This document shows positions 1 to 64,000 of a stretch of 64,000 nt of DNA, piece after piece. The stretch covers positions 78,832 through 142,831 of the forward strand of contig JAHLWZ010000579.1 in assembly GCA_020536535.1 (NCBI GenBank). The letters run 5' to 3'. The notes under the pieces are model-generated. The model searched no databases and was not told where the DNA came from. It was given only the letters and a program-made list of their open reading frames with translations. The number at the start of each line of letters is the position of its first letter. Within the stretch, counting starts at the first letter, position 1. The position numbers were made by a program, and so were the translations under genes. The DNA is from Pelomyxa schiedti. Its lineage: Eukaryota; Protista; Evosea.

Positions 1-48
1 AGTATCACCCTTTTTGTATATACTCATGATAACTAGTTTTTCCGTGCA

Positions 49-713
49 GGAAACCCATTGGACCCAAGTTGAACAAGACCAACTTGTATTAGTATGTGTT
101 GAAGTGTATTCTGAATATAGAGATTTATCAGCAGCAACCGCTCTGTCACAAAGGTTCTATTTTCTTCTGGTGGTTAATAGTACCTCACTCCAATTCCAGG
201 TTAGTTACTCCCGAGGCAAAGCTCAAGGGTCTACTACTGTCTGACCTTTTCCAAGACGCTTACGACCTAGCAGTCACTTTACCTGACCCCGCCAGGTAAA
301 GTAAAATCCCACTCCCCCTTTGGTTTGCATCATTTCAAGTGTTTCTCACCCAGTCGGGGGCTTTTTTTAGGTGGGTACAAATGGTGAAGCAGAATTCCAC
401 CAGCACCGCTGTCCTGCACAAATGTGAAGCATTTTTGCGCACCGGCCGCAAGCGGGCACCAACTCTTCTGCCCACACCATCATCCATGTCACTTGTTGAC
501 AAACCACTGAGCACAACAACCCCTGTATTACCAGAATCAACTCCTCCCCCATTTACTGATACAACAACACCAGCACCAACAACAAGTACCACAACCACTA
601 CATCAACTTCAGCACCAGCAAACACCACTCCCACAACACCAGACCCCTCATTGCTATTCTCTGTTATGGAACCCACCCCCAAAGAAACAGAAACACCAGC
701 CTCAAAATCGTAG
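49..713 (+). CDS. 3' end of a spliced gene; alpha-helical C-terminus weakly resembling spastizin/ZFYVE26, then a Thr/Pro-rich tail
   Basis: GT-AG spliced exons give ...EAKLKGLLLSDLFQDAYDLAVTLPDPARWVQMVKQNSTSTAVLHKCEAFL, a pattern like the ZFYVE26 C-terminus recalled from memory. A T/P-rich tail follows to the stop at 711-713. The 5' part lies outside the window. Confidence 0.4.
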
Positions 714-768
714 GAATTCTCCCACATTGGGAATCAAAAAAAAAATTTTTTTGTTTGTCAAAACATTT

Positions 769-3476
769 TTACAATCTTCTCACAACGGGCTTTAGTTCGT
801 CCTGCCTTCTACGCATTAACTGTCCCAGAGAAGCCTCAACATCTAAAAAAAAAAGCCCCAGAATAAGAAAATAGAAGTGCGTGGCTATTAAAAGGATGAT
901 AGAACCAACCTTTTGAGAGTGGGTAGGCTGAAGCACCCTGAGGTATATTGTGTAGCAAAGTCATAATTTCCTTATCCAGTTTCGCAACAGTACGGTACGG
1001 CCACTTGCGGGATCGAACAGCTTCTTTCCATCTCTTGCTGAGGGTTGATGTGGGTATACCTAACTTATGAGCGGCGTCCGCTTGTGGTAGTGTAAGGTAT
1101 TCGGTGATGTCAACATACCTTGGGGATGAGAATAAGTTTTGGAATATATTGTTGGGTGTGGAAGTGTAAGGTGAAAGAAGGAATAAATACTTGTGACCGG
1201 GCTGTGAAGCAACGTGTAGAGCAGGGGAAGCACTTCCAAATGGTTCCAGTGAGTTTTCTGGTGGAGGTGCCATTTCTTCAGATTCCTGCATTAGCTAAGA
1301 GAAATTCAATTGAGTGTTTTCACTTACATCAATATCAGCCCGAGAAGAAGAGCGGGACCTACGGCGTGACCGAGAACGGGAAGCTTGTCTTGGGCTCATA
1401 TTCATCAAATATCTATCTTGCAAGGAAGAACCTGTGTACTTGTTAATATAACTAAACATAACAATACTGAGGTGTTAACCTCAGTATACTGAATAGAGAG
1501 GAGAGACATACTATCTCTTATGGCGATAGACATGTCCTGAATCATGGGAGCGGATGAGGGTGTTGTTGTGCTCGAGTGTACAACCGGAGGTAACTCTATA
1601 GAATTCGAGTTCTGTTGTCCTAGATTTCCGCTGGCGGGACTATGCTGAGTTGGAGATAACGACCCCGAGTTAGCCCTTTGTGCCGGTATTCCAGGCGGAT
1701 TCTGGTATACTGGGGGTACCATGGAAACACCAACATTAGCTCCCTGCTTTAACGGAGGAAAAAATGAGAAGTGCTTTGATAAAGACGGAAACTTACGTCA
1801 AGGGGAAGTAACCTCGATGTTGAGGAGACATTCCCAGAGCTAACCCCAACATTCATTCCCATGGCTCCGTGGGCCAAGTTGATTTGCTGAAATTGGTTTG
1901 GCAGTTGCTGTACATGTGTAGATTGGAGGAGGTTGCTAGTGCCGATTGAACCAGGAGGTAGCTGACCACTCGACACAGTTTGAGAAGCACCCATTCCAGT
2001 AAGAACACCAGTAGGCGGGTTGGTAGTTCCAGATGGGGTTTGTGTGACCATTTGTGTTGGAGAGACGAACGGAAGACCGGGGGACCAAGGATTTATTCCC
2101 ATCAACATGCTGGGATTAACAAGTCCGAGTAGGGACTCGTCAGTAGGTAATGGTGTAGGAGATGGGACAACTTGTGGAAGAGGGCTGTTGTTGTTAAGTG
2201 AAGTCAGAGGAATTGGTTGTGCTTGAGGAGATGCGGAATGTTGGTGTGTTTGAGGCATAGAAGGTTGGTTTCCATTAAGTACACCTGGAATGCCAGTTGA
2301 ATTTGCTTGCATATGGTTTGTGTTGCGGGATACTGACATTCTTGCTGAGGGGATTGTGTTATGTGAGGGTACTGACTGACTATTCACAACTGGCGAATTT
2401 GAGGTGAGTCCTGTTGCAGAAGTGTGTGAGGGTGCTGCGGCAGCGGTGGCAAGTGCTAGCTGAAGTTGTGGGTGTGGCATGGATGAAAGATTCCTGGGTA
2501 GACCGTCTGTATTTAAAGACACATGGGGACCTTCGACAGGTGAATGTTGAGTTGAGAAGCCACCACCCTGAACTAAAGCATAAATAAGAACAAAGCCCAC
2601 CCACGAGAATAGAGGATATATCCCCACAGAAGATATGTATGTATCTTTCACTCCCCCATTTTTCAAACACCAATACTAACCTTGCTGTGAGTGAGATAGG
2701 ACGACACCAGGAGAGGGAGGGGACGGCGGGCCGATTATGGGAGAAGGATTGCTTCCCAATCTGACCAAGGGTGAAATGAGACTGTGACCCACAGAGCCAG
2801 GCACTGAAATGCAATTTGGTGTTGTCCCTGATGTTTGTGGTGGTGGCTGTGGGTACCCATAATTGCCGTTCATGGGGCTCCCACCTCCACCACCTCCAGA
2901 GGTCGGAGGCGAAGCCGCGTGCATCCCACCAACAACGACACCACAACCTCCGCCGCCATAAATAGACCCAAAGGCTGCGGGCTGCTGCTGCTGTTGCTGC
3001 TGCTGCCGGGTGTCCTGCCGCGAGGGATTATGGGATTGGTTTTGGAGTAAGGCCCCTCGTTGGGCGGCCAGGAGCTGCTGCGCGCTGTTGATGTTGATGT
3101 TGATGTTGCACGAGTCCGTGTCCGAAGGGGGAGACGAGTGGCGCGAGGACGGCGCCGCGGTGTGGGTTGGGGACACCGGTGGGACCTGCGACGGCGACGG
3201 CTGCGTGATCGGAGACTGGGACTGGGAGTGGGACGACTGCGGGGAGTTGGGGTCGGCGCGCGACGGCGACGCCGGGCACGCGAACGGCGACGAGGCGTCG
3301 CCCCCGGGGCCCGAGATCGGCGACGAGGCGGGAGACGACGACGAGCCGTTGTTGCCGCGCAGGGGCGACGACGAGCCGACGCCGAAGCCGCCGCCTACGG
3401 GCGAATTGGCGCCGACGTTGTTGGGGCTTGTTTGTCCATGCAGACGAACGGAGCCGAGGGGGTTTTCGGCTTTCAT
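769..3476 (-). CDS. RWP-RK domain transcription factor with a long S/P/Q-rich low-complexity N-terminus
   Basis: YLTLPQADAAHKLGIPTSTLSKRWKEAVRSRKWPYR matches the RWP-RK pattern. The last exon DVEASLGQLMRRRQDELKPVVRRL* ends at 769. Upstream exon ORFs are 2676-3476, 1749-2574 and 1405-1722. Confidence 0.85.
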
Positions 3477-3646
3477 GGAGTTTTCGTGTGGTTGTCCTTG
3501 GTGCGGAGGTTGGTGTGTTGTCAGGGAAATTTCCTTTGTTTTCTTTTTAGAAAAGATCCGACTAGAGAAAACTGCAATTTAGAAGAGGTTTTGTTGGTGC
3601 TTTTTTTAGCCCGACAGTGTTGGTGTGTTGTTGCTCTTCTTTGTCT

Positions 3647-5567
3647 TTACAGACAAAGAAGAATGAGTATAAACATTGTGAATGGGAGGGTGAAATGGAG
3701 TTGTAGACAAGTGCCACTACTGTAGCAATTTGTGGTCTGTGTCCAGGTCAGTGAAGATATACTGGGGTCACAGACAAGGCATGGATCAACAGGTGATGTG
3801 GATGTTGTGGTGATGCACACGCCGTCAATCCAGCACCGCGTGCCATCGGCGACGCACGCGCACATGTCGACTGGCCTTGTTGGTGTGGCAATGCAAGGGC
3901 TTGTGTAGGTGTCGGTGTCGTACAGGCAGTTTTGTGAAACGTTACTAGAAAAAAGGTGAATTGGCAAATAACCACAGGCAAAGCAGCACATACCAGGACA
4001 AGTGAGGTGAGGTGGCGTTTGGGGGTGTCCCACTGAAAAGATTGTTGGCCAAGTTCCTACGACACTTAGAGAGATAAAAGACCGACGCTACACACAATGA
4101 CTCGAGATTCTTCAAGATAATTGTATTGGGGATAGTGCCACGAAACTGGTTTTCTGACAAGTCACTGTATTTGTTCCATATTAAGACAGTGAAATTAGAA
4201 ACTACACTGCACACAAAAACTTTAGGTGTGAAGACGTTGTCCAGGCGTTCGAAATTACACCAGAAAATTGGTTGTGGTCAAGATAACTAGGACTTGTAAA
4301 AAAGAAAATTACAGATGAGAGAAAAAACATGTATGTGATACTACTGAGATTAAAAACGCAGTCAGGGACGGTTCCATAAAGCTGGTTGTTTGAAAGTATT
4401 CTACACTTGGTTTAGCAACCTCAGAAAAAAGTGGGATTCATACAGATAAACTACTTCAGATACATTGCACACAGACGGGGGAATTGTTCCTGTGAGCAAG
4501 TTTCCGCCCAAATCCCTTAAACTTCATTAGCGGTGCTTATGTAACCCTGCAGCATACAAAGATAAAAGCCTCGTAAGAGAGAATAGTGAAGAAGGCACCG
4601 TTCCAGCTAGATTGTTCTCGGCCAACCAACTGTGAGTAGTACGTTAAAATTACTACAGAAGTGGTATAAAGCAAACATATGCTCCAAATAGGGAAGGTTT
4701 CCCAATTCACTGGGAACCGTTCCATCGAGGTTGTTCCACATAAATGATCTGTAGGCTTCATCAGGAAAAGGAAAAAAAGGTAGGGAAACTAACATTAACT
4801 CCACAGCCGACAAATTACTAACGGCTGCAGGAATCGAGCCAGTCAAAGTATTGTTCTCGAGGTTACTGCCTTGGTTATTTGGAAAAGAATCCGATATTAC
4901 ACACATGTATAATATAGTCGATAACATTAAAGAGGCCGGAATCGTGCCGGAAAGTCGATTGTTTAGTGAAGACCTGTGACAAAATTAATGTCGTGGATTG
5001 CTGCCTCACTGGAGAAAAAAAACCTACCAGGTAGAGACGGTCATCATTGAAGTGAAAACATCAGGTATAGAACCGGTTAAGTCGTTAAAGTCAAATTCCC
5101 TGTTCAAGACTAAGTACCGAGTAAATCTTTAGCAGCGTCAAACATTTGTTGAGCCTCCCATAAGTTTCCTATCGACGGAGGAAGGGTCCCACTCATATTA
5201 CTATACGAAAGAGATCTTTTCCCAGTGTTAGGAGTGGCGGGTGCGGAAAAGCAGAAAAAAAACTCCTACAATCCTTTGACGTGGCCGTTCGAATTGCACG
5301 TGACACCAGAGAGCGGGTGTTGACAAGGTGACGTGAAGGAACAAGGATCCAAGACCCATTTAGAAGGAGAGTTTGTGCGCTTTATATCGCACAGCGTAGA
5401 GGCTTCTTCCAACAAGGTAGATCCATCAGCCTCCAGGACGATCGCCAACACCACAAATAACAAGTAAAACACGGACCGCCGTTCTACAGCACGCACTGAC
5501 GCCAGATCTTGAGTGCGAAACGAATGAAGAGATAATTGAAACCTGAGTGCGCACGAGGCCGACGCAT
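3647..5567 (-). CDS. Secreted or surface leucine-rich-repeat protein without a kinase domain
   Basis: Signal-like hydrophobic segment (VFYLLFVVLAIVLEA), LRR N-cap DPCSFTSPCQHPLSGVTC, plant-type LRR exons (LxxNxLxGxIP), and a Cys-rich C-terminal module. It ends in a hydrophobic tail at 3647, or at about 3562 if a final intron is spliced. Confidence 0.8.
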
Positions 5568-5838
5568 AAATTGGATGATCTGTTAAAAGCAAGATAAAAA
5601 TGAAAAGAAAAAATGTATCTCTTAATTGTTTTTTTTCCCTCTTTTTCTTAGACTGGATCGGCCTGTACAGTTGCACGCCCCGAGTGTTGCTCTAATTCCT
5701 CCCTTGTAACATGTGGCTGAAATAAAAAAACACCAGACCGCCGAGACTGGGCGATGACACGAAAACGACAGCGTTCCGGTCTGTTGATTATTTTATTCAA
5801 CCATGTTACAACAAAAGTGCAGTGATTCCCCTGCATGT

Positions 5839-7409
5839 TCACTCAGCCCCAGTCCAGATCTCATAAAAACATAAAAATGCCGTTACAATCGAGTACACCT
5901 TGGTGGAGGGAGCGGTGGGTTAGAATTTTTGCACGTGGGGATCTTGGCTTGGGTCGTTGTGTAGTGCATACCCCTAGTATGGATGTTGCTATTCCTACGG
6001 CATAGCGTAGAACTTTGGTGCGGACAATTCGTGTGAGGTAGGCGGCGAAGGGAGTTGCTAAAGTAGATCCAATGATGAGGTAAACCACCAGGTCGTAATC
6101 ACCTTTACTGCCTGTGGGTGTCATTTAGATTTCATGGGGAAAGCTGGTTTTGCGCGGAACCTATGCCCTGAATGGCGTTGCAAGCTAGGGAGCAAATTAT
6201 ACCACACAGGCTTATTATTGCCTCGGAAGCAGATGTTGCTGCTATTGCGTTTTTTTGTGGCCGACCGCATATCTGTCAAAGTTAGATTTCACCCAGTTTA
6301 GGGATTGCAATGACACCATTTGGCCCGAAACCGCAATAGGTCCGTAACCTCCTCCACTTATCCCCTTGTTGAACCCCGTTATCACTCCCAGAATCGCGAT
6401 TTTCCACCATCTGTAGCTTACCTAAAATCTGTGTGAACAAGATTACACTTCGTGGCACTCATACAATTAGTCTGATTGCCGTAAAGAAGATTATTATGAT
6501 TCCCATGGCAAGTACCATGATTGCTATGTACAGCTTTATTGCAAATTTTTGTTTTGCGGACCAAGAATACTTCGCGTTAATGATCGTACTAATAATACAG
6601 CCTGCAACTCCAAATACAATAAGCAACGTAACTACCTGATTATTTAATTTATGTTAGTTCCCCTACCGAGTACGTTCTCCACTCTGGATTACCTGCATAT
6701 CCTTGGTGAATTTGCATTGCTTAGCTTTAGCGTAGCATTTGACAAATAAACTGGTCTCCGATTTCTGACTTTCCACATCCAAGTCCAATTCATCAGGAGT
6801 TTTCTGAACTTCCGGTCTTGCAGAAGGGCTAGATGGGGATGATGGAATTGCGGGTGATGTTTTATCACCTGAGTCATTTGTTTCATCGACAAACGCCTCA
6901 ATCTATAATGAAATGTGATGAAGGGACAACGCATGAAAAGAAGTACGGCTTCGTCTCCAAGACCCTCCATCTCCACTTCCTTTCTTACTTCAGCTTCATA
7001 GCTTTTATCTAGCCGGAGACATTTCACTACCGATTTGGGAAGATATTTATTTGGATCGAACCCTGTCCAAATCAGAAATAAGGCAAGAGGACTACGATCC
7101 AAGGCTTACCCCAATTGAGATTCTTGAAAAGCGTATGAAAAATCGTTGCAAGTATGCCAGAAGTTAGTTCCGACACAAGTACTGACTGTACAATAGTTTT
7201 CCTTTTCAAGGAGAAGGCAGGCGTCATCAAAATTGGAACTAGTGTGGTTCCATATCCCATGCCTAGTGAACTGTCTGTTGTACTGTGAGCGTTTTTTGAG
7301 TGGGGTTGTTGGGAATTTGCATTACCTATCAGTTCACCAAAGAAAGATAGAAAAGGAATCACCACATAAACCCATGTGGGGTTGGTATCCTCACTCCAAG
7401 AGCCAGTAA
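5839..7409 (-). CDS. tauE: TauE/SafE (TSUP) family putative sulfite/anion exporter with a hydrophilic central insertion
   Basis: Spliced N-terminus FLSFFGELIDSSLGMGYGTTLVPIL is the TSUP first-helix motif. C-terminal helices read LIIGSTLATPFAAYLT...LRYAVGIATSILGVYSI. Confidence 0.8.
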
Positions 7410-7505
7410 CTGCTGTGCTGTTACTCATACAAACAAAACCAAAAATTTCTTCTTTTTGTTGTGTTTGGCCTAGCCACACCAATTTCGAGACAAACCAATC
7501 AATTG

Positions 7506-8075
7506 ATGCGATCAAAGCATCAACCAAACCGCCGGAGCGAAAGTTTCTTCCAGGAAGGCCTCACCAGTGAACGTTGCACAAACAAACTTGCACTTGAAGA
7601 TCGCAATGTCCAACCAACCCAGATTAGCTCTGTCCTCCCAGTTCAGTTCACTCCCGGCAGCCCTCCCACAATAATCCCCTCGTGTCCCCAATACGCACCA
7701 CCGGTAATCTTCCAAGGACACCACACAGAAGAATCCCCCAGAATACTATCAGTCTGGCCAATAGATGTGTCTCACCATATCCTGTGCCGATCAGGACAAG
7801 AACAGGCAAGACTGAGCAGTAATCGAGAATTGTCAACAACTACGACTGCACTACATCAGCAACAAACGAGTGTCGTAGAAGAAATTGGTTGTTATGACCT
7901 CTTCTCTCTGTGTGATCCCAGTGACCATTTTCTCCTGCCTTTCCTACTTAGTTGCCCGTCAGAGCCATTCTCCAGGCACCTGTACTTCTTACCCCTCACA
8001 TGTGTTAAAGCTCCCACCAACACACTGAATCAACAACTACAACACACTACCACGTCACCTTCCTCCTCCCTGTAA
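7506..8075 (+). CDS. Hypothetical intronless protein
   Basis: A 190-codon ATG ORF fills the gap between TauE and the next gene, divergent from TauE. No recognised domain. Confidence 0.4.
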   Translation: MRSKHQPNRRSESFFQEGLTSERCTNKLALEDRNVQPTQISSVLPVQFTPGSPPTIIPSCPQYAPPVIFQGHHTEESPRILSVWPIDVSHHILCRSGQEQARLSSNRELSTTTTALHQQQTSVVEEIGCYDLFSLCDPSDHFLLPFLLSCPSEPFSRHLYFLPLTCVKAPTNTLNQQLQHTTTSPSSSL

Positions 8076-8416
8076 ACAAGAGAAATGCTAGTATTCTAGC
8101 AACCCACTTTTTCCCGCAAAATCGAGTTCTTGTTGTGTGATGCGAGAGGGGTGAAAGGGTGGGTATGATGAGTGGTCGTGGCACAGCGGGAGTTGGTTGG
8201 GCTTGGGGTTGGGTGTCAGATGCATCTACCAACAGTGGTGTCTATCCATTTGGTCAGGGCCTGCACTGCGAAATAAAACAAAAAATAGCGGGTTCCTACC
8301 GCTTGCTTCAATTTGTTTTATGATTTCAACTTCGCCAAAATCAGTTGTAGGAGAAACTTAAATCAAACGTACGTTTTATTTTAAATCCAAGGTCGTTCGT
8401 TGGGTGTCTAATTTCA

Positions 8417-11400
8417 ATGAGAATAACGGTGGCACCCAAGGGAGGTGATTTCACGTCCCTTGGTGAGGCTATTGCTCATGCACCTCCTGATGCCAATATT
8501 CTGGTTTTATCTTTTTCGTCACTGCTTTTTTTTTTTTTCCCTCACTGTAAAATGGCTTGTTTTGTTTTTGGTTTTTGGTTTTTGGTTTTTTTTGTTTTTT
8601 TTCGGGTGGGTACGACAGGTTGTACCTGGTACATATGTGGAATCCAATATGCCTATTGTGATATCAAAATCACTGTCTATAAGTCTGGCAAGTCCAACTG
8701 CACAGTGCAGAGGAAATGGATGCTCTGCAATAATTGTGCCATATGTAAATACCAAGTACGTGCACCTGAGGGACTGTTGTAGAAATTACCTTAGTGATGA
8801 TTAATTATTGGTTTTGTCATATAAATGCTTCTTAGGGCTCCAGCAGGAGAAGCTCTGGTTGCAACTTTAATGAGATCCAGTAGTCGTCGCATTACCAAGT
8901 CATCTTCACTTGCCTCCAGTAATGACTTACAGGGATTCATTACCACGGTTTGTGAGCCTGAAGGGTCCAGTGTTGTGACAGAAAGTGAATTTCCTCTTGA
9001 GGTTGAATATCGACGCAGGCCCATACTTTGTTGTTTTACCTTGTCACCAGCTTCCAATTGGAGTGTTCCAATTCAAGCTCAAAGATCGGCAGCATGCACC
9101 TGTGGGCCACCCCCTTCAAGAAACTTGGGTTCTCACGAATAAGACTGATTTACATTACCGGATGATGTTTATTTCTGATTCTAATGATAAGTTTGACTTG
9201 CAGTTTAAGCCAGAGTCAAGAAAAATGAAACCAGTGTGCCTCTTCCTTCTTATCAGTATAAAAACAGCCCATTGCTTATCCTAACAAGGGTCAAAAAGCA
9301 GCTGTTACGGTTACACTTATTCTTAAGTGCACAACTGAATTGAGGCGTAACATTCCAGTCATTGTGGAAGGTTTTCCTGAGTTACATGTGGGGAATCTAA
9401 GTTTGCTTCAAATAAAGGGTCACAGGTGCCTAGACAGCACGTGTACATTCCACTGAGAATTGGCTCACAGATCACGACTAAGCTGGATTTTGATGAGATA
9501 ACAATGGGAGATAACCCTATTTGTGAAGATGAGCTAGCTGGTACATACCCAGGAACTTGGCGGTCCAGCAAGGTTACTCTCCCTATAGTCTTCACCTACC
9601 AACAGTAACTAGGTACAAGTAAAACTATTGAAAATACAAAATCCAGATGAAATCGCACTTCGCGATTTCATGAGAACAGTCGAGTTAATGGACCAACTTA
9701 GTTGCTCGTCATTGATCAGTAACTCCAAGCAAAATACCCACACTGTAACAACACTTTAGAATTTCTTGGTGCTTCCTCTTCACCGGGAAAAATATGTATT
9801 GTTTTTGAACATGCTGCATGTGGTTCTCTTGAATCAGTTATTGCCCATAAAGTAGTTCCTGAAGCCTTCAAGAAAAGAGTTGTCACTGATATCGCCCATG
9901 GTCAGTTGCCATACTTTAATGACTCCGTTTTACTAAGTATTTGGTTAGGGATGGATTTTCTCCACAAGCATGGTTCTTCCTATCATTTGCATTGCAACTC
10001 ATGAAGCAACCCCATTAGGAGTAGTACACCATAAGCTTTCTCCTGTGACCGTGCTGATTACCTCTCTGGATCATGAGTCTTCCACAGTTGCAAAGCTGAG
10101 GTGAATAGTCCTCAACCCAAGCCTGTGAAGTAATATCAAATAATGCATGTCAGTGAATTTGGATTTCCACGGAGAGGACCTGATGAGCCTGATGGCTATT
10201 CTGTGGAAGCGAATACAATATCCTTTTAGTCATTGTACATGCCCATTTTATTTCCTTGACCTCCAACACATTTATACTGCTCCTGAGTTGTTTCGAGACA
10301 GAGCACCTTTTGAATACCCAGCCGATGTCTACAGGCACCTGATGAGGTCAACAACCAACTCACTAACTTCTTTCCATTACTATCAGTTTTGCTATGGTGC
10401 TTTATTTCCTTTTCAAAGGTGAACATCCATTTTGTGACCCTCACTTTGCTTCAGCAAAAGGTACATAACCAAGGAATTGATACCTGCTTGGTTCACCTCT
10501 TTAGATATTGAAAGTTTTTTGGAAGAAGGAAAACGCTTACCTCTTGATTTTCCTTGTCCTCCCTTGTTGAAAAATCTCATAACTGAATGTTGGGCAGAGG
10601 ATCCCCTATCACGGCCTGGTGGTTGAACACATTTTTTCCTCCCTTTAACACCTCTCAGATTTTCCAGCAATTGTCAAAGAATTAGACCCAGAAAGAGGTT
10701 GCGTGAGATATTCTGCTAGTGAGCTTTCTGCACCACCTGATAATCGCTTGCTTGTTGTTAAAAACTGCAAGGTTGAAATCAAAGGTCATTCTTCCCTTTT
10801 TTTTTGAAAATTACACTCACTCAAAGGGATTGAATTTCGCGGACCTGTGCATGTTAATAACTCAGGCTCACTCAGTATGGAGCAATGCTGCTTACCCTCA
10901 GTGGCTGCCACTGGCAGAGGCACACACATGTCATTACTTCAGTGTACCGTAGATCCCACTAAGTATGGTACGGTATTTTATTGTGCTTTTTTCCTTTGCA
11001 TTGGTTTTCATGTATCATAGGAGTGAATGCCCAATCGTCTTCCGTCAAGTATTTTTTTCGCCCTTCATACCACTTCTCACTTTAATAGATTCAGTGAATA
11101 TGCAGCAGGGACTTTAGACTTAAGCAGTATCTACACTGTTTTTAAACCAACGTTTTGACTTCGCATCATAAGATGTATCGGCTTGCTCAATATCAGGCAC
11201 AGGTATTGAAGTCAGTGGATTTGCTGAGCCCACAATAAGAGCTTGCTCGATAAGATATGGGCAAGTTGGTGTCTCTTTCTGGAAAAATGGGAATGGAGTG
11301 TATGTCCACCTCCGCCTTTCATTCTCGTTGATATAGTACCCTCTCAGTATCGAGAACTGTTGTATAAGCGATACTGGCTTAGCTGGAATAGAAGTAGCAC

Positions 11401-14281
11401 GTGCTAGTGCACCGACAATTAGGGGTTGCAGTATATGTAGTTCAAGGGGGTTTGGAATCACCTTGCATGATAGTGGCAAGGGCACCATAACTTCTTGTAA
11501 TATTTATTCGAACATGAGGGAAGGAGTTGATGTAAGGACTCTTTTGCAGTAATATAGTAACATCAGTAAGGTACATAGGACTAGTCAAGCTGTATTAGTA
11601 AGTAGTTATGTACATCACAATGCAAAAACTGGAGTGCATTTGATCGGTTCAAAATGTGAGATTACAGGGTGTCATATATTTTCTGTATGTCCTAGTGTTC
11701 CTACTACCAATAGTCTCACAAGTATTTTCTTTTGTAGAATGAACTCGCAGGAGTAAGAACATCACATTCCAAACTTAACATGTGTCAATGTTGGATACAA
11801 GGAAACAAGCTCCCCGGGCTTGTTATTTTGCGAGATTCTAAGGCTCATGTAACAAATTGTTGTTTCAGAGCAGGTGAACAGTCTGGGTGTGCAACCGCGT
11901 GTTTCTCTCTATCTGTCTTAATAACTGGTTCTTGTAGTATCTTTTTCTGTAATGGTGGCCATGGGTCTGTCGAGAAGTGCACTATCTCAAGCAACAGTCT
12001 GGCTGGGGTTGAAATTTCTACAGACTCGGATCCAGACATTCGCCACTGTATAATTGATTCCAACAAGTATGGTGTTCACTATAGAGACAGAGGTAGTACC
12101 CCTTCCTTCCAAATCTGCTAAAGTTTGAAGGGCTTGGCCATCTGGAGAACTGTACAATCATACGTAACAGCAGTAGCAATATCCGCGTCTTTGATGAAAG
12201 TGAGCCTTTTATTCGGGCCTGTCGAGTATTTGAAAGTGGGGGTGTGGGAATACGCTTCAGTAATTGTGGGAGTGGCGCGATCTTGGAGAACTGCGACATA
12301 GCGGCGAGCAATGCATCAAATGTAGAGATAATTGGGAACTGTAGCCCCACAATAAGGTCCTGTCAAATACATGACGGGAACGAAACAGGACTGAGATTTG
12401 ATAAAGAAGCCAGTGGTATGGTTGAACTGTGCACGATTTTTCGCAATTGCTTAGAAGGAATAAGTGTACGTAACTTGGCATACCCTCTTATTAGGAAGTG
12501 TCTTATTGTAGAAGGGCTGCAGGTTGCTACATTACACGATTTACTTTGCTTAACGATTGCTATCTAACAGAGCGGAATAGTATTGCACTCGTGTGGGTCC
12601 TCCACTTTAATAGACAACTGTGAAATTCATTCCAATACAACCTCTGGTATAGAATTAAGTAAAAATAGGTTTGTATAATCAATGGTTCCTTCTTAATTCC
12701 CCAATAGTGCTCCTATTATCCGGGGATGCAACATTCATGAATGCCTTTTTGCTGGTGTCCAGTACTTAGACGAATCAGGTGGCTCTCTTCTGGAGTGCAA
12801 AATATCCAACAATGGAACACCCATGAGACCTCAACCTGGAATTGAGGTTCCTAGTATGGGCGGGCCAATTATCAAAAATTGCGTGATTGACGGGAGTGCA
12901 ATAAGTACCAAGAGCACCCAGGAGACACCCCGACCAAACTTGAGGATAGCGCAAGTCATTTTCACACCAGGTGAAATTGCTGCTTCAACAGACAACTACA
13001 ATGAAAGTCGCAAATTGGGGGAAGGTGCCCATGGTAAGGACAATAGCTGAATGATCGTTACCATTTATTTTGTACATTAGGTATCGTTTTTAGAGGTGTT
13101 CTGCACGGAACTCCTGTGGCAGTTAAGGTTATGGATAGCAAACTGCGGTCCAGTGTGAAAAAAGGATTTGAATATGAAGTTCAACTTCTCAGCACATTTA
13201 GGTAGTAAACAGGAAAAAGAAGAATAATAACACCAGACATAGGCACAGAAACCTGGTCCCACTTTTAGGCTGTTGCAGTGGTGAACCACTGGCTCTCGTT
13301 TATGACTTAATGGAAGGTGGGGCCCTTAAACCTCTATTGAAGCAAGCTCGGCGTTCTTTTGCAAAAGGTGTTTTATTTCTTTTGTGGGTGGCTTTCTGAG
13401 AGGTTTTACTAGATCAATCTGATTTACTTCCATGGAAGCAGAGACTTAATATTGCAATTGGATGTGCACGTGGTCTCTTATTCCTACATGCAACAACAAA
13501 ACCTCCTGGTATTCTTCTCTTGTTGTATGATCCATATCTCACCTTCTTTGCAGTGATTCACCGTGATTTCAAAAGTGCAAATGTATGGCCTACTTACTTT
13601 TTCCTTCTTGGACACACAATGTCTAGGTGCTCCTCGACAGGCACCGAGAACCCAGAATTGGTGATTTTGGTCTGGCACGTCTTCTGCCAGAAAACACTCA
13701 AACAGGGAATTCTGCTGGAACTCCAGGATATGTATGATACCGCCCTCTTCACCACAGATTTTTCAATGAAAAAAAAAAAAAAATTAAGATATGCCCTGAA
13801 TATGACGCCCATGGCACACTCACAACAAAGGTTGTCCCTTCTTCTCCAGCTGTCCAACTGATTTCAACCAGGTGGATGTGTACAGTTTTGGAGTGGTTCT
13901 TATGGAACTTCTTACCGGGATGCCGGCACTGTTGTATGATAAAGACGACAACGGAGATGTAATTGAAGACTCCGAAATGCCGCTCCCTGAATGGGTGGCA
14001 TATAACATTGCACGGGGTATGAAACGAACCCCCGAAAATCCCCTTAGCGCAATACTACAACCGAACTGGCCTGTCGATGTGAGTGATTATTCACTAGCAC
14101 ATATCCTCTCACTTACAATTCCTAGATTGCTGTTAGTTTGTACAATGTAGCCCGGCAGTGCCTCGTTTCAGAGCAAGATAAAAGGGTCTCTATGGCTGAT
14201 GTTCTCGCCACGCTTGAGGTCATTGAACTTACTGCTACGGAATATGTTGGTGCCACAAACGAGAGTGAGACTGGTGAATAA
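8417..14281 (+). CDS. Multidomain protein: parallel beta-helix N-cap, MSP-like domain, TKL-type pseudokinase, PbH1/FBXO11-like beta-helix repeats, RLK/Pelle(IRAK)-like kinase
   Basis: N-terminus ITVAPKGGDFTSLGEAI...VVPGTYVE. MSP-like FQFKLKDRQHAPVGHPLQETWVLTNKT. Degenerate kinase (VQVK, HHKLSP, EFG, YTAPE, DVYSFAM, CWAEDPLSRP) joined in one exon (about 10659-10784) to resumed beta-helix sequence. Repeats such as IENCCISDTGLAGIEV and VEKCTISSNSLAGVEI. Intact second kinase GEGAHG/VAVK/HRDFKSAN/DFG/GTPGY. Stop at 14279-14281. Confidence 0.85.
10218..10269 (+). other. U12-type (minor spliceosome) AT-AC intron, 52 nt
   Basis: 5' site ATATCCTTT, branch point TTTCCTTGAC at 10251-10260, 3' end CAC. 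Removal joins ...GYSVEANT|IYTAPE in frame. I found no convincing GT-AG solution that keeps both the EFG and APE motifs. Confidence 0.9.
10335..10386 (+). other. GC-AG intron
   Basis: AG|GCACCT...ATCAG|T. Removal restores kinase subdomain IX DVYSFAMVLYFLFKGEHPF. Confidence 0.8.
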
Positions 14282-14483
14282 CCAATCTTCTGTAAACAAA
14301 ACCGGAAACCGCTGGCAATAAGCACATCGACATCAAAACGAAAAGACAAGAGGGCACTCAAAAAAATGATTTTGTTATTTTTGAGGATCTTTTTGGCTAA
14401 TACATTTTACTGTTGTGCTTAGGGTTTTAGTACCAAGTCCGTTGAGTTTTTCATTGCTGTAAAGACAAGAGATGGCCTAGTTT

Positions 14484-17400
14484 TCACGCGGAACAGGATT
14501 CCTTCTCCAGTGAAAAATCCCCATGATTTTTTCCCGTATTCCAGTTCAAGCTGAAAGTATTTTTAGAGGATTAGAAAAAGAGAAAAAGTGATACCACAAA
14601 TTCCGGGTCACCATTGGCTATCAGCGACTCTGAAACAAGTGGTCAGTTTTTTGCTCTGGTTTTTTTTTTTTGTACCTAGATACGAATTCAGGTATCGGCG
14701 GGTAATTTTGATGGGATTCCCGGCTCCAAACACAATCTTGGAACTAAAAGTACCGCTTCCTTTATGGAAATCCATTGGATTCATCATAGAGGGGCAGAGT
14801 GAAACTAGAAATATTGTTAAGTTTAAGGAGTAGATTAAGAGGAAGAAAACCAGGGTGCAGAACATGCTTGAATGTTGAGACCCAAAATGGGCCCATTGCT
14901 TTGGATAGTGCTGTCCAAAACTCATCACCAATGAATTTCAAAACAACCTGATTTACTGATAGATGCCCCGGCTTTGTTCCTTCAATGTGAACAACCATTC
15001 CAAATCGGCCTGTTTGATATTGAGGTGCCACCCTGGTCAACTTGGCCGCGCTTTTGACCTTTTGAGTGACTAGTGCGGGGTGCCAGCTTGTTTCAGCAAT
15101 AGTGTAGCCTCTGAGTACTAAAAATATCACAACCGGCACAGGGAGAATGACAGAATATGGAGAGGTCAGGAGGTAAATAATCTTCACCACAATAGAAGGG
15201 AATAGCAATGATAGAGTTGAAGTGGTGGTAGGTCTCAGCAAGTTCAATTTCAACAAATAAAATGCCACCACGGGTGCCATAACCCATAAAGCATAAATCG
15301 GGAACAGCAATATCTCTCCAATATAGACAGTCCGACGATAGCGGAAACAGAATAAACACAAAGATACCAATATCTTTCTATAGGCTCGCCATAATTTACC
15401 ACTTATGACGTTGTCCCACATCCAGAGATAGGCAGAGGAAGGCGAGAACCATACTACGTGAACCTGAATAACCTGCCACAATTGGGTGAGAACTTGTCGC
15501 GTAGTAGATAACCAACCTTCATAGAGACCTCCCAACTCAGAATTAACGTTGATACCACAAAGAATACCCATGTAAGTTTCACAATGATATTAAAGTCACT
15601 CAGGTATTCAACAGACCCCAGTAGTCGTAAGAGTGCCACGGAATTGCTAGTGACACAAACAGGGAAGAAAAAGCAGACACACAAGAACACAATTGTTCCC
15701 CATACCGACTGAACAATAGAAGGAGCCTTGTTAAGTGCACGTGCCCACACAGGGGAAAAAAGGGTTGCCACAACAGCAAATAGCACATTGGGTGTGGAAA
15801 GTATCACAGCAAGGTCATTTGCCACCACAAACGGAATGCTGAGTGCTAAAAAGATAGCAGTTTCATGCATTTTCCAGAAGGAAAAACTGCAATCAGAGAC
15901 CAATCCTTTGCTAGCGGTACTTGCACTGGACATAAACGTTGGAGATAGTGAATGCCTCCACCCAATATAGTAATACAGTGGAATTAAAGTGTAACCCAGA
16001 AGTTTAAGTGGGAGTGCCAACAGATGCGGTGACTCGTATAAACTTCGAAGAGTCAATTCAAAAATACAGTGATGATAGAGTGTCAAGGTGAGAGGGAAGG
16101 TCCCAGTTTCAAAATGTCTCTTCCGAGCCTCCAACCCTTGGAAGTAGCACTCTTGGATTAAATCGGTTGCGTGATTACTTGGAGGTTTGGCTTTCTTATA
16201 AAACAGTTTGGTCATGTAATAGCAAACTCTAAGCAATTCCAATGCATGAAAAACTGTCAAGAAGATGAATGCTACCATCATAAGATGTGTGAGATCTAGT
16301 AGAAGTTGCTGAAAACACTGTCTAGCAGTTCGATATAGAGTTAGTGTCTTCCAGCCATAGAGTCTTGTCTTACGTTCCTTTTTGGGTTTCGCTGTAGGCT
16401 TATATACTTTATAGAAATAGGCTGCATAATGAAGAAGTGAGTGGGAGCGAAGAACAGAGACTGCGCAGATGATTATGAGTACTGTGTGACAGTAGTCTTG
16501 AAACACAATAATAACAATGTGAAGCAAAAGCCATCTTAGTTTCATTCCAGCACGGTTCTCCTTGAAGACAAGTGCGTGAATAAACATCGACCACCGCCAA
16601 GGTGCCACAAGTGCCAGTGGTGCTATGAGTACAAAAGGGAGATCACGGAGCCACCGCCAAAAAACTCTCACCACCATCATGTGTTCACTATCCCCACTTT
16701 CCCATTTTCTGATTTCATGAACGAGAGATGGAATCCTCCACAAGGTGGCGACAATAATACATATCAAAAAGAAGCAGGGTATATCCTTTAACGCAAGTAA
16801 GAAGTAATCGAAAGTCAATCTCCGCCTCTCCCAAGCTGTCTCGCACTGCCAAGCAGCACGTAGCAAGAAAGGTAAACGCCATAAGGAAAGTAGTGCCAGA
16901 ATTGGAAAGGGTGTATCAATGATAAGTTGGCAGAATTGTGAAAATACAATCTGATGCCAGGATACTTGTCGAGTCGGCACAGGATTTTCCTCCACTTGAA
17001 TTGAAGGGGATTTTTTGGAAGCCATTTTAAAGTGCGGCACCAGGAGTGATATCAGAACAGGGACACGATACATAGTCAATATAATGGGAATGAGAAGCAA
17101 GAATGTTGGCAAATCTAGAGTCCATAGCAGCAGATGGTGCAGAGTCACCTGGCGCCAATGACTTCTCTTGACGCGTCGTGTTGAAGTACGAAATACATCT
17201 GATAGGAACGCATAAGCCCGCCATAGAGTAATTAGCAGTAAAATGTTTGCAGCGACAACAGGTACATCAAACATATCAACAAACAGAAGTAGAAAGTGGC
17301 GAACAGCAGTTTCCCTGCGTTTATATGCATTACTGGTGTTGTAGATATCTCTCCACATGAAAAATGCTCTCCAGAGGAGTAGAGTAACAATACCCCCCAC

Positions 17401-18876
17401 AACAATGAATGGGGTATCTACTAGTAGACTTCCAAACTGAAGTAAAATTTTACTATCACATTCGCTCAATGTATTGCATGTCCTTAAATCAGAATACAGA
17501 GATTTGAGACGGTAAACTGTCAAAATCAAAACTATCCAGGCACACAGTGCTAAAATGTCAATAAAGATAGAAACAAATTGAATCAGTGCCTCTGCTCGCC
17601 TTGCTCCAGCAACATGTCTGCCAGTAACCGCAGCCCATTCTCTGTACATGATCACAGACCGGTACATTGTCAAAGTGACGAAAATGACAAATGGAGAAAC
17701 TAATAGGTCTAACAATGCCCCAGTGCCAGCAGAAACGCAATGTCCCCGCATAGAATAGATATCACCAGTGTGAAAAACGGACTCAAAAAGGGATGACCAT
17801 CTCCAGGGAGTAAGGAGAGCCAGAGAAGAAAATGAGAAAGCTGCCACGTCAATAGCACCTTGAATGGTGTGATGCAGAATGATCTTCCGCGGCAATAAGT
17901 CCTCCCTGAATCGAGGACAGATCTCAGAGGGCCACGCCTACCATATTTGGTAAACAGTTTTGTTTTAATCAACTGAAGAGGGGAATCACAGAAATTGTCT
18001 GGTGGTAAGCCCTTGACCATCTCCACGGAACCATCAAGATCACCGATATAAGCAAAGCTACATCAAATATTGCTAGTCCAAGTTCCACGCGGACCTGGGC
18101 CCTAAAACTCCGGAGATAAACCGGTTTGCCATTTGTTCCACGAAGGGACTGACTTAAACAGTAGAGATAGGAGGAGAAATGGTATAGATGGAGCACAAGA
18201 ACTATAGGTACAAGAAGGGCATAAAAGAAATCCTGATGAAGATCAGTACCCAGAAGGGAAAATAAGAGAAACCAGAATCGAATCCCAGAAAAGATGACCA
18301 ACAGAGAGAACACGCATATCTTTTCTATACTTAGAAAGGAATCCCGGAATTAGTGCCTGTGCGTTTGGATCACTTGAACCAAAGTAAATTCCATACACTA
18401 TACAACACCAAAATACAAGGGTCTGTCCCAATCCTTCAAAGGAGTGAATATCAAGTGAGAGCTAAAACAAAAAACTTACCAACATAGAACTCCGGGAAAA
18501 AATTTCGCAGTAGCCCAAAGACCAGAGGGTAAAGACTCCACAAAAGTGCAAACATGCAGGAAACGCACACAGCCCTCAGTCCCACAAGTATTATCCTGCC
18601 AGATAACCCCACCCCCGTTTTTGTTTTCTCCTCAGTCCCTTTTTTCTTTGATAGCGGGCCAGTGCCGGTGAAACCGAGCCCGGCGGTGCAACTCAACGCG
18701 GCAAGGATGAGTACAATTATGGGATACGCCAGTGTCATGCAGCCGTAGCCAACCAGTCTCCCAATGGCATGCAGAACTACAACCAACACTGGTCTGGATT
18801 CTGAATCGTCATCAGTGACGCTCGTGCGACCCTGAGGAGACTGGGCAGGTACTTCCTGCTTCCCCCTCTTCGACAT
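14484..18876 (-). CDS. Large multi-pass membrane protein built from tandem D-x-P...(L/P)WR repeats; function unknown
   Basis: An 813-aa exon ORF (15454-17895) plus flanking exons, with more than 10 hydrophobic units ending in PWRW/LWR/YR. The soluble C-terminal region reads ...LKFIGDEFWTALSKAMG...GDPEFVLELEYG. Confidence 0.8.
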
Positions 18877-19012
18877 CGCAGTTTTTTTCCTTTTTTTTCT
18901 TGTTGGCGATGCTTAGACGAATTGATGAATATCTAAAATTTGTGTTTTCGCCACAAGTGTGGTAAAGTATTAACAGATAGAAGATAGGGTTGGTGTTGAG
19001 GTGGGTTGTTTG

Positions 19013-20542
19013 TTAAAATTGGTTGGCAGCAGTTTCCAGTGCCTGGTTCTCAAAAGAGGCCCGCAGAATTTCTCGTATGATTTCCTGTTGTTCACTGTAA
19101 TCATCATTTTGTTCACTCTCAGATGACTGTGGATTGGTGTTGATTCTGAATACAACCTCTCCTTGAGCAAGAAGGCCCCTTCCTGTGATGATGTACTTCA
19201 CTCCACACACTGGTGAAATTGGGCTCTTAACAATTACGAGCAACCTACCTTTATTTTTGGTTGCTTGTTTGTGAGCAGTGTGACAACATCATAGGTTTAG
19301 GGGATTGCTTACTTTCATTTGCTGGGGAGAGTGCTACTTTGGGGGTAAAGTACTGCAATGTAATGCGATGATTGACGCAATAATACCATGCGACGCCCAG
19401 TGAAGGTACCACCGCATCATTTTTAGTGGTGACTTGGTTGATCAGAACCACCGCAACATTTAGGGCAGCGGAAAGATATTTGAGTTGTGAGGCCACTTGT
19501 CCAAGAAGCCCTGCACAAGTAACAGGAGTGAGCCACAATAGGTTGAACTGGCACTCAAACTTTGACGACGCACAGCAGAGCTATTATAGTCAAATGAACG
19601 GAATAACACCGCGATGGAGTCGACAACAAGAAGTGCAACTTGGTTGTCAACAATAGTGTCATCAAGTTTCCCAAGTCTAAGAAGACAGTACAATGAATTT
19701 CCTTTCAAGGGGGAAGAAATTTACTGCTCCATGAATCCATCTGCCGTGGTAGGATGGTAGAGTATGACCCGGTTAAGAAGTTCACGAAAACTAGTATCAT
19801 CAAGTGCCAGTTCCGGTTTCATTTCTTTTATAATTTCACTTAACCTTTTTTGTTTGTTTAAAGTGTGAAGTTAGTACCAAACTGGAATTCTATAGGTGTA
19901 AACCTTGTTGGAGATAAGGTTCCCTCAGCATCAAAATATATAACACTACTACCTAAACCACCAAGCTCTGGTGGCAGAATTGTAGTCGCCGTTAGCATAT
20001 GAGCAAACTGAGTCTTTCCTACTCCAGCTGGCCCAACAATCTGACACATGGAAAAAATCGAAGAGTGAGTAATAATGTTCATAGTGCTATTGATACCTCA
20101 GTGATGGAACAGGCAGGAATACCACCATGGAGCACTACGTCCACTGGCGCAATATTAGTAGGAATGAACTTGAATCTGGGGGAGGCAGCAACTATCTCTG
20201 CTATCTTTGTCACTTAGAAAAAATAGTATCCACCAAAAGAAGGTACAAACAGTGTTACAAGGGGGTGCCTCTTTTAAAGCACACTTCCGTATCAACTCTC
20301 CCACAATCGCAGTGGGCAAATCAAGTGTCTGCACTAGCTCCCATTCACTCCATTGCAACACATCCTGGCAAGAAGTAAAAAAAAGAAAAAAAAAAAGTAA
20401 ATCCTAACAACAACAAAACAAAAAAAAAGGGGAACGTGAGACAGACTGCACATGTATTTAAGTTCTTGAGATGACATCGCTCCAACACACTGAGGGGCAG
20501 CCCAGTCCTATCAATGCTACGTCGCGGTCTCCCTTCGTACAT
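19013..20542 (-). CDS. RAD51B: RAD51 paralog, RAD51B-like
   Basis: SITEIVGPAGVGKTQF (Walker A), TILPPELGGLGSSVIYFDAEG, LLVVDSIA (Walker B), VVLINQVT, PSLGVAWYYCVNHR and IVKSP. The LPxxxGGLxGxVxYxD motif matches RAD51B. Confidence 0.8.
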
Positions 20543-20671
20543 ATAGTACCCCCGACCCGAATTCCAAGCTAACAGATCGGATCTGTTAGTGGAGGCTAAA
20601 AAAACGCTTGGTTTTTTGTTTTTTTGTTTGTTTGTTTTCTTCATAGTGGTGAATTACAATGGGGATGTTTC

Positions 20672-22259
20672 TCACATCAGGCAGCAGTTGTTGCCATCAT
20701 CTTTCTTTGTGGAGGTAGTGGTTGAGGTTGATGGTGAGGAATGGCTGGGATAGCACTCGTTGATTACACATTGCCAGTGCAGTGACAATTTGTTGAAAGC
20801 TCCTGGGTCCTCTTTTTCCTTAGTGTTGGTGAGTTTGTAGGAAGAAAGGAATGAATGGAACGAATTCTAATTCCCACACCAGGACGCGGAACTCAAATGC
20901 AGTGTTTCCTGAGAGTACTCGGCTTTCTTCACTCCAATCAAATAGAGCGGGGCTGGTGCCGGGGCACTGGTGCATTTTTTAAAATTTAGTTATATGATAT
21001 AACCAGAGATTATTACTATATAATAATGGATTATTAGAAAATAAGAATTGAAGCGTAGAACCCATGGATTTAATTCCACAAGCCACACAGCATTGGTGTG
21101 CGGGTTATAGGCAAAATCAGCAACATAGGTGTCGAATGGTACTCGTTCACATACAACCCCGTTGAAGAATTCCAGAATCCTCGATTTGATTTGCTCTTTC
21201 TGAATTTGGTATCAGTGTTTAATCAATATAAGTACTTGGGGTGCACACATTGGCCACAACACCAGGCACAAAACAGAACTTGTAGTAGTGTGAGAGTGCC
21301 GTCATCTTCCTGTTATATATAAATGCCCGGAACTCATATTCAGGATACAGCTCTTGCCACTCCCGTACCACAAAATTAATTTTCCAAGGGTCGGTTGGAG
21401 GAATGACTTCCAATTGGTGCTGAAGGTGCTTTTGAACTCTCTCACTAAGCTTAGTTAATATGAATGAGTTACTCTGAGTGTCTTTTACCTTCGCTTAAAC
21501 ATCAACATTGCTTCAGCACCAGTTGTTACTCTGCACGCCCTGTAAATTGCTCTGTTCAGCTCTATCACGGCCAGTGAGGGAGAGACGGAGAGGTCAGGTA
21601 AGGGGCCCAAAGTACTCAAAGAGTTCTTTAGATGTTCACAGACTTCCTTGCTCTTGAATTTTGTGGCATCTTTTGGGCTGAGTTGCTAAATATCTTCGGT
21701 CCTCGTGAAACATGAAGGAAAACCTGAGGGTAGAGAGCCTCACAAAAGCTGCACCAGCTTTTAATGACCTTATTGCAGCTTCAATCTTTGCCTCCATCTA
21801 TAAAAATGCCACGTTATTGGAATATCACGAAACAAGATACAGCAATCCTTTCATATACTAAAGAGAAATACAAAACCCACTTCAGCAATTACAGGCTCCA
21901 CTTGTACGAGTCAGTAAAGTAAATGAATACCTCGCACATAAAATACAAAAATATGGGAGGTTTGAAATACAAACCTGTGACTGGAGAGGATGAGCTAGAA
22001 CTAGGTTGATTCTGCCACCGTAGAATGGCCCCAGCATCATCCCTGCTTAACGGAATCACCACAGACCTGAATGTAACATCCCCAACAACATCTATCCACC
22101 CCTCCACATTGGCAAGTCCTAGGGAAACAAAAAAAGTTGTTGTTGGAGAGAAGCAAAAATGCTGAGGCCCTAGAGGGCAAAAAAACAGCAAATTTGCTGT
22201 ACAAGGCACGTTACGTTGGTGGTTGGTAACGAACCTGATTCCTCTGTTGCTACTTTCAT
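20672..22259 (-). CDS. CDC123-like ATP-grasp protein with a C-terminal CaaX (NNCCLM*)
   Basis: Spliced motifs FVRLSTLSPKDA, FVVREW, EYEFRAFIYNRKMTALSHY, YVADF, WLVELNP and LFDW. The last exon ends KKDDGNNCCLM* at 20672. The start is approximate. Confidence 0.75.
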
Positions 22260-22375
22260 TTGAGTTTACTGCCTTTTCAGGGGGGAATGAATGGACTTGG
22301 GTGTGTTTTATTCGATTCTTGGGTTTTTATTATGGAGAAAGGTACAAGTGGTGGACTGGCCATTGAGGACTGAGG

Positions 22376-23696
22376 TTAGAGTTGCCCTACTGACGCGAGA
22401 CGGGCAAGTTCGAGAGCGCCGTGAATACCAGCATTCCCGCCAAAGCGGGATTTAACAATGTAGTTGTTAATTGCATCTGTTTGCGTAAGTTAGGAACTAG
22501 GGGGTTGGTGTTTGGTAGATGGGACATACTGGTAGTCACTGCCGGGGAGTCAATGTAGCCACTCAGGAGATGTGTTACTTTCCGGCGAATTGCGGGTAGT
22601 AGTAGCTCTCGGTTCATGATTCCACCTCCAAGAACAATGACACATGGTGAGACAGTAAGCACCAAAGTAGCGCACATGTGTGCCAAGTAGTGCCTGTTCA
22701 ACTCTTAGCCATTTTATAATACTGTTGTCCCTTACGCGACGTGATCCCAGTCTGGGTGTGTATCTGGGACATTTTGGAGGTTTGCTTGGTCAACTTGGAA
22801 TCTCTCAGCCAATGCGTGACTAGCTACCATTGCTTCAACACATGGAACTTCTTTGTGGAAGGGGCAGCACCCTGGGTAAGTGTCACCAACTGCTCGTGGG
22901 GTGCTTAAAAAGAGGTTAGGCGCCAGTTATGAGTACATCTTGTTATCCACACACAACATATGACCCATCTCTGGATGGAGCAGACCATGAACTGGGTGCC
23001 CGTCAACTACAATGCCAACTCCCACACCAGTACCCACAGTAATGTAAGCACAGCTTGTCAGGCTACGCAACCTGTTCACCATAAGAATTCAAAAACATAC
23101 AATGGAGAAAGGCAGTACGGAGGGGGTATGTGGCCTCCATGTGTAACCTCATTGAGAGCAGCAGCATTAACATCGGTGTCAAATCGCACAGGAACAGTTT
23201 CAAACCCCACAGTAAGGAGCTTTAGAAGGTTCACATTCCTCCAAGAGGTCTTCGGTGTTGTTGTAATGTACCCAAACCTTTCAGTACGATTAAAAAGCAG
23301 TCAAGCAACCAACACCCACATTGGGGATGACCCGCAAGGATCAATTGGGCCAAAGGAAGCAACACCCAAGCACTCAAACGGTTGGTGCTCTCTCAACCTA
23401 AAATTGTGAAACCACAGGCATAGAACATGCACATACAAATAAAAAAAAGTTACCACGCATTTATCTTGACCAAGACATCAGCCGGGCCGCCTCCCTCGGT
23501 CGCAAATGTCGCTTTTTCAACGATTCTCCACGCAGGATGTGCCAAAACATCACTCGTAGATCCCGTCTCGCCGACTGTCATAGTTTCCGCTATTGCGACG
23601 CGTATGCTCTGTCCCCTTTGTTATGTAAACATCATGCAGTGAAGATCTAAAAACGGCCTACCCTGTCTCGACACCAGCAAACCTCTTCCGCATCAT
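22376..23696 (-). CDS. ROK-family sugar kinase (fructokinase-like)
   Basis: [38 protein letters not shown], Zn site HPEMGH...CCPFH...[12 protein letters not shown] and NAGIHGAL. Confidence 0.9.
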
Positions 23697-23910
23697 TGTT
23701 TTTCCTTTTTTTTCTTTTTCTGTTTCTGCTTTTTTGTTTGATGGCCTCGTCGTTTGAGAGGGCAGGCAAAAAGATTTTTTTTTTTTGTTGGTTCAATGGC
23801 TTTTAGGCCACTGGCTAATTGTATGTCGGAGGGATGTTATGAAGATACATGGAAGGTTTTGGGTATGGGTTGTTATGGGATGGCGGGACGAAGGATCGAG
23901 GTAAAGTCGG

Positions 23911-25614
23911 TTAGTGTTTGCCAAAGCCAGAATCGACACAGGCCTGGTAGTCATCATAAATGGCTGTAGTCTTGGAACACAGTGATTCCACCCAGCACTC
24001 TGTTCCGCATTCGCATGGCGTGGCATCTGGGTTCCCTTGGTTGAATATCAACCACATTCTCTGGAATTCTCCGCAGTCACTCTGCACCAGGGAAAGAACG
24101 TCGGCCCAGGATGACGGTGAAAGGTCCTTCATCCCGTAGTATTCAAGCGGAGAGTAGAGCTTGTGCCATATGACCTCGCCGGCGTCCTCGGATTCATAAG
24201 GGTCGTAATAGAATTGATCCCAATCGAGGATTTCTTTGCTGGTGTCATCATACTTGTATCTACGCACTGAAGGGAACACGTCCGTGAGAGTAGTCAAAGA
24301 CGGAGATATGTAAGCCACTTCTTGATCTGTGTCGGTCCTATGTGGGATTCAATTTTATTATCCTGTAACCTCATAGGGTATTGTGGCGTACGTGTATACT
24401 AGTCGAAGGTCATCTCTGTGAGCATGCCCAGCAAGCCGAGCAACAATAACGTCTGAATATGTGTGGTAGAGGTTCAACATTCTCACTTCCCAACTTGGAA
24501 TGGTATCAGGTAACTTGGAGTCCCACACTATTCCTGGATGATGGTGACCAAAGAGAATGACCTTTGGGTGAGGTGAGCGCCAGAATAAACTTATGAAGAG
24601 GGAATTAAGGCACCTTCTCTCCGTCAACTCTGGCTTGAGTAAGAGTATCATCTAACCACTGCCACTGGCCAGCAGGATCCCAATTTTCATCTGTTCTGTT
24701 TGCGTACCTACGACTGTCAGGGGAAGAAAATAATAAAACAAGCACATACTCATCCCACCAATCAAACCAGTTTGTGTTCATTGTAACCTAGACGCAATAT
24801 AACTTAGTTTAGAAATGTATGTAATTCGGTGGAAGTGCATACCAAACGAAGGCCTGGTTCCACAAGAACTGTATAGTAAGCTCCTTTCCTAACTGTCACC
24901 AAGGCATCATCAGGAAGCCAGTACCGCCACCTGTTTTTGGGTTGATTAGAAAATTAGCTCGAGAACAATGTTACGGACAAGGCTGTAATGTTGGAGAGCA
25001 TCCAATCGCAATCAGGGGGAGGTGCCCACATTGTCAGTGGGTGGTAATCATGGTTTCCAACACAAGGGAAAACCCTGTTTTTTTGTTTTTTGGTTTTTAA
25101 AATTACAAAATTTTAATTTTTAAAAACCGCTACAGTAGAGAGTGTGCGCTAGAAAGAGGGGGGGGGAAAAAAAAAAAAACCTCCTATCAGGCATAGCCTG
25201 CTGAAACGTAATAACAGCTTCCTCAATAGTCTCGAGGGTCCTTAGGACCGTCTGCTTCGCAATCTGCGAGCCCGTGGAGTCCATCGTCCACAAGATGAAG
25301 GAGTCGTCGCTGCCGTCGCCGGCGACGAACGACAGGGCCTCCTCCCAGGCGGCCAGCGGCAGGTGGCACTTGAAGGCGCCCCAGCGCCCCGCCGTCACGT
25401 TCTCGTAGCCGTCGCTCGGGATGCTGTGCTGCTGGCAGCACTGCAGCTGCTTGCACACGGCCGCCGACCCGGCGACGTAGTCGGGGTCCAGGTGGGTGTC
25501 CGAGAACTGCCAGAACTGCGCGCCCGCCGCAAGGCGCAATAATGGGAGGAGGACGAAGGAGAGGAGGAGGGCCACCGGCGAAGATGGTGGCGACGAGGGG
25601 TGACGACCCGGCAT
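23911..25614 (-). CDS. Secreted acid sphingomyelinase-like phosphodiesterase (metallophosphoesterase)
   Basis: Signal peptide, FWQFSDTHLDPDY, WTMD (usually WTGD), GNHD, GHHHPG, AGHAHRD, and a Cys-containing C-terminal region. Confidence 0.85.
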
Positions 25615-25835
25615 GGGCGTGGTTGTTGGTGTGAAAAACGCGGTGATCTTTGTTGTTAATTTGTTTGTTTGATATTTGGGGAAAATCGTTCAATCTTGTG
25701 TGATTTTCGGTGAGAAAAAACGCCGAAACTAGAAGAGAAGTTTCGTGGATGAGAGGCACTAATGAGTACAACAACCAGACACTTTGTGCTTACTTGTTTG
25801 GATGATTGAATTTTTTTAAAATTACACTCTATTGC

Positions 25836-28189
25836 TTATCTGCCGCTTTGGTGAAGAACATGACACAGTGTGCAAGTCAGGAACATTACACAGAACACCA
25901 CAATGACAAGTACAACAAGCATGATAACTGCAAGTGCGGAGGGAGTGAGATTGGTGAAAGGTAAATAAATAGGGAGTGCCTTTTTGGCGGAATGAGAGTC
26001 GAGGTTGCATTCTGTGAACTTGCTTGGCCATTTCTACTGTTGCCCCAAGAGTCTCCATGAGCAAGGCATCCTTGTCAACAAACATTAGTTTGGATACTTG
26101 TTGCCCATTCCTGTACTACAAGTTATTTGGTTATTCCTGTTCTTGGAGCAAACCTCAATTTTAAATCAAAAGGAGACTCAACAACGGCATTAGGGAAGAT
26201 TTCCTTGACTTCTTGGGCTATAACACCATGCCTTGTTTGCTTGGTCCCGTCCACTTCTTCCTTTTAGGGTATTAATGTTAGCAAACAAAAGAGAGCCAGA
26301 TACAATTGTATCGGCCAACCTTCATATTGTATTCATAGAGTTTGACTTGCGATAGCTTTTCTAATTGGCCAGATGTATCTAGAAGTTTTACATTCTCTTT
26401 TATTCTCACATCTTTTTTTTTGGTTTAAAAGGGATAAGTGGGTGTTGTGAAACAAAACCTGAAGTCTGGTGCACAGTCCCAGTAAGGGCAATGTTACCCA
26501 TCACCGTGAGGGCTTCGGATGGGTGCTTGGTATTGATGCCAACTTTTCCAACAAAATTTGTGGTTTTGGGGGCACTCAGATCTATCCAGTATTACTCTCA
26601 AATTGTGAGATTTCGTACTCAACCTGTCTCCTCTGCACATAATTTAAGTGGAACGGACTTCACTGTGTCACTTGACTCCTGAAGGGTTTGTCAGCATAAA
26701 TTATTAATTAAAACCAAAGGACCTTCAGTTTCGGAGAGTACTTCCCTGGGTGATTGCCTCTAACAATGAGGGAATCAGAAATCTTAGATAAAAGAGCGAC
26801 GGTGGATGCTTTGGTGTGCACTGTGAGTGTTATGATAAGCTGGAAGTATTCTTGCTGAGGAGAAATTAGGGAAAAAATAGGAGTAGTCATTCCACCTTTT
26901 TGTTATCCGAGTTATGTGAGGTAGCTTTAGCGAAGTATAGCTTGGGCAAGATGCACTTATAAAATTGTTAATGTTAGACATGTAGGCACTTCAAAGTTAC
27001 CCTCTGCCCTTGAACACAAGAGAATACACAAGGCGACTTTTGTTGTCTGTCCCTTGTGACAGTAGAGTAGTGTAGTTCCACCTGCAATTTCCTTACTCAA
27101 TTCAAATCGGCAGTTCGTTTATACCTTCTTGAGTGGGGAAGAGTCGGCAACAACAGCTGTTACACAGTACGATAAAGATTCTATCTGTTCTAATTTGTCA
27201 TTGTTCAAAATGTACCTAGATAGGACTAATGTTTTGAAAACAGTCAGAAAACGAAAACTAACTGTGCTACAGAGTTTCTATCCTCCAAAATAAATGTACA
27301 GCTAAGTTTAAGTTGATTTCGTCTGTAGTGAATGAACGAGTTCATTTCTGAACTGAAGTGGTACCCCTCAGATTCAATTATAATGTCATAGCTCCTAAGT
27401 GAAATGAACTGCGTAAAGGAGTTGATAGAAGTACGTTGGTTTACAAAGTGAGTCATATAATACAAAAGTTGAAGGTGCCAAAAGTGTCCATGATAGAGAA
27501 TTTGGTGAGTTGGGTGTTCTGACTTCTTCAGCTGATCTTTTTTTCCCTGCGAGGGTGGGGGATCTTACAATGCTGGGAGGGGTACAATTTTGAGGCGAGT
27601 CTGTTGGTACTGGAACTGAAATTGATGTAGTGAAGGTAGGGATCTTTTTCGTTTTAATTCCAAATATAGATTGTGTTGCAGTGAGTCCCAACCTGGTTTT
27701 GACCTGTGCCTTCAACTACTATGATTAGTTTTTCCCTCCAAGAGTGGGTCCATACCATAGGTGAGTTCGTCTCCAGGTGAGACAAGTGGTGCATACATAG
27801 GCCAATTTGCAGCCCCAAGCAAGTGATTGGCGAAGGAGTTGCTTGACGTTTGCGGTTCGCAGCACGTGATAGGTGTTTGATGCAACTGAGTTAAAAATTG
27901 CGTTGGGGCCCGCTCGCCCTGTTGTGACAGGCACGCATTAATGGCGTTCTGTTGAGTCTCACCACCAAACGCGAAACCATAGAGCTGAGTTATGGCCTCC
28001 GAGTCGCTAAGATACGTTCCTGTCGTAGACACGGGTGCACCCTCCCTGAAGCAAAGTTGGTTTTTTTTCTTTTATGGTTTTGTGACAATGAAACTGGTAG
28101 GACGTGTGATCCGGGGATTGGTGTCATACGTACGTGTCACCGAGAATTAACGTCTCTCCCACAACGCCGCCGCGGTCAGACGCTGTCAT
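25836..28189 (-). CDS. MYRF: MYRF/MrfA-like membrane-tethered transcription factor: Ndt80/PhoG-type DNA-binding domain, peptidase S74 autocleavage domain, TM helix
   Basis: KISDSLIVRGNHPGKY (DBD end), GKVGINTKHPSEALTVMGNIALTGTVHQTS|DVRIKEN (Ser...Lys dyad), HGVIAQEVKEIFP and VDKDALLMETLGATVE. TM VIMLVVLVIVVFCVMFL follows a GC-AG intron. The start is uncertain and may extend to about 28350. Confidence 0.88.
25928..25979 (-). other. GC-AG intron, 52 nt
   Basis: AAAG|GCACTC...pyrimidine-rich...TTGCAG|TT. Removal yields RLSFRQK-VIMLVVLVIVV, i.e. basic residues followed by a TM helix as expected for MYRF. Confidence 0.7.
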
Positions 28190-28470
28190 TTTTGTCACAG
28201 TGATGTTATGTTGGAGATTTGCTCTTTTTGTGAGAGAAATCCCTTACTCTAACAGCTTTTACTTGCTGTGGAAAGTCGGCGAAATGTTAAGTACATATCC
28301 TCATGGCCTTATCTGGCTTGCCCCACTCTTCATCTCGTGGGCACGCCATAGAGAACAATGCGTGAGAGTGTTAGAGTGATGTGAGGCCCCAGGTGGAACG
28401 AACAAGTTTCAATGGACACTCTCACATTCGTTTGGTTTCTTGGCGGGGGTAACAGATTTTCGAGTTGGTG

Positions 28471-29673
28471 ATGCGTGCTGTTGAGCGGTTGTTGGTAGTT
28501 GTTGGAGTTGTAATTGGGTCGGGTGTCATTGTGGGAGGAGATGTTGTCGGGATGGTGGTTATTCCCCATGGAGGGATAGCCATTGACCCAACGCAGTTCG
28601 ATGGAAACGAGACTCAGATGGAACTGGCTTGGGAGATAAATTCTGCTTGCACCGATGTGGGACAGTCAGTAGTATTCTGAACCTGGAATCCTTAATTTTT
28701 TTTATTTTTTTTGGATTGTTTCTTCTTTGGGGGATACTTAAATCTTTGAGTAGGAACGTGCACTAATACCAAGTATGATTCTAACGGGATGTGGTATTGC
28801 AGGATGATTTTGTCTATGAAACCTGATGTTATTGTGCTGGACACACCTCATGGAGTGGCAAATGACAATAACTTTGCGTTTTACCTCAATTCTCATGGCT
28901 ACGGATCGGCTGCCACCGAGGGTGGATATGCGGAGTACTGCATGTCAGTACCCCTTGATTCGACAACTGCTCAACAGCTCTTGGACTCCCTTTATTCATT
29001 GGTATCCAAAGGGGAACCTTCTAACTGATTTGTTATACATACTGCCAGAAATTGAATGTCTCTGGGATGACTGCTTTTGGGTCTGATTCCAGTTTTCCTT
29101 TACATGCCGGGGAGATTATACCACTTTGGTTTGAGCGCGTTGAGGTGATTGATGCCAGCGCCGGCCTACCGACCACACCTTGTGGCGTTGTTGTTATTTC
29201 ACAACCAACGAGGAGGCTAACAGACCCTGTGGGAATGATACCTGAGCTGCTTACCCTTGGAAATTCATTGTACGATTCTCTCAGGGCATCTCCCTTGCGC
29301 GTAGTAGTGATCATAAGTGGTACTTATACCCACTTCCAACCTAACACCCACATAGTAACCGGAACCCAAAACACAAAAAGGGGACCTTGCCCATACACAT
29401 GACGCAACTGGACCCTATGGATACAGCCCCACTGCAGAGCCATTTGATGAGGCCTGTGGGCAATGGGTTGAAAAGCAAGACCGAGACCAATTGTTGGATG
29501 TTGCTGCAGGACTGGTAGAGGAAGCCCTGTGCTGTGGGTTCACTGGATTCTGTATCCTGCAAGGTATGCTGGACAAGTCACTGTCCCTTGGGGAACAGTG
29601 GGATTCACACCTGTTCGCTAATGGAGCACCTTCATACTATGGAATGATGGTGGGATCCTTTGTCAAGGTCTGA
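28471..29673 (+). CDS. LigB/Memo-like class III extradiol-dioxygenase-fold protein with an N-terminal signal-like peptide
   Basis: MRAVERLLVVVGVVIG..., VVIPHGG, PDVIVLDTPHG, LHAGEIIPL, VVIISGDLAHTH, PFDEAC, ALCCGFTG and YYGMMV. Confidence 0.8.
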
Positions 29674-30050
29674 TGTGTGCCCTCAACCCAATTGCAACCT
29701 TGTCCAGGAACAAAAATTTGAATCAAAGTTAAACAGTCCGGAAAACAAAAATTGAAAGGCCGACAAGCGGAGATGTTTTGTGGTAGTTAACCAGAGAAAA
29801 CCCAATGGACACTGCTCTTATGGGCTGCGAATCATGAGGCATCTTCACCAAACGAACGTTCACGATGGAAAGGGCCAAAATTGCGTATGACTAATTGTTT
29901 GTTGCATTTTTTTACCCCAAATCCATTCCCCTGCATTGCTTGCATTTCTATGCGTTTTTCCGTCAGTGCACTTAACAGAGACACTACGGTCCCTAGTCCG
30001 ATCTCGCACCCTGTTTATCTTTTCTCACTGATACGTAGAGTCAAGCCTGC

Positions 30051-31698
30051 ATGTCGAAACCGGTACACAGCGATAGGAGCGACCGCAACGAATCTGACGA
30101 TGTGTCATTGAGAGATGCCGAAGCGGAAGACAACGTCGCGGACGAGAAAGAAAACAAGGGCACCGAGGAAAGTAACAGCGATGTCGATGTAGATGGAGAT
30201 GAGAATGATGAAAACGGGGACGAAGAAGAGGAGGAGGATGAAGATGAGAGCGAGAAAAAGAGCAAGAATAAAAATAAGAATGGGGGCGAGGGCGAAGAGA
30301 AAGGAATTGATGAAGATTCTTGTAGTAAGAGATACGCTGCCCGACGCAGAAACACTCCCCGTGAACAATGGAAGAGAGAGGAGGAAGAGATGAGGGAGAG
30401 CGTGCTCTTTTCGTATGTGTTGCTGCTTCATTTGGCTCTTTGTCTTCACTAACAGTGATTACTGCAGATACAGGCCGCGGCCACGACCTCAGTGCGAAAC
30501 CCTCTTGTCGGCTCAAGACCAGTTTCTTGCCTTTCTCATGGCGTCACACAAGAGATGCGGAGTTGGGAGCCCTGCCCACGTTATGTGTGCGAACACCACT
30601 TTGCTGAAAGACCTCTGTGACATCTGGGTGAACAACAGAGGCACTCGCTTACAGAAGTTCGCAATTATAGTGTCGCCGCAACAGTCTATTGGCGTTCCAC
30701 TGGGTGCCTTTGCCCATTGGTTCTTTGAATGTCAAATATCTCGTGCCCTGGGTGGAATCACTTTGAAAGAGCAGTTTTGGTTGAAATTGTGCCGAGCAAG
30801 AAAAACAAGGGACTTCATTGATACAACCACACACAAAGATGGGACCACAAGCATCTATTTTGAACCTGAGCCTTATGGTAACTATGGCGCACACTACAGG
30901 CTACTCATGACACACGTTAGAGCCGATTTCATGAATGATGTATTTTACAAATGGACCACAAACTGGAAGTGGTGGGTAAACAACGTCAGCAAGGACAACT
31001 GTGCCACTGTGGCAATTGAGAACCTTTTTGACCTGGAACCAGAGAAGAATCGCAGAGTCGTGACACTCCCAATCAAAGGATCCATCATTGACGTCAGATT
31101 CAACCACGCCAACGTTGACGAGGCTTATGTTATTTTCAACAACCCATCTGACAGTAAAGGAGACACTGGTCCTGAAAGTGGGCTCACAACTACCACATTT
31201 GCTGTCATTGACTTGGCGAAAATACATCAAACGGGAGAGCTTGTATTGTTGAGTGAAACAAGGTGTTCCTTTCCTGGGAAATACAAGGACTCCCTCATTT
31301 TCAGGCAACAAACAGGTGCCGGTACTTACATTGTGCAATCCAGGGAGGAGGAGAAGCAATATGATACTATATTTGTTGTGGACGGAACAACCGGGGAACT
31401 GCAGAACCTCACATGCGGAACAAGTCTCGACGCGGTGACCAATACCGTTTTTCAAGTGGGGATGCAAAGCTTCTTCACGCTCAACCGGAACCAAGTCCCA
31501 GTTGATTTGTGGAATGTTGAGGCAGAAGGAGCCATCACACCCTTGCGCTACGTTGAGCTCATGAATCCTGGGGATGAGGAGGAGGTAGGTGGCTTGGCTG
31601 TCAGCTGCGACAGAACCTACACCATTCAAGTTGCTGTCAAGCAAAAAGGAGCCCCAACCCGTGTACTTGCTCGCTTTCCATTGACTAAGCTCTCCTGA
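30051..31698 (+). CDS. Hypothetical protein: acidic N-terminus, 'HxRCG' motif, predicted beta-rich region
   Basis: Exon 1 is D/E-rich. A long exon 2 ORF contains SAQDQFLAFLMASHKRCGVGSPA. Confidence 0.7.
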
Positions 31699-31921
31699 AG
31701 GTATCCCAGAGCACTCTCCACAATACGTATGTTATATTAACGGGATATCAGGCAAACAAAAAGGGCATCTACGTTTCAGCAAGTCTAGCCTTTATCTGAA
31801 CCCCCCCCCCCCCGCACAGTGAGCGTAAAGGGGAAAAAATAAACCTTTGTTGCTTTTTTCCAGATCCGAATTTTGCTTTTTTAAAGGGAAACAAAAAACC
31901 TATTCAACTCGGAAGCGGTGG

Positions 31922-34257
31922 ATGATGGCGTCGCTAACGAAACACGTACGAAAAGAAGCATAGAATTTAAAATTAAGCACGAGCACAAATGAACCGTTTG
32001 TTTCTCTTTTTCTTTTTAATTTTGTATGGTAGTTGCATAGATCGCACACTCCGGAACAACAACAAGCTATTATTGCTGGGCCTCCTGAAATTAGGCGCGA
32101 GGATATTATTTTCAACCCTGCAACTGACAAACTTGGGGGAGGTGCATATGGCGATGTCTATAAAGGTCTGTACAATATACGGCATATATAAAACCTGATT
32201 CTTTTGTAGCAATTGTTGCTGGCATCCCTGTAGCTGTAAAAGTGCCAAAGAAGCAACTGTGGAGCACCCCAGCGGAGTTGGCTGCCTTTAGAGAGGAAGT
32301 CAGAATGCTCAAGTTGGACCAATTCTTTTTTTTTTTTTTAATCTAATTCACCACAGGAGTATCTTCCATACCAACGTTGTACTTTACATGGGTATGATAA
32401 TCATGGTCCCTCCTGCTTTTCATTGATATCTAGGTGCGTGCACGATGGAGAATAACGTAATGATTGTCCTCGAGAAGATGCTTTGTGATGCGGAAAAAAT
32501 TCTTCACAATCCTGCACATGTGCCTGTAGAATTGCAGAAGTATGTACAAGGCGGGCTTTCTCTTCCAAACAAGCTCAAAATGGCTCATGACACTGTAAGT
32601 TTGATTTTGTTTTCAACGTTCTCACATGTACCAACACTTAGGCTCTTGGTATTGCATGGTTGCACAATATTGCGCATGTTGTTCACAGGTAAATCCCTTC
32701 AACAAGAGTTCTGATTTATGTTCTTTTTCAGAGATCTTAAACCTGCCAATTTACTACTTGATGCTTACTTTAATGTGAAAGTATGTAATATTCTTGTGAG
32801 TTACTTTTCACTTCCTTTTTCTACCTTTAGGTGTCTGATTTCGGTTTCAGTCAGTTCTTCCAACCAGGGAAAAACAGCATTTCCACCAAAGAACCTGTAA
32901 AAGGAACAAGTTGTCTAGCGTTGCTCTTTATCTTAGCATTTAATACCTTTTTTTAGAGCTCTACTTAGCTCCAGAGGTATGGCATTCTACACCTGCTTCT
33001 ACTGCATCCGACGTGTATTCTCTACTCCTTTTAGATAGAACACTCATAAGTATAGGTATGCATTTGGTCTGATGTTATGGGAAATGTATACCGAGGAGGA
33101 GCTGTTCAGTTCCTATTCCGAAGTTGAACCGTTCTACAATGACATTATCGTTAATGGGCTACGCCCCACAATCCCGCCCACTGTGCCTCACCCCCATGCC
33201 ACTAATCCACCACCTCCTGTCCCCACTTTGCCGTCATTGGTAAACTACTATCCAGAGATTCCCTCTTGACCTTACTTAGGTGACTTTAATTACATCCTGT
33301 TGGGATGCTAATCCAGCCAAGGTCATTCCCTTTTTTTCATTTTACATCTAAATTCTACTTTCAGAGGCCCAATATCTCGCAAGTCCTCGAGCAGTTGGAG
33401 ACAGTTATGATAGAAAGTGAAATAACCTCACCACTTGCCCGTGCCTTCTGGAAAAAGCACTTTGGCTCACTTAGTGGGGCTACGACTGGTCTTCAAGTGA
33501 TGGTTCCTTGGGACCGTTTTGCCGCCGTTGTAGCAGCCGAGTCTCATGTACCAGTTTCCAGTTTCAGGGATATGTCCCAGATAGCATGTGGTATGAATGT
33601 GAGAGCTCTTTTTTTTCGTCTTATTCACCATTGCACAGCTACAGAAGATACTGCTGCCGTCACCATGTCGCGATTTGATCTGCTGGAGAAGTGGTTTGGA
33701 CCTTTTTGGCTTCCGGCAAACGTACACCTTCTGCAAGAGGTATGCCCCCAACATTACTACAAAACCCTCCTAATGAACGGCAGATGAATACGCTGGCAAA
33801 TCAATCGTACTCACGTGCCTGTGGCTTTTTCTTCTCTTTCTAACCAGTCTTCAGGTGGTTTGCACCATTCGCTTGCAAGGAGGATTCTGATGCGTGGTTG
33901 ACTTCACGTGCACATGGAACCTTCATTGTACGGCTGAGTACCAATGCACCAACAAGCTACCCTGTCACAATCTCCAGGCGCCAAGGCACTGAAACATTCC
34001 ACAGAAGGTTTGTTCGTTTACAAACCACCTCCTTACTCATCTTCATTCTCAAACAAACAAACAAACAAAATAGAGTGAAGCGAATCAGCTATGACAATGT
34101 TCCACAGAGGTACTCATATGACACAGAGCTATCCCCAACACCACTGGCATATGCCACACTCCCACAATTGGTTGCGGAGCTACAGCGCCTTGGTGAGGTC
34201 ACAATCCATTGCCCTCAGTGTGCTGTTGGTGGGGGTTACCAGCACTCCCGTTCCTAA
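31922..34257 (+). CDS. shk: Shk-type TKL protein kinase with a C-terminal SH2 domain
   Basis: KLGGGAYGDVYKG, VAVK, HRDLKPANLL, SDFG, YLAPE, DVYS. SH2 motif WFAPF...GTFIVRLSTNAP. Confidence 0.9.
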
Positions 34258-34343
34258 GTCCCTCGCCTCAGTCTTGTTTGTGTTTTGTCAAGAGATTTAT
34301 CAATTCTTTCAAATTTATTGTTCGTTGAATTTGCCCAATTTTG

Positions 34344-36256
34344 ATGATCATGGGAGATTACGCCGACTACGTGGACACCTTGTTGGCGCGAGTTGAGGAT
34401 GTTTTTTCGTTGTTGAGTGACAGGAGGTGTTCATCCTTTTCTTTTACATGTGCTTTTTTTTTCGGCTCCGTTTATGTGAGTGGTTGCATTGTACATTAGG
34501 CCAAGTCCCACAATAATGTTTTAGGGAAACACTTGCTGTGATAAAGGAGACCACTGCAGATAACTTCTGGGGTGTGGACATCAGCACATCGTCGGCTTTT
34601 TTTGTCAGTATTTGTGAGGCACTACTTGAAGTGGCGTTCCCACAAATTCAGCAACAACAGCCGATACAGTCGGCATCAGCTGCCAAACCAAAATCAAAGG
34701 GGGGTCGTTCTGCTGCAGTTGCATGTGTGCCATTTTTCACCAGGGCGAGGCAGGCACTCGAATCTGTACAGTACAACGATCTGGCCAATTTGTTGAGGCA
34801 GTGGGAGAATCAGCCAATTCAGCCCACGCCGGACGAGTCCAGAGCCCGGCTGAGCCTGCTAGGTATTATGACGTCACGTCCATCCCGTTTTGGGATTTTC
34901 CACTGGGTTTTCTCACTCGACTCATGGAAATTGGAATTTAGAATTTTTGGTGTCTGAGGCACAGGCAGAGATGCTCCTGCGATCAGAAAAACCAGTCAGT
35001 ACTCAACAGGTTTGTTGTGTCATATCATATCATACCATACCCCCAGCCCCCTTCTCTTTCCCCCCACACCGCACACCTCAGTTTCCGACAATGGAGTGGT
35101 TGTTCAGGATCCCCTGAGTGATTGTAAGAGTAGAATAGCCAATTCAATTCAGCTATCTCACACTGCATCGACTCCATTATTTGAAGTTCTAAGTGCAGCA
35201 AATGCAACGGTAGGAACCTTTTTTTTTGTTTGAAAAAAATAAGAAATAACGAGGATTAGGTCTCCGAAGTACTGAAGAGATATCCCCAGTATCTAGGACC
35301 ATGTTTGATTAACCCAACCTCATATTCACAGATGGAACAGGTATGGTTTGTTGGGAATCCTTCATACCCCAACTGAACAACAGGATAAAATTACTGTTGT
35401 AGCCAAAGCTATGAGTGATGACTACCATCTACGCAGCGAAGGTATCTATCTACTTTCCTTTCAAACTCTTAGATGAAACAGTGCTCCTAAAAAGATGTGA
35501 AGTTACTCTACAAAGTTTTCTGTGGTCTCCAAAGGGAAAGGTTCACTCGACTCTAATCGATTTTATCTCACTTCGGCATAGGAAAATGAAGTTCAAATTA
35601 CCGCTCTTGTTCAGAAATTACACTCTATAAAACATCCTACAAATACTTCATTCGCTGATGTATTGTGTGCCCATGCCTATTTGACCTCCCTTCCCAAAGT
35701 GGGAGCAAATAAGGATCTACACAAAAAGTCCATTCTCAGAAATCTTATCATTGGAGAGGTACTTCTAGTGTATACCTTGTCTCTCTGTTCAACTAGAAGT
35801 TAGGTACCCGACCGAGGTGGTAGACCACAGGAAACTCAACCTGACCTGCGGGATATTTTTCCCTACTCCAGTGGAGGAGCCAGAACTTCTGCCGTGCGAT
35901 CAGGGAGGCCCCTGCACCAACAACAAACACAACCACCCCAGTACATACCACCCCCACAGCAACAACATCAACAGCATCAGGTACCGCCCCCTCAAATGTA
36001 CCAATCTCAACCCCAACCTCAACCACAATCCCACAACCATCAGCCCACCATTATCATCACCAAGACCACACAGGGAGGTGGTGCCCCCACGATCAGCCGA
36101 GTGCAAGGAGGGTGGAAAACTGGAGGAGGGGGTGGGAGTGCAACAAACACAACCACCGCGTACCAACCAAATACCAATCCAGGATGGGGCTATGGTGGCG
36201 GCGGCTCAGCCAACTATGGCAGAGGAAGAGGTAGAGGAAGGGGCAGGGGCTGGTGA
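34344..36256 (+). CDS. FAM98: FAM98 family protein with a Q/P-rich and RG-repeat tail
   Basis: Spliced DYHLRSEVLLKRCEVTLQSFLWSPKGK and LIIGEVPDRGGRP match FAM98 signatures (KRLDVTVQSFGWS; GRVPDRGGRP). It ends GRGRGRGRGRGW*. Confidence 0.82.
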
Positions 36257-36548
36257 TTACTGGTTGAATAAGCGGGAAGAAACAAGTTCTTCTTGCGTCA
36301 TTTTAGGTTCCATTCTCGATATCCATTCTGTTATCCAGAGCACACCACCCAAGGAAGCCAAAAAAAAAAAAGAAGTCTTCTTTGCTCCCATCAGAATTTC
36401 TATTTTTCTATTCATGCCGAGAACCACCAACCAACGCAAATTGCCTGCTCGGCAAGTTGCGCTTCCCGAACCCTGCTCATAACGGTTCAGCCGTCAACCA
36501 CTGACATCTCATAAACAAAACCAAAAAAATCCCCACGCGCAAGCAACC

Positions 36549-37759
36549 ATGATCGACCCCACGACGACATCCGCCAGCACCACCAGGATTGGCCCGCCTC
36601 CTCTGCCCGAGCTGGGCGTCGCGACGCGGCTCAGCGCGAGCTCGCAGTACATCTCGTTCGCGCTGTGCCTGAGCCCGCGCGCGGGGGCCCGCAGCGCGGC
36701 GGGCCTGCTCACGCCGCCGCTGGTGCACTACATCGCGAGGAAGTACGTCCTCGGGGGGCGCCACGTCGCGCTCAAGTTCTACGTGCCCGGGCGCCCCGAG
36801 CTCGGCCGCGCCGAGGACACGCTGTACGTCTCGCTGTTCGTGTCGCCGACGCTGGGCGTGACCCGCGGGTGTCCCGCGTCCCCGGCGACGTGCTCGGGTG
36901 GATCGACGAGCGCACCGCCATCGTGATGCTGGAGATGCGCGTCAGGATCTGGGACGTCGACGAGGCCAGGTTCGTGCACTCGATGCAGTACTCTCCCACA
37001 ATCAGCCTGCAGCAGTTTGTGTGCAACAAGCGGTGGATCGTGTGCGTCGACCGGGCCACCCGCCGCCTCTTCATCTGGAAGGTTTCGCCCGGTGGCGGCG
37101 GCAGCAGCAGATCCCCGGTCCCGGTCGAACCCCCAGTCTCGGCCGAGATCTTCCCGCCGTGGGACGAGGCCAAGCTGCACTTCACGGCCACCGAGGACGG
37201 AATCTCCACGTGCGACGAGCTGTCGATTCTGCTAAAGGACACCGAGGCCACCAAAGGCTGGTACCTGCAGAAACTGGACCTTTCCAGGGCCTTTGGCGAG
37301 GCCGACGCGTCGTCGGCTGTGTGCCTGCCGATAATCTGCCACGACAACACACCCAACAGGGAAATCCTGCCGTGCAACAAGACTCTGGTGGCCAAGGGGA
37401 CTCTGATTGTGCCGTTCCTGAACCCTGACACGACCTCGGCTTACTTGATAAACGTGGACAAGAACAAAGCCAGGCGCGTGCCGAACATTTCGGTGATTCA
37501 TTGCATAGACATCACGCACTTTGGCTTGGTGCCCACCACGAACACCAGCTCCCTGGTTGTGTACCACACGCACACGTACCCCACGCCGACGTTCACCCAC
37601 AAAATCCCTGGGAATTACCGCTGTGGGCACGGGTTTATATACCACCATCAGAGGACTTCTACGCACAATCAAGTAATGCAAGTTATAGACGCCACATCCG
37701 GCACCGTGGTACTTACCCTCTCAGGCTTCATCCTGCAGTTCTTTGTGTATGTTTATTAG
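36549..37759 (+). CDS. Hypothetical beta-propeller-like protein with an N-terminal HxRCG-type motif; apparent frameshift near 36867
   Basis: Two overlapping GC-rich ORFs (36549-36926 and 36665-37759) join if one extra G is added in CGCGGGTGT. The N-terminal part reads SASSQYISFALCLSPRAGARSAA. Confidence 0.6.
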
Positions 37760-37855
37760 CGCGTGTAAAGTAATTAATTACCTGTTTTGGATACTCTGTT
37801 ACTTGCGTACACCCAAAAGAGAAAAAAACCTTTTGGAAGAAAAAAAAACCAATCA

Positions 37856-40800
37856 ATGTCCACCTGCAATACAACAACAGGAAGTCCCCCCACAGAAACA
37901 ACCAAGGGCAGTGGTTCAAGAGGGCTTACAATTTCAAAGAAGCTGGGCTATGTGGTCACAAACTTTGGGCTGGAATTCGCGGCTAGTGTGTGGGGCCTGT
38001 TTTGCATTCATTTTATGACAGATGTGGCTGGGTTGAGTGCGGCCAAGGCTGGATGGGTGTGTGGGGGTGTTTCTTGCTTTACTACTCTATGTTTCTACAA
38101 CGAGGGTGGTTTTTTCATAGTGTTCTGATTCCAAACCTTCTTTTTTGGGGTGCTTCAAAAGGTCAATATGTTGTATAGGTGGTGGGGTAGGACCTTTCAT
38201 TGCCTGTAAAACTGTAATTTACTTGGTCTACAGATGCTCTGAATGACCCGATTGTGGCACAGATGTCTGATCACACTCATCACAGGATGGGAAGGAGGAG
38301 ACCCTATATGATGTATCTTATTTTTTAACATTACTTCAATTCCACTTACTTGGTTATCCATTCCACAATTCAGGTACATGGCTGTTCCTTACGGCATCTT
38401 GTGGTTCATCAATTGGTTTGTACCAAGTTCGAGTCAATGGGCCCTGTTTTGGTGGTTCCTACTCATTCAACTGGTATTCAATATGCTTTCTTTTTTTGAT
38501 AATCTAAGTGTAAAAATGTAGGGTTCCGACTTAGCTTTTACGTGTATCAATGTGCCTCATCTCGCACTCCTTAATGATCTTACCGACGACTATAAAGAGC
38601 GATTTCAAGTAAACACATTGCGTATAGTAGCTTCTGTGTGTGGCCAAGTGACCTCTTTTGTCATGGTGGCAATTCTTACCTCACTTATAACCAATGTATC
38701 AAGGCGATTTCAGGTTTGATTACCCTTCTATGGCAACTATATCCTTGTGGATTATAACATGAAAGAAAGGTGATTGGGCTATTTGTGTGCGTAGTGATTA
38801 TTGTATGTGTAGAGACAAGTGTCTATTGTACCGCCGGAGCTGCGCACTCCCAACCACCTGTAGAGCAAACCCCAGCTCATTCGATGTGGATTCTTAACAG
38901 CTTGATAACAATGGGAAGATCGATGAAACTCTTGCTATCTGTGCAAGAGTACAGAGTGACTCTTGGTTCGTATTATTATAGTCTTTCCGAGAATGAAATA
39001 ACGTCAGCAAGGGATTTACGTTTTGAGTTCCGTCTGTATGCAACTCTCTCTTGTCATGGTTCCCTATTTCCTTCAGGTTTCTTTTTGGTTGTTCACTGTT
39101 TGGATTTCACTTATTGCTCTTCTTCTGTAACACAGAAGTTCATGTGGCTTCCAATGATCGAGACAGTGAAGATTTCCATTATAACCCTAGTATTTGCGCT
39201 TATTGCAGCAGTCACAATTCTTCGGTTGCTAAAGAGAGTTGATAAACGAACCCTTTATTTTGCCAGTGCTTCTGCCTGGGTGCTGTTCTACATCCTTGGA
39301 TTTTTCTTAGTGGGAAGAGTAAGCACTTCCATCTGAGTGAAGTATCTCACTCACGACAGACAAACTATTGGACGGTCCTCTTCCTAATCCCCCTTCTGGG
39401 AACTGGCACCGCTGCCACCTTCTTAATTCCCTTTTCAATGTTAAATGACAGTGCCGATTATGTAGAACTACATACTGGGAAGAGAATGGATGCACTGGCA
39501 TTTGGCTTAGCGCATGCCTCTCAAAAATTCACTCTTGGCTGTGCTGTGTTCATTTTTGAGACTGTTCTGGCAGTGAATGGATACAGCCCCAATGACTACC
39601 ATGTATTTTCTAACTCCTTTTTGCGTCTCTCACGTCAGATCAAAGAATGCAGAAGATGTCCCAGTTAGAGTTTTATGGGCAATTAAGCTTATGTTCACAC
39701 TTTTCCCTCTCGGGTTACTCACAACTGCACTTGTGGTGAACATTTTCAACCGAATAAGTGCTGTATCTCATGAAGCTGTTCTACAGCAACTGAAGCACGA
39801 TAGTGAAAAAGGGTCACTACAGGGTAACCATTTTACTTGTATTCATTTCTGATTTTATAAGGGAGGAGTATTGGTTCTCCACCTTTCATTACATACTTCC
39901 TTTTGGATGGTGTACGTTCCGATATCTTTAGTCAAGAACTAGATGCTGGCAATTTGCCTAACCTCAGAGAACTTATTCATAGTGGTACGTTTGTGCGAAA
40001 TGGAATCACTGCAGTCCCAAGGTTTCCTTCAAAAATTGTTTGTTTTTCCCTTACCTTCTTGGTTAGTATCACTGGATACGCCTTTATCCCCCATATCACT
40101 GGTCAGGATGCTGCGGCTAGTGGGGTTCTAGGATTGCGCTGGTTCAATCGGCAATTAGCCATTGGGAATGTTAGGTCGTATGTGGGCAAGACAAATGTCA
40201 ACATGGATTTGGACCTATCTAACCGCTTGGTGACTGTATTCGAGCACCATGTGAATCAGCACTCGACAACATTTCAGAGCTGTATGAAGATCCCACTTTA
40301 CCCATTACTCATGGGAAATATCAGATATGACCCGTGGAGCTGAAGTTATCAATCATTTTGGATGGCCTGTGACAACAGCGAAATACATTGGCCATCATTG
40401 GCTGTTCAATATTCTGAGCAAGATTCCTTTTGTATGCAAAAACTGGTTCAGCTATGAGTCCTTTATTATAGATGAAGCTATCAAAGGTGAAGGGTATGCA
40501 TCCTACAATTCACACTGACTCAAAAGTAGATCTTGCTCAACAACCTAAAGTTCAGTGGATAACTCTCGCTAGTCCAGATGGCGTTGTCCATATGGAAGGG
40601 GTAACAAAGAAATACCGAGACCTTTTGGTGCACCTTGATACAGAGAGTGTGTAGAAGTAACTGGTGTTTATTGTACTAACTTGCGCAGTTGGAAGGTACC
40701 GAAAAGCTAGCAAACAGTTAGGCCAAGAGGAATCACGAATTTACTGTGTAATAAGGTCGCCATACCTCCTAAGCACCTCACAGCTAAACCCTCCCAGTGA

Positions 40801-41952
40801 CCATGGAATGAGTGATGTTCATCATAATATTGAAGTCACATCAGAATTACAGGTGAATTGTTTACTGAGAAGTATTTAAAAATAAAAAAACCGCTAGGCA
40901 CACTATAGTTTCCGTGCATTCCGTTGTACACCATCCACAAATATTCTCAGCAGCAATCTTGACACACCTTGTGCCTTTTATAATAACTTTGACGTGATCA
41001 ACTGCATTAATGGGAACCTTATGAGTTTCTTGTACTTCAAGCATCCAACATTGGGGTGGAGGCATTCCCCAGAATATCAGCATTTACTTGCTTACCCCGC
41101 ACCAAATGGAGAACTGGTTTTTTCTTTCACATGGAAATGCGAAATCATAACGCATAGTCAGGTCAATCTACCAGAAGTGTTCTTGAAAACTCCCGGAATT
41201 CGATTTGTTCTGTTGAGGGCATCTTCACCTCTCACCGTTCTTCTCCTAAGTATACATGGGAAGGCAGAGGTATGTCAACTTTACTATGGCGAAATTAACT
41301 CGCCTAGCTAAGTTCTCCTGATGGTATATCTTTTTCCTACACTGTGGAGTCGGAAGATCCACTACAAGAGGGAACTAAACCATATCCACTGTCTAACACT
41401 GGCCTGTGAGTAGATGCAACCGCCGTTTTGATGTGAAAATTTCACTAATATCTGGGCAGCCATCACATCAGGGAGTGGTTAGCCAGTACTTATGATTCAG
41501 CTTTTCCCTTGGCACCCTGCAGACTTTGGAGATTGTTTTTCAATTCCTATGCACAGACAGGTTTCATTCCCTTCTTCTCCTTATCAGTTTCCAGCATAGT
41601 TATTTACTTTGCTGAAAATTCAAAAAAAGGTGACATCGTGCTCGTGGCTTCCGATCTCTACGATTTTGGAGAAAATTATGAAGTTTTCACTGGGAACTAC
41701 CGTGGTGGACATGGTGGAATCTCACACGAGCAACTGTGCGTGCCATTTATCCTCAGCGGCCCTGGAGTAAAACCAGGGGTAGTTCTGGACACAGCACTGG
41801 CAGAAGATGTGGGACAAACTGTGCTGCATCTGTTGGGATGTACAATAAGTGAGATATCTCTGCCCCCTTTTTTTTATTCTCCCTCTCAACTACTACTAGA
41901 CAGCAACCCTGAAGCCGGCGTTGTACTCTCCCCAGCCCTGGAACACAATTAA
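37856..41952 (+). CDS. Fusion of a GPH/MelB-type MFS transporter and an alkaline-phosphatase-superfamily (nucleotide pyrophosphatase/phosphodiesterase) domain
   Basis: MFS motifs KKLGY, DALNDPIVAQMSD...GRRRPY, NVPHLALLNDLT, SMLNDSADYVELHTGKRMDAL. A 38-nt intron (39824-39861) joins in frame to FITYFLLDGVRSD, PSIT, SPDGVVH, ISDHG, RGGHGG and VPFILSGPGV. Confidence 0.85.
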
Positions 41953-42092
41953 ATGCCTTTTTAATGCTAGTTTGTTGGTTTCGTTAAAACACGTTTGCTT
42001 TGGCATAATTACCAACTTTTTGCTTCTTTTTTTCAGCACAGTTGTGTGAAACACACAATTAAACTCATCCCTTGCTCCATCTTAGCACAGAA

Positions 42093-42857
42093 TCAAGGAT
42101 ATCTCGCTGCCAAGATTCCAACGAATCTCTCCACAACATCAATGTTTTGAATTGGAACGTACTGCGGATCATGTTCAAGAAGGAGTGCATGGTATTGTCG
42201 GTAATGAAGAAACTTTACGGCAGTTACTTCAGTTGCCTGAAGTCTCATTGTGCTTATGTCAAGTCCATCCATTTGCAAAAGATACACATCAACCCATTCC
42301 TGGGGAAAAAGTTGGTGTGTGAGGCCTGTTGGAGGGAAGGTTTACCTTGTTGATAAATGTACCACCGTTCAGTACAAAACTCTGGAAATGTGTAAATAGC
42401 AGCTCGAGCTTGGAACCATCAACAACGAGGCCAAGCTCCTCTTCCAATTCCCTCAACGCACTCTCTCTGCTATCATCCCCAGCGGAGATGTGTCCAGCTT
42501 GTGACCAACTGTAAATAACCGGAACGGTACAATGGCATTGTGCACTATGGGTCACACCTTACCTGAGGATATATCCCACATTCCAGGAAAGGAATCTTTC
42601 TTCCAATGCCTCTGCTGCAACAATAGGTTTCCCTTGCTGCATTTTGCAATTGTTACAACAATGTTGCGAAAGCTCATTCGCGAATAGCATTTTTTTCATT
42701 TGGGAATGGGTCGGTGGCGGCATCACCTGTCCACTATCCAGGTGTGCACGACTCTGTGTGGTCTCCCTTCCTTGTGGGCCTGCGATCTCGTCACAACTCG
42801 CCCCGTTTTTGCCCCTGTCGTCTCGTCCAACTCATCAAAGCACTCTTCGGTGGCCAT
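42093..42857 (-). CDS. NUDIX hydrolase (IDI-like subfamily)
   Basis: MATEECFDELD...HRVVHTWI, LLLQQRHWKKDSFPGMWDISSAGH, and Nudix box GHISAGDDSRESALRELEEELGL. Confidence 0.9.
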
Positions 42858-43116
42858 TTCTCTGTACAATCACAGATTCGGCCTCGGCTTCGCGTATCTC
42901 TGCTGTGATAAGTAGCACAAGTTACCATCTTCGTAATATCCGAACAGAACAAAGAGTTGGTGAGTTGGGTAGTCACAAGTAGTACTGAGTTGGAATTTTC
43001 TGAACTCGGCTTCATAAAGCGGAATTTTCGCAAGAAAAGCTTTCTTTCACAATTAATTTAAAATAAAAACACAACAACACACGCAATACACGCTTCGCTT
43101 CTTGATTGCTACTACA

Positions 43117-43845
43117 ATGGAGAACAACAACAACGAGACGTCATCGATGAGCGACCTACTTACTGAGTACGCAATCCAAGAAAATGGATCTTTCTTGAGT
43201 TCTAACTTTCAATCCTCGTGTTGTCAACAACACGCAACAGCAGCAAACAAACAACATCAATGTCGTGACTCTACTTCATCTACAAGTTCCCCTACGACAT
43301 GTTGTTTCGTTTCCGATAGAAAGTTTGCTGATGGACGGTTGTTGAAACAACCCGAAGGATTCGACGACAAGAATGACAACACCGCTTCCGAATGCGGTAA
43401 TTGCAACTGCTTTCCTGGTACTTGTTCAAGTTCTTCCTCAACAACAATGAGCTGTAGCAGCAGCCAAGCTAACAACGAGGTTATTTGCTATACAATTCCA
43501 GACTTCGTTGCAATAAGAAAATCACTGTGCGACGCTGCGGCGCTTGCTTCTCTTTCTAAAGAACTGGACAGCTTGTGGGTATCACCTTCCCACACCAAAG
43601 CTCCAACACCAACACCAACAACTATCGGTGAGAATATCGCCGAGAGCAGAAGCAGCAATCACCACGCAGAAAAAAACAGTCACCTTATGATGAATCACCC
43701 ACGCATTCAACAAACAAAACCGGTGTCACCCTACCAACCAAGTGCCGCACCTCAGAGGAGAATACGGCGCTACTGCAACCTTGAAGTCAATGACTTCCCC
43801 AGCAATGACCTCCCGGCATTGGAATGTTGTTGCACAAATCATTGA
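43117..43845 (+). CDS. Hypothetical intronless Ser/Cys-rich protein
   Basis: A 242-codon ORF between NUDIX and the Rho gene. No recognised domain. Confidence 0.55.
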   Translation: MENNNNETSSMSDLLTEYAIQENGSFLSSNFQSSCCQQHATAANKQHQCRDSTSSTSSPTTCCFVSDRKFADGRLLKQPEGFDDKNDNTASECGNCNCFPGTCSSSSSTTMSCSSSQANNEVICYTIPDFVAIRKSLCDAAALASLSKELDSLWVSPSHTKAPTPTPTTIGENIAESRSSNHHAEKNSHLMMNHPRIQQTKPVSPYQPSAAPQRRIRRYCNLEVNDFPSNDLPALECCCTNH

Positions 43846-44029
43846 CACTCTTCAATGATTCAAACCAGACCAACCACATCCCAAACAACAGGGGTGTGCC
43901 ACTGTATTGTATTTTTATCCAAAAAACCAAAGAAATTAAAACAAAATAAACCCAAGTAAAACTTGAAGGAACCTTTTCTTTTCGTTCACGCGTTTTCCGG
44001 TTTTTTCGAAGGTGTCACTACTGTTGGGA

Positions 44030-45439
44030 ATGTTTGTGGTTCCAGCACTGAGAGGTGTTGTGTCACTGGACGCGGAAGTGTTACAATTCCGCAGAGTTAT
44101 TACATTTCTGTGTGGTTACCACCCGCGATGCGGCTCGAACAGGTTTTTCAATTTAGTTTCTATTTTACTCCAGGTGACCGACTTGAAAGTTGGGTCTGGA
44201 ACCTGCCTCCTCATTGTGCACAAAGAGTCGTGGCTCTATTGGGAATATTGCCAACCTGTACTTTTTTTTTAACCCCTTTGCGTTCATTTTCGTCACCCTT
44301 TAAGGTCAGGCGTGGGTTGAATTCCAAGACGCTGTCAATGTGAAATGTGTGGTTGTTTGTCAACACAATACATCATCCCCCATTAATTAAAGCCTAGACA
44401 TCCTTCAAAAACATCCATACGAACAAGATTCAACAAAGCAGACCCTATATTGGTACTACTCAGAATCTCATATTTTTAAAAATACCTATCCTTTTTTATT
44501 TTTCCTAGGAGGGAGACAGCCAGTACCAGTCTTTCAAGACGTTCCCTATCAGTACTCACCACTTTCGTGTCCACCACTCTCCGTGATACCCTTGCGGATT
44601 GCGTTTGTTGGGGATTCCTTGGTTGGAAAGGTTTTGTGGAGTGTTTAGCTTAACCTCTCACTATCACACAGACATCTATATTGTATTCCTTCACCAACAA
44701 TTGCTTCCCAGGTTTTTTACATTTTAGAGACAAATAAAGCCCACTGAAGTCCACTAAGATGACTATGTGGGCACTACATTTGATTCTTTCTCGACTAATC
44801 TAGTCTATCACGGGACTTGTAAAAATTTACTGGTATAACCTTACAAACTGGCGTTCTAACATCAATTACACCAGATGCTTGACACAAGTGGTGCAAAGGG
44901 AAAAAACGAATTTAGATTACGAAGTACCACCATTTCCTCCTCAACTCCCTCCCTCCTATTTTGCCCGAAACTAATTACCAGGCTATGCATGTGCACAATG
45001 TGTTGTTCTTTGTTTCAATTGTGTTGATAGAGAATCTCTCGAAAGCTGCAAAAATTTCTGGTACAACGAAGTCATTGAATATTGCCCAAGTATGTAGCCG
45101 GTTCTCCCCCCCCTTTTTTTTCTGCATTGATTCTCCAAGATGTACCCAGACTTCTTGTGGCAACGAAATATGGTACACTTTTTCCCCTCACAATCTTATA
45201 CTAACTATAGACCCTTTCAAATAGACATCCCAACACTTCATGAGCCAAATGGCCCCCCAATGGTTTCAAAGGATACAATTGAAGCTACTTCCAAACAGAT
45301 GGGCTGCTTCTCTACCCAATGTGGCTTTTCTGAAAGAACTATTTCTTCTCTCTGATAATTCGCTCTAGATTGCAGTGCCTGGACACAGGAAGGCCTGATA
45401 GGTACATTTCACACAATTCTCTCCCGCATTGGTGTGTGA
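44030..45439 (+). CDS. Atypical Rho-family GTPase with an N-terminal HxRCG-motif extension
   Basis: Spliced G1 AFVGDSLVGKT, switch I DDYVGTTFD, G3 LDTSGA, YACAQCVVLCF...WYNEVIEYCP, G4 ATKYD, G5 CSA. The N-terminus contains FLCGYHPRCGS. No CaaX was found in any plausible terminal splice form. Confidence 0.8.
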
Positions 45440-45672
45440 GTTGCAATCGATGCAATTGTACTCACATTTTGCCAGGCTCCTAAGTCAAGTTCGCGCCTCG
45501 AGCTGCAAATCTAGTTTGGCCATAGCGGAAGTGCTGGGATAATCAACAACCACACCTTTGTCCAAAAAAGTTAGTTCAACTAAAAGAACTTTCTTTTAGT
45601 TTCGCTTTGGTTTGGTTGTTGTGATCATCAAACCACCAGGCCCCTCAAGCACAACCAATAATACACACAAAC

Positions 45673-46568
45673 ATGTCACTTGGAGACGTTGCTTCTGCGG
45701 CCGTTTCGGTAGCGGGGATGGTGCTGGGCGCAGGGAAGGACAAGTACCCACAGCCGTGCTTCCGAGACCTTGGGGGTCCCTCGTGCAAGTTCAGGCTGAA
45801 ATTCAGGGCTGGAATGAGCACAAAAGTGAAGAGTTGGGTGGACAACTGTTGAAAGTCTTCTCGTTTGGGTGCCCTGCAAATGTGTTTGTGCCTGCCTGGT
45901 TTATAAATACCGAAGAGGAAGTGGGGAGGAGAAGAATTGTGAGGAGTTCCCAGTGGAAAGGGCAGTGGGGGACTCCCACCAACTAACAAATGACTCAGAT
46001 ATAAAACCAAAAAGAGTTTCCATCTGCCACACATACTCTACAAATCCTGAGGGAAGCGTGTGGGCCTTCATAGTTCAGGTTCTTTCTAAAAATCATCATC
46101 AAGTGATAATGATTGTGACCCTCCCTCACAGTGCCTGGGGATTGATGGATCATACGTGCAAATGAAACCGCTGAAAAAGCGGCCCTCCAATTGGAAATTG
46201 GTGCACGTCAATACCCTTGATGCCCAAACAACGTACGAAAAAATCCCCTTTTCCGTTCCCTCCTCCCACAATCCCAACCCAACCCACAAACTAAGTTCCC
46301 ACCAAGATACGAGAGACTGAAGCCCGAGGAGGAAGAGGACGACGATGACGACGAGGACGAAGGCGACGACGGCGACGACGGCGACTACGACGCAGACACA
46401 GCAGCGCCCACATTCGACGTGAGTGGCGGCGGAAGCGGCGGCGGGGGAGGAGGCGGTGGTGGAGGCTCCGACAACGGGTGCTGCTCGTGCTGTGATTGTG
46501 GCGGTGGCGACTCCTCGTGTTGTGATTGTGGGTCGTGCTGCTGTGATTGTGACTGCACAATCCTGTGA
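45673..46568 (+). CDS. Hypothetical protein with acidic and Gly tracts, a Cys-string and CaaX (CTIL*)
   Basis: The last exon reads YERLKPEEEEDDDD...GGGG...GCCSCCDCGGGDSSCCDCGSCCCDCDCTIL*. It is not in the supplied ORF track because the exon has no start codon. Upstream exons are approximate. Confidence 0.7.
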
Positions 46569-46781
46569 AAAAACTGTTCGTTGTATTGGAAGCTCAGCCT
46601 TAGTGAATACCTTTCAAAAAAAAAGCTTGCCTGCCAAACTGGACGTCGTTTGAACGGTGATGATTCACCCGACGTGAATTTCTCTTATGCGAACAAAAAA
46701 GGAAGAAAACCCAAAGGATTGAGGGTTTCCATACCACTCCAACTAAAAACTAACGACAAACACAACCACCATATAAGCAAC

Positions 46782-49700
46782 ATGTCAGGCTCAGCAGACA
46801 TTGAGATGCAGAGGGTCGCGGACCCAGACGACGAGCGAGGTGCCGTTGCAGTCTCCATCGCCACGGCCTCGTCGCCCTCGCTTCGCCACGGCAGCACTGC
46901 AAGCAGCAGCAGCGTGGGCATCGTCGTCTCGGCTGTTCCCACGAGCCACGCCCACGTTCACCGCCACGAGCACAGGAGGCACGGGCACGGACACGGGCAC
47001 GAGCACGAGCACGGCAGGGACGGGCACGGCAGGGGGCACAGACACCGCCACGCCTCGGACTACGATGACAGGTTCCCAACTGTAAAAATAACAAAATCTA
47101 CATTGTGGGAAGGCACTCAGTGCGGAATTCAAACAAACATAAACACATAAAAACAACAAATACATGAGAAGTGCAATTGATGACAAACATTTTTTTAATA
47201 GGAGCACCTCATCATCTAGCTCTTCATCATCAGATGAAGAAGACCACACAAGAGCCAATTGTGGGATGGATAGTGCTACTACCACTGGCGGCGTGGTTGG
47301 CGAGGATATAAGCAAAGGGGAATTAGGCGAAACAGGTTCCCTGGATGTGGTGCCAATTGGAACCGGCGGAATTGGAATGGCACCATCTGTGGTGGTTAGG
47401 GGTCTGTCATACACTGTTAAGTTGAAACCAAAGATCAAGTGCACTGGGAGGAAAACTGCATGCTGCTTTGGCAGAGAGAACAAGAGGATTTTGAACAACA
47501 TTAACCTGGTGTTTCGTCCTGGAACACTGACTGCACTTATGGGTCCCAGGTATTACCCAAGGGAGGAGGTATTGGTTGGAATGAATTTTTGGCCTTAAAT
47601 TATATTTTCAGTGGAGCCGGAAAGACCACTCTGTTGAACTGCTTGAGTGGGAGGGGCACAGGAACATTGAATGGAGAAATTCTTTTCTCCCAGTCAGCAA
47701 GCAACTACACATTCATTATTCAACAAGACACGATGCCAGGTTCATATACTTCGTTCTACCTGCGCATCTCATGTACAATAGAAACTCTTACTTCTAGGGA
47801 GAATATCGATTTTGCAGCACAATTGCTTCTTCCACCTACCTCAAAAGCCAGCCGCTATGAATTAGTCACCAGTATTATAGATCAGCTGCACATTCAAAAA
47901 TGTGCTGACACTGTAGTTGGAACACCGGGAGTAAAAGCTGCCATCTCGGGTGGTGAGAGGAAACGTGTAGCCATTGGAATGTCTCTAGTCAACAATCCAG
48001 CAGTTTTGCTCGTTGATGAGGTACCCTTCCTTGGGTTTTCACTGTAGTGATTTCCTTGTTCAAGCCTACCAGTGGGTTGGACTCTACAGCAGCCCTAAAT
48101 GTAATATCAATTCTTCGACAACTTGCCGACTCTGGTCGCACTGTAATATGTTGCATACATCAACCATCCCACGCAATATTCCACCTTTTTACCCATGTTT
48201 GTTTGTTAGCGGAGGTATGCCTTCCCGAGTTGAGTGTTTATATATAACTTGTACCTTAGGGAAATATTATCTACTACGGAGAACGTAAAAATGCTGTTCC
48301 ACATTTCAAATCACTTGGCTGTGTACCCCCTCGTCACGTACCAGCTTCTGGTTCTCCTACTTCCTTCCAAAGAGTTAATATCTAACTGTAGTAGCCTGGA
48401 TGCTCGATCTAGTGGACACACAAGCCGATCTCCGTAGTAATGTATGTCAAAGTATCATAGAGACAACTTTAAATGGAATGTGTTTTAAAGGATCATTCTG
48501 CAGTAGATGACCTTGACGCTTCGAAGCTCAATGTGAGATTCCCTAAGTAACAGAACACTCATATAGGTTCAGAATGGAACTGGCCTAAAGCCACATACCT
48601 CTGAATTTGTTAACCACCTTGCCACTGCATATAGTGCCTCAGAAGGGGCAGCTTCTACCACTAAAGAAGCTCAGACTGATTCATCTGATCTCATTGAGCA
48701 GAGAAAGGTATTTTTTATGACACTGTAACCACAATTAATCCCAGACAGTTGAAACATTCATATGCACGAGCTCATCCTTCTCAGTGTAAAATTCTCATCA
48801 ACAGAAATTTGTGTTCCCTGCGCCGAGAAAAGGTCTTTTTTGTCCCCCTGCTGACTTTTTTCTATCTAATATTGGTACATATCTAGGTCTTCCTTAGAAC
48901 CAGAATGGCTCAGACAGTTGCTGTAGCTATTCTTATGTTTGCTATTTATTGGCAAATGGACAATAGCCAAGCTGGAATCAGGAATCGCATGGGAATGCTA
49001 TTTTGTAATACCCTAGCCTTTGAGTTATCTTTTTTACTTCAATCCAGTTAGTAGTATGATAATGCTCCTTTTTGGAATGCTTTCAGTACTCTTCGTTCTT
49101 CCAAAGGTATGCCACTTTCCTTCCCACGAACTCAGGTACTAATGACCTTCAAGGAGTATGCGGTGCTCCTACGGGAGTCCTTGAACAATATGTACTCTCC
49201 GGCTGTGTTTCTGCAGTCCAAAATTATTACAGACACACCTCTCCAAATAATTTTTCCCCTAATTTTTTCTCTGCTTGTATGTTGTTCCTTCACTCTAATG
49301 ACTCTGACTATGTATAGGTGTATTTTACATGTGGCCTGAATCTATCAGTCGACAAATTTTTTATTTTCACTGCTGTCATGGTGTTAATTTCTAATACAGG
49401 GTCTTCCATCGGATTTCTTGTTTCTAGTATAATCAAAGATGCTGCAGGAGTAAGACATTTCTTGCTTGGCTTTTGTTAATGTTCCTCTAGGCCATGCAAA
49501 TAGCACCGGCACTTTTCATCCCCAATGTGGTAAGTTTCTGTGTCCAGTCCATTTCCAAAAAGCTTATGCATGAGCAAGGTGTTTTCAGGCTTTGTTGTAG
49601 ACCTAGATAGTGTACCGACTTTCCTTGCTTGGATACAGTGGTTGAGCTTTCTAAAATATGGATACGCCATTCTGGTTAATATTTTTACCACTTGCGGACT

Positions 49701-49983
49701 CTCTTATTGCACTCAGGTTAAAAATGAAATGGCTGGGCAGACTTTCTACTGTAACCCAGACGAACTCATTAATGGTCAATGTCCCCTCACCTCTGGTGAT
49801 GATGTACTAAAGTAATCCTTATTCCAACCAACACGTGATACCACTCACATCTCTAGATACTACAACTTGGATGGTGCCAATCCTTTGATCTACTTCTTTG
49901 TCCTTTTGGGGACTGTAGTGCTGATAAGAATGATTTCCATTGTAGTACTAGTTTTCAAGGTCTCCCGTTACCAAAAGAAGTAG
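46782..49983 (+). CDS. ABCG (White-family) half transporter with a His-rich N-terminus
   Basis: Walker A GPSGAGKTT, signature ISGGERKR, Walker B LLVDEPTSGLD, CCIHQP. The C-terminal ABC2 membrane domain includes FSGFVVDLDSVP...SFLKYG. Confidence 0.92.
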
Positions 49984-50071
49984 AACACCCATGAACTAGT
50001 AATAATAACATTTATTCTTTGTGACAAAATTGTTTGTTGTACATAGAACCCCAAAAAGTGGCTCTAGCTAG

Positions 50072-51759
50072 TTAGGGCTGCTGGGACTGGAACAGGGAAG
50101 ATGTTGGTGCTGTTGTAGGAGTCACTTTCATGTTGTTGATTTGTTGGACTCTGGAAAGAAGTCCAGTAAGTTCATCATCACTGAGCTCGGCAAAGTCACA
50201 AGTCTTCTTGTACTTGAGTCCGGCATATATTTGCCTGTTGGGCAATATCTTTGGAGTGTAAGGGCAGAGAAAGTAACGGTTCAAGGGCATTACCTTTGTT
50301 GCGAGAATATCAACAACGACTGTAGCAAATGCAACAAGTCCGAATCCACTGACAAACTAATTCCAATTAGGTCAATGGTGATAATACCCAGCTTACTGTT
50401 ATGAGTAATGTCTGGAAATCGAACTTTCCAAGAGCGCCCATCTGCAGGGCCACCAAATGCACCCCGTGCCTATTCGGGAGATTTGGTTATAATCCTAGTA
50501 CGGAGTGGAGCCTACCGATTGTGTACAAGTCTGGCTTGCAGGTTTTGGTCTACATACGGTTGCTCTACTTTGTATTTGGCACCAGATATGGCCTGACAGG
50601 AAACTGTGTACCTTTTGGGAGTTATTAAAGGCCCAGAAGAGGTTAAGTGGATCGTACTTGATTTTGTTTAAGTTGTAGGTGTATGTATTTGAATACGAAA
50701 TCATGATCATTATCACAATCCCATCAAACCGTTTACTGACAGAGGTATTTGTATCAGCTAAGGAGAAAGGTGAGTTTTCCTTCTTAAAGTGGTTGACTTA
50801 CAACACTCTTTTACTTACAAGTAGAATCCAAATCAATTCCAGCTGCTTGTAGGATGACTCCTAACTGAAGGATATCATAGCTGCCTCCCTGACCTACGAC
50901 GTTTGGTGACTGCAACTTCATAACGTGGCCCTTAGAATCTACAATCTCTCCAATAATCTACAGTAGGTGAATTGTAACAAAAGAGAAGGCGCTGTTTACA
51001 TCTCGTCCGTTTCCTTGAATTCCAACTTCTGGAGCATAGAAGCTGTGATCGAGTAGTACCTTACCTAATATTAGATGTATTTTATATTAATGGTGAAAAA
51101 AATACTGTGAACTTCTCTATATCCGCCAAATAGTATGTAGTTGTTACGTTGTCTACATAGTCGCAGTTTAGTTCGGTTAAGTTGCAGCTTGGAAGATACT
51201 GAAGAACTGAGAAAACGGTATACAACACTTTTATATTACCTGACTAGTAGATGTTATCCGGGTAGAAATTGCCATCCCATTCGGTTCTCCAGGGGGATAC
51301 CTAGTAACAGGTAACGGCTCACAACTGACGAAGGAAGCAAGCTCACAATGCAAGTACTTGGTCTAGATAAGCACACTCCCAATTTGGGTATCCATTGTAA
51401 TAAGAGGAATTCTGCAGGCAATAGGGGAGTTCTTCTGCAGGAGCGTAGGTACCTGGCTTAAAACCTGTAAATTCTTGTTGTCCTATCAGTGAGTTATAAA
51501 CCTTCAACAAGGACATTCTAACAGAACCATCAGGCGTTTGAAGAAGGAGATATGCCTTGCCCTTTAAAATTGTCCACAGAGCGATATACAACTTCTAGAG
51601 TGAGAAACCGGAAAAACAAAAGAAAAATAAAATGCACAGTAGCAACTCTACCACTATGAGAATAACGAATGACCAGTGAACAACCGCCAATTTGGTGTCC
51701 TTAATTCTAACCACTTGGACAGTATCATAGGCCAAGAAATTCTTGAAAGCAACCCACAT
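50072..51759 (-). CDS. p2x: P2X receptor-like channel, Dictyostelium-type
   Basis: AYDTVQVVRIKDTKLAVVH (YxTx[K/R] region plus TM1), KAYLLLQTPDGSVRMSL, LPYC, DILQLGVILQAAGIDLD and C-terminal YAGLKY. Confidence 0.85.
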
Positions 51760-52267
51760 GGAGGAACAAATGGAAGACAGAGACTTCACCATTGGGCTCA
51801 CGTCCCAGGAGGTTTTTTTTTTTTGGTGTTGTATTTATTGTTGTTTGCTTATTCAATTTGTTTTTTGTCCGTGGAGCGATCGGCCTTTGTTGTAAAGAGA
51901 GTTCATAAATGGAAATTGTCCTTACGGGATCTTTGTACAATTTAATTTGGCAAGGTGTGTTACGCAAAAAAACCCGAAAAAAAACGCCGTACCCAGCACC
52001 AAATCCTTTGATTTTTTTCCCTTTTTCTCGAATGATGGAGGGAAGAGGTGGATGCCACTGGAGGGATCTACTCTGGTGTGGCATTTTTTGCGAAGGAGAA
52101 GCCTCGACTCACTTCGTCGCTTCTAATCGAAGCATGCAATTGGGGGTTTATGTTTTTTCTACGTCACACGCTTTTTAAGGAAGAAAAAAATAAGTACAAT
52201 TTCACGAAAATCAACTGTAGATAAAAAGAACAAACAAAAAAAAAGACCAAAGTCAGCACACCCCGGC

Positions 52268-54712
52268 ATGGCGGTATGCGTTGTCGTAGATTGACATGTG
52301 TTATTTTTTCAAAACAAATCGCGACAACAAACCACTCGCGTTGTTAACATGCTCCTTGGTGCGCAAGGTGTCTTGCTTGTTTTTTTTTTCTTTTGTTCTT
52401 CGATGTATTGGTTTTTGGTGATTGACGTGTACTTCAGACACGAAGTGCTGCTGCCCCCGAGCCCGTATTTGGGCGGGTTTTTTCAGTCTCAGGACCTGGT
52501 CTGTACCGACCACTTTTTGATCAACTCTCATTCTTCCTCTTTTCTCTTGCACAGTCGTGGTTGCTGATCACATGGAGGGTGCGGCCATGTACGAGCTGGT
52601 GAAGGTGGGTCCTTTCAGACTGATGGGAGAGATTATTAGGCTTGAGGGTGACACTGCTACAATTCAAGTTTATGAGGAGACATGTAAGACACTTCAATTT
52701 CTATTCCTTTTTTTTTTTGTTTGTTTATGCAATGGAGTTATCTAATTCGTCTTCTAGCTGGTTTGAGTTTGGGTGATCCTGTGGAACGAACTCACATGCC
52801 TCTGTCTGTTGAACTTGGTCCTGGTACGACTCTTTTTTTTTTCTCCTTCGCCCTTATTTGATTAGGGTTGATGAACTCTATTTTTGACGGTGTCCAGCGT
52901 CCTCTGAAAAATATCGCCTCTCTCAGTGGCAGTATCTTCATTCCAAAGGGTATCACCACAAACGCACTCGACAGAACAGTTAAGTGGCCTTTTGAGCCTT
53001 CCGTGCTGAGGGTATGTCTCCTTCTCTCCGTTAGTGTATCCTTATTTTCCTAAGGTAGGTGAGCACATTACTGGTGGAGATATCTATGGACATGTGAGAG
53101 AAAATGAGATGATTGAGCACCGAATCATGTTACCACCCGCTGGCATGGGCACAATTACCTGGATTGCGCCAGCAGGCAATTACACCATCGTAGAGGATCT
53201 CATCGAAGTGGAATTCCAGGGTGACCGAAAACGCTACCAAATGCTCACCCAGTGGCCTGTCCGAAAACCCCGCCCTGCTGTAGAGAAGTTGGCCGGTGAC
53301 TCTCCTTTGTTGACTGGACAGCGTGTGCTGGATGCTCTTTTCCCGTATGGTTTGAGAATTTCCGTAGAACGAACTCATTGTTTTAAACAGGTGTGTGCAA
53401 GGAGGCACATGTGCTATTCCTGGAGCTTTTGGTTGTGGCAAAACTGTCATCTCCCAATCCCTTTCCAAGTACTCAAATTCTGATGTCATCGTCTACGTCG
53501 GCTGTGGCGAACGAGGAAATGAGATGGCTGAAGTACTTAAGGACTTCCCATCTTTGTTTACAACCATCAATGGAGTAGAGGTGCCCATCATGAAACGAAC
53601 TTGCCTTGTAGCCAACACGTCCAACATGCCAGTCGCTGCCCGTGAAGCCTCCATTTACACTGGAATTACTCTAGCTGAGTACTACAGAGACATGGGTTAC
53701 CACGTGGCTATGATGGCCGATTCAACCTCCCGATGGGCCGAGGCACTTCGTGAGATTTCTGGTCGTTTGGCTGAGATGCCTGCAGGTAGACACTTTCTTT
53801 TTCGTTTCTTCTGCTTACAGCAAATCAGATTCTGGTTATCCAGCTTATCTGGGTGCCCGTCTGGCACAGTTCTACGAGCGAGCTGGAAAGACTCAGTGCA
53901 TTGGTGCACCTAACAGACAGGGATCTGTGACAATCGTCGGAGCGTACGTCTCCTTTTACTCAAATTTCATTCTTACAGTTTCCAGTGTCTCTCCTCCTGG
54001 TGGTGATTTCTCAGATCCTGTTACCTCTGCCACTCTGGGTATTGTCCAAGTGTTCTGGGGTCTGGATAAGAAGCTGGCCCAACGCAAACATTTCCCTTCA
54101 GTCAATTGGTCAATCAGCTACAGCAAGTACATGAAGGCCCTGGAACCTTACTACGAACGAAAAGACGAAGAGTTCACAGCTCTTCGCGATAAAGCAAAGG
54201 AAATTCTCCAGATGGAGGAAGATCTGAGTGAGATCGTGCAGCTGGTCGGAAAGGTACTCTTGACCGTAAGACAATAAAAAAACACTTACTCCAAAAACCA
54301 GGAATCTCTCGCAGAATCGGATAAGATTACTCTGGAAGTCGCTAAAATTCTAAAGGACGATTTCTTGCAGCAAAATGGTTATTCGGACTACGACAGAAAC
54401 TGCCCGTTCTACAAAACAACATGGATTCTACGCAATACCATTCTGTTCTATAACCTTGCTCAACACGCTGTCGCTTCCTCCACCGAGGATAGGAAGATCA
54501 CTTGGGCTGGTACCATCAAGACGCCAACAGCGGCAATTCTAGAAAGAATCACAAGGATGAAATTCAGGGTATGATTCATTTCTCGTTTCTCATGTAATAC
54601 GCTTACTTGAACTCAGAAACCCAGCGATGGAGAAGCGTCGTTGGTGGCTGACTATAGGCAAATCTACCAAGACCTCGAAACCGTTTTCCGCAATATTATG
54701 GAGGGAGAGTGA
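52268..54712 (+). CDS. ATP6V1A: V-type H+-ATPase catalytic subunit A
   Basis: [24 protein letters not shown]-loop [56 protein letters not shown] and [11 protein letters not shown]. Confidence 0.97.
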
Positions 54713-55096
54713 TCGTAGTAATAAATAAACCATGTTGTTTTGCACACCTTTCTTCTTTTACCCCAAGATGCTTTTCCTTAAGTAGGAAGTTCGCAGTTTG
54801 TTTTAGCACATAGTTTGTTCTCTGTTCAAAATAAGGTAAAGGTGCGTGTGCCGGTTCTGGCAATGAGAGTTTTTCGGCCTGCACGTTCGCGAATTCTGTG
54901 GAACTTGGCCGGACGCCAGATCGATGTGATATTCTGTTGATTGCCATTGAGCCACTTACGTGGTTTTTTTACATTTTATCCAAGGTCGACAGTAAGCAAG
55001 TGGTTCTCATTCCGAACCCTCCAGCATCAGTGTGGTGGGGAAACCAAGGATACTCCGTATCAAAGATCCTCCTACTGTAGCACACAACATACACAC

Positions 55097-58000
55097 ATGC
55101 CTCGACTGTGGAAGAGCAACAAAAACGCGGTGGGCGACTCCTCAGCGGGAGCAGGAGCAGGAGGAGCCGGCAGCGGCGACGGAAGCAAGTGGGTGGTGAC
55201 TGACATCGAGGATGATGACGGCGGGTGCGGCGGCGGCTCCCAGGCCCAGTCGGGCACAGGAACCTCAGCCCCTGGGTCGTGCGCCAGCAGCCTGAGCCTG
55301 AGCCTGAGCCTGGGGTACAGCCGCCCAGGGTCCCCCTCTGGTCCAGCCGGGGGCTCCTCCTTGTCCTCGTCCTCGTCCTCGAGGGGCCGCGGGCAGGGCC
55401 AGTCGCCGCTGCTGGCGAGCCTGCGGCGGCACAGGGCGCGGTGCTCGTGGGTGCCGCTGACGGCGGTGGTTGTGGGGCTGTCTGTGCTAGCCATGGCGGT
55501 GCCGGTGGCCGTCGTATGGGGAATCAACGGGTACAGCATGAAGGAGGTGAGCACGGCGAGGAGGCAGGAGGCCATGCTCAGGAGGGCAGAGTCCACTCAC
55601 GACCAGTGTGTGATCCTTGCTTGCTTTATTTATTGCTACTGCTAGTAGTACTAGTGCTTGAAGTTTTAGTTGTCGTAGCTCAAGTAGTATTAGTTGTTGT
55701 AACAAGCTGTGAAGGAGGATTACCATTATGGGAAAAATAGGGAGGGAAGGATAACAAGTGGAAAGAATATGGCACATAAGAGTAGCCAGTAAAGTATTAC
55801 AATAAGGATAGGATGTGTATAAGTAAGTAGCCGGGTATACAGTAGCTGACCTTGAAATTGTAATCTGCCAGGATATACCTTAATGTTGCCCATTGTGAAT
55901 CTTTACTATTGACACATGCGTCTATGATGAGTGCCTTTCAGCCGCGGGATTCCTCTGCGGAATATGCAACCATGCTTAGTACTTCCTGGGGGTGGACTCT
56001 GCCAGCTCGTGATCCACTGTGTGGTGGAAAAACTGCCTTGTATGTGGAAGATGGATTGCTTTTTGCAACTTTCACTTCAAGTATTAAAATCGTAGTGATG
56101 CAGAACTGCTACCCAGAAACCACACCCTCGTGTTTAGCTGATGTATGGATATTTGATACCAGCACAGATACTCTTGTTGGTAAGATGGGAACCATGCACG
56201 CAGTGGATGAGGGGTTTCCAACGTTGTTTGAAAATTTGGAGCAGAGTGGAATGCTGCAAGAGCTGGAAAATTCTTCCATAACTTGGGGAGGCATGATTGC
56301 AACACCCAAGTCATCAGACAGTCATAGTAGTTTTGGAAATGCGGCTGTGAGTGTCTCACTGTTTGCGGCCCTCAAGCGGAACGCGTCAAATCCAAGCCAA
56401 GTCACGGGAATTGTAAGGCAGCCAATGTTACCTGAAGCCATGATAGCAACATTCGAATCCAATGTGGAAGGAATTTATGGAGTCTATATTGTGGAACCGA
56501 ACGGATTGGTAATTGCCAGTACACTAGAAAATGTCAGTGTAGCTGTTTTAGACAGTTCAAACGCAACTGTGTGGTATCCACTGCGTGCAAATGAGTCAAA
56601 ATTGGAGATCGTGCGCCTAACATACTCCTCAATCCCAGTGGATATGAATCCCCGGGAAACCTCCGTAAGATTTCTGTATGGTCATTATGTAGCGATTACA
56701 AGGATGGTGAGCGAATACAATCTAGAAGTGTATATTATTACGTTGGGTGATAAGAGCTACTTTGGTGAGGAGACGTTCTAAAACTGACTCCTAACATCAC
56801 TCAGATGCTGAATACAGCACTTCAACACGTTGGTCTGCTCTTGCATTTGCCCTGTCATGTTTTATGGGTTCTGTGGCAATAGGAATTCTCACATTTGCAC
56901 TGGCTATTGGGCTGAAGAGTATTCAGAGATCAGTGAAATGGCTTGGAGATGATCAAAAGGATGGCACATCACTCGCTCTCAGGTCAGATGATGGTAATTA
57001 TGACTCTGGAATGTTGGAGAAGGTTAGGAAGAAAAGCTATAGCCTTGATGTGTGGTTCAAGGAAATGCACAAAATAGCAGAGGAAGTAGATAATGTAGCA
57101 CTGCTGAACAGGGAATTGAAGATGTTTTTTCCAAGTGTGTTTGTGGGAATGAGCCCAGAAGACTTCAGAATGGGGAGACATAGAGTTCAATTACGACGGA
57201 AAAATGTGGCAATTATGTTTGTAGACATAGTCAAGTGAGTTGTCAATAACCATTTCACAAACCTGTTTTTTCTTTTATTAAGTTGGCACATAGATTTTCC
57301 GCCATATGCGAGGCAAATGAAAGAAGTTTACAACACATCCTTCACGTTTTTTTAGCTAAACTCGAGAGTCCAGTGTTCAGACAAAAGGGTCTTACCAAAA
57401 GGCTCGGAGATGGATTCATGGCAGCCTTTGGCTTTGCCTCTGACGATGACGACCTGGTAGACCTCTGCCGCCGTGCACATTACACAGCCAGACTCATAAC
57501 AAGGAACCTTCCAAAGGTACGCAAATTCCAACCAACCACTCATCCTCAACAAGTACCTCGCGTCCATTTCCACTCATACCAATCCCTCTCCCTCCACATA
57601 GCACTCATATCTCGTCTCATCCGCCCATTCCCCTCACTCATATATCCTCCAGGTCAATAGAACTCTGTGCAGCCAGCTTCCTGCATTCCCCCGCGGCGGC
57701 ATGCGCCTGCGAGTCGGCATATCAGCGGGCAAGGCCAGCATCGGGGTGATACAGACAGACAGCATGGCCAACGCCGACGTGTACGGCTCCATAGTGAACC
57801 TGGCCCAGCGGCTGGAGGACTCTGGGCGCTACCGCGGCTGGGATGAGCGAGGAGCGGGGGTGCTGTGGGGGGGCAGCGGGGCAGGGGCAGGGGCAGAGGG
57901 AGGGGCAAGGGCAGGCGGCCCAGAGGGGGAGACCGCCGGGAGTGGCGACGGGACCCCGCGGTGCATAGTGAGCGTGTCTGAGGTGGTGCACGAGGCGCTG

Positions 58001-58117
58001 GAGGAGAGCGGGGAGCTGGCCAAGCACGGGGTGGTTATGGCTAAGAGGGAAGTGTACATTAAGAACGAAGTGACACCCAGAACGGCGTATGTTTCCGTGG
58101 AGGAAGATATCACCTGA
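55097..58117 (+). CDS. Class III nucleotidyl cyclase (probably adenylyl) with two TM segments flanking an extracellular Cache-like sensor region
   Basis: TM1 WVPLTAVVVGLSVLAMAV, then about 330 aa with GIYGVYIVEPNGLVIAST, then TM2. Catalytic motifs IMFVDIV, TKRLGDG (Lys), RVGIS and ADVYGSIVNLAQRLE (Asp; Asn/Arg intact). Confidence 0.88.
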
Positions 58118-58420
58118 GCCCATAGGATATTAACAAAACGCGAAAAGGAATCATCCGCCCGCAACAACACAACACAATGGATGGCAGCAACTTTGTACAT
58201 TACTATTGTGACTGAGAGCAACCCCTTCTCAACCACAGAACCCACCACCAAGCAATCAAAAAAGCAAAACGTGCCCACTCCCCAAAACGCGTGGCGTGAT
58301 CCTCCTTGTAACAACACTAAAAAAACTTTTTTTTTACCATAACCCAAAGTGCCATCAAAGCAATCAACGAAAGGAACGAACGACACAGATCTGAACTTTA
58401 TTTGTTCGATTCGTCAACAA

Positions 58421-61400
58421 ATGCGTGCGTCCTCCGGTTTCGTTGTGCCGGTTCTTGCTTGCCTTGCGTGGATAATAATACCTCTGATTCTTCTGCAACA
58501 CCCAACTGGCACCAGAGCCCAAGGCAGTGCCGGTCTCAGTGATGATGACACCAGTCAGAGCGCTGGGAGCAGCAGCGGCACCGTCAGCAATTGCTCGTTC
58601 GCGGCCGAGGTCGCTGCGTTGTGTTGGTTTCATGAGAGGTGGCAATTATGGGCCACGGACCCGTGCTCGTTCGAGAGGCCGTGCGAGGACACCTTGTCGG
58701 GTGTCGTGTGTTACATCGACGAACTTAATGTGATTGGCGGTCACGTTCAGTACTTGTGGGTTTCTCTCTCTTTTTTTTTAATTTTGATGGGGAAATAGGG
58801 ACTTGTCAGGCTTGTTGATGCCAGATGAATTTCCTACATGCATTTTTGATTTCTGCTACTTGAAAGTTCTGTGAGTTTCCTTTTTGCTTTATTGCCTTCC
58901 CTTTGTTTGGGGGCTAAAATAGAAGGAACTAGGGATCTGTCTCAAGATGAATTATTCTACTCAATTCCAACTGGAATTGGATCATTAACTTACTTGGTGG
59001 ATTTGTATGATCCCTTCAAACTGGAAAAGGCCATGTGCCTATTTATTCTTGTAGGGACCTCAGCAACAATCAGTTGGCTGGTTCAATCCCAACAGAAATT
59101 GGAAATCTCAGCCAGCTCAGATACTTGTAATTGCTTTCACTTGTGTTTCCAACTCAATTTTGCCAGATTTCTTAATAACAATATCCTGTCTGGAGAAATG
59201 CCAACCAGTTTTGGGCAACTGTCTGGAGTGATGGACATGTATTTTGTGGCTGGAATGCATTCCTTTTAACTTTTGGTCAAGTAATTTGTCTCAAAATTCA
59301 TTGAATGGAGTCCTCCCTGACATATTTCTTGGCATGAGTTTCTTGTTGACATTGTCTGTTCCTCCACTTCCTCTCCTTCTTTTTTTTTTGTCTTACACTG
59401 GCACCAGTGATGTTTCTGTCAATGACTTTAGTGGAGATATCCCGAAATCACTATTCCTGTCCACAGTGCTTCAATACATGTGAGTGCACCAACCATTTGA
59501 TTCTTGCATGCAATCTTACTGTTGTGGATCTCCATTGTAGATTCCTTGCTGACAATGGTTTCTCGGGTGAAATACCCTCAGAAGTTGGTGATCCAAACTT
59601 CCTTTATTCCATGTTTGGTCCACTTTCCCTGGCTTTTCTCACAAGGTGTCAGTGACCTAAGTTCGAATGACCTAACTGGAAGTATTCCTCACACAATTGG
59701 TCAGATGATAGATCTTAATTCTTTGTGTGTCTTTATCCTGCTCTGCTCTAGTTATCCCTTTCTAATTTCAGTTTGCCTTTCTCAGGGACTTGTCAAGCAA
59801 TACATTGAATGGGCAAATTCCAAACGAATTGTTTGAACTTGGATATCTTTACAATGTGTAGTAATCTCCTGGGGGAGTGCAATAGTCCACAATGTATTTT
59901 AACAGAAAAAAAAAGGGATCTGTCGCATAACAAGCTGTCAGGCTCAATACCAACCATAATTGGTGAATTCAATCAGCGGTTCAATATAATGTGCTTGCTT
60001 TCTCCTTTGTTCACACTCAACTTTATTCATATTAACCACGTGATGATAGGGATATTTCGAGCAACCAGTTGCAAGGAACATTGCCAGAATCCGTGGGACT
60101 TCTCTCTCTGCTGATCACTCTGTTGAAATTAATCACCCAAAACATCACCAACTGACCACCTGTGACAGAGATGTTTCTGATAACGAACTGTCAGGAACAG
60201 TCCCTTCCCTTGGTGAGTTAGGTCAGCTCCAATACCTGTGGGTATATTTTGCAACACAAGAATCCAGATCTATCTGACTCCCCACCCAACAAGGAACTTG
60301 CAAGGAAATGGATTTTCTGGAGACCTGCCAAATATCACTTCTCTGTATTTAAGCAGCTTGTATGTCACACAACACACACACACACACACACACACATATC
60401 CAGCATATCATATTTCACACTGAAGAGTGAGCGTCATGCAGGCAATTGGGAAACAATGAGTTCACTGGTGAAATTCCAACACCGTATGGAACATTGACTT
60501 CATTGACTGTCTTGTGAGCACTTTCTTTCTTCTCACGTGTTCCTCCTCCACTTTTGTTGAAAAACAATAATTATTACCCTCGATTCAACCAACAACCAGA
60601 GATTTATCTGAAAACTCGCTCTCTGGTTCAATCCCAGAGTCCTTGGCCAATCTGCACACCCTTTCTAACTTGTGCGTGGTGCATACATAATAATTAATGC
60701 CTTGAAAGTGACCAACAATAACACACACATATACACCAGGGATTTGTCTCTTAACAACTTGAAGGGAACCTTGCCTTCTTCAATTTTCGAGTTGCCCAGA
60801 CTGAAAGAACTGTTTGTGTTATTATTCATTCGTAACTCAGTAAAATTCAACAATATTCTTTTTTTTTTTTTTTTTGTGTAGGAAACTCACTGGAAATGAA
60901 CTGAAGGGCACCATAAGTGAAAACCTTGTCTTCATGTCTTCGTTGTCCACATTGTGTGTGTGGCTTTCTCAGGAACAAACAATTCCAACACAAGCCACCT
61001 GCAGGTTCCTCGACGCAAATATTTTGAATGGGACACTATCCTCTCAACTTCTCAGTTATCTCCAGCACTTGACTTCGTGGTATTTTCGGAAATTCAAACT
61101 AACAGAGTAATAATATCATGTTTTCCTCATGACAGCGACATATCTTCAAACTGTGTTAAATGCTCAGCTCCCTCACCATGTCGTTGCAACTACTCCTACG
61201 ACTCTTCCTTGTGCGACTGTGTGGAAGAAGAACAAAGCAATTGTTATATTTCTGGGAAGTGTTATTCCAACCAGTACCAGGCCATCAGTGATTGCAAAGA
61301 CTCTTGCGATTCTTATCAAACCCAACTGGCATGGTCTCCAGGAGATTGTGCGTGCAGCATCGGGTAATGACCATCATCTCAACTCTTAACTTCCACACAG

Positions 61401-64000
61401 GTTCCACGAGAACAATCATTCTGGCGTGCGGTGTCACAACGGTTGCACTCCTGGCAATTGGTCTGGCTGTTGCGTTTGTGATATTGTGTAAAAAGTACCT
61501 CCTCTCCTTAAATTTTTTCCCATTAAAAGAGCAACCTGACTGTTTGTTGTTCTTTCATCACATCAGAAGGCACAAAAGAAAACTTTCTCAACTGGCCGAT
61601 TTCCATAGAATTTCGTCCATCAACGACACAGGGTGTGTGTGTGTTGTTCAATCTTGCCACTATTTCTTCTTCTTCTTCTCCTCCTCCTTCTCCTTCTCCT
61701 TCTTCTTCTTCTCACTCACAACAAAAAAAAAAAAGGGAGGGTGATTCTATCCTGTTTCCGCTGTCATGCTCCATCCAAAACATTTCATTTGGTGGCGTTA
61801 AACCGTCCATTGATCAGCCTGTCTCAGAGGAATTTGTCATCACAAACCCGACCAAGCAAAGTGTCATGTTTTCTCTTTCTCACACCAAGAGTGAAAAGTT
61901 CAAGTTGGAATTTGAACCAGAATGCGGCACAATCGAACCTGTACGAATGAAATGAAACCCCTCAACAACTCACTCACTCACTCCTCCACCACTCAAACTT
62001 ACAATTTGGCAAAAGGGGAAGTCAGCAGACATAACCGTGAAGATGACCTTCTATTGCACAACAAANNNNNNNNNNNNNNNNNNNNNNNNNNNNNNNNNNN
62101 NNNNNNNNNNNNNNNNNNNNNNNNNNNNNNNNNNNNNNNNNNNNNNNNNNNNNNNNNNNNNNNNNGAATGAAATGAAACCCCTCAACAACTCACTCACTC
62201 ACTCCTCCACCACTCAAACTTACAATTTGGCAAAAGGGGAAGTCAGCAGACATAACCGTGAAGATGACCTTCTATTGCACAACAAAGGCTGACATTCAAA
62301 TAAAAATAGATGCTTTGTGTATGACCTCAACAAACACCTCTTCACAGGCTCATTCCATACATTTCAAAAAAAAATAGTGAAACACAGTCACTGCCATTAT
62401 TACCTGTGTGGGCACATTGACAGTAAGCTGTCAACGAGACTTGATCCTGATGACTGCACACTTACACAGCCTCCAGTGGGAGATGGCAGCTTTGGAACAG
62501 TTTATAGAGGTATTCAGTGAGGCTTCATATCAAATCACCACCAAGAACAAACAAACAAACAAACAAAACAAGGTGTGTGGCGAGGAACTGACGTTGCAGT
62601 CAAGGTAAAAAAGCAAAAGAAAAATTAACCCCCCCCCATTTTCCATTTTGGATACAACTCTCTAAAAAAAGAGCCAAAAAAAAAAAAAAAGGTGTTGAAA
62701 TTTCAAGTTTTGGATGAAGATTCCCTGAGAGAGTTCATGCGAGAAATACAAATGATGGAAGAGATAAGATCGATATACTGCATCAACTTCATTGGTACAC
62801 ACACACTGACCAAAGAAGCAAAATATTATTATCAATATTATCAATTCCTCAGTAATGTGGACTCTTAGGAGCTGTGACCATTCCTGGGAAGTACTCCATA
62901 ATAACGGTTTGTGTGGCGGGTTCTCTCTCTCCTCTCTGCGAGATGTGATGTCTCAAATAATTCTTCTGTTCATATCACCAGGAATTTTGCGAGCACGGAA
63001 GTCTTGCCTCAGTTCTGAAAAAATTTTCACTGTGTTATTGCATGAAGGTGAAAATGGCATGTGATGCAGCCAAAGGTTTTTTTTTTTTTCGACTTCATTC
63101 TTCCTGAAATATATCTCACGAGCGGAAAAAAAGGCATGCACTACTTGCACACCAATGGTATCATTCACAGAGACTTCAAACCAGGTGAGAGAGATTATTT
63201 ATTTGCAGGAATAATATGCATGCACAACTAAGTTTTCTATCACCACCAGACAACCTTCTCGTGTGTTCCCTGTTGATTGATTCCCCTGTGAGCTGCAAGC
63301 TTACTGGTAGGTATACTGGTTCTTATTTAAAACAAAAAAAAACCCACACACATCACACACAAAAAAAAAAAAAGTTGAAAAAACACCCCCTCATCAAACA
63401 AATCTCCATCATAGATTTTGGGACAACCCGCGAGATAAACGAAAATTCGACCACTCAAAAGTAACATACATCTCATCCATCCCCCATTCTTCTTGGAAGA
63501 ATAATAATGATAAATAATAAACAATAATAATAAAATGGCAGGTATACAATGGGAGTTGGCACATTGATGTACCTTGCCCCTGAGTTGTTGTCGCCTGACA
63601 AAGCCGACGCACACTACGATAAGTCATGCGATGTATTTGCGTAAGTAAAATAAATAAATAAAATAAAAACATATACCACCATCCCCCCCACGCATTTTTG
63701 CCTTCTGACAGCAAAACACAAGATATGGTGTCACCTTGTTCGAACTCTTTGTAGAAGGGGACTGTTACCCACCGGAACAATTCCGCAGTGTTATCAGTAC
63801 CGCTTCCCTTTCCCTTTTTATTTGCCCACTCATTGTGCCGAATAGATGTTGCACAGTTCATACTGGCTGGAAAGGTCAGTTTTGTTTGTTTGTTTGTTTG
63901 TTTGTTTGTTTGTTTGTTTGTTTGTTTGTTTGTTTGTTTGTTTGTTTGTTTGTTTGTTTGTTTGTTTGTTTGTTTGTTTGTTTGTTTGTTTGTTTGTTTG
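58421..64000 (+). CDS. LRR receptor kinase: signal peptide, LRRs, Cys-rich module, TM, MSP-like domain, TKL kinase (3' end runs past the window)
   Basis: N-cap DPCSFERPCEDTLSGVVC and many roughly 72-nt LRR exons. TM ILACGVTTVALLAIGLAVAFVIL, MSP-like SFGGVKPSIDQPVSEEFVITN, then GDGSFGTVYRG, VAVK, HRDFKP, IDFG and GTLMYLAPE. Confidence 0.9.
60372..60396. repeat. (CA)n microsatellite in an intron
   Basis: Directly visible. Confidence 0.9.
61945..62286. other. Scaffold gap (100 N, 62066-62165) flanked by an identical 121-bp duplication (61945-62065 = 62166-62286)
   Basis: The same sequence (gaatgaaatgaaacccc...gcacaacaaa) occurs on both sides of the N run. Confidence 0.95.
63881..64000. repeat. 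(TTTG)n microsatellite, at least 30 copies, intronic
   Basis: It follows the donor AG|GTCAGT and runs to the window end. Confidence 0.95.

Follow-up and report, generated by a model that had tools for sequence, protein, structure and literature searches.

Larue and Roy (2023) classified the annotated introns of more than 3000 genomes, taking at least two minor snRNAs as their criterion for presence of the minor system (PMC10639083). In that survey, Pelomyxa schiedti had comparatively many minor introns (n = 90), and massive minor-to-major conversion was described for this species (PMC10639083). Minor introns thus make up about 90 of its 149,016 annotated introns (PMC10639083, PMC8887013). The P. 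schiedti genome annotation, built with Augustus, PASA and EVM, comprises 98.41% GT-AG introns, 1.59% GC-AG introns and one GT-GG intron (PMC8887013). Since these are the types listed, the annotation holds no AT-AC intron. Mastigamoeba balamuthi and Entamoeba belong to the same anaerobic amoebozoan clade as Pelomyxa, yet they are reported to lack the minor snRNAs and the minor-specific proteins (Zarsky et al. 2021, PMC8136499). Among the Archamoebae, only Pelomyxa has kept the minor system. A preliminary description of the DNA considered here, made from its letters, had supposed an anaerobic archamoeba that retains minor splicing. The organism is indeed one, P. schiedti, and the retention of minor splicing in its lineage had already been published with the 90 introns of Larue and Roy (PMC10639083).

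The window, the whole 64-kb stretch of the P. schiedti genome analyzed here, contains a very probable 52-nt AT-AC intron at 10218-10269 that comes from the same species and the same assembly as those 90 introns. It lies, however, in sequence without a gene call, and because the survey takes annotated introns, it cannot be among the 90. The intron resembles the AT-AC U12-type introns of Hall and Padgett (1994) and Tarn and Steitz (1996), both cited in PMC10639083, in having the 5′ site ATATCCTT, a TCCTTRAY branch-point sequence about 10 nt from the 3′ end and a terminal AC, and in lacking a pyrimidine tract between the branch site and the 3′ end. Unlike the minor introns of animals and plants, which are biased away from phase 0, this predicted intron is in phase 0, and it is only 52 nt long. 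In these respects it is like the minor introns of Blastocystis, which have a median length of 39 bp, are mostly AT-AC and in many cases lie in phase 0 (Gentekaki 2017; PMC10639083), although Blastocystis, unlike Pelomyxa, is a stramenopile and belongs to an unrelated lineage. The intron had been called very short for its class; this holds only in a relative sense, given a median of 45 nt for local major introns and of 39 bp for the minor introns of Blastocystis. The features of the locus, in window coordinates (record coordinate = window coordinate + 78831), are as follows.

8417-14281, + strand: whole gene, with an N-terminal region, a pseudokinase, right-handed beta-helix repeats and a C-terminal active-type kinase (VIHRD, DFG)
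9474-10784, + strand: predicted pseudokinase domain, 10 exons, 302 aa (spliced model; exon pieces are partial Pfam PK_Tyr_Ser-Thr matches)
10101-10153, + strand: upstream major-type GT-AG intron, 53 nt (spliced model)
10154-10217, + strand: exon 6, (S)EFGFPRRGPDEPDGYSVEANT, with the DFG equivalent and the activation loop (spliced model; 11/18 identical to the paralog exon)
10218-10269, + strand: predicted U12-type AT-AC intron, 52 nt, phase 0 (JAHLWZ010000579.1:89049-89100)
10218-10225, + strand: 5′ splice site ATATCCTT, matching the minor consensus RTATCCTT at 8/8 positions
10253-10260, + strand: branch-point sequence TCCTTGAC, a perfect match to TCCTTRAY, in which the A at 10259 is presumed to be the branch point
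10267-10269, + strand: 3′ splice site CAC, the AC of which is in frame
10270-10334, + strand: exon 7, IYTAPELFRDRAPFEYPADVY(S), with the APE motif (spliced model and paralog comparison)
10335-10386, + strand: downstream intron, GC-AG in the model (ag/gcacctga...atcag/t), the GC donor applying if the protein, like the paralog, has DVYSFAM here
10394-14281, + strand: GenBank gene model, 979 aa, beginning at the internal Met of SFAMVLYF

The segment 10218-10269 reads ATATCCTTTTAG...TTTCCTTGACCTCCAACAC, with TTTCCTTGAC at 10251-10260. Its termini, AT at 10218-10219 and AC at 10268-10269, are one of the two pairs that the U12-type class allows (AT-AC or GT-AG), and the distance from the branch A at 10259 to the last intron base at 10269 is 10 nt, at the lower edge of the 10-15 nt range. 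The coordinates, the 52-nt length, the 5′ site, the spacing of the branch A from the intron end and the CAC terminus given in the preliminary description were all correct when read against the sequence. Because AT is repeated at both intron borders, an identical product would result from removal of 10220-10271 (AT-AT), and it is the U12 consensus that sets the borders at 10218 and 10269. An earlier AC, at 10266-10267, was rejected as the 3′ site, being out of frame and just 8 nt from the branch A. By every sequence criterion that we tested, the assignment to the U12-type AT-AC introns holds, and we are confident that 10218-10269 is a genuine minor-class, U12-dependent AT-AC intron in P. schiedti.

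If the intron behaves as is established for its class, U11 snRNA, and after it U6atac, would pair with the 5′ site ATATCCTT. U12 snRNA would pair with TCCTTGAC, bulging the A at 10259. Of the ACs beyond that A, the first to lie far enough away, at 10 nt, would serve as the 3′ site, and ...EANT would then be joined to IYTAPE... in phase 0. We infer that the junction 10217^10270 is used in vivo and that the minor snRNPs of P. schiedti act on it. Rfam scans at gathering thresholds of the window and of three P. schiedti loci (L001-L003), about 86 kb of distinct sequence of this genome, returned no hit, a result that carries little weight for the genome as a whole.

The exons on either side give the frame in which the intron must be removed. 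Excision of 10218-10269 joins ...GYSVEANT to IYTAPELF... in phase 0 with the frame open and with homology unbroken, so that the proposed fusion of the EFG-containing frame to IYTAPE is borne out. When all GT-AG, GC-AG and AT-AC-like pairs between exons 6 and 7 were enumerated, ATATCC...CAC was the sole join with strong signals, and no GT-AG pair in that interval links the EFG frame to the IYTAPE frame. A single GC-AG join of the two exons was rejected, having a poor donor and adding unrelated residues. Compared with the 18 corresponding codons of the paralog, exon 6 has 4 identical codons, 7 that differ by synonymous changes only and 7 that are non-synonymous. Since 7 of the 11 conserved codons have changed only synonymously, indicating selection on the protein, exon 6 is truly coding, and it must therefore be joined to exon 7.

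Two other introns of the spliced model have alternatives. At 10335-10386 a GT donor at 10347 would keep the frame and add RHLM; the paralog has a GT-AG intron (ag/gtaggtc) at the same phase-2 site. At 9701-9729, homology to the kinase motif HxxNxLxFxG (YPHCNNTLEFLGA) points to a GT-AG intron of 29 nt, although the shortest of the 78 annotated introns that we mapped has 38 nt; the alternative 59-nt intron from 9701 to 9759 would delete the motif.

The 5′ motif RTATCCTT occurs 9 times in the window, where 3.27 copies are expected, a number that exceeds those of all of 100 shuffles. Only the copy at 10218, however, is combined with a TCCTTRAY that is suitably spaced from a matching 3′ end. Chance would supply about 0.005-0.06 such composites per 64 kb, by an analytic estimate from the motif frequencies in the window that precedes any demand for gene context, strand or frame; one was found, 10218-10269. 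The other eight copies (6697, 16781, 38739, 42102, 45276, 50875, 53036 and 55053) were rejected for want of a usable branch site and 3′ end; 16781 is antisense to the local gene, and 38739 and 53036 fall within coding sequence.

The host gene extends from 8417 to 14281. Collinear tblastn matches to two paralogs begin at the ATG at 8417, Pfam Beta_helix and kinase matches follow, and the motifs of the C-terminal kinase were read from the sequence. The pseudokinase domain, 9474-10784, is interrupted by 9 introns of 29-53 nt, of which 7 are GT-AG, one is AT-AC and one is GC-AG in the model. The domain keeps the VAIK-type lysine (VQVK). The catalytic segment VVHHKLSP has HHK for HRD, SEFGF has EFG for DFG, and the HRD and DFG aspartates that mark an active kinase are both absent. 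With HHK and EFG in place of HRD and DFG, the domain is therefore a predicted pseudokinase; the paralogs carry HHK or HRN. The close relatives found are P. schiedti paralogs only, in agreement with the suggestion that the pseudokinase is lineage-specific. We also considered whether the intron site is shared with the C-terminal active kinase of the same gene and rejected this: the intron between DFG and APE in that kinase (GTATGA..., GTPGY/ICPEY) lies two codons away and is major-type.

The GenBank record of this locus (L003, 24,458 bp of JAHLWZ010000579.1, assembly GCA_020536535.1) is 100% identical to window 4419-28876 in reversed orientation, and an ORF of 813 codons near the gene matches the P. 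schiedti hypothetical protein Pelo_7295 at 99% identity. The 979-aa model is the sole GenBank gene called at the locus, and window 7261-10393 carries no call. Yet the segment 8417-10393 is intact, and from its ATG onward both paralogs are collinear with it. Its parts are a beta-helix-like start at the N terminus (MRITVAPKGGDFTSLGEA...), a domain in the middle and the pseudokinase. The GenBank start at 10394 lies just 3′ of the AT-AC intron and of the intron 10335-10386. We attribute the downstream start, and the uncalled 8417-10393, to the fact that Augustus-type predictors disallow AT-AC borders, and the two consecutive non-canonical introns may be the cause of the start at 10394. It had been anticipated that gene predictors would mis-model this exon, and the annotated model does begin past the intron.

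Relatives were sought among 1.84 billion representative proteins with a beta-helix exon of the gene. Two full-length, collinear relatives were found, both from P. schiedti: KAH3764471.1 (P0010) and KAH3765956.1 (P0005). Over its 302 aa, the spliced domain shares 56% identity with residues 248-542 of KAH3764471.1, and the alignment is unbroken across the junction, where SEFGFPRRGPDEPDGYSVEANTIYTAPELF of the window is matched by SDFGFPRRDNDEQPGYAVD, a three-residue gap and VYTAPELF in the paralog (EANT/IYTAPE against GYAVD, the gap and VYTAPE). Between GYAVD and VYTAPE the KAH3764471.1 locus has an annotated intron of 110 nt, L001:4743-4852, which starts with GTATCCTT and has CCTTAAC 16 nt before its AG. 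It is a U12-type GT-AG intron in phase 1, and because it is annotated it could be among the 90. It lies within 1 nt of the intron site in the window, in phase 1 there versus phase 0 here. The two sites agree within 1 nt and not exactly because a three-residue indel falls at the junction.

To judge how distinctive these signals are in P. schiedti, we can compare them with the 78 annotated introns of three genes that were mapped, all of them GT-AG and at least 38 nt long (median 45 nt). Fewer than two mismatches to RTATCCTT are found in just one of the 78, the paralog intron L001:4743-4852. A TCCTTRAY within one mismatch, on the other hand, is present in 9 of the 78, so the branch motif is only weakly discriminating in this species. 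Because look-alikes of the branch site are common in the genome, the 5′ site is the discriminating signal. Minor introns are rare in P. schiedti, and hence independent insertions 1 nt apart are very unlikely. The parsimonious reading of the sequences is that the two genes share an ancestral minor intron that would be older than the paralog duplication. The idea of a recent minor-intron gain is thus unsupported: the paralog, at 56% identity and with flanking exons that have diverged at many synonymous positions, has a U12-type intron within 1 nt, and the intron predates the split of the paralogs.

In the KAH3765956.1 locus (L002), the corresponding intron is a major-type GT-AG intron, L002:3788-3933, with its 3′ site at the same codon as that of the window intron. 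Its annotated donor, GTAAGA, removes the activation loop (DFEI/AYTAPE). Past GTAAGA the frame stays open into VRRNPIPSEITG, a sequence similar to the PRR... loop in the window gene and in KAH3764471.1, and the loop would be retained by a GTGTTC donor lying 36 nt further downstream. Possibly the L002 model is mis-annotated, or else the loop has recently been turned into intron. The sequence CCCTTGAT, near the 3′ end of this P0005 paralog intron, was considered as a U12 relic and rejected, since 9 of the 78 ordinary introns match equally well. At the shared site the introns of the two paralogs are 110 nt (L001:4743-4852) and 146 nt long (L002:3788-3933, the longest of the 78), against the median of 45 nt.

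The same data allow other explanations of 10218-10269 to be weighed. The main transcript might skip exon 6 altogether, with a 129-nt major-type GT-AG intron, 10101-10229, joining ...VAKLS to HCTCPFYFLDLQHIYTAPE...; the ATATCC...CAC segment would then be partly exonic, and its look of a minor intron a relic or a chance match. This join, which the preliminary description had named as the alternative, does exist in frame and free of stops, as derived by hand from the sequence and the exon phases, and the acceptor ttttag at 10224-10229 looks usable. We nevertheless regard it as improbable as the main product. Synonymous changes in exon 6 have left it conserved with the paralog, whose intron at this position is of the U12 type as well. 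Moreover, the residues HCTCPFYFLDLQH, which skipping would include, have no counterpart in either paralog, and 129 nt is about threefold the local median intron length of 45 nt. From the sequence, 10101-10229 may be spliced in a minor isoform.

Still less probable, to the point that we would be surprised by it, is that 8417-10393 is a decaying, unexpressed remnant, with the annotated 979-aa model being the real gene and the intron motif having no function. GenBank calls no gene across window 7261-10393. A protein collection searched with P0010 248-542 (candidates of 792-2520 aa) and with P0010:330-500 (candidates of 94-299 aa) gave no transcript-derived ORF of the gene in either length class, as would suit such a remnant, and an exact 35-mer of exon 7 found no match in JGI metagenome contigs. 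However, more than 10 upstream exons are open, collinear and 36-76% identical to the paralogs from the start codon on, the annotated model begins at an internal Met that falls inside a kinase subdomain, and both minor-intron signals are perfect. We hardly expect, finally, that the intron is real but spliced by the major spliceosome as a rare U2-type AT-AC intron. Such introns occur in other eukaryotes, and the branch sites of major introns in P. schiedti often resemble TCCTTRAY (9/78), but a perfect ATATCCTT 5′ site is diagnostic of the U12 type, and none of the 77 mapped major-looking introns has fewer than two mismatches to RTATCCTT.

With 10218-10269 read as a U12-type AT-AC intron, the three genes of this Pelomyxa-specific family would have one site in three states: an AT-AC U12-type intron in phase 0, a GT-AG U12-type intron in phase 1 and a major GT-AG intron. 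It is tempting to see in these a series of subtype switching and minor-to-major conversion, with the AT-AC subclass missing from the annotation and the figure of 90 an underestimate, a proposal that we offer tentatively and would place somewhat short of an even chance.

What is new here is the unannotated intron at 10218-10269; minor splicing in P. schiedti was already published, and the accepted distribution of minor splicing is unchanged. For the gene itself the model needs correction: its extent is 8417-14281, against a GenBank start at 10394, and an unannotated pseudokinase belongs to it. For the organism, AT-AC minor introns would exist in P. schiedti but be invisible to the published annotation, in which the subclass as a whole is apparently unannotated; minor-intron counts in this species are therefore probably too low, and the models of other P. 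schiedti genes may likewise be truncated. The paralog set, for its part, provides a small, concrete case in which a change of minor-intron subtype, or conversion to major introns, can be considered.

Follow-up and report, generated by a model that had tools for sequence, protein, structure and literature searches.

A single spliced gene of Pelomyxa schiedti joins an MFS_2 transporter to an NPP-fold hydrolase predicted to be cytoplasmic

The window, a stretch of 64,000 nucleotides, contains a single nuclear gene of 22 exons of the anaerobic amoeba Pelomyxa schiedti at positions 37856-41952 of the + strand, as established from the window itself, cDNA and a public protein. This protein, GenBank KAH3760902.1 (P0001, 1011 aa), is named there for its phosphodiesterase only. 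It threads exactly onto the span in 22 exons separated by 21 GT-AG introns, which are 38-105 nt long with a median of 45. A 3125-nt cDNA contig of run X4 (depth 37), obtained by Smart-seq2, covers 37835-41848 and beyond with the introns spliced out; the method behind the Pelomyxa cDNA has been described (PMC8887013). The loose 5' end of the contig, ACGCAGAGTACATGG, is the Smart-seq2 template-switch oligo, and the 5' end at 37835 is read as capped. All 14 cDNA joints listed for the gene are found in the public model, and the coordinates of the X4 contig also fit the introns not listed, which take out 215 nt between 40022 and 40897. Near the C-terminus the sequence-only reading had overlooked an in-frame intron of 51 nt, which is present in the public model and is indicated by a loose end of X2 cDNA. 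Bacterial contamination was considered and is ruled out by the 21 spliceosomal introns. Rfam and tRNA scans of the window gave no match. The overall structure is as follows.

37835-37855, + strand: 5' UTR, from the start of the X4 contig at 37835 after the template-switch oligo
37856-41952, + strand: entire coding sequence of the fusion, 1011 codons and a TAA stop in 22 exons, from threading of KAH3760902.1, with cDNA joints in agreement
Exons 1-11, + strand: 37856-38056, 38162-38186, 38234-38312, 38374-38473, 38522-38713, 38770-38965, 39012-39076, 39136-39318, 39360-39602, 39646-39823, 39862-40021
Exons 12-22, + strand: 40067-40281, 40325-40486, 40530-40646, 40689-40755, 40798-40852, 40898-41116, 41162-41269, 41308-41405, 41460-41560, 41630-41848, 41900-41952
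41849-41899, + strand: last intron, 51 nt, in frame, near the C-terminus; past 41848 the loose end of X2, ACAGCAACCCT, continues with the sequence from 41900, and the intron is in the public model

The gene encodes, in one open reading frame, a GPH/MelB-type transporter of the major facilitator superfamily (MFS) followed by an NPP-fold hydrolase of the alkaline phosphatase (AlkP) superfamily. The two halves meet at a short intron.

39824-39861, + strand: junction intron, 38 nt, GT-AG, leading from the transporter half to the hydrolase half (cDNA joint, splice sites and public model)
39850-39852, + strand: in-frame TGA at which translation would stop, giving an MFS-only protein, on retention of the junction intron (sequence)

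Splicing of the junction intron joins ...EKGSLQG to RSIGSPPFITYFLLDG in frame, as had been read from the sequence and as the public model also has it; the X4 contig carries the joint at 39822/39861 ('skips 38, GT..AG') with at least 159 letters on the shorter side. The stop codon of the unspliced form had been placed one nucleotide too early, at 39849-39851. No intron-retaining form was seen among the cDNA contigs, which lose rare variants, and a minor MFS-only isoform that keeps the intron may exist, compatibly with these contigs. The first methionine past the junction is M587, which follows the catalytic residues D503 and T543, so that a complete enzyme cannot arise from an internal start; the enzyme half has neither a signal peptide nor a start of its own. 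It is extremely improbable that two neighbouring genes only seem joined here, through an error of transcript assembly or read-through together with a wrong gene model. The transcript evidence does consist of assembled contigs rather than single long reads, and all data come from one study. Against such an artefact stand the precise GT-AG joint with its long flanks and kept frame, the lack of a start codon ahead of the catalytic residues of the hydrolase, DNA contigs of X3 that confirm the genomic order, and the same colinear fusion on contig L002 from another organism. The single-ORF fusion first read from the sequence is borne out by cDNA, by Pfam matches to MFS_2 and Phosphodiest, and by KAH3760902.1. 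The transporter-hydrolase fusion is confirmed as real and expressed as one polypeptide.

The transporter half carries the following features.

37949-39756, + strand, introns in span: MFS_2/GPH transporter domain, residues 32-465, 12 transmembrane (TM) helices (Pfam, TIGR00792, AF2 and Foldseek)
38186-38247, + strand: cation-site aspartate codons of the motif WDALNDP, for D76 at 38186 and 38234-38235 on either side of an intron, and for D80 at 38245-38247 (alignment)

Pfam MFS_2 (PF13347) matches with an E-value of 1.5e-61 and 208.7 bits against a cut-off of 27, over profile positions 2-425 of 427. The score for TIGR00792 (gph; 2.3e-52, 178 bits) lies under the strict 231-bit cut-off of that profile, which marks this half as a divergent GPH member. 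No stand-alone MFS_2 protein exceeds 28% identity to this half, which sits on a long branch of its own. Its AF2 model (pLDDT 87.8) has 12 long helices in two six-helix bundles: helices 1-6 at residues 26-57, 62-88, 98-114, 123-155, 159-190 and 194-219, then a loop helix, then helices 7-12 at 258-288, 293-317, 323-344, 350-386, 391-419 and 435-461. The best Foldseek matches are MFSD2A (1.2e-16) and MelB (1.1e-12), with TM-scores of 0.81-0.87 for the top matches. This preference of the fold for MFSD2A could stem from the inward-open state of the model. By sequence the margin is small (MFSD2A 7.4e-21, MelB 4.7e-18), and the MFSD2A match is split into two stretches (22-181 and 304-461). The match to MelB is full-length. 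Sugar transport of MelB type and lipid transport of MFSD2A type suit the transporter half about equally. The motif WDALNDP aligns with WDAINDP of MelB (D55/D59) and WDAITDP of MFSD2A, so the aspartate pair of the cation site is kept; in the alignment of the MFS half (A4), the column of D76 is invariant and that of D80 nearly so. The conserved lysine of helix 11 is likewise retained. Compared with MelB, the sugar-binding positions are changed, K18/D19 to L/E and D124 to N.

The hydrolase half contains a complete putative active site.

39879-41949, + strand, introns in span: NPP-fold AlkP-superfamily hydrolase, residues 494-1011 (Pfam, AF2, Foldseek and family profile)
39906-39908, + strand: D503, metal ligand (LLDG), invariant column D18 of the family alignment A1
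40071-40073, + strand: T543, predicted nucleophile (PSITGY), nearly invariant column T58 of A1, aligned with PSLT of Xac NPP
40577-40591, + strand: D683 and H687, metal ligands (PDGVVH), invariant columns D198 and H202 of A1
40799-40804, + strand: D729 and H730, metal ligands (SDHG), invariant columns D244 and H245 of A1, aligned with SDHG of Xac NPP
41710-41712, + strand: H949, metal ligand (GGHG), invariant column H464 of A1

Pfam Phosphodiest (PF01663) matches residues 500-742 (4.3e-15, 56.6 bits against a cut-off of 23), covering only positions 4-233 of 342. The AF2 model of this half has a pLDDT of 94.9 and includes a beta-rich stretch at about 294-383 of the model. Foldseek places Xac NPP (7n1s) first, at 8.8e-20 with a TM-score by target of 0.77, followed by ENPP7, ENPP1 and ENPP6; the family profile matches Xac NPP at 3.5e-12. 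Searched singly, the exons give weak matches (Phosphodiest E 0.062, Xac NPP E 0.04), among them one of the last exon to LtaS; the family is clear by exhaustive protein search. The expected bimetal site is complete, all six metal ligands and the threonine nucleophile being invariant or nearly so among the 38 members of A1. No conserved cysteine occurs among the invariant or nearly invariant columns of that alignment. ENPP6 and ENPP7 are NPPs that act on lipids or choline phosphodiesters; nucleotide-cleaving NPPs (Xac NPP, ENPP1) match the hydrolase as well as these lipid-type enzymes do.

The segment between the two halves bears on the side of the membrane at which the enzyme works.

39757-39878, + strand: linker, residues 466-493, a short polar helix (467-482) followed by a low-confidence coil, not transmembrane (AF2, hydropathy and charge counts)

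The AF2 model contains no 13th TM helix, and a hydropathy scan finds no hydrophobic segment in the linker. The protein matches the MFS_2 and gph profiles along their full length, and an extra helix would not fit. The termini of MelB and MFSD2A are cytoplasmic. With twelve helices and no 13th, the hydrolase is predicted to lie on the side of the MFS termini; it should therefore be cytoplasmic, tethered at the inner mouth of the transporter. In AF2 each half was folded separately. Profiles, AF2 model and homology to MelB and MFSD2A are in line with the cytosolic position that had been suggested for the C-terminal enzyme. A catalytic domain placed outside the cytoplasm or in a lumen by an unconventional transporter topology is very unlikely. 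NPPs are typically ecto-enzymes, and every known relative of this hydrolase acts outside the cytoplasm, which would favour such an arrangement; it is opposed by the fully covered 12-TM profiles, by the polar 16-residue helix after TM12, by the absence of cysteines from the invariant or nearly invariant columns, and by the linker of the second fused protein, which is even more charged and has no hydrophobic stretch.

Free-standing homologues show how the enzyme is deployed elsewhere. The hydrolase belongs to a bacterial family of about 560 aa, labelled 'alkaline phosphatase family protein' and not named by any NCBIfam model. Stand-alone members include m51a1_g6519 of Mastigamoeba balamuthi (632 aa) and proteins of 520-640 aa from Myxococcota, Saprospiraceae, Bdellovibrionota and Eisenbacteria. 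They are 33-43% identical to the fusion hydrolase over the whole catalytic domain and share its invariant residues. Most of those inspected have an N-terminal anchor helix or a lipobox 10-25 residues ahead of the domain, which makes them outward-facing, in keeping with the earlier expectation that relatives of the hydrolase are extracytoplasmic. A gene for an MMPL lipid exporter of HpnN/HAE3-like type adjoins the hydrolase gene in 14 of the 61 genome loci and 15 of the 55 metagenome loci (29 of 116 bacterial loci). The loci with this neighbour are of Myxococcota type and are those closest to the amoeba enzyme; the neighbour is absent at Bacteroidota loci. As a hint to the role of the hydrolase the neighbourhood is only guilt by association, and MMPL proteins export, whereas the model proposed here is one of import. 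The neighbour also favours a coupling in the outward direction, in which the cytoplasmic enzyme would make or trim a compound, for example a lipid minus its phospho-head group, and the MFS half would export it or flip it outward. MFS transporters can run either way, and MFSD2B and Spns2 export sphingosine-1-phosphate. This outward coupling is unlikely: the protein retains the cation-site residues that typify GPH/MFSD2A symporters, and the bacterial enzyme stands on the outer face, where it acts after export and not before, so that outward coupling would require the steps to occur in the opposite order.

The fusion architecture is very rare. Among 1.84 billion representatives one other fused protein was found, P0015, encoded on the intron-free environmental contig L002. 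It is 39% identical to the Pelomyxa protein and colinear with it over 738 residues across the junction (2e-171), and the remainder of its hydrolase is situated downstream on the contig. A metagenome scan with the hydrolase family returned 55 bacterial-type loci and no fusion. Queried with the MFS halves of both fused proteins (A5), the metagenome collection yielded no relative, a blank that means little because the collection does not hold every JGI contig and L002 itself was not recovered. Literature searches found no paper or characterised protein with the MFS_2 plus Phosphodiest architecture, and the gene goes unmentioned in the Pelomyxa genome paper. The sequence-only reading, which knew the architecture from no characterised protein, was right to that extent; however, a fused model was already public and a second fused homologue exists. 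The architecture is thus unremarked rather than undiscovered, having been public as KAH3760902.1.

The trees indicate that the halves of the fusion have different histories. Three eukaryotic hydrolases group together (SH-aLRT 94) within a Myxococcota-type clade (100). The MFS halves form a separate clade (100) with an unfused Pelomyxa paralogue, three sequences so far. Of the two halves, for each of which a bacterial origin had been raised, the hydrolase is of bacterial, Myxococcota-like type; the MFS half belongs to its distinct clade. In the bacterial neighbourhoods of the nearest stand-alone MFS_2 proteins no phosphodiesterase was found. The enzyme may have passed from Myxococcota-like bacteria into amoebozoans and would have lost its own membrane anchor on joining behind an MFS_2 gene whose clade is otherwise known from the Pelomyxa paralogue and one environmental transcript only.

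Gene fusions are among the strongest hints that sequence alone can give of two activities sharing one substrate. The reading to which the evidence leans, by a little, is cation-coupled import or flipping of an amphipathic phosphodiester, with immediate cleavage by an enzyme of bacterial descent on the cytoplasmic face. The proposed steps are these. (i) The transporter would import, or flip to the inner leaflet, an amphipathic solute that contains a phosphodiester, most likely a lysophospholipid or a compound of glycerophosphodiester type. (ii) The tethered enzyme would cleave the head group at once, leaving a phosphate-containing product in the cytosol. (iii) This immediate cleavage would render uptake irreversible. 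Retention of D76 and D80 is counted for the import direction. The anchored homologues, the MMPL neighbours, and the matches to MFSD2A and to ENPP6 and ENPP7 are counted for a theme of membrane surface and lipid. A narrower version, possible but on the doubtful side, is lipid salvage by one chain: an MFSD2A-like, cation-driven flippase would draw a lysophospholipid to the inner leaflet and there present its head group to the tethered NPP enzyme, the lysophospholipid coming, for example, from bacterial prey after digestion or from the endosymbiont vacuoles of the amoeba.

Alternatively, the halves may be independent. The transporter would then carry one of the usual GPH substrates, a glycoside for instance, or serve mainly as an anchor or targeting module in place of a single-helix tether, and the enzyme would act on an unrelated membrane-surface substrate. 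The interchangeable tethers of most inspected homologues (TM anchor or lipobox) suggest that tethering itself is selected; none of the 116 bacterial loci has an MFS_2 gene beside or fused to the hydrolase gene; and the full-length match is to a sugar carrier, MelB. On the other hand, a 12-helix transporter with a conserved cation-site aspartate pair is an expensive means of anchoring. Through the fusion the enzyme comes to lie on the other side of the membrane, away from its ancestral substrate unless that substrate is carried across, and the fusion has been kept, with both halves intact, in a second organism at 39% identity. Independence is a real but minor possibility, in which case the fusion would be no more than an oddity of domain shuffling in an amoeba that has received little study.

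The transporter family concerned is of medical interest; it includes MelB, as well as MFSD2A, the brain's carrier of omega-3 lysolipids. The fusion ties MFS_2 transporters to a phosphodiesterase family of predatory or gliding bacteria, often found beside exporters of hopanoid- or sterol-type lipids. If coupled import and cleavage is true, the fusion offers a handle on the substrates of both families and shows how a bacterial exo-enzyme, once acquired, can be put to use on the opposite face of a eukaryotic membrane. It would be the second natural case, after LplT-Aas, of an MFS carrier that passes its cargo to a fused enzyme. Should the salvage version hold, an ecto-enzyme would have been turned inside by fusion, and the resulting uptake, rendered irreversible by hydrolysis, would be of a kind not described for MFS carriers.

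Known systems resemble parts of this arrangement. GPH symporters (MelB, TC 2.A.2) and MFSD2A, a Na-dependent lysophosphatidylcholine symporter, are like the N-terminal half in their profiles, twelve helices, WDAxNDP motif and helix-11 lysine; the 520-residue C-terminal enzyme is absent from every characterised member. Enzymes of the NPP/ENPP group (Xanthomonas NPP, ENPP1, ENPP6 and ENPP7) share the fold (TM-score by target 0.75-0.77), the six ligands and the threonine of the C-terminal half. Identity to them is 13-16%, the Pelomyxa domain is about 140 residues longer than NPP cores of about 385 residues, and in contrast to these ecto-enzymes it is predicted to be cytoplasmic. The stand-alone homologues face outward behind a helix or lipobox, whereas the Pelomyxa enzyme follows an MFS_2 transporter. 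LtaS/EptA-type enzymes have a similar general layout, with several membrane helices at the N-terminus and, at the C-terminus, an AlkP-superfamily metalloenzyme that has a threonine nucleophile; they differ in having five non-MFS helices, a domain of the Sulfatase Pfam family situated outside the membrane, and transferase activity. The closest known working principle is that of the MFS flippase LplT, which works with the cytoplasmic-face enzyme Aas and is encoded with it as one ORF in some bacteria (PMC11416262). There, a lysolipid is flipped inward and handed to the enzyme at the cytoplasmic face. LplT is of MFS_1 type and not GPH, and Aas, an acyltransferase/acyl-ACP synthetase, rebuilds the lipid, which a metallo-phosphodiesterase would cleave. 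The two systems have no sequence relationship, and their likeness is one of layout.

In the anaerobic amoeba Pelomyxa schiedti, the fusion gene gives rise to one mRNA with a single reading frame, in which both domains are intact and conserved. The features concerned lie in the window as follows.

36665–37759 (+): 364-codon open frame just upstream of the fusion gene
37856–41952 (+): fusion gene, encoding a transporter half (residues 32–465), a linker (466–493) and a hydrolase half (494–1011)
39824–39861 (+): 38-nt GT–AG intron at the junction of the two halves
40022–40066 (+): 45-nt intron of the fusion gene
41849–41899 (+): 51-nt intron of the fusion gene
41999–42566 (−): Nudix-hydrolase gene, convergent with the fusion gene

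In a three-frame translation of the window, short open segments chain along the forward strand from 37856 to 41952. The sequence-only reading had placed an in-frame intron at the junction and called for reads across it. Removal of this intron keeps the frame; it is present in the public gene model and spliced out in cDNA. A single 3125-nt contig from a public run (X4; depth 37) starts at 37835 and extends past 41848 with the introns out. At the joint 39822/39861 it skips 38 nt bounded by GT and AG. Run X4 comes from the study that also gave the genome, and is cDNA because it is fully spliced and starts with the Smart-seq2 template-switch oligo. Smart-seq2 was used in that study, which describes a single-cell genome of 52.4 Mb in 5337 scaffolds, with 7.4 introns per gene (PMC8887013). 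Two more RNA runs show identical splices in the 3' part of the gene, and a DNA run (X3) is unspliced.

The rival reading of the fusion as an artefact is very unlikely. Searches used single exons first and then this database protein. An exhaustive comparison of the first hydrolase exon with 1.84 billion representative proteins retrieved KAH3760902.1 (P0001; 1011 aa, 99% identical), titled ‘Type I phosphodiesterase / nucleotide pyrophosphatase [Pelomyxa schiedti]’ in GenBank. It threads exactly on the window in 22 exons, with 21 GT–AG introns of 38–105 nt. All cDNA joints listed for the gene occur in this model, and the contig coordinates agree with its unlisted introns. The first methionine past the junction, M587, lies downstream of D503 and T543. 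That transporter and hydrolase form one protein is close to certain.

Several further observations concern the locus. The 45-nt and 51-nt introns are stop-free multiples of three, and retention would therefore give in-frame insertions, just ahead of the Thr nucleophile and close to the C-terminus, respectively. The Nudix gene is recognized by a Pfam NUDIX match (3.2e-5) on exon 42289–42555, and an intron at approximately 42299–42344, seen in cDNA, reads CT..AC (GT–AG on the minus strand). Judged by contig extents, the fusion and Nudix transcripts seem to abut or overlap at their 3' ends, around 41999–42005. The upstream open frame, which lies in a locally GC-rich stretch (57% versus approximately 43% elsewhere), is Arg/Ala/Pro-rich in its N-terminal part and without a Pfam match; an RNA contig from run X2 covers 37400–37736 within it.

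Both domains belong to known families. In the transporter half, an exon-by-exon Pfam scan gave two exons with an MFS_2 match (1.8e-7 and 1.3e-13); on the whole protein the match covers residues 32–465 (1.5e-61; profile positions 2–425 of 427). The predicted structure (29 sequences; pLDDT 87.8) has twelve long helices and the usual loop helix, followed by a short polar helix at residues 467–482. Its best structural match is MFSD2A (1.2e-16; TM 0.81/0.87), with MelB next, and sequence comparison gives the same order. The WDALNDP motif of the transporter half lines up with the Asp pair of the cation site in MelB and MFSD2A. Homology points to cation-coupled, inward transport; outward coupling is an unlikely rival reading.

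In the hydrolase half, the weak Phosphodiest match of the first exon (0.062) becomes a clear one on the whole protein (residues 500–742; 4.3e-15). The model (38 sequences; pLDDT 94.9) adopts the NPP fold and matches Xanthomonas NPP (8.8e-20), ENPP7, ENPP1 and ENPP6. The expected bimetal-site residues and Thr nucleophile are borne out by the family alignment: the columns of D503, D683, H687, D729, H730 and H949 show no variation, and that of T543 is nearly invariant. By homology, this half would be a cytoplasmic two-metal phosphodiesterase. The Pelomyxa genome holds one copy of the hydrolase.

The architecture is real, rare and conserved. Among the 1.84 billion representatives, 139 proteins match the hydrolase exon at E ≤ 0.001, and only two, P0001 and a second fused protein (P0015), do so near residue 500. 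In this library, the largest for proteins, these two sequences alone show the MFS_2 and Phosphodiest pairing. P0015 carries both Pfam domains and shares 39% identity with P0001 in a colinear match through the junction (2e-171). Its source, environmental JGI contig Ga0150984_111154930 (L002), is 3191 nt long, almost exactly one gene, lacks introns and is probably a transcript from another eukaryote. The remaining hydrolase lies downstream, past a one-base frame change (L002:2318–2413) between the SDHG and NGN regions; the gene caller therefore split the gene into 767-aa and 230-aa products. Either a sequencing error or a genuine lesion might explain the frame change. The fused Pelomyxa gene model was already public; a literature search found no paper or characterized protein with this pairing.

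All other relatives stand alone, among them one from Mastigamoeba balamuthi (632 aa; 40% identity) and those of bacteria, which are approximately 560 aa long. Stand-alone loci number 61 in species-representative genomes (Myxococcota, Eisenbacteria, Gemmatimonadota, Bdellovibrionota and many Saprospiraceae) and a further 55 in metagenomes; none of these 116 has an MFS_2 gene in its flanks. The bacterial family is rare (61 loci in 185,579 species genomes) and concentrated in Myxococcota, Bdellovibrionota and Saprospiraceae, groups known for predatory or gliding lifestyles. A protein atlas indicates look-alike clusters in Asgard archaea.

A bacterial origin of the hydrolase half is consistent with a rapid maximum-likelihood tree, in which the three hydrolases from eukaryotes cluster (SH-aLRT 94) within a Myxococcota-type clade (100), all on long branches whose order inside the group is unreliable. 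The two fused MFS halves form a fully supported, long-branched clade with an unfused Pelomyxa paralogue on contig C809 (G000:C809:28150–29930; L091:4151–5930), apart from other MFS_2 proteins (≤28% identity to any). This paralogue is approximately 43% identical to the transporter half in matched exons, and no hydrolase follows it. The most parsimonious account has amoebozoans acquiring a bacterial exo-enzyme, which Mastigamoeba retains in free-standing, anchored form; fusion behind an MFS_2 gene from this clade would have taken place in the lineage of Pelomyxa and in one further organism.

MFS termini are cytoplasmic in MelB and MFSD2A. The hydrolase half is expected to share their side of the membrane because there are twelve helices, the 12-helix profiles are fully covered and the linkers are polar in both fused proteins; a cytoplasmic position is very probable on this model. 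An external catalytic domain, a very unlikely rival placement, would match the free-standing relatives. Most of those inspected carry an N-terminal positive stretch and hydrophobic helix, or a lipobox, 10–25 residues before the conserved PPYLTxFLxDG domain start, features that mark them as tethered exo-enzymes. With the fused enzyme inside, the fusion would therefore swap both tether and membrane side: an exo-enzyme would have been turned to face the cytoplasm, which is unusual.

The closest bacterial relatives of the amoeba enzyme are Myxococcota-type, with an MMPL gene directly beside the hydrolase at 14 genome and 15 metagenome loci. The neighbouring protein most resembles the lipid exporters HpnN, HAE3 and BstA, with scores short of their strict cut-offs. 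Such adjacency to an HpnN/HAE3-like transporter is nearly constant in these bacteria, in varying orientation; 13 Saprospiraceae-type loci instead have a methylenetetrahydrofolate reductase gene approximately 110 nt upstream. An amphipathic or lipid-like substrate is probable from context, because the enzyme family is mostly membrane-tethered, its closest bacterial members adjoin lipid exporters, the lysolipid carrier MFSD2A is by a small margin the nearest match of the transporter half, and the top structural matches of the enzyme include lipid-type NPPs. A lysolipid in particular is a doubtful candidate. In the proposed working, the transporter half would take up or flip inward an amphipathic phosphodiester, and the tethered enzyme would cleave its head group directly afterwards. 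Such coupling in the import direction is slightly favoured; less likely rival readings are that the halves act independently or that the transporter half provides only an anchor. Coupled import and cleavage would follow the same logic as bacterial LplT-Aas, a pair that works as a complex and is encoded by one ORF in certain species (PMC11416262).
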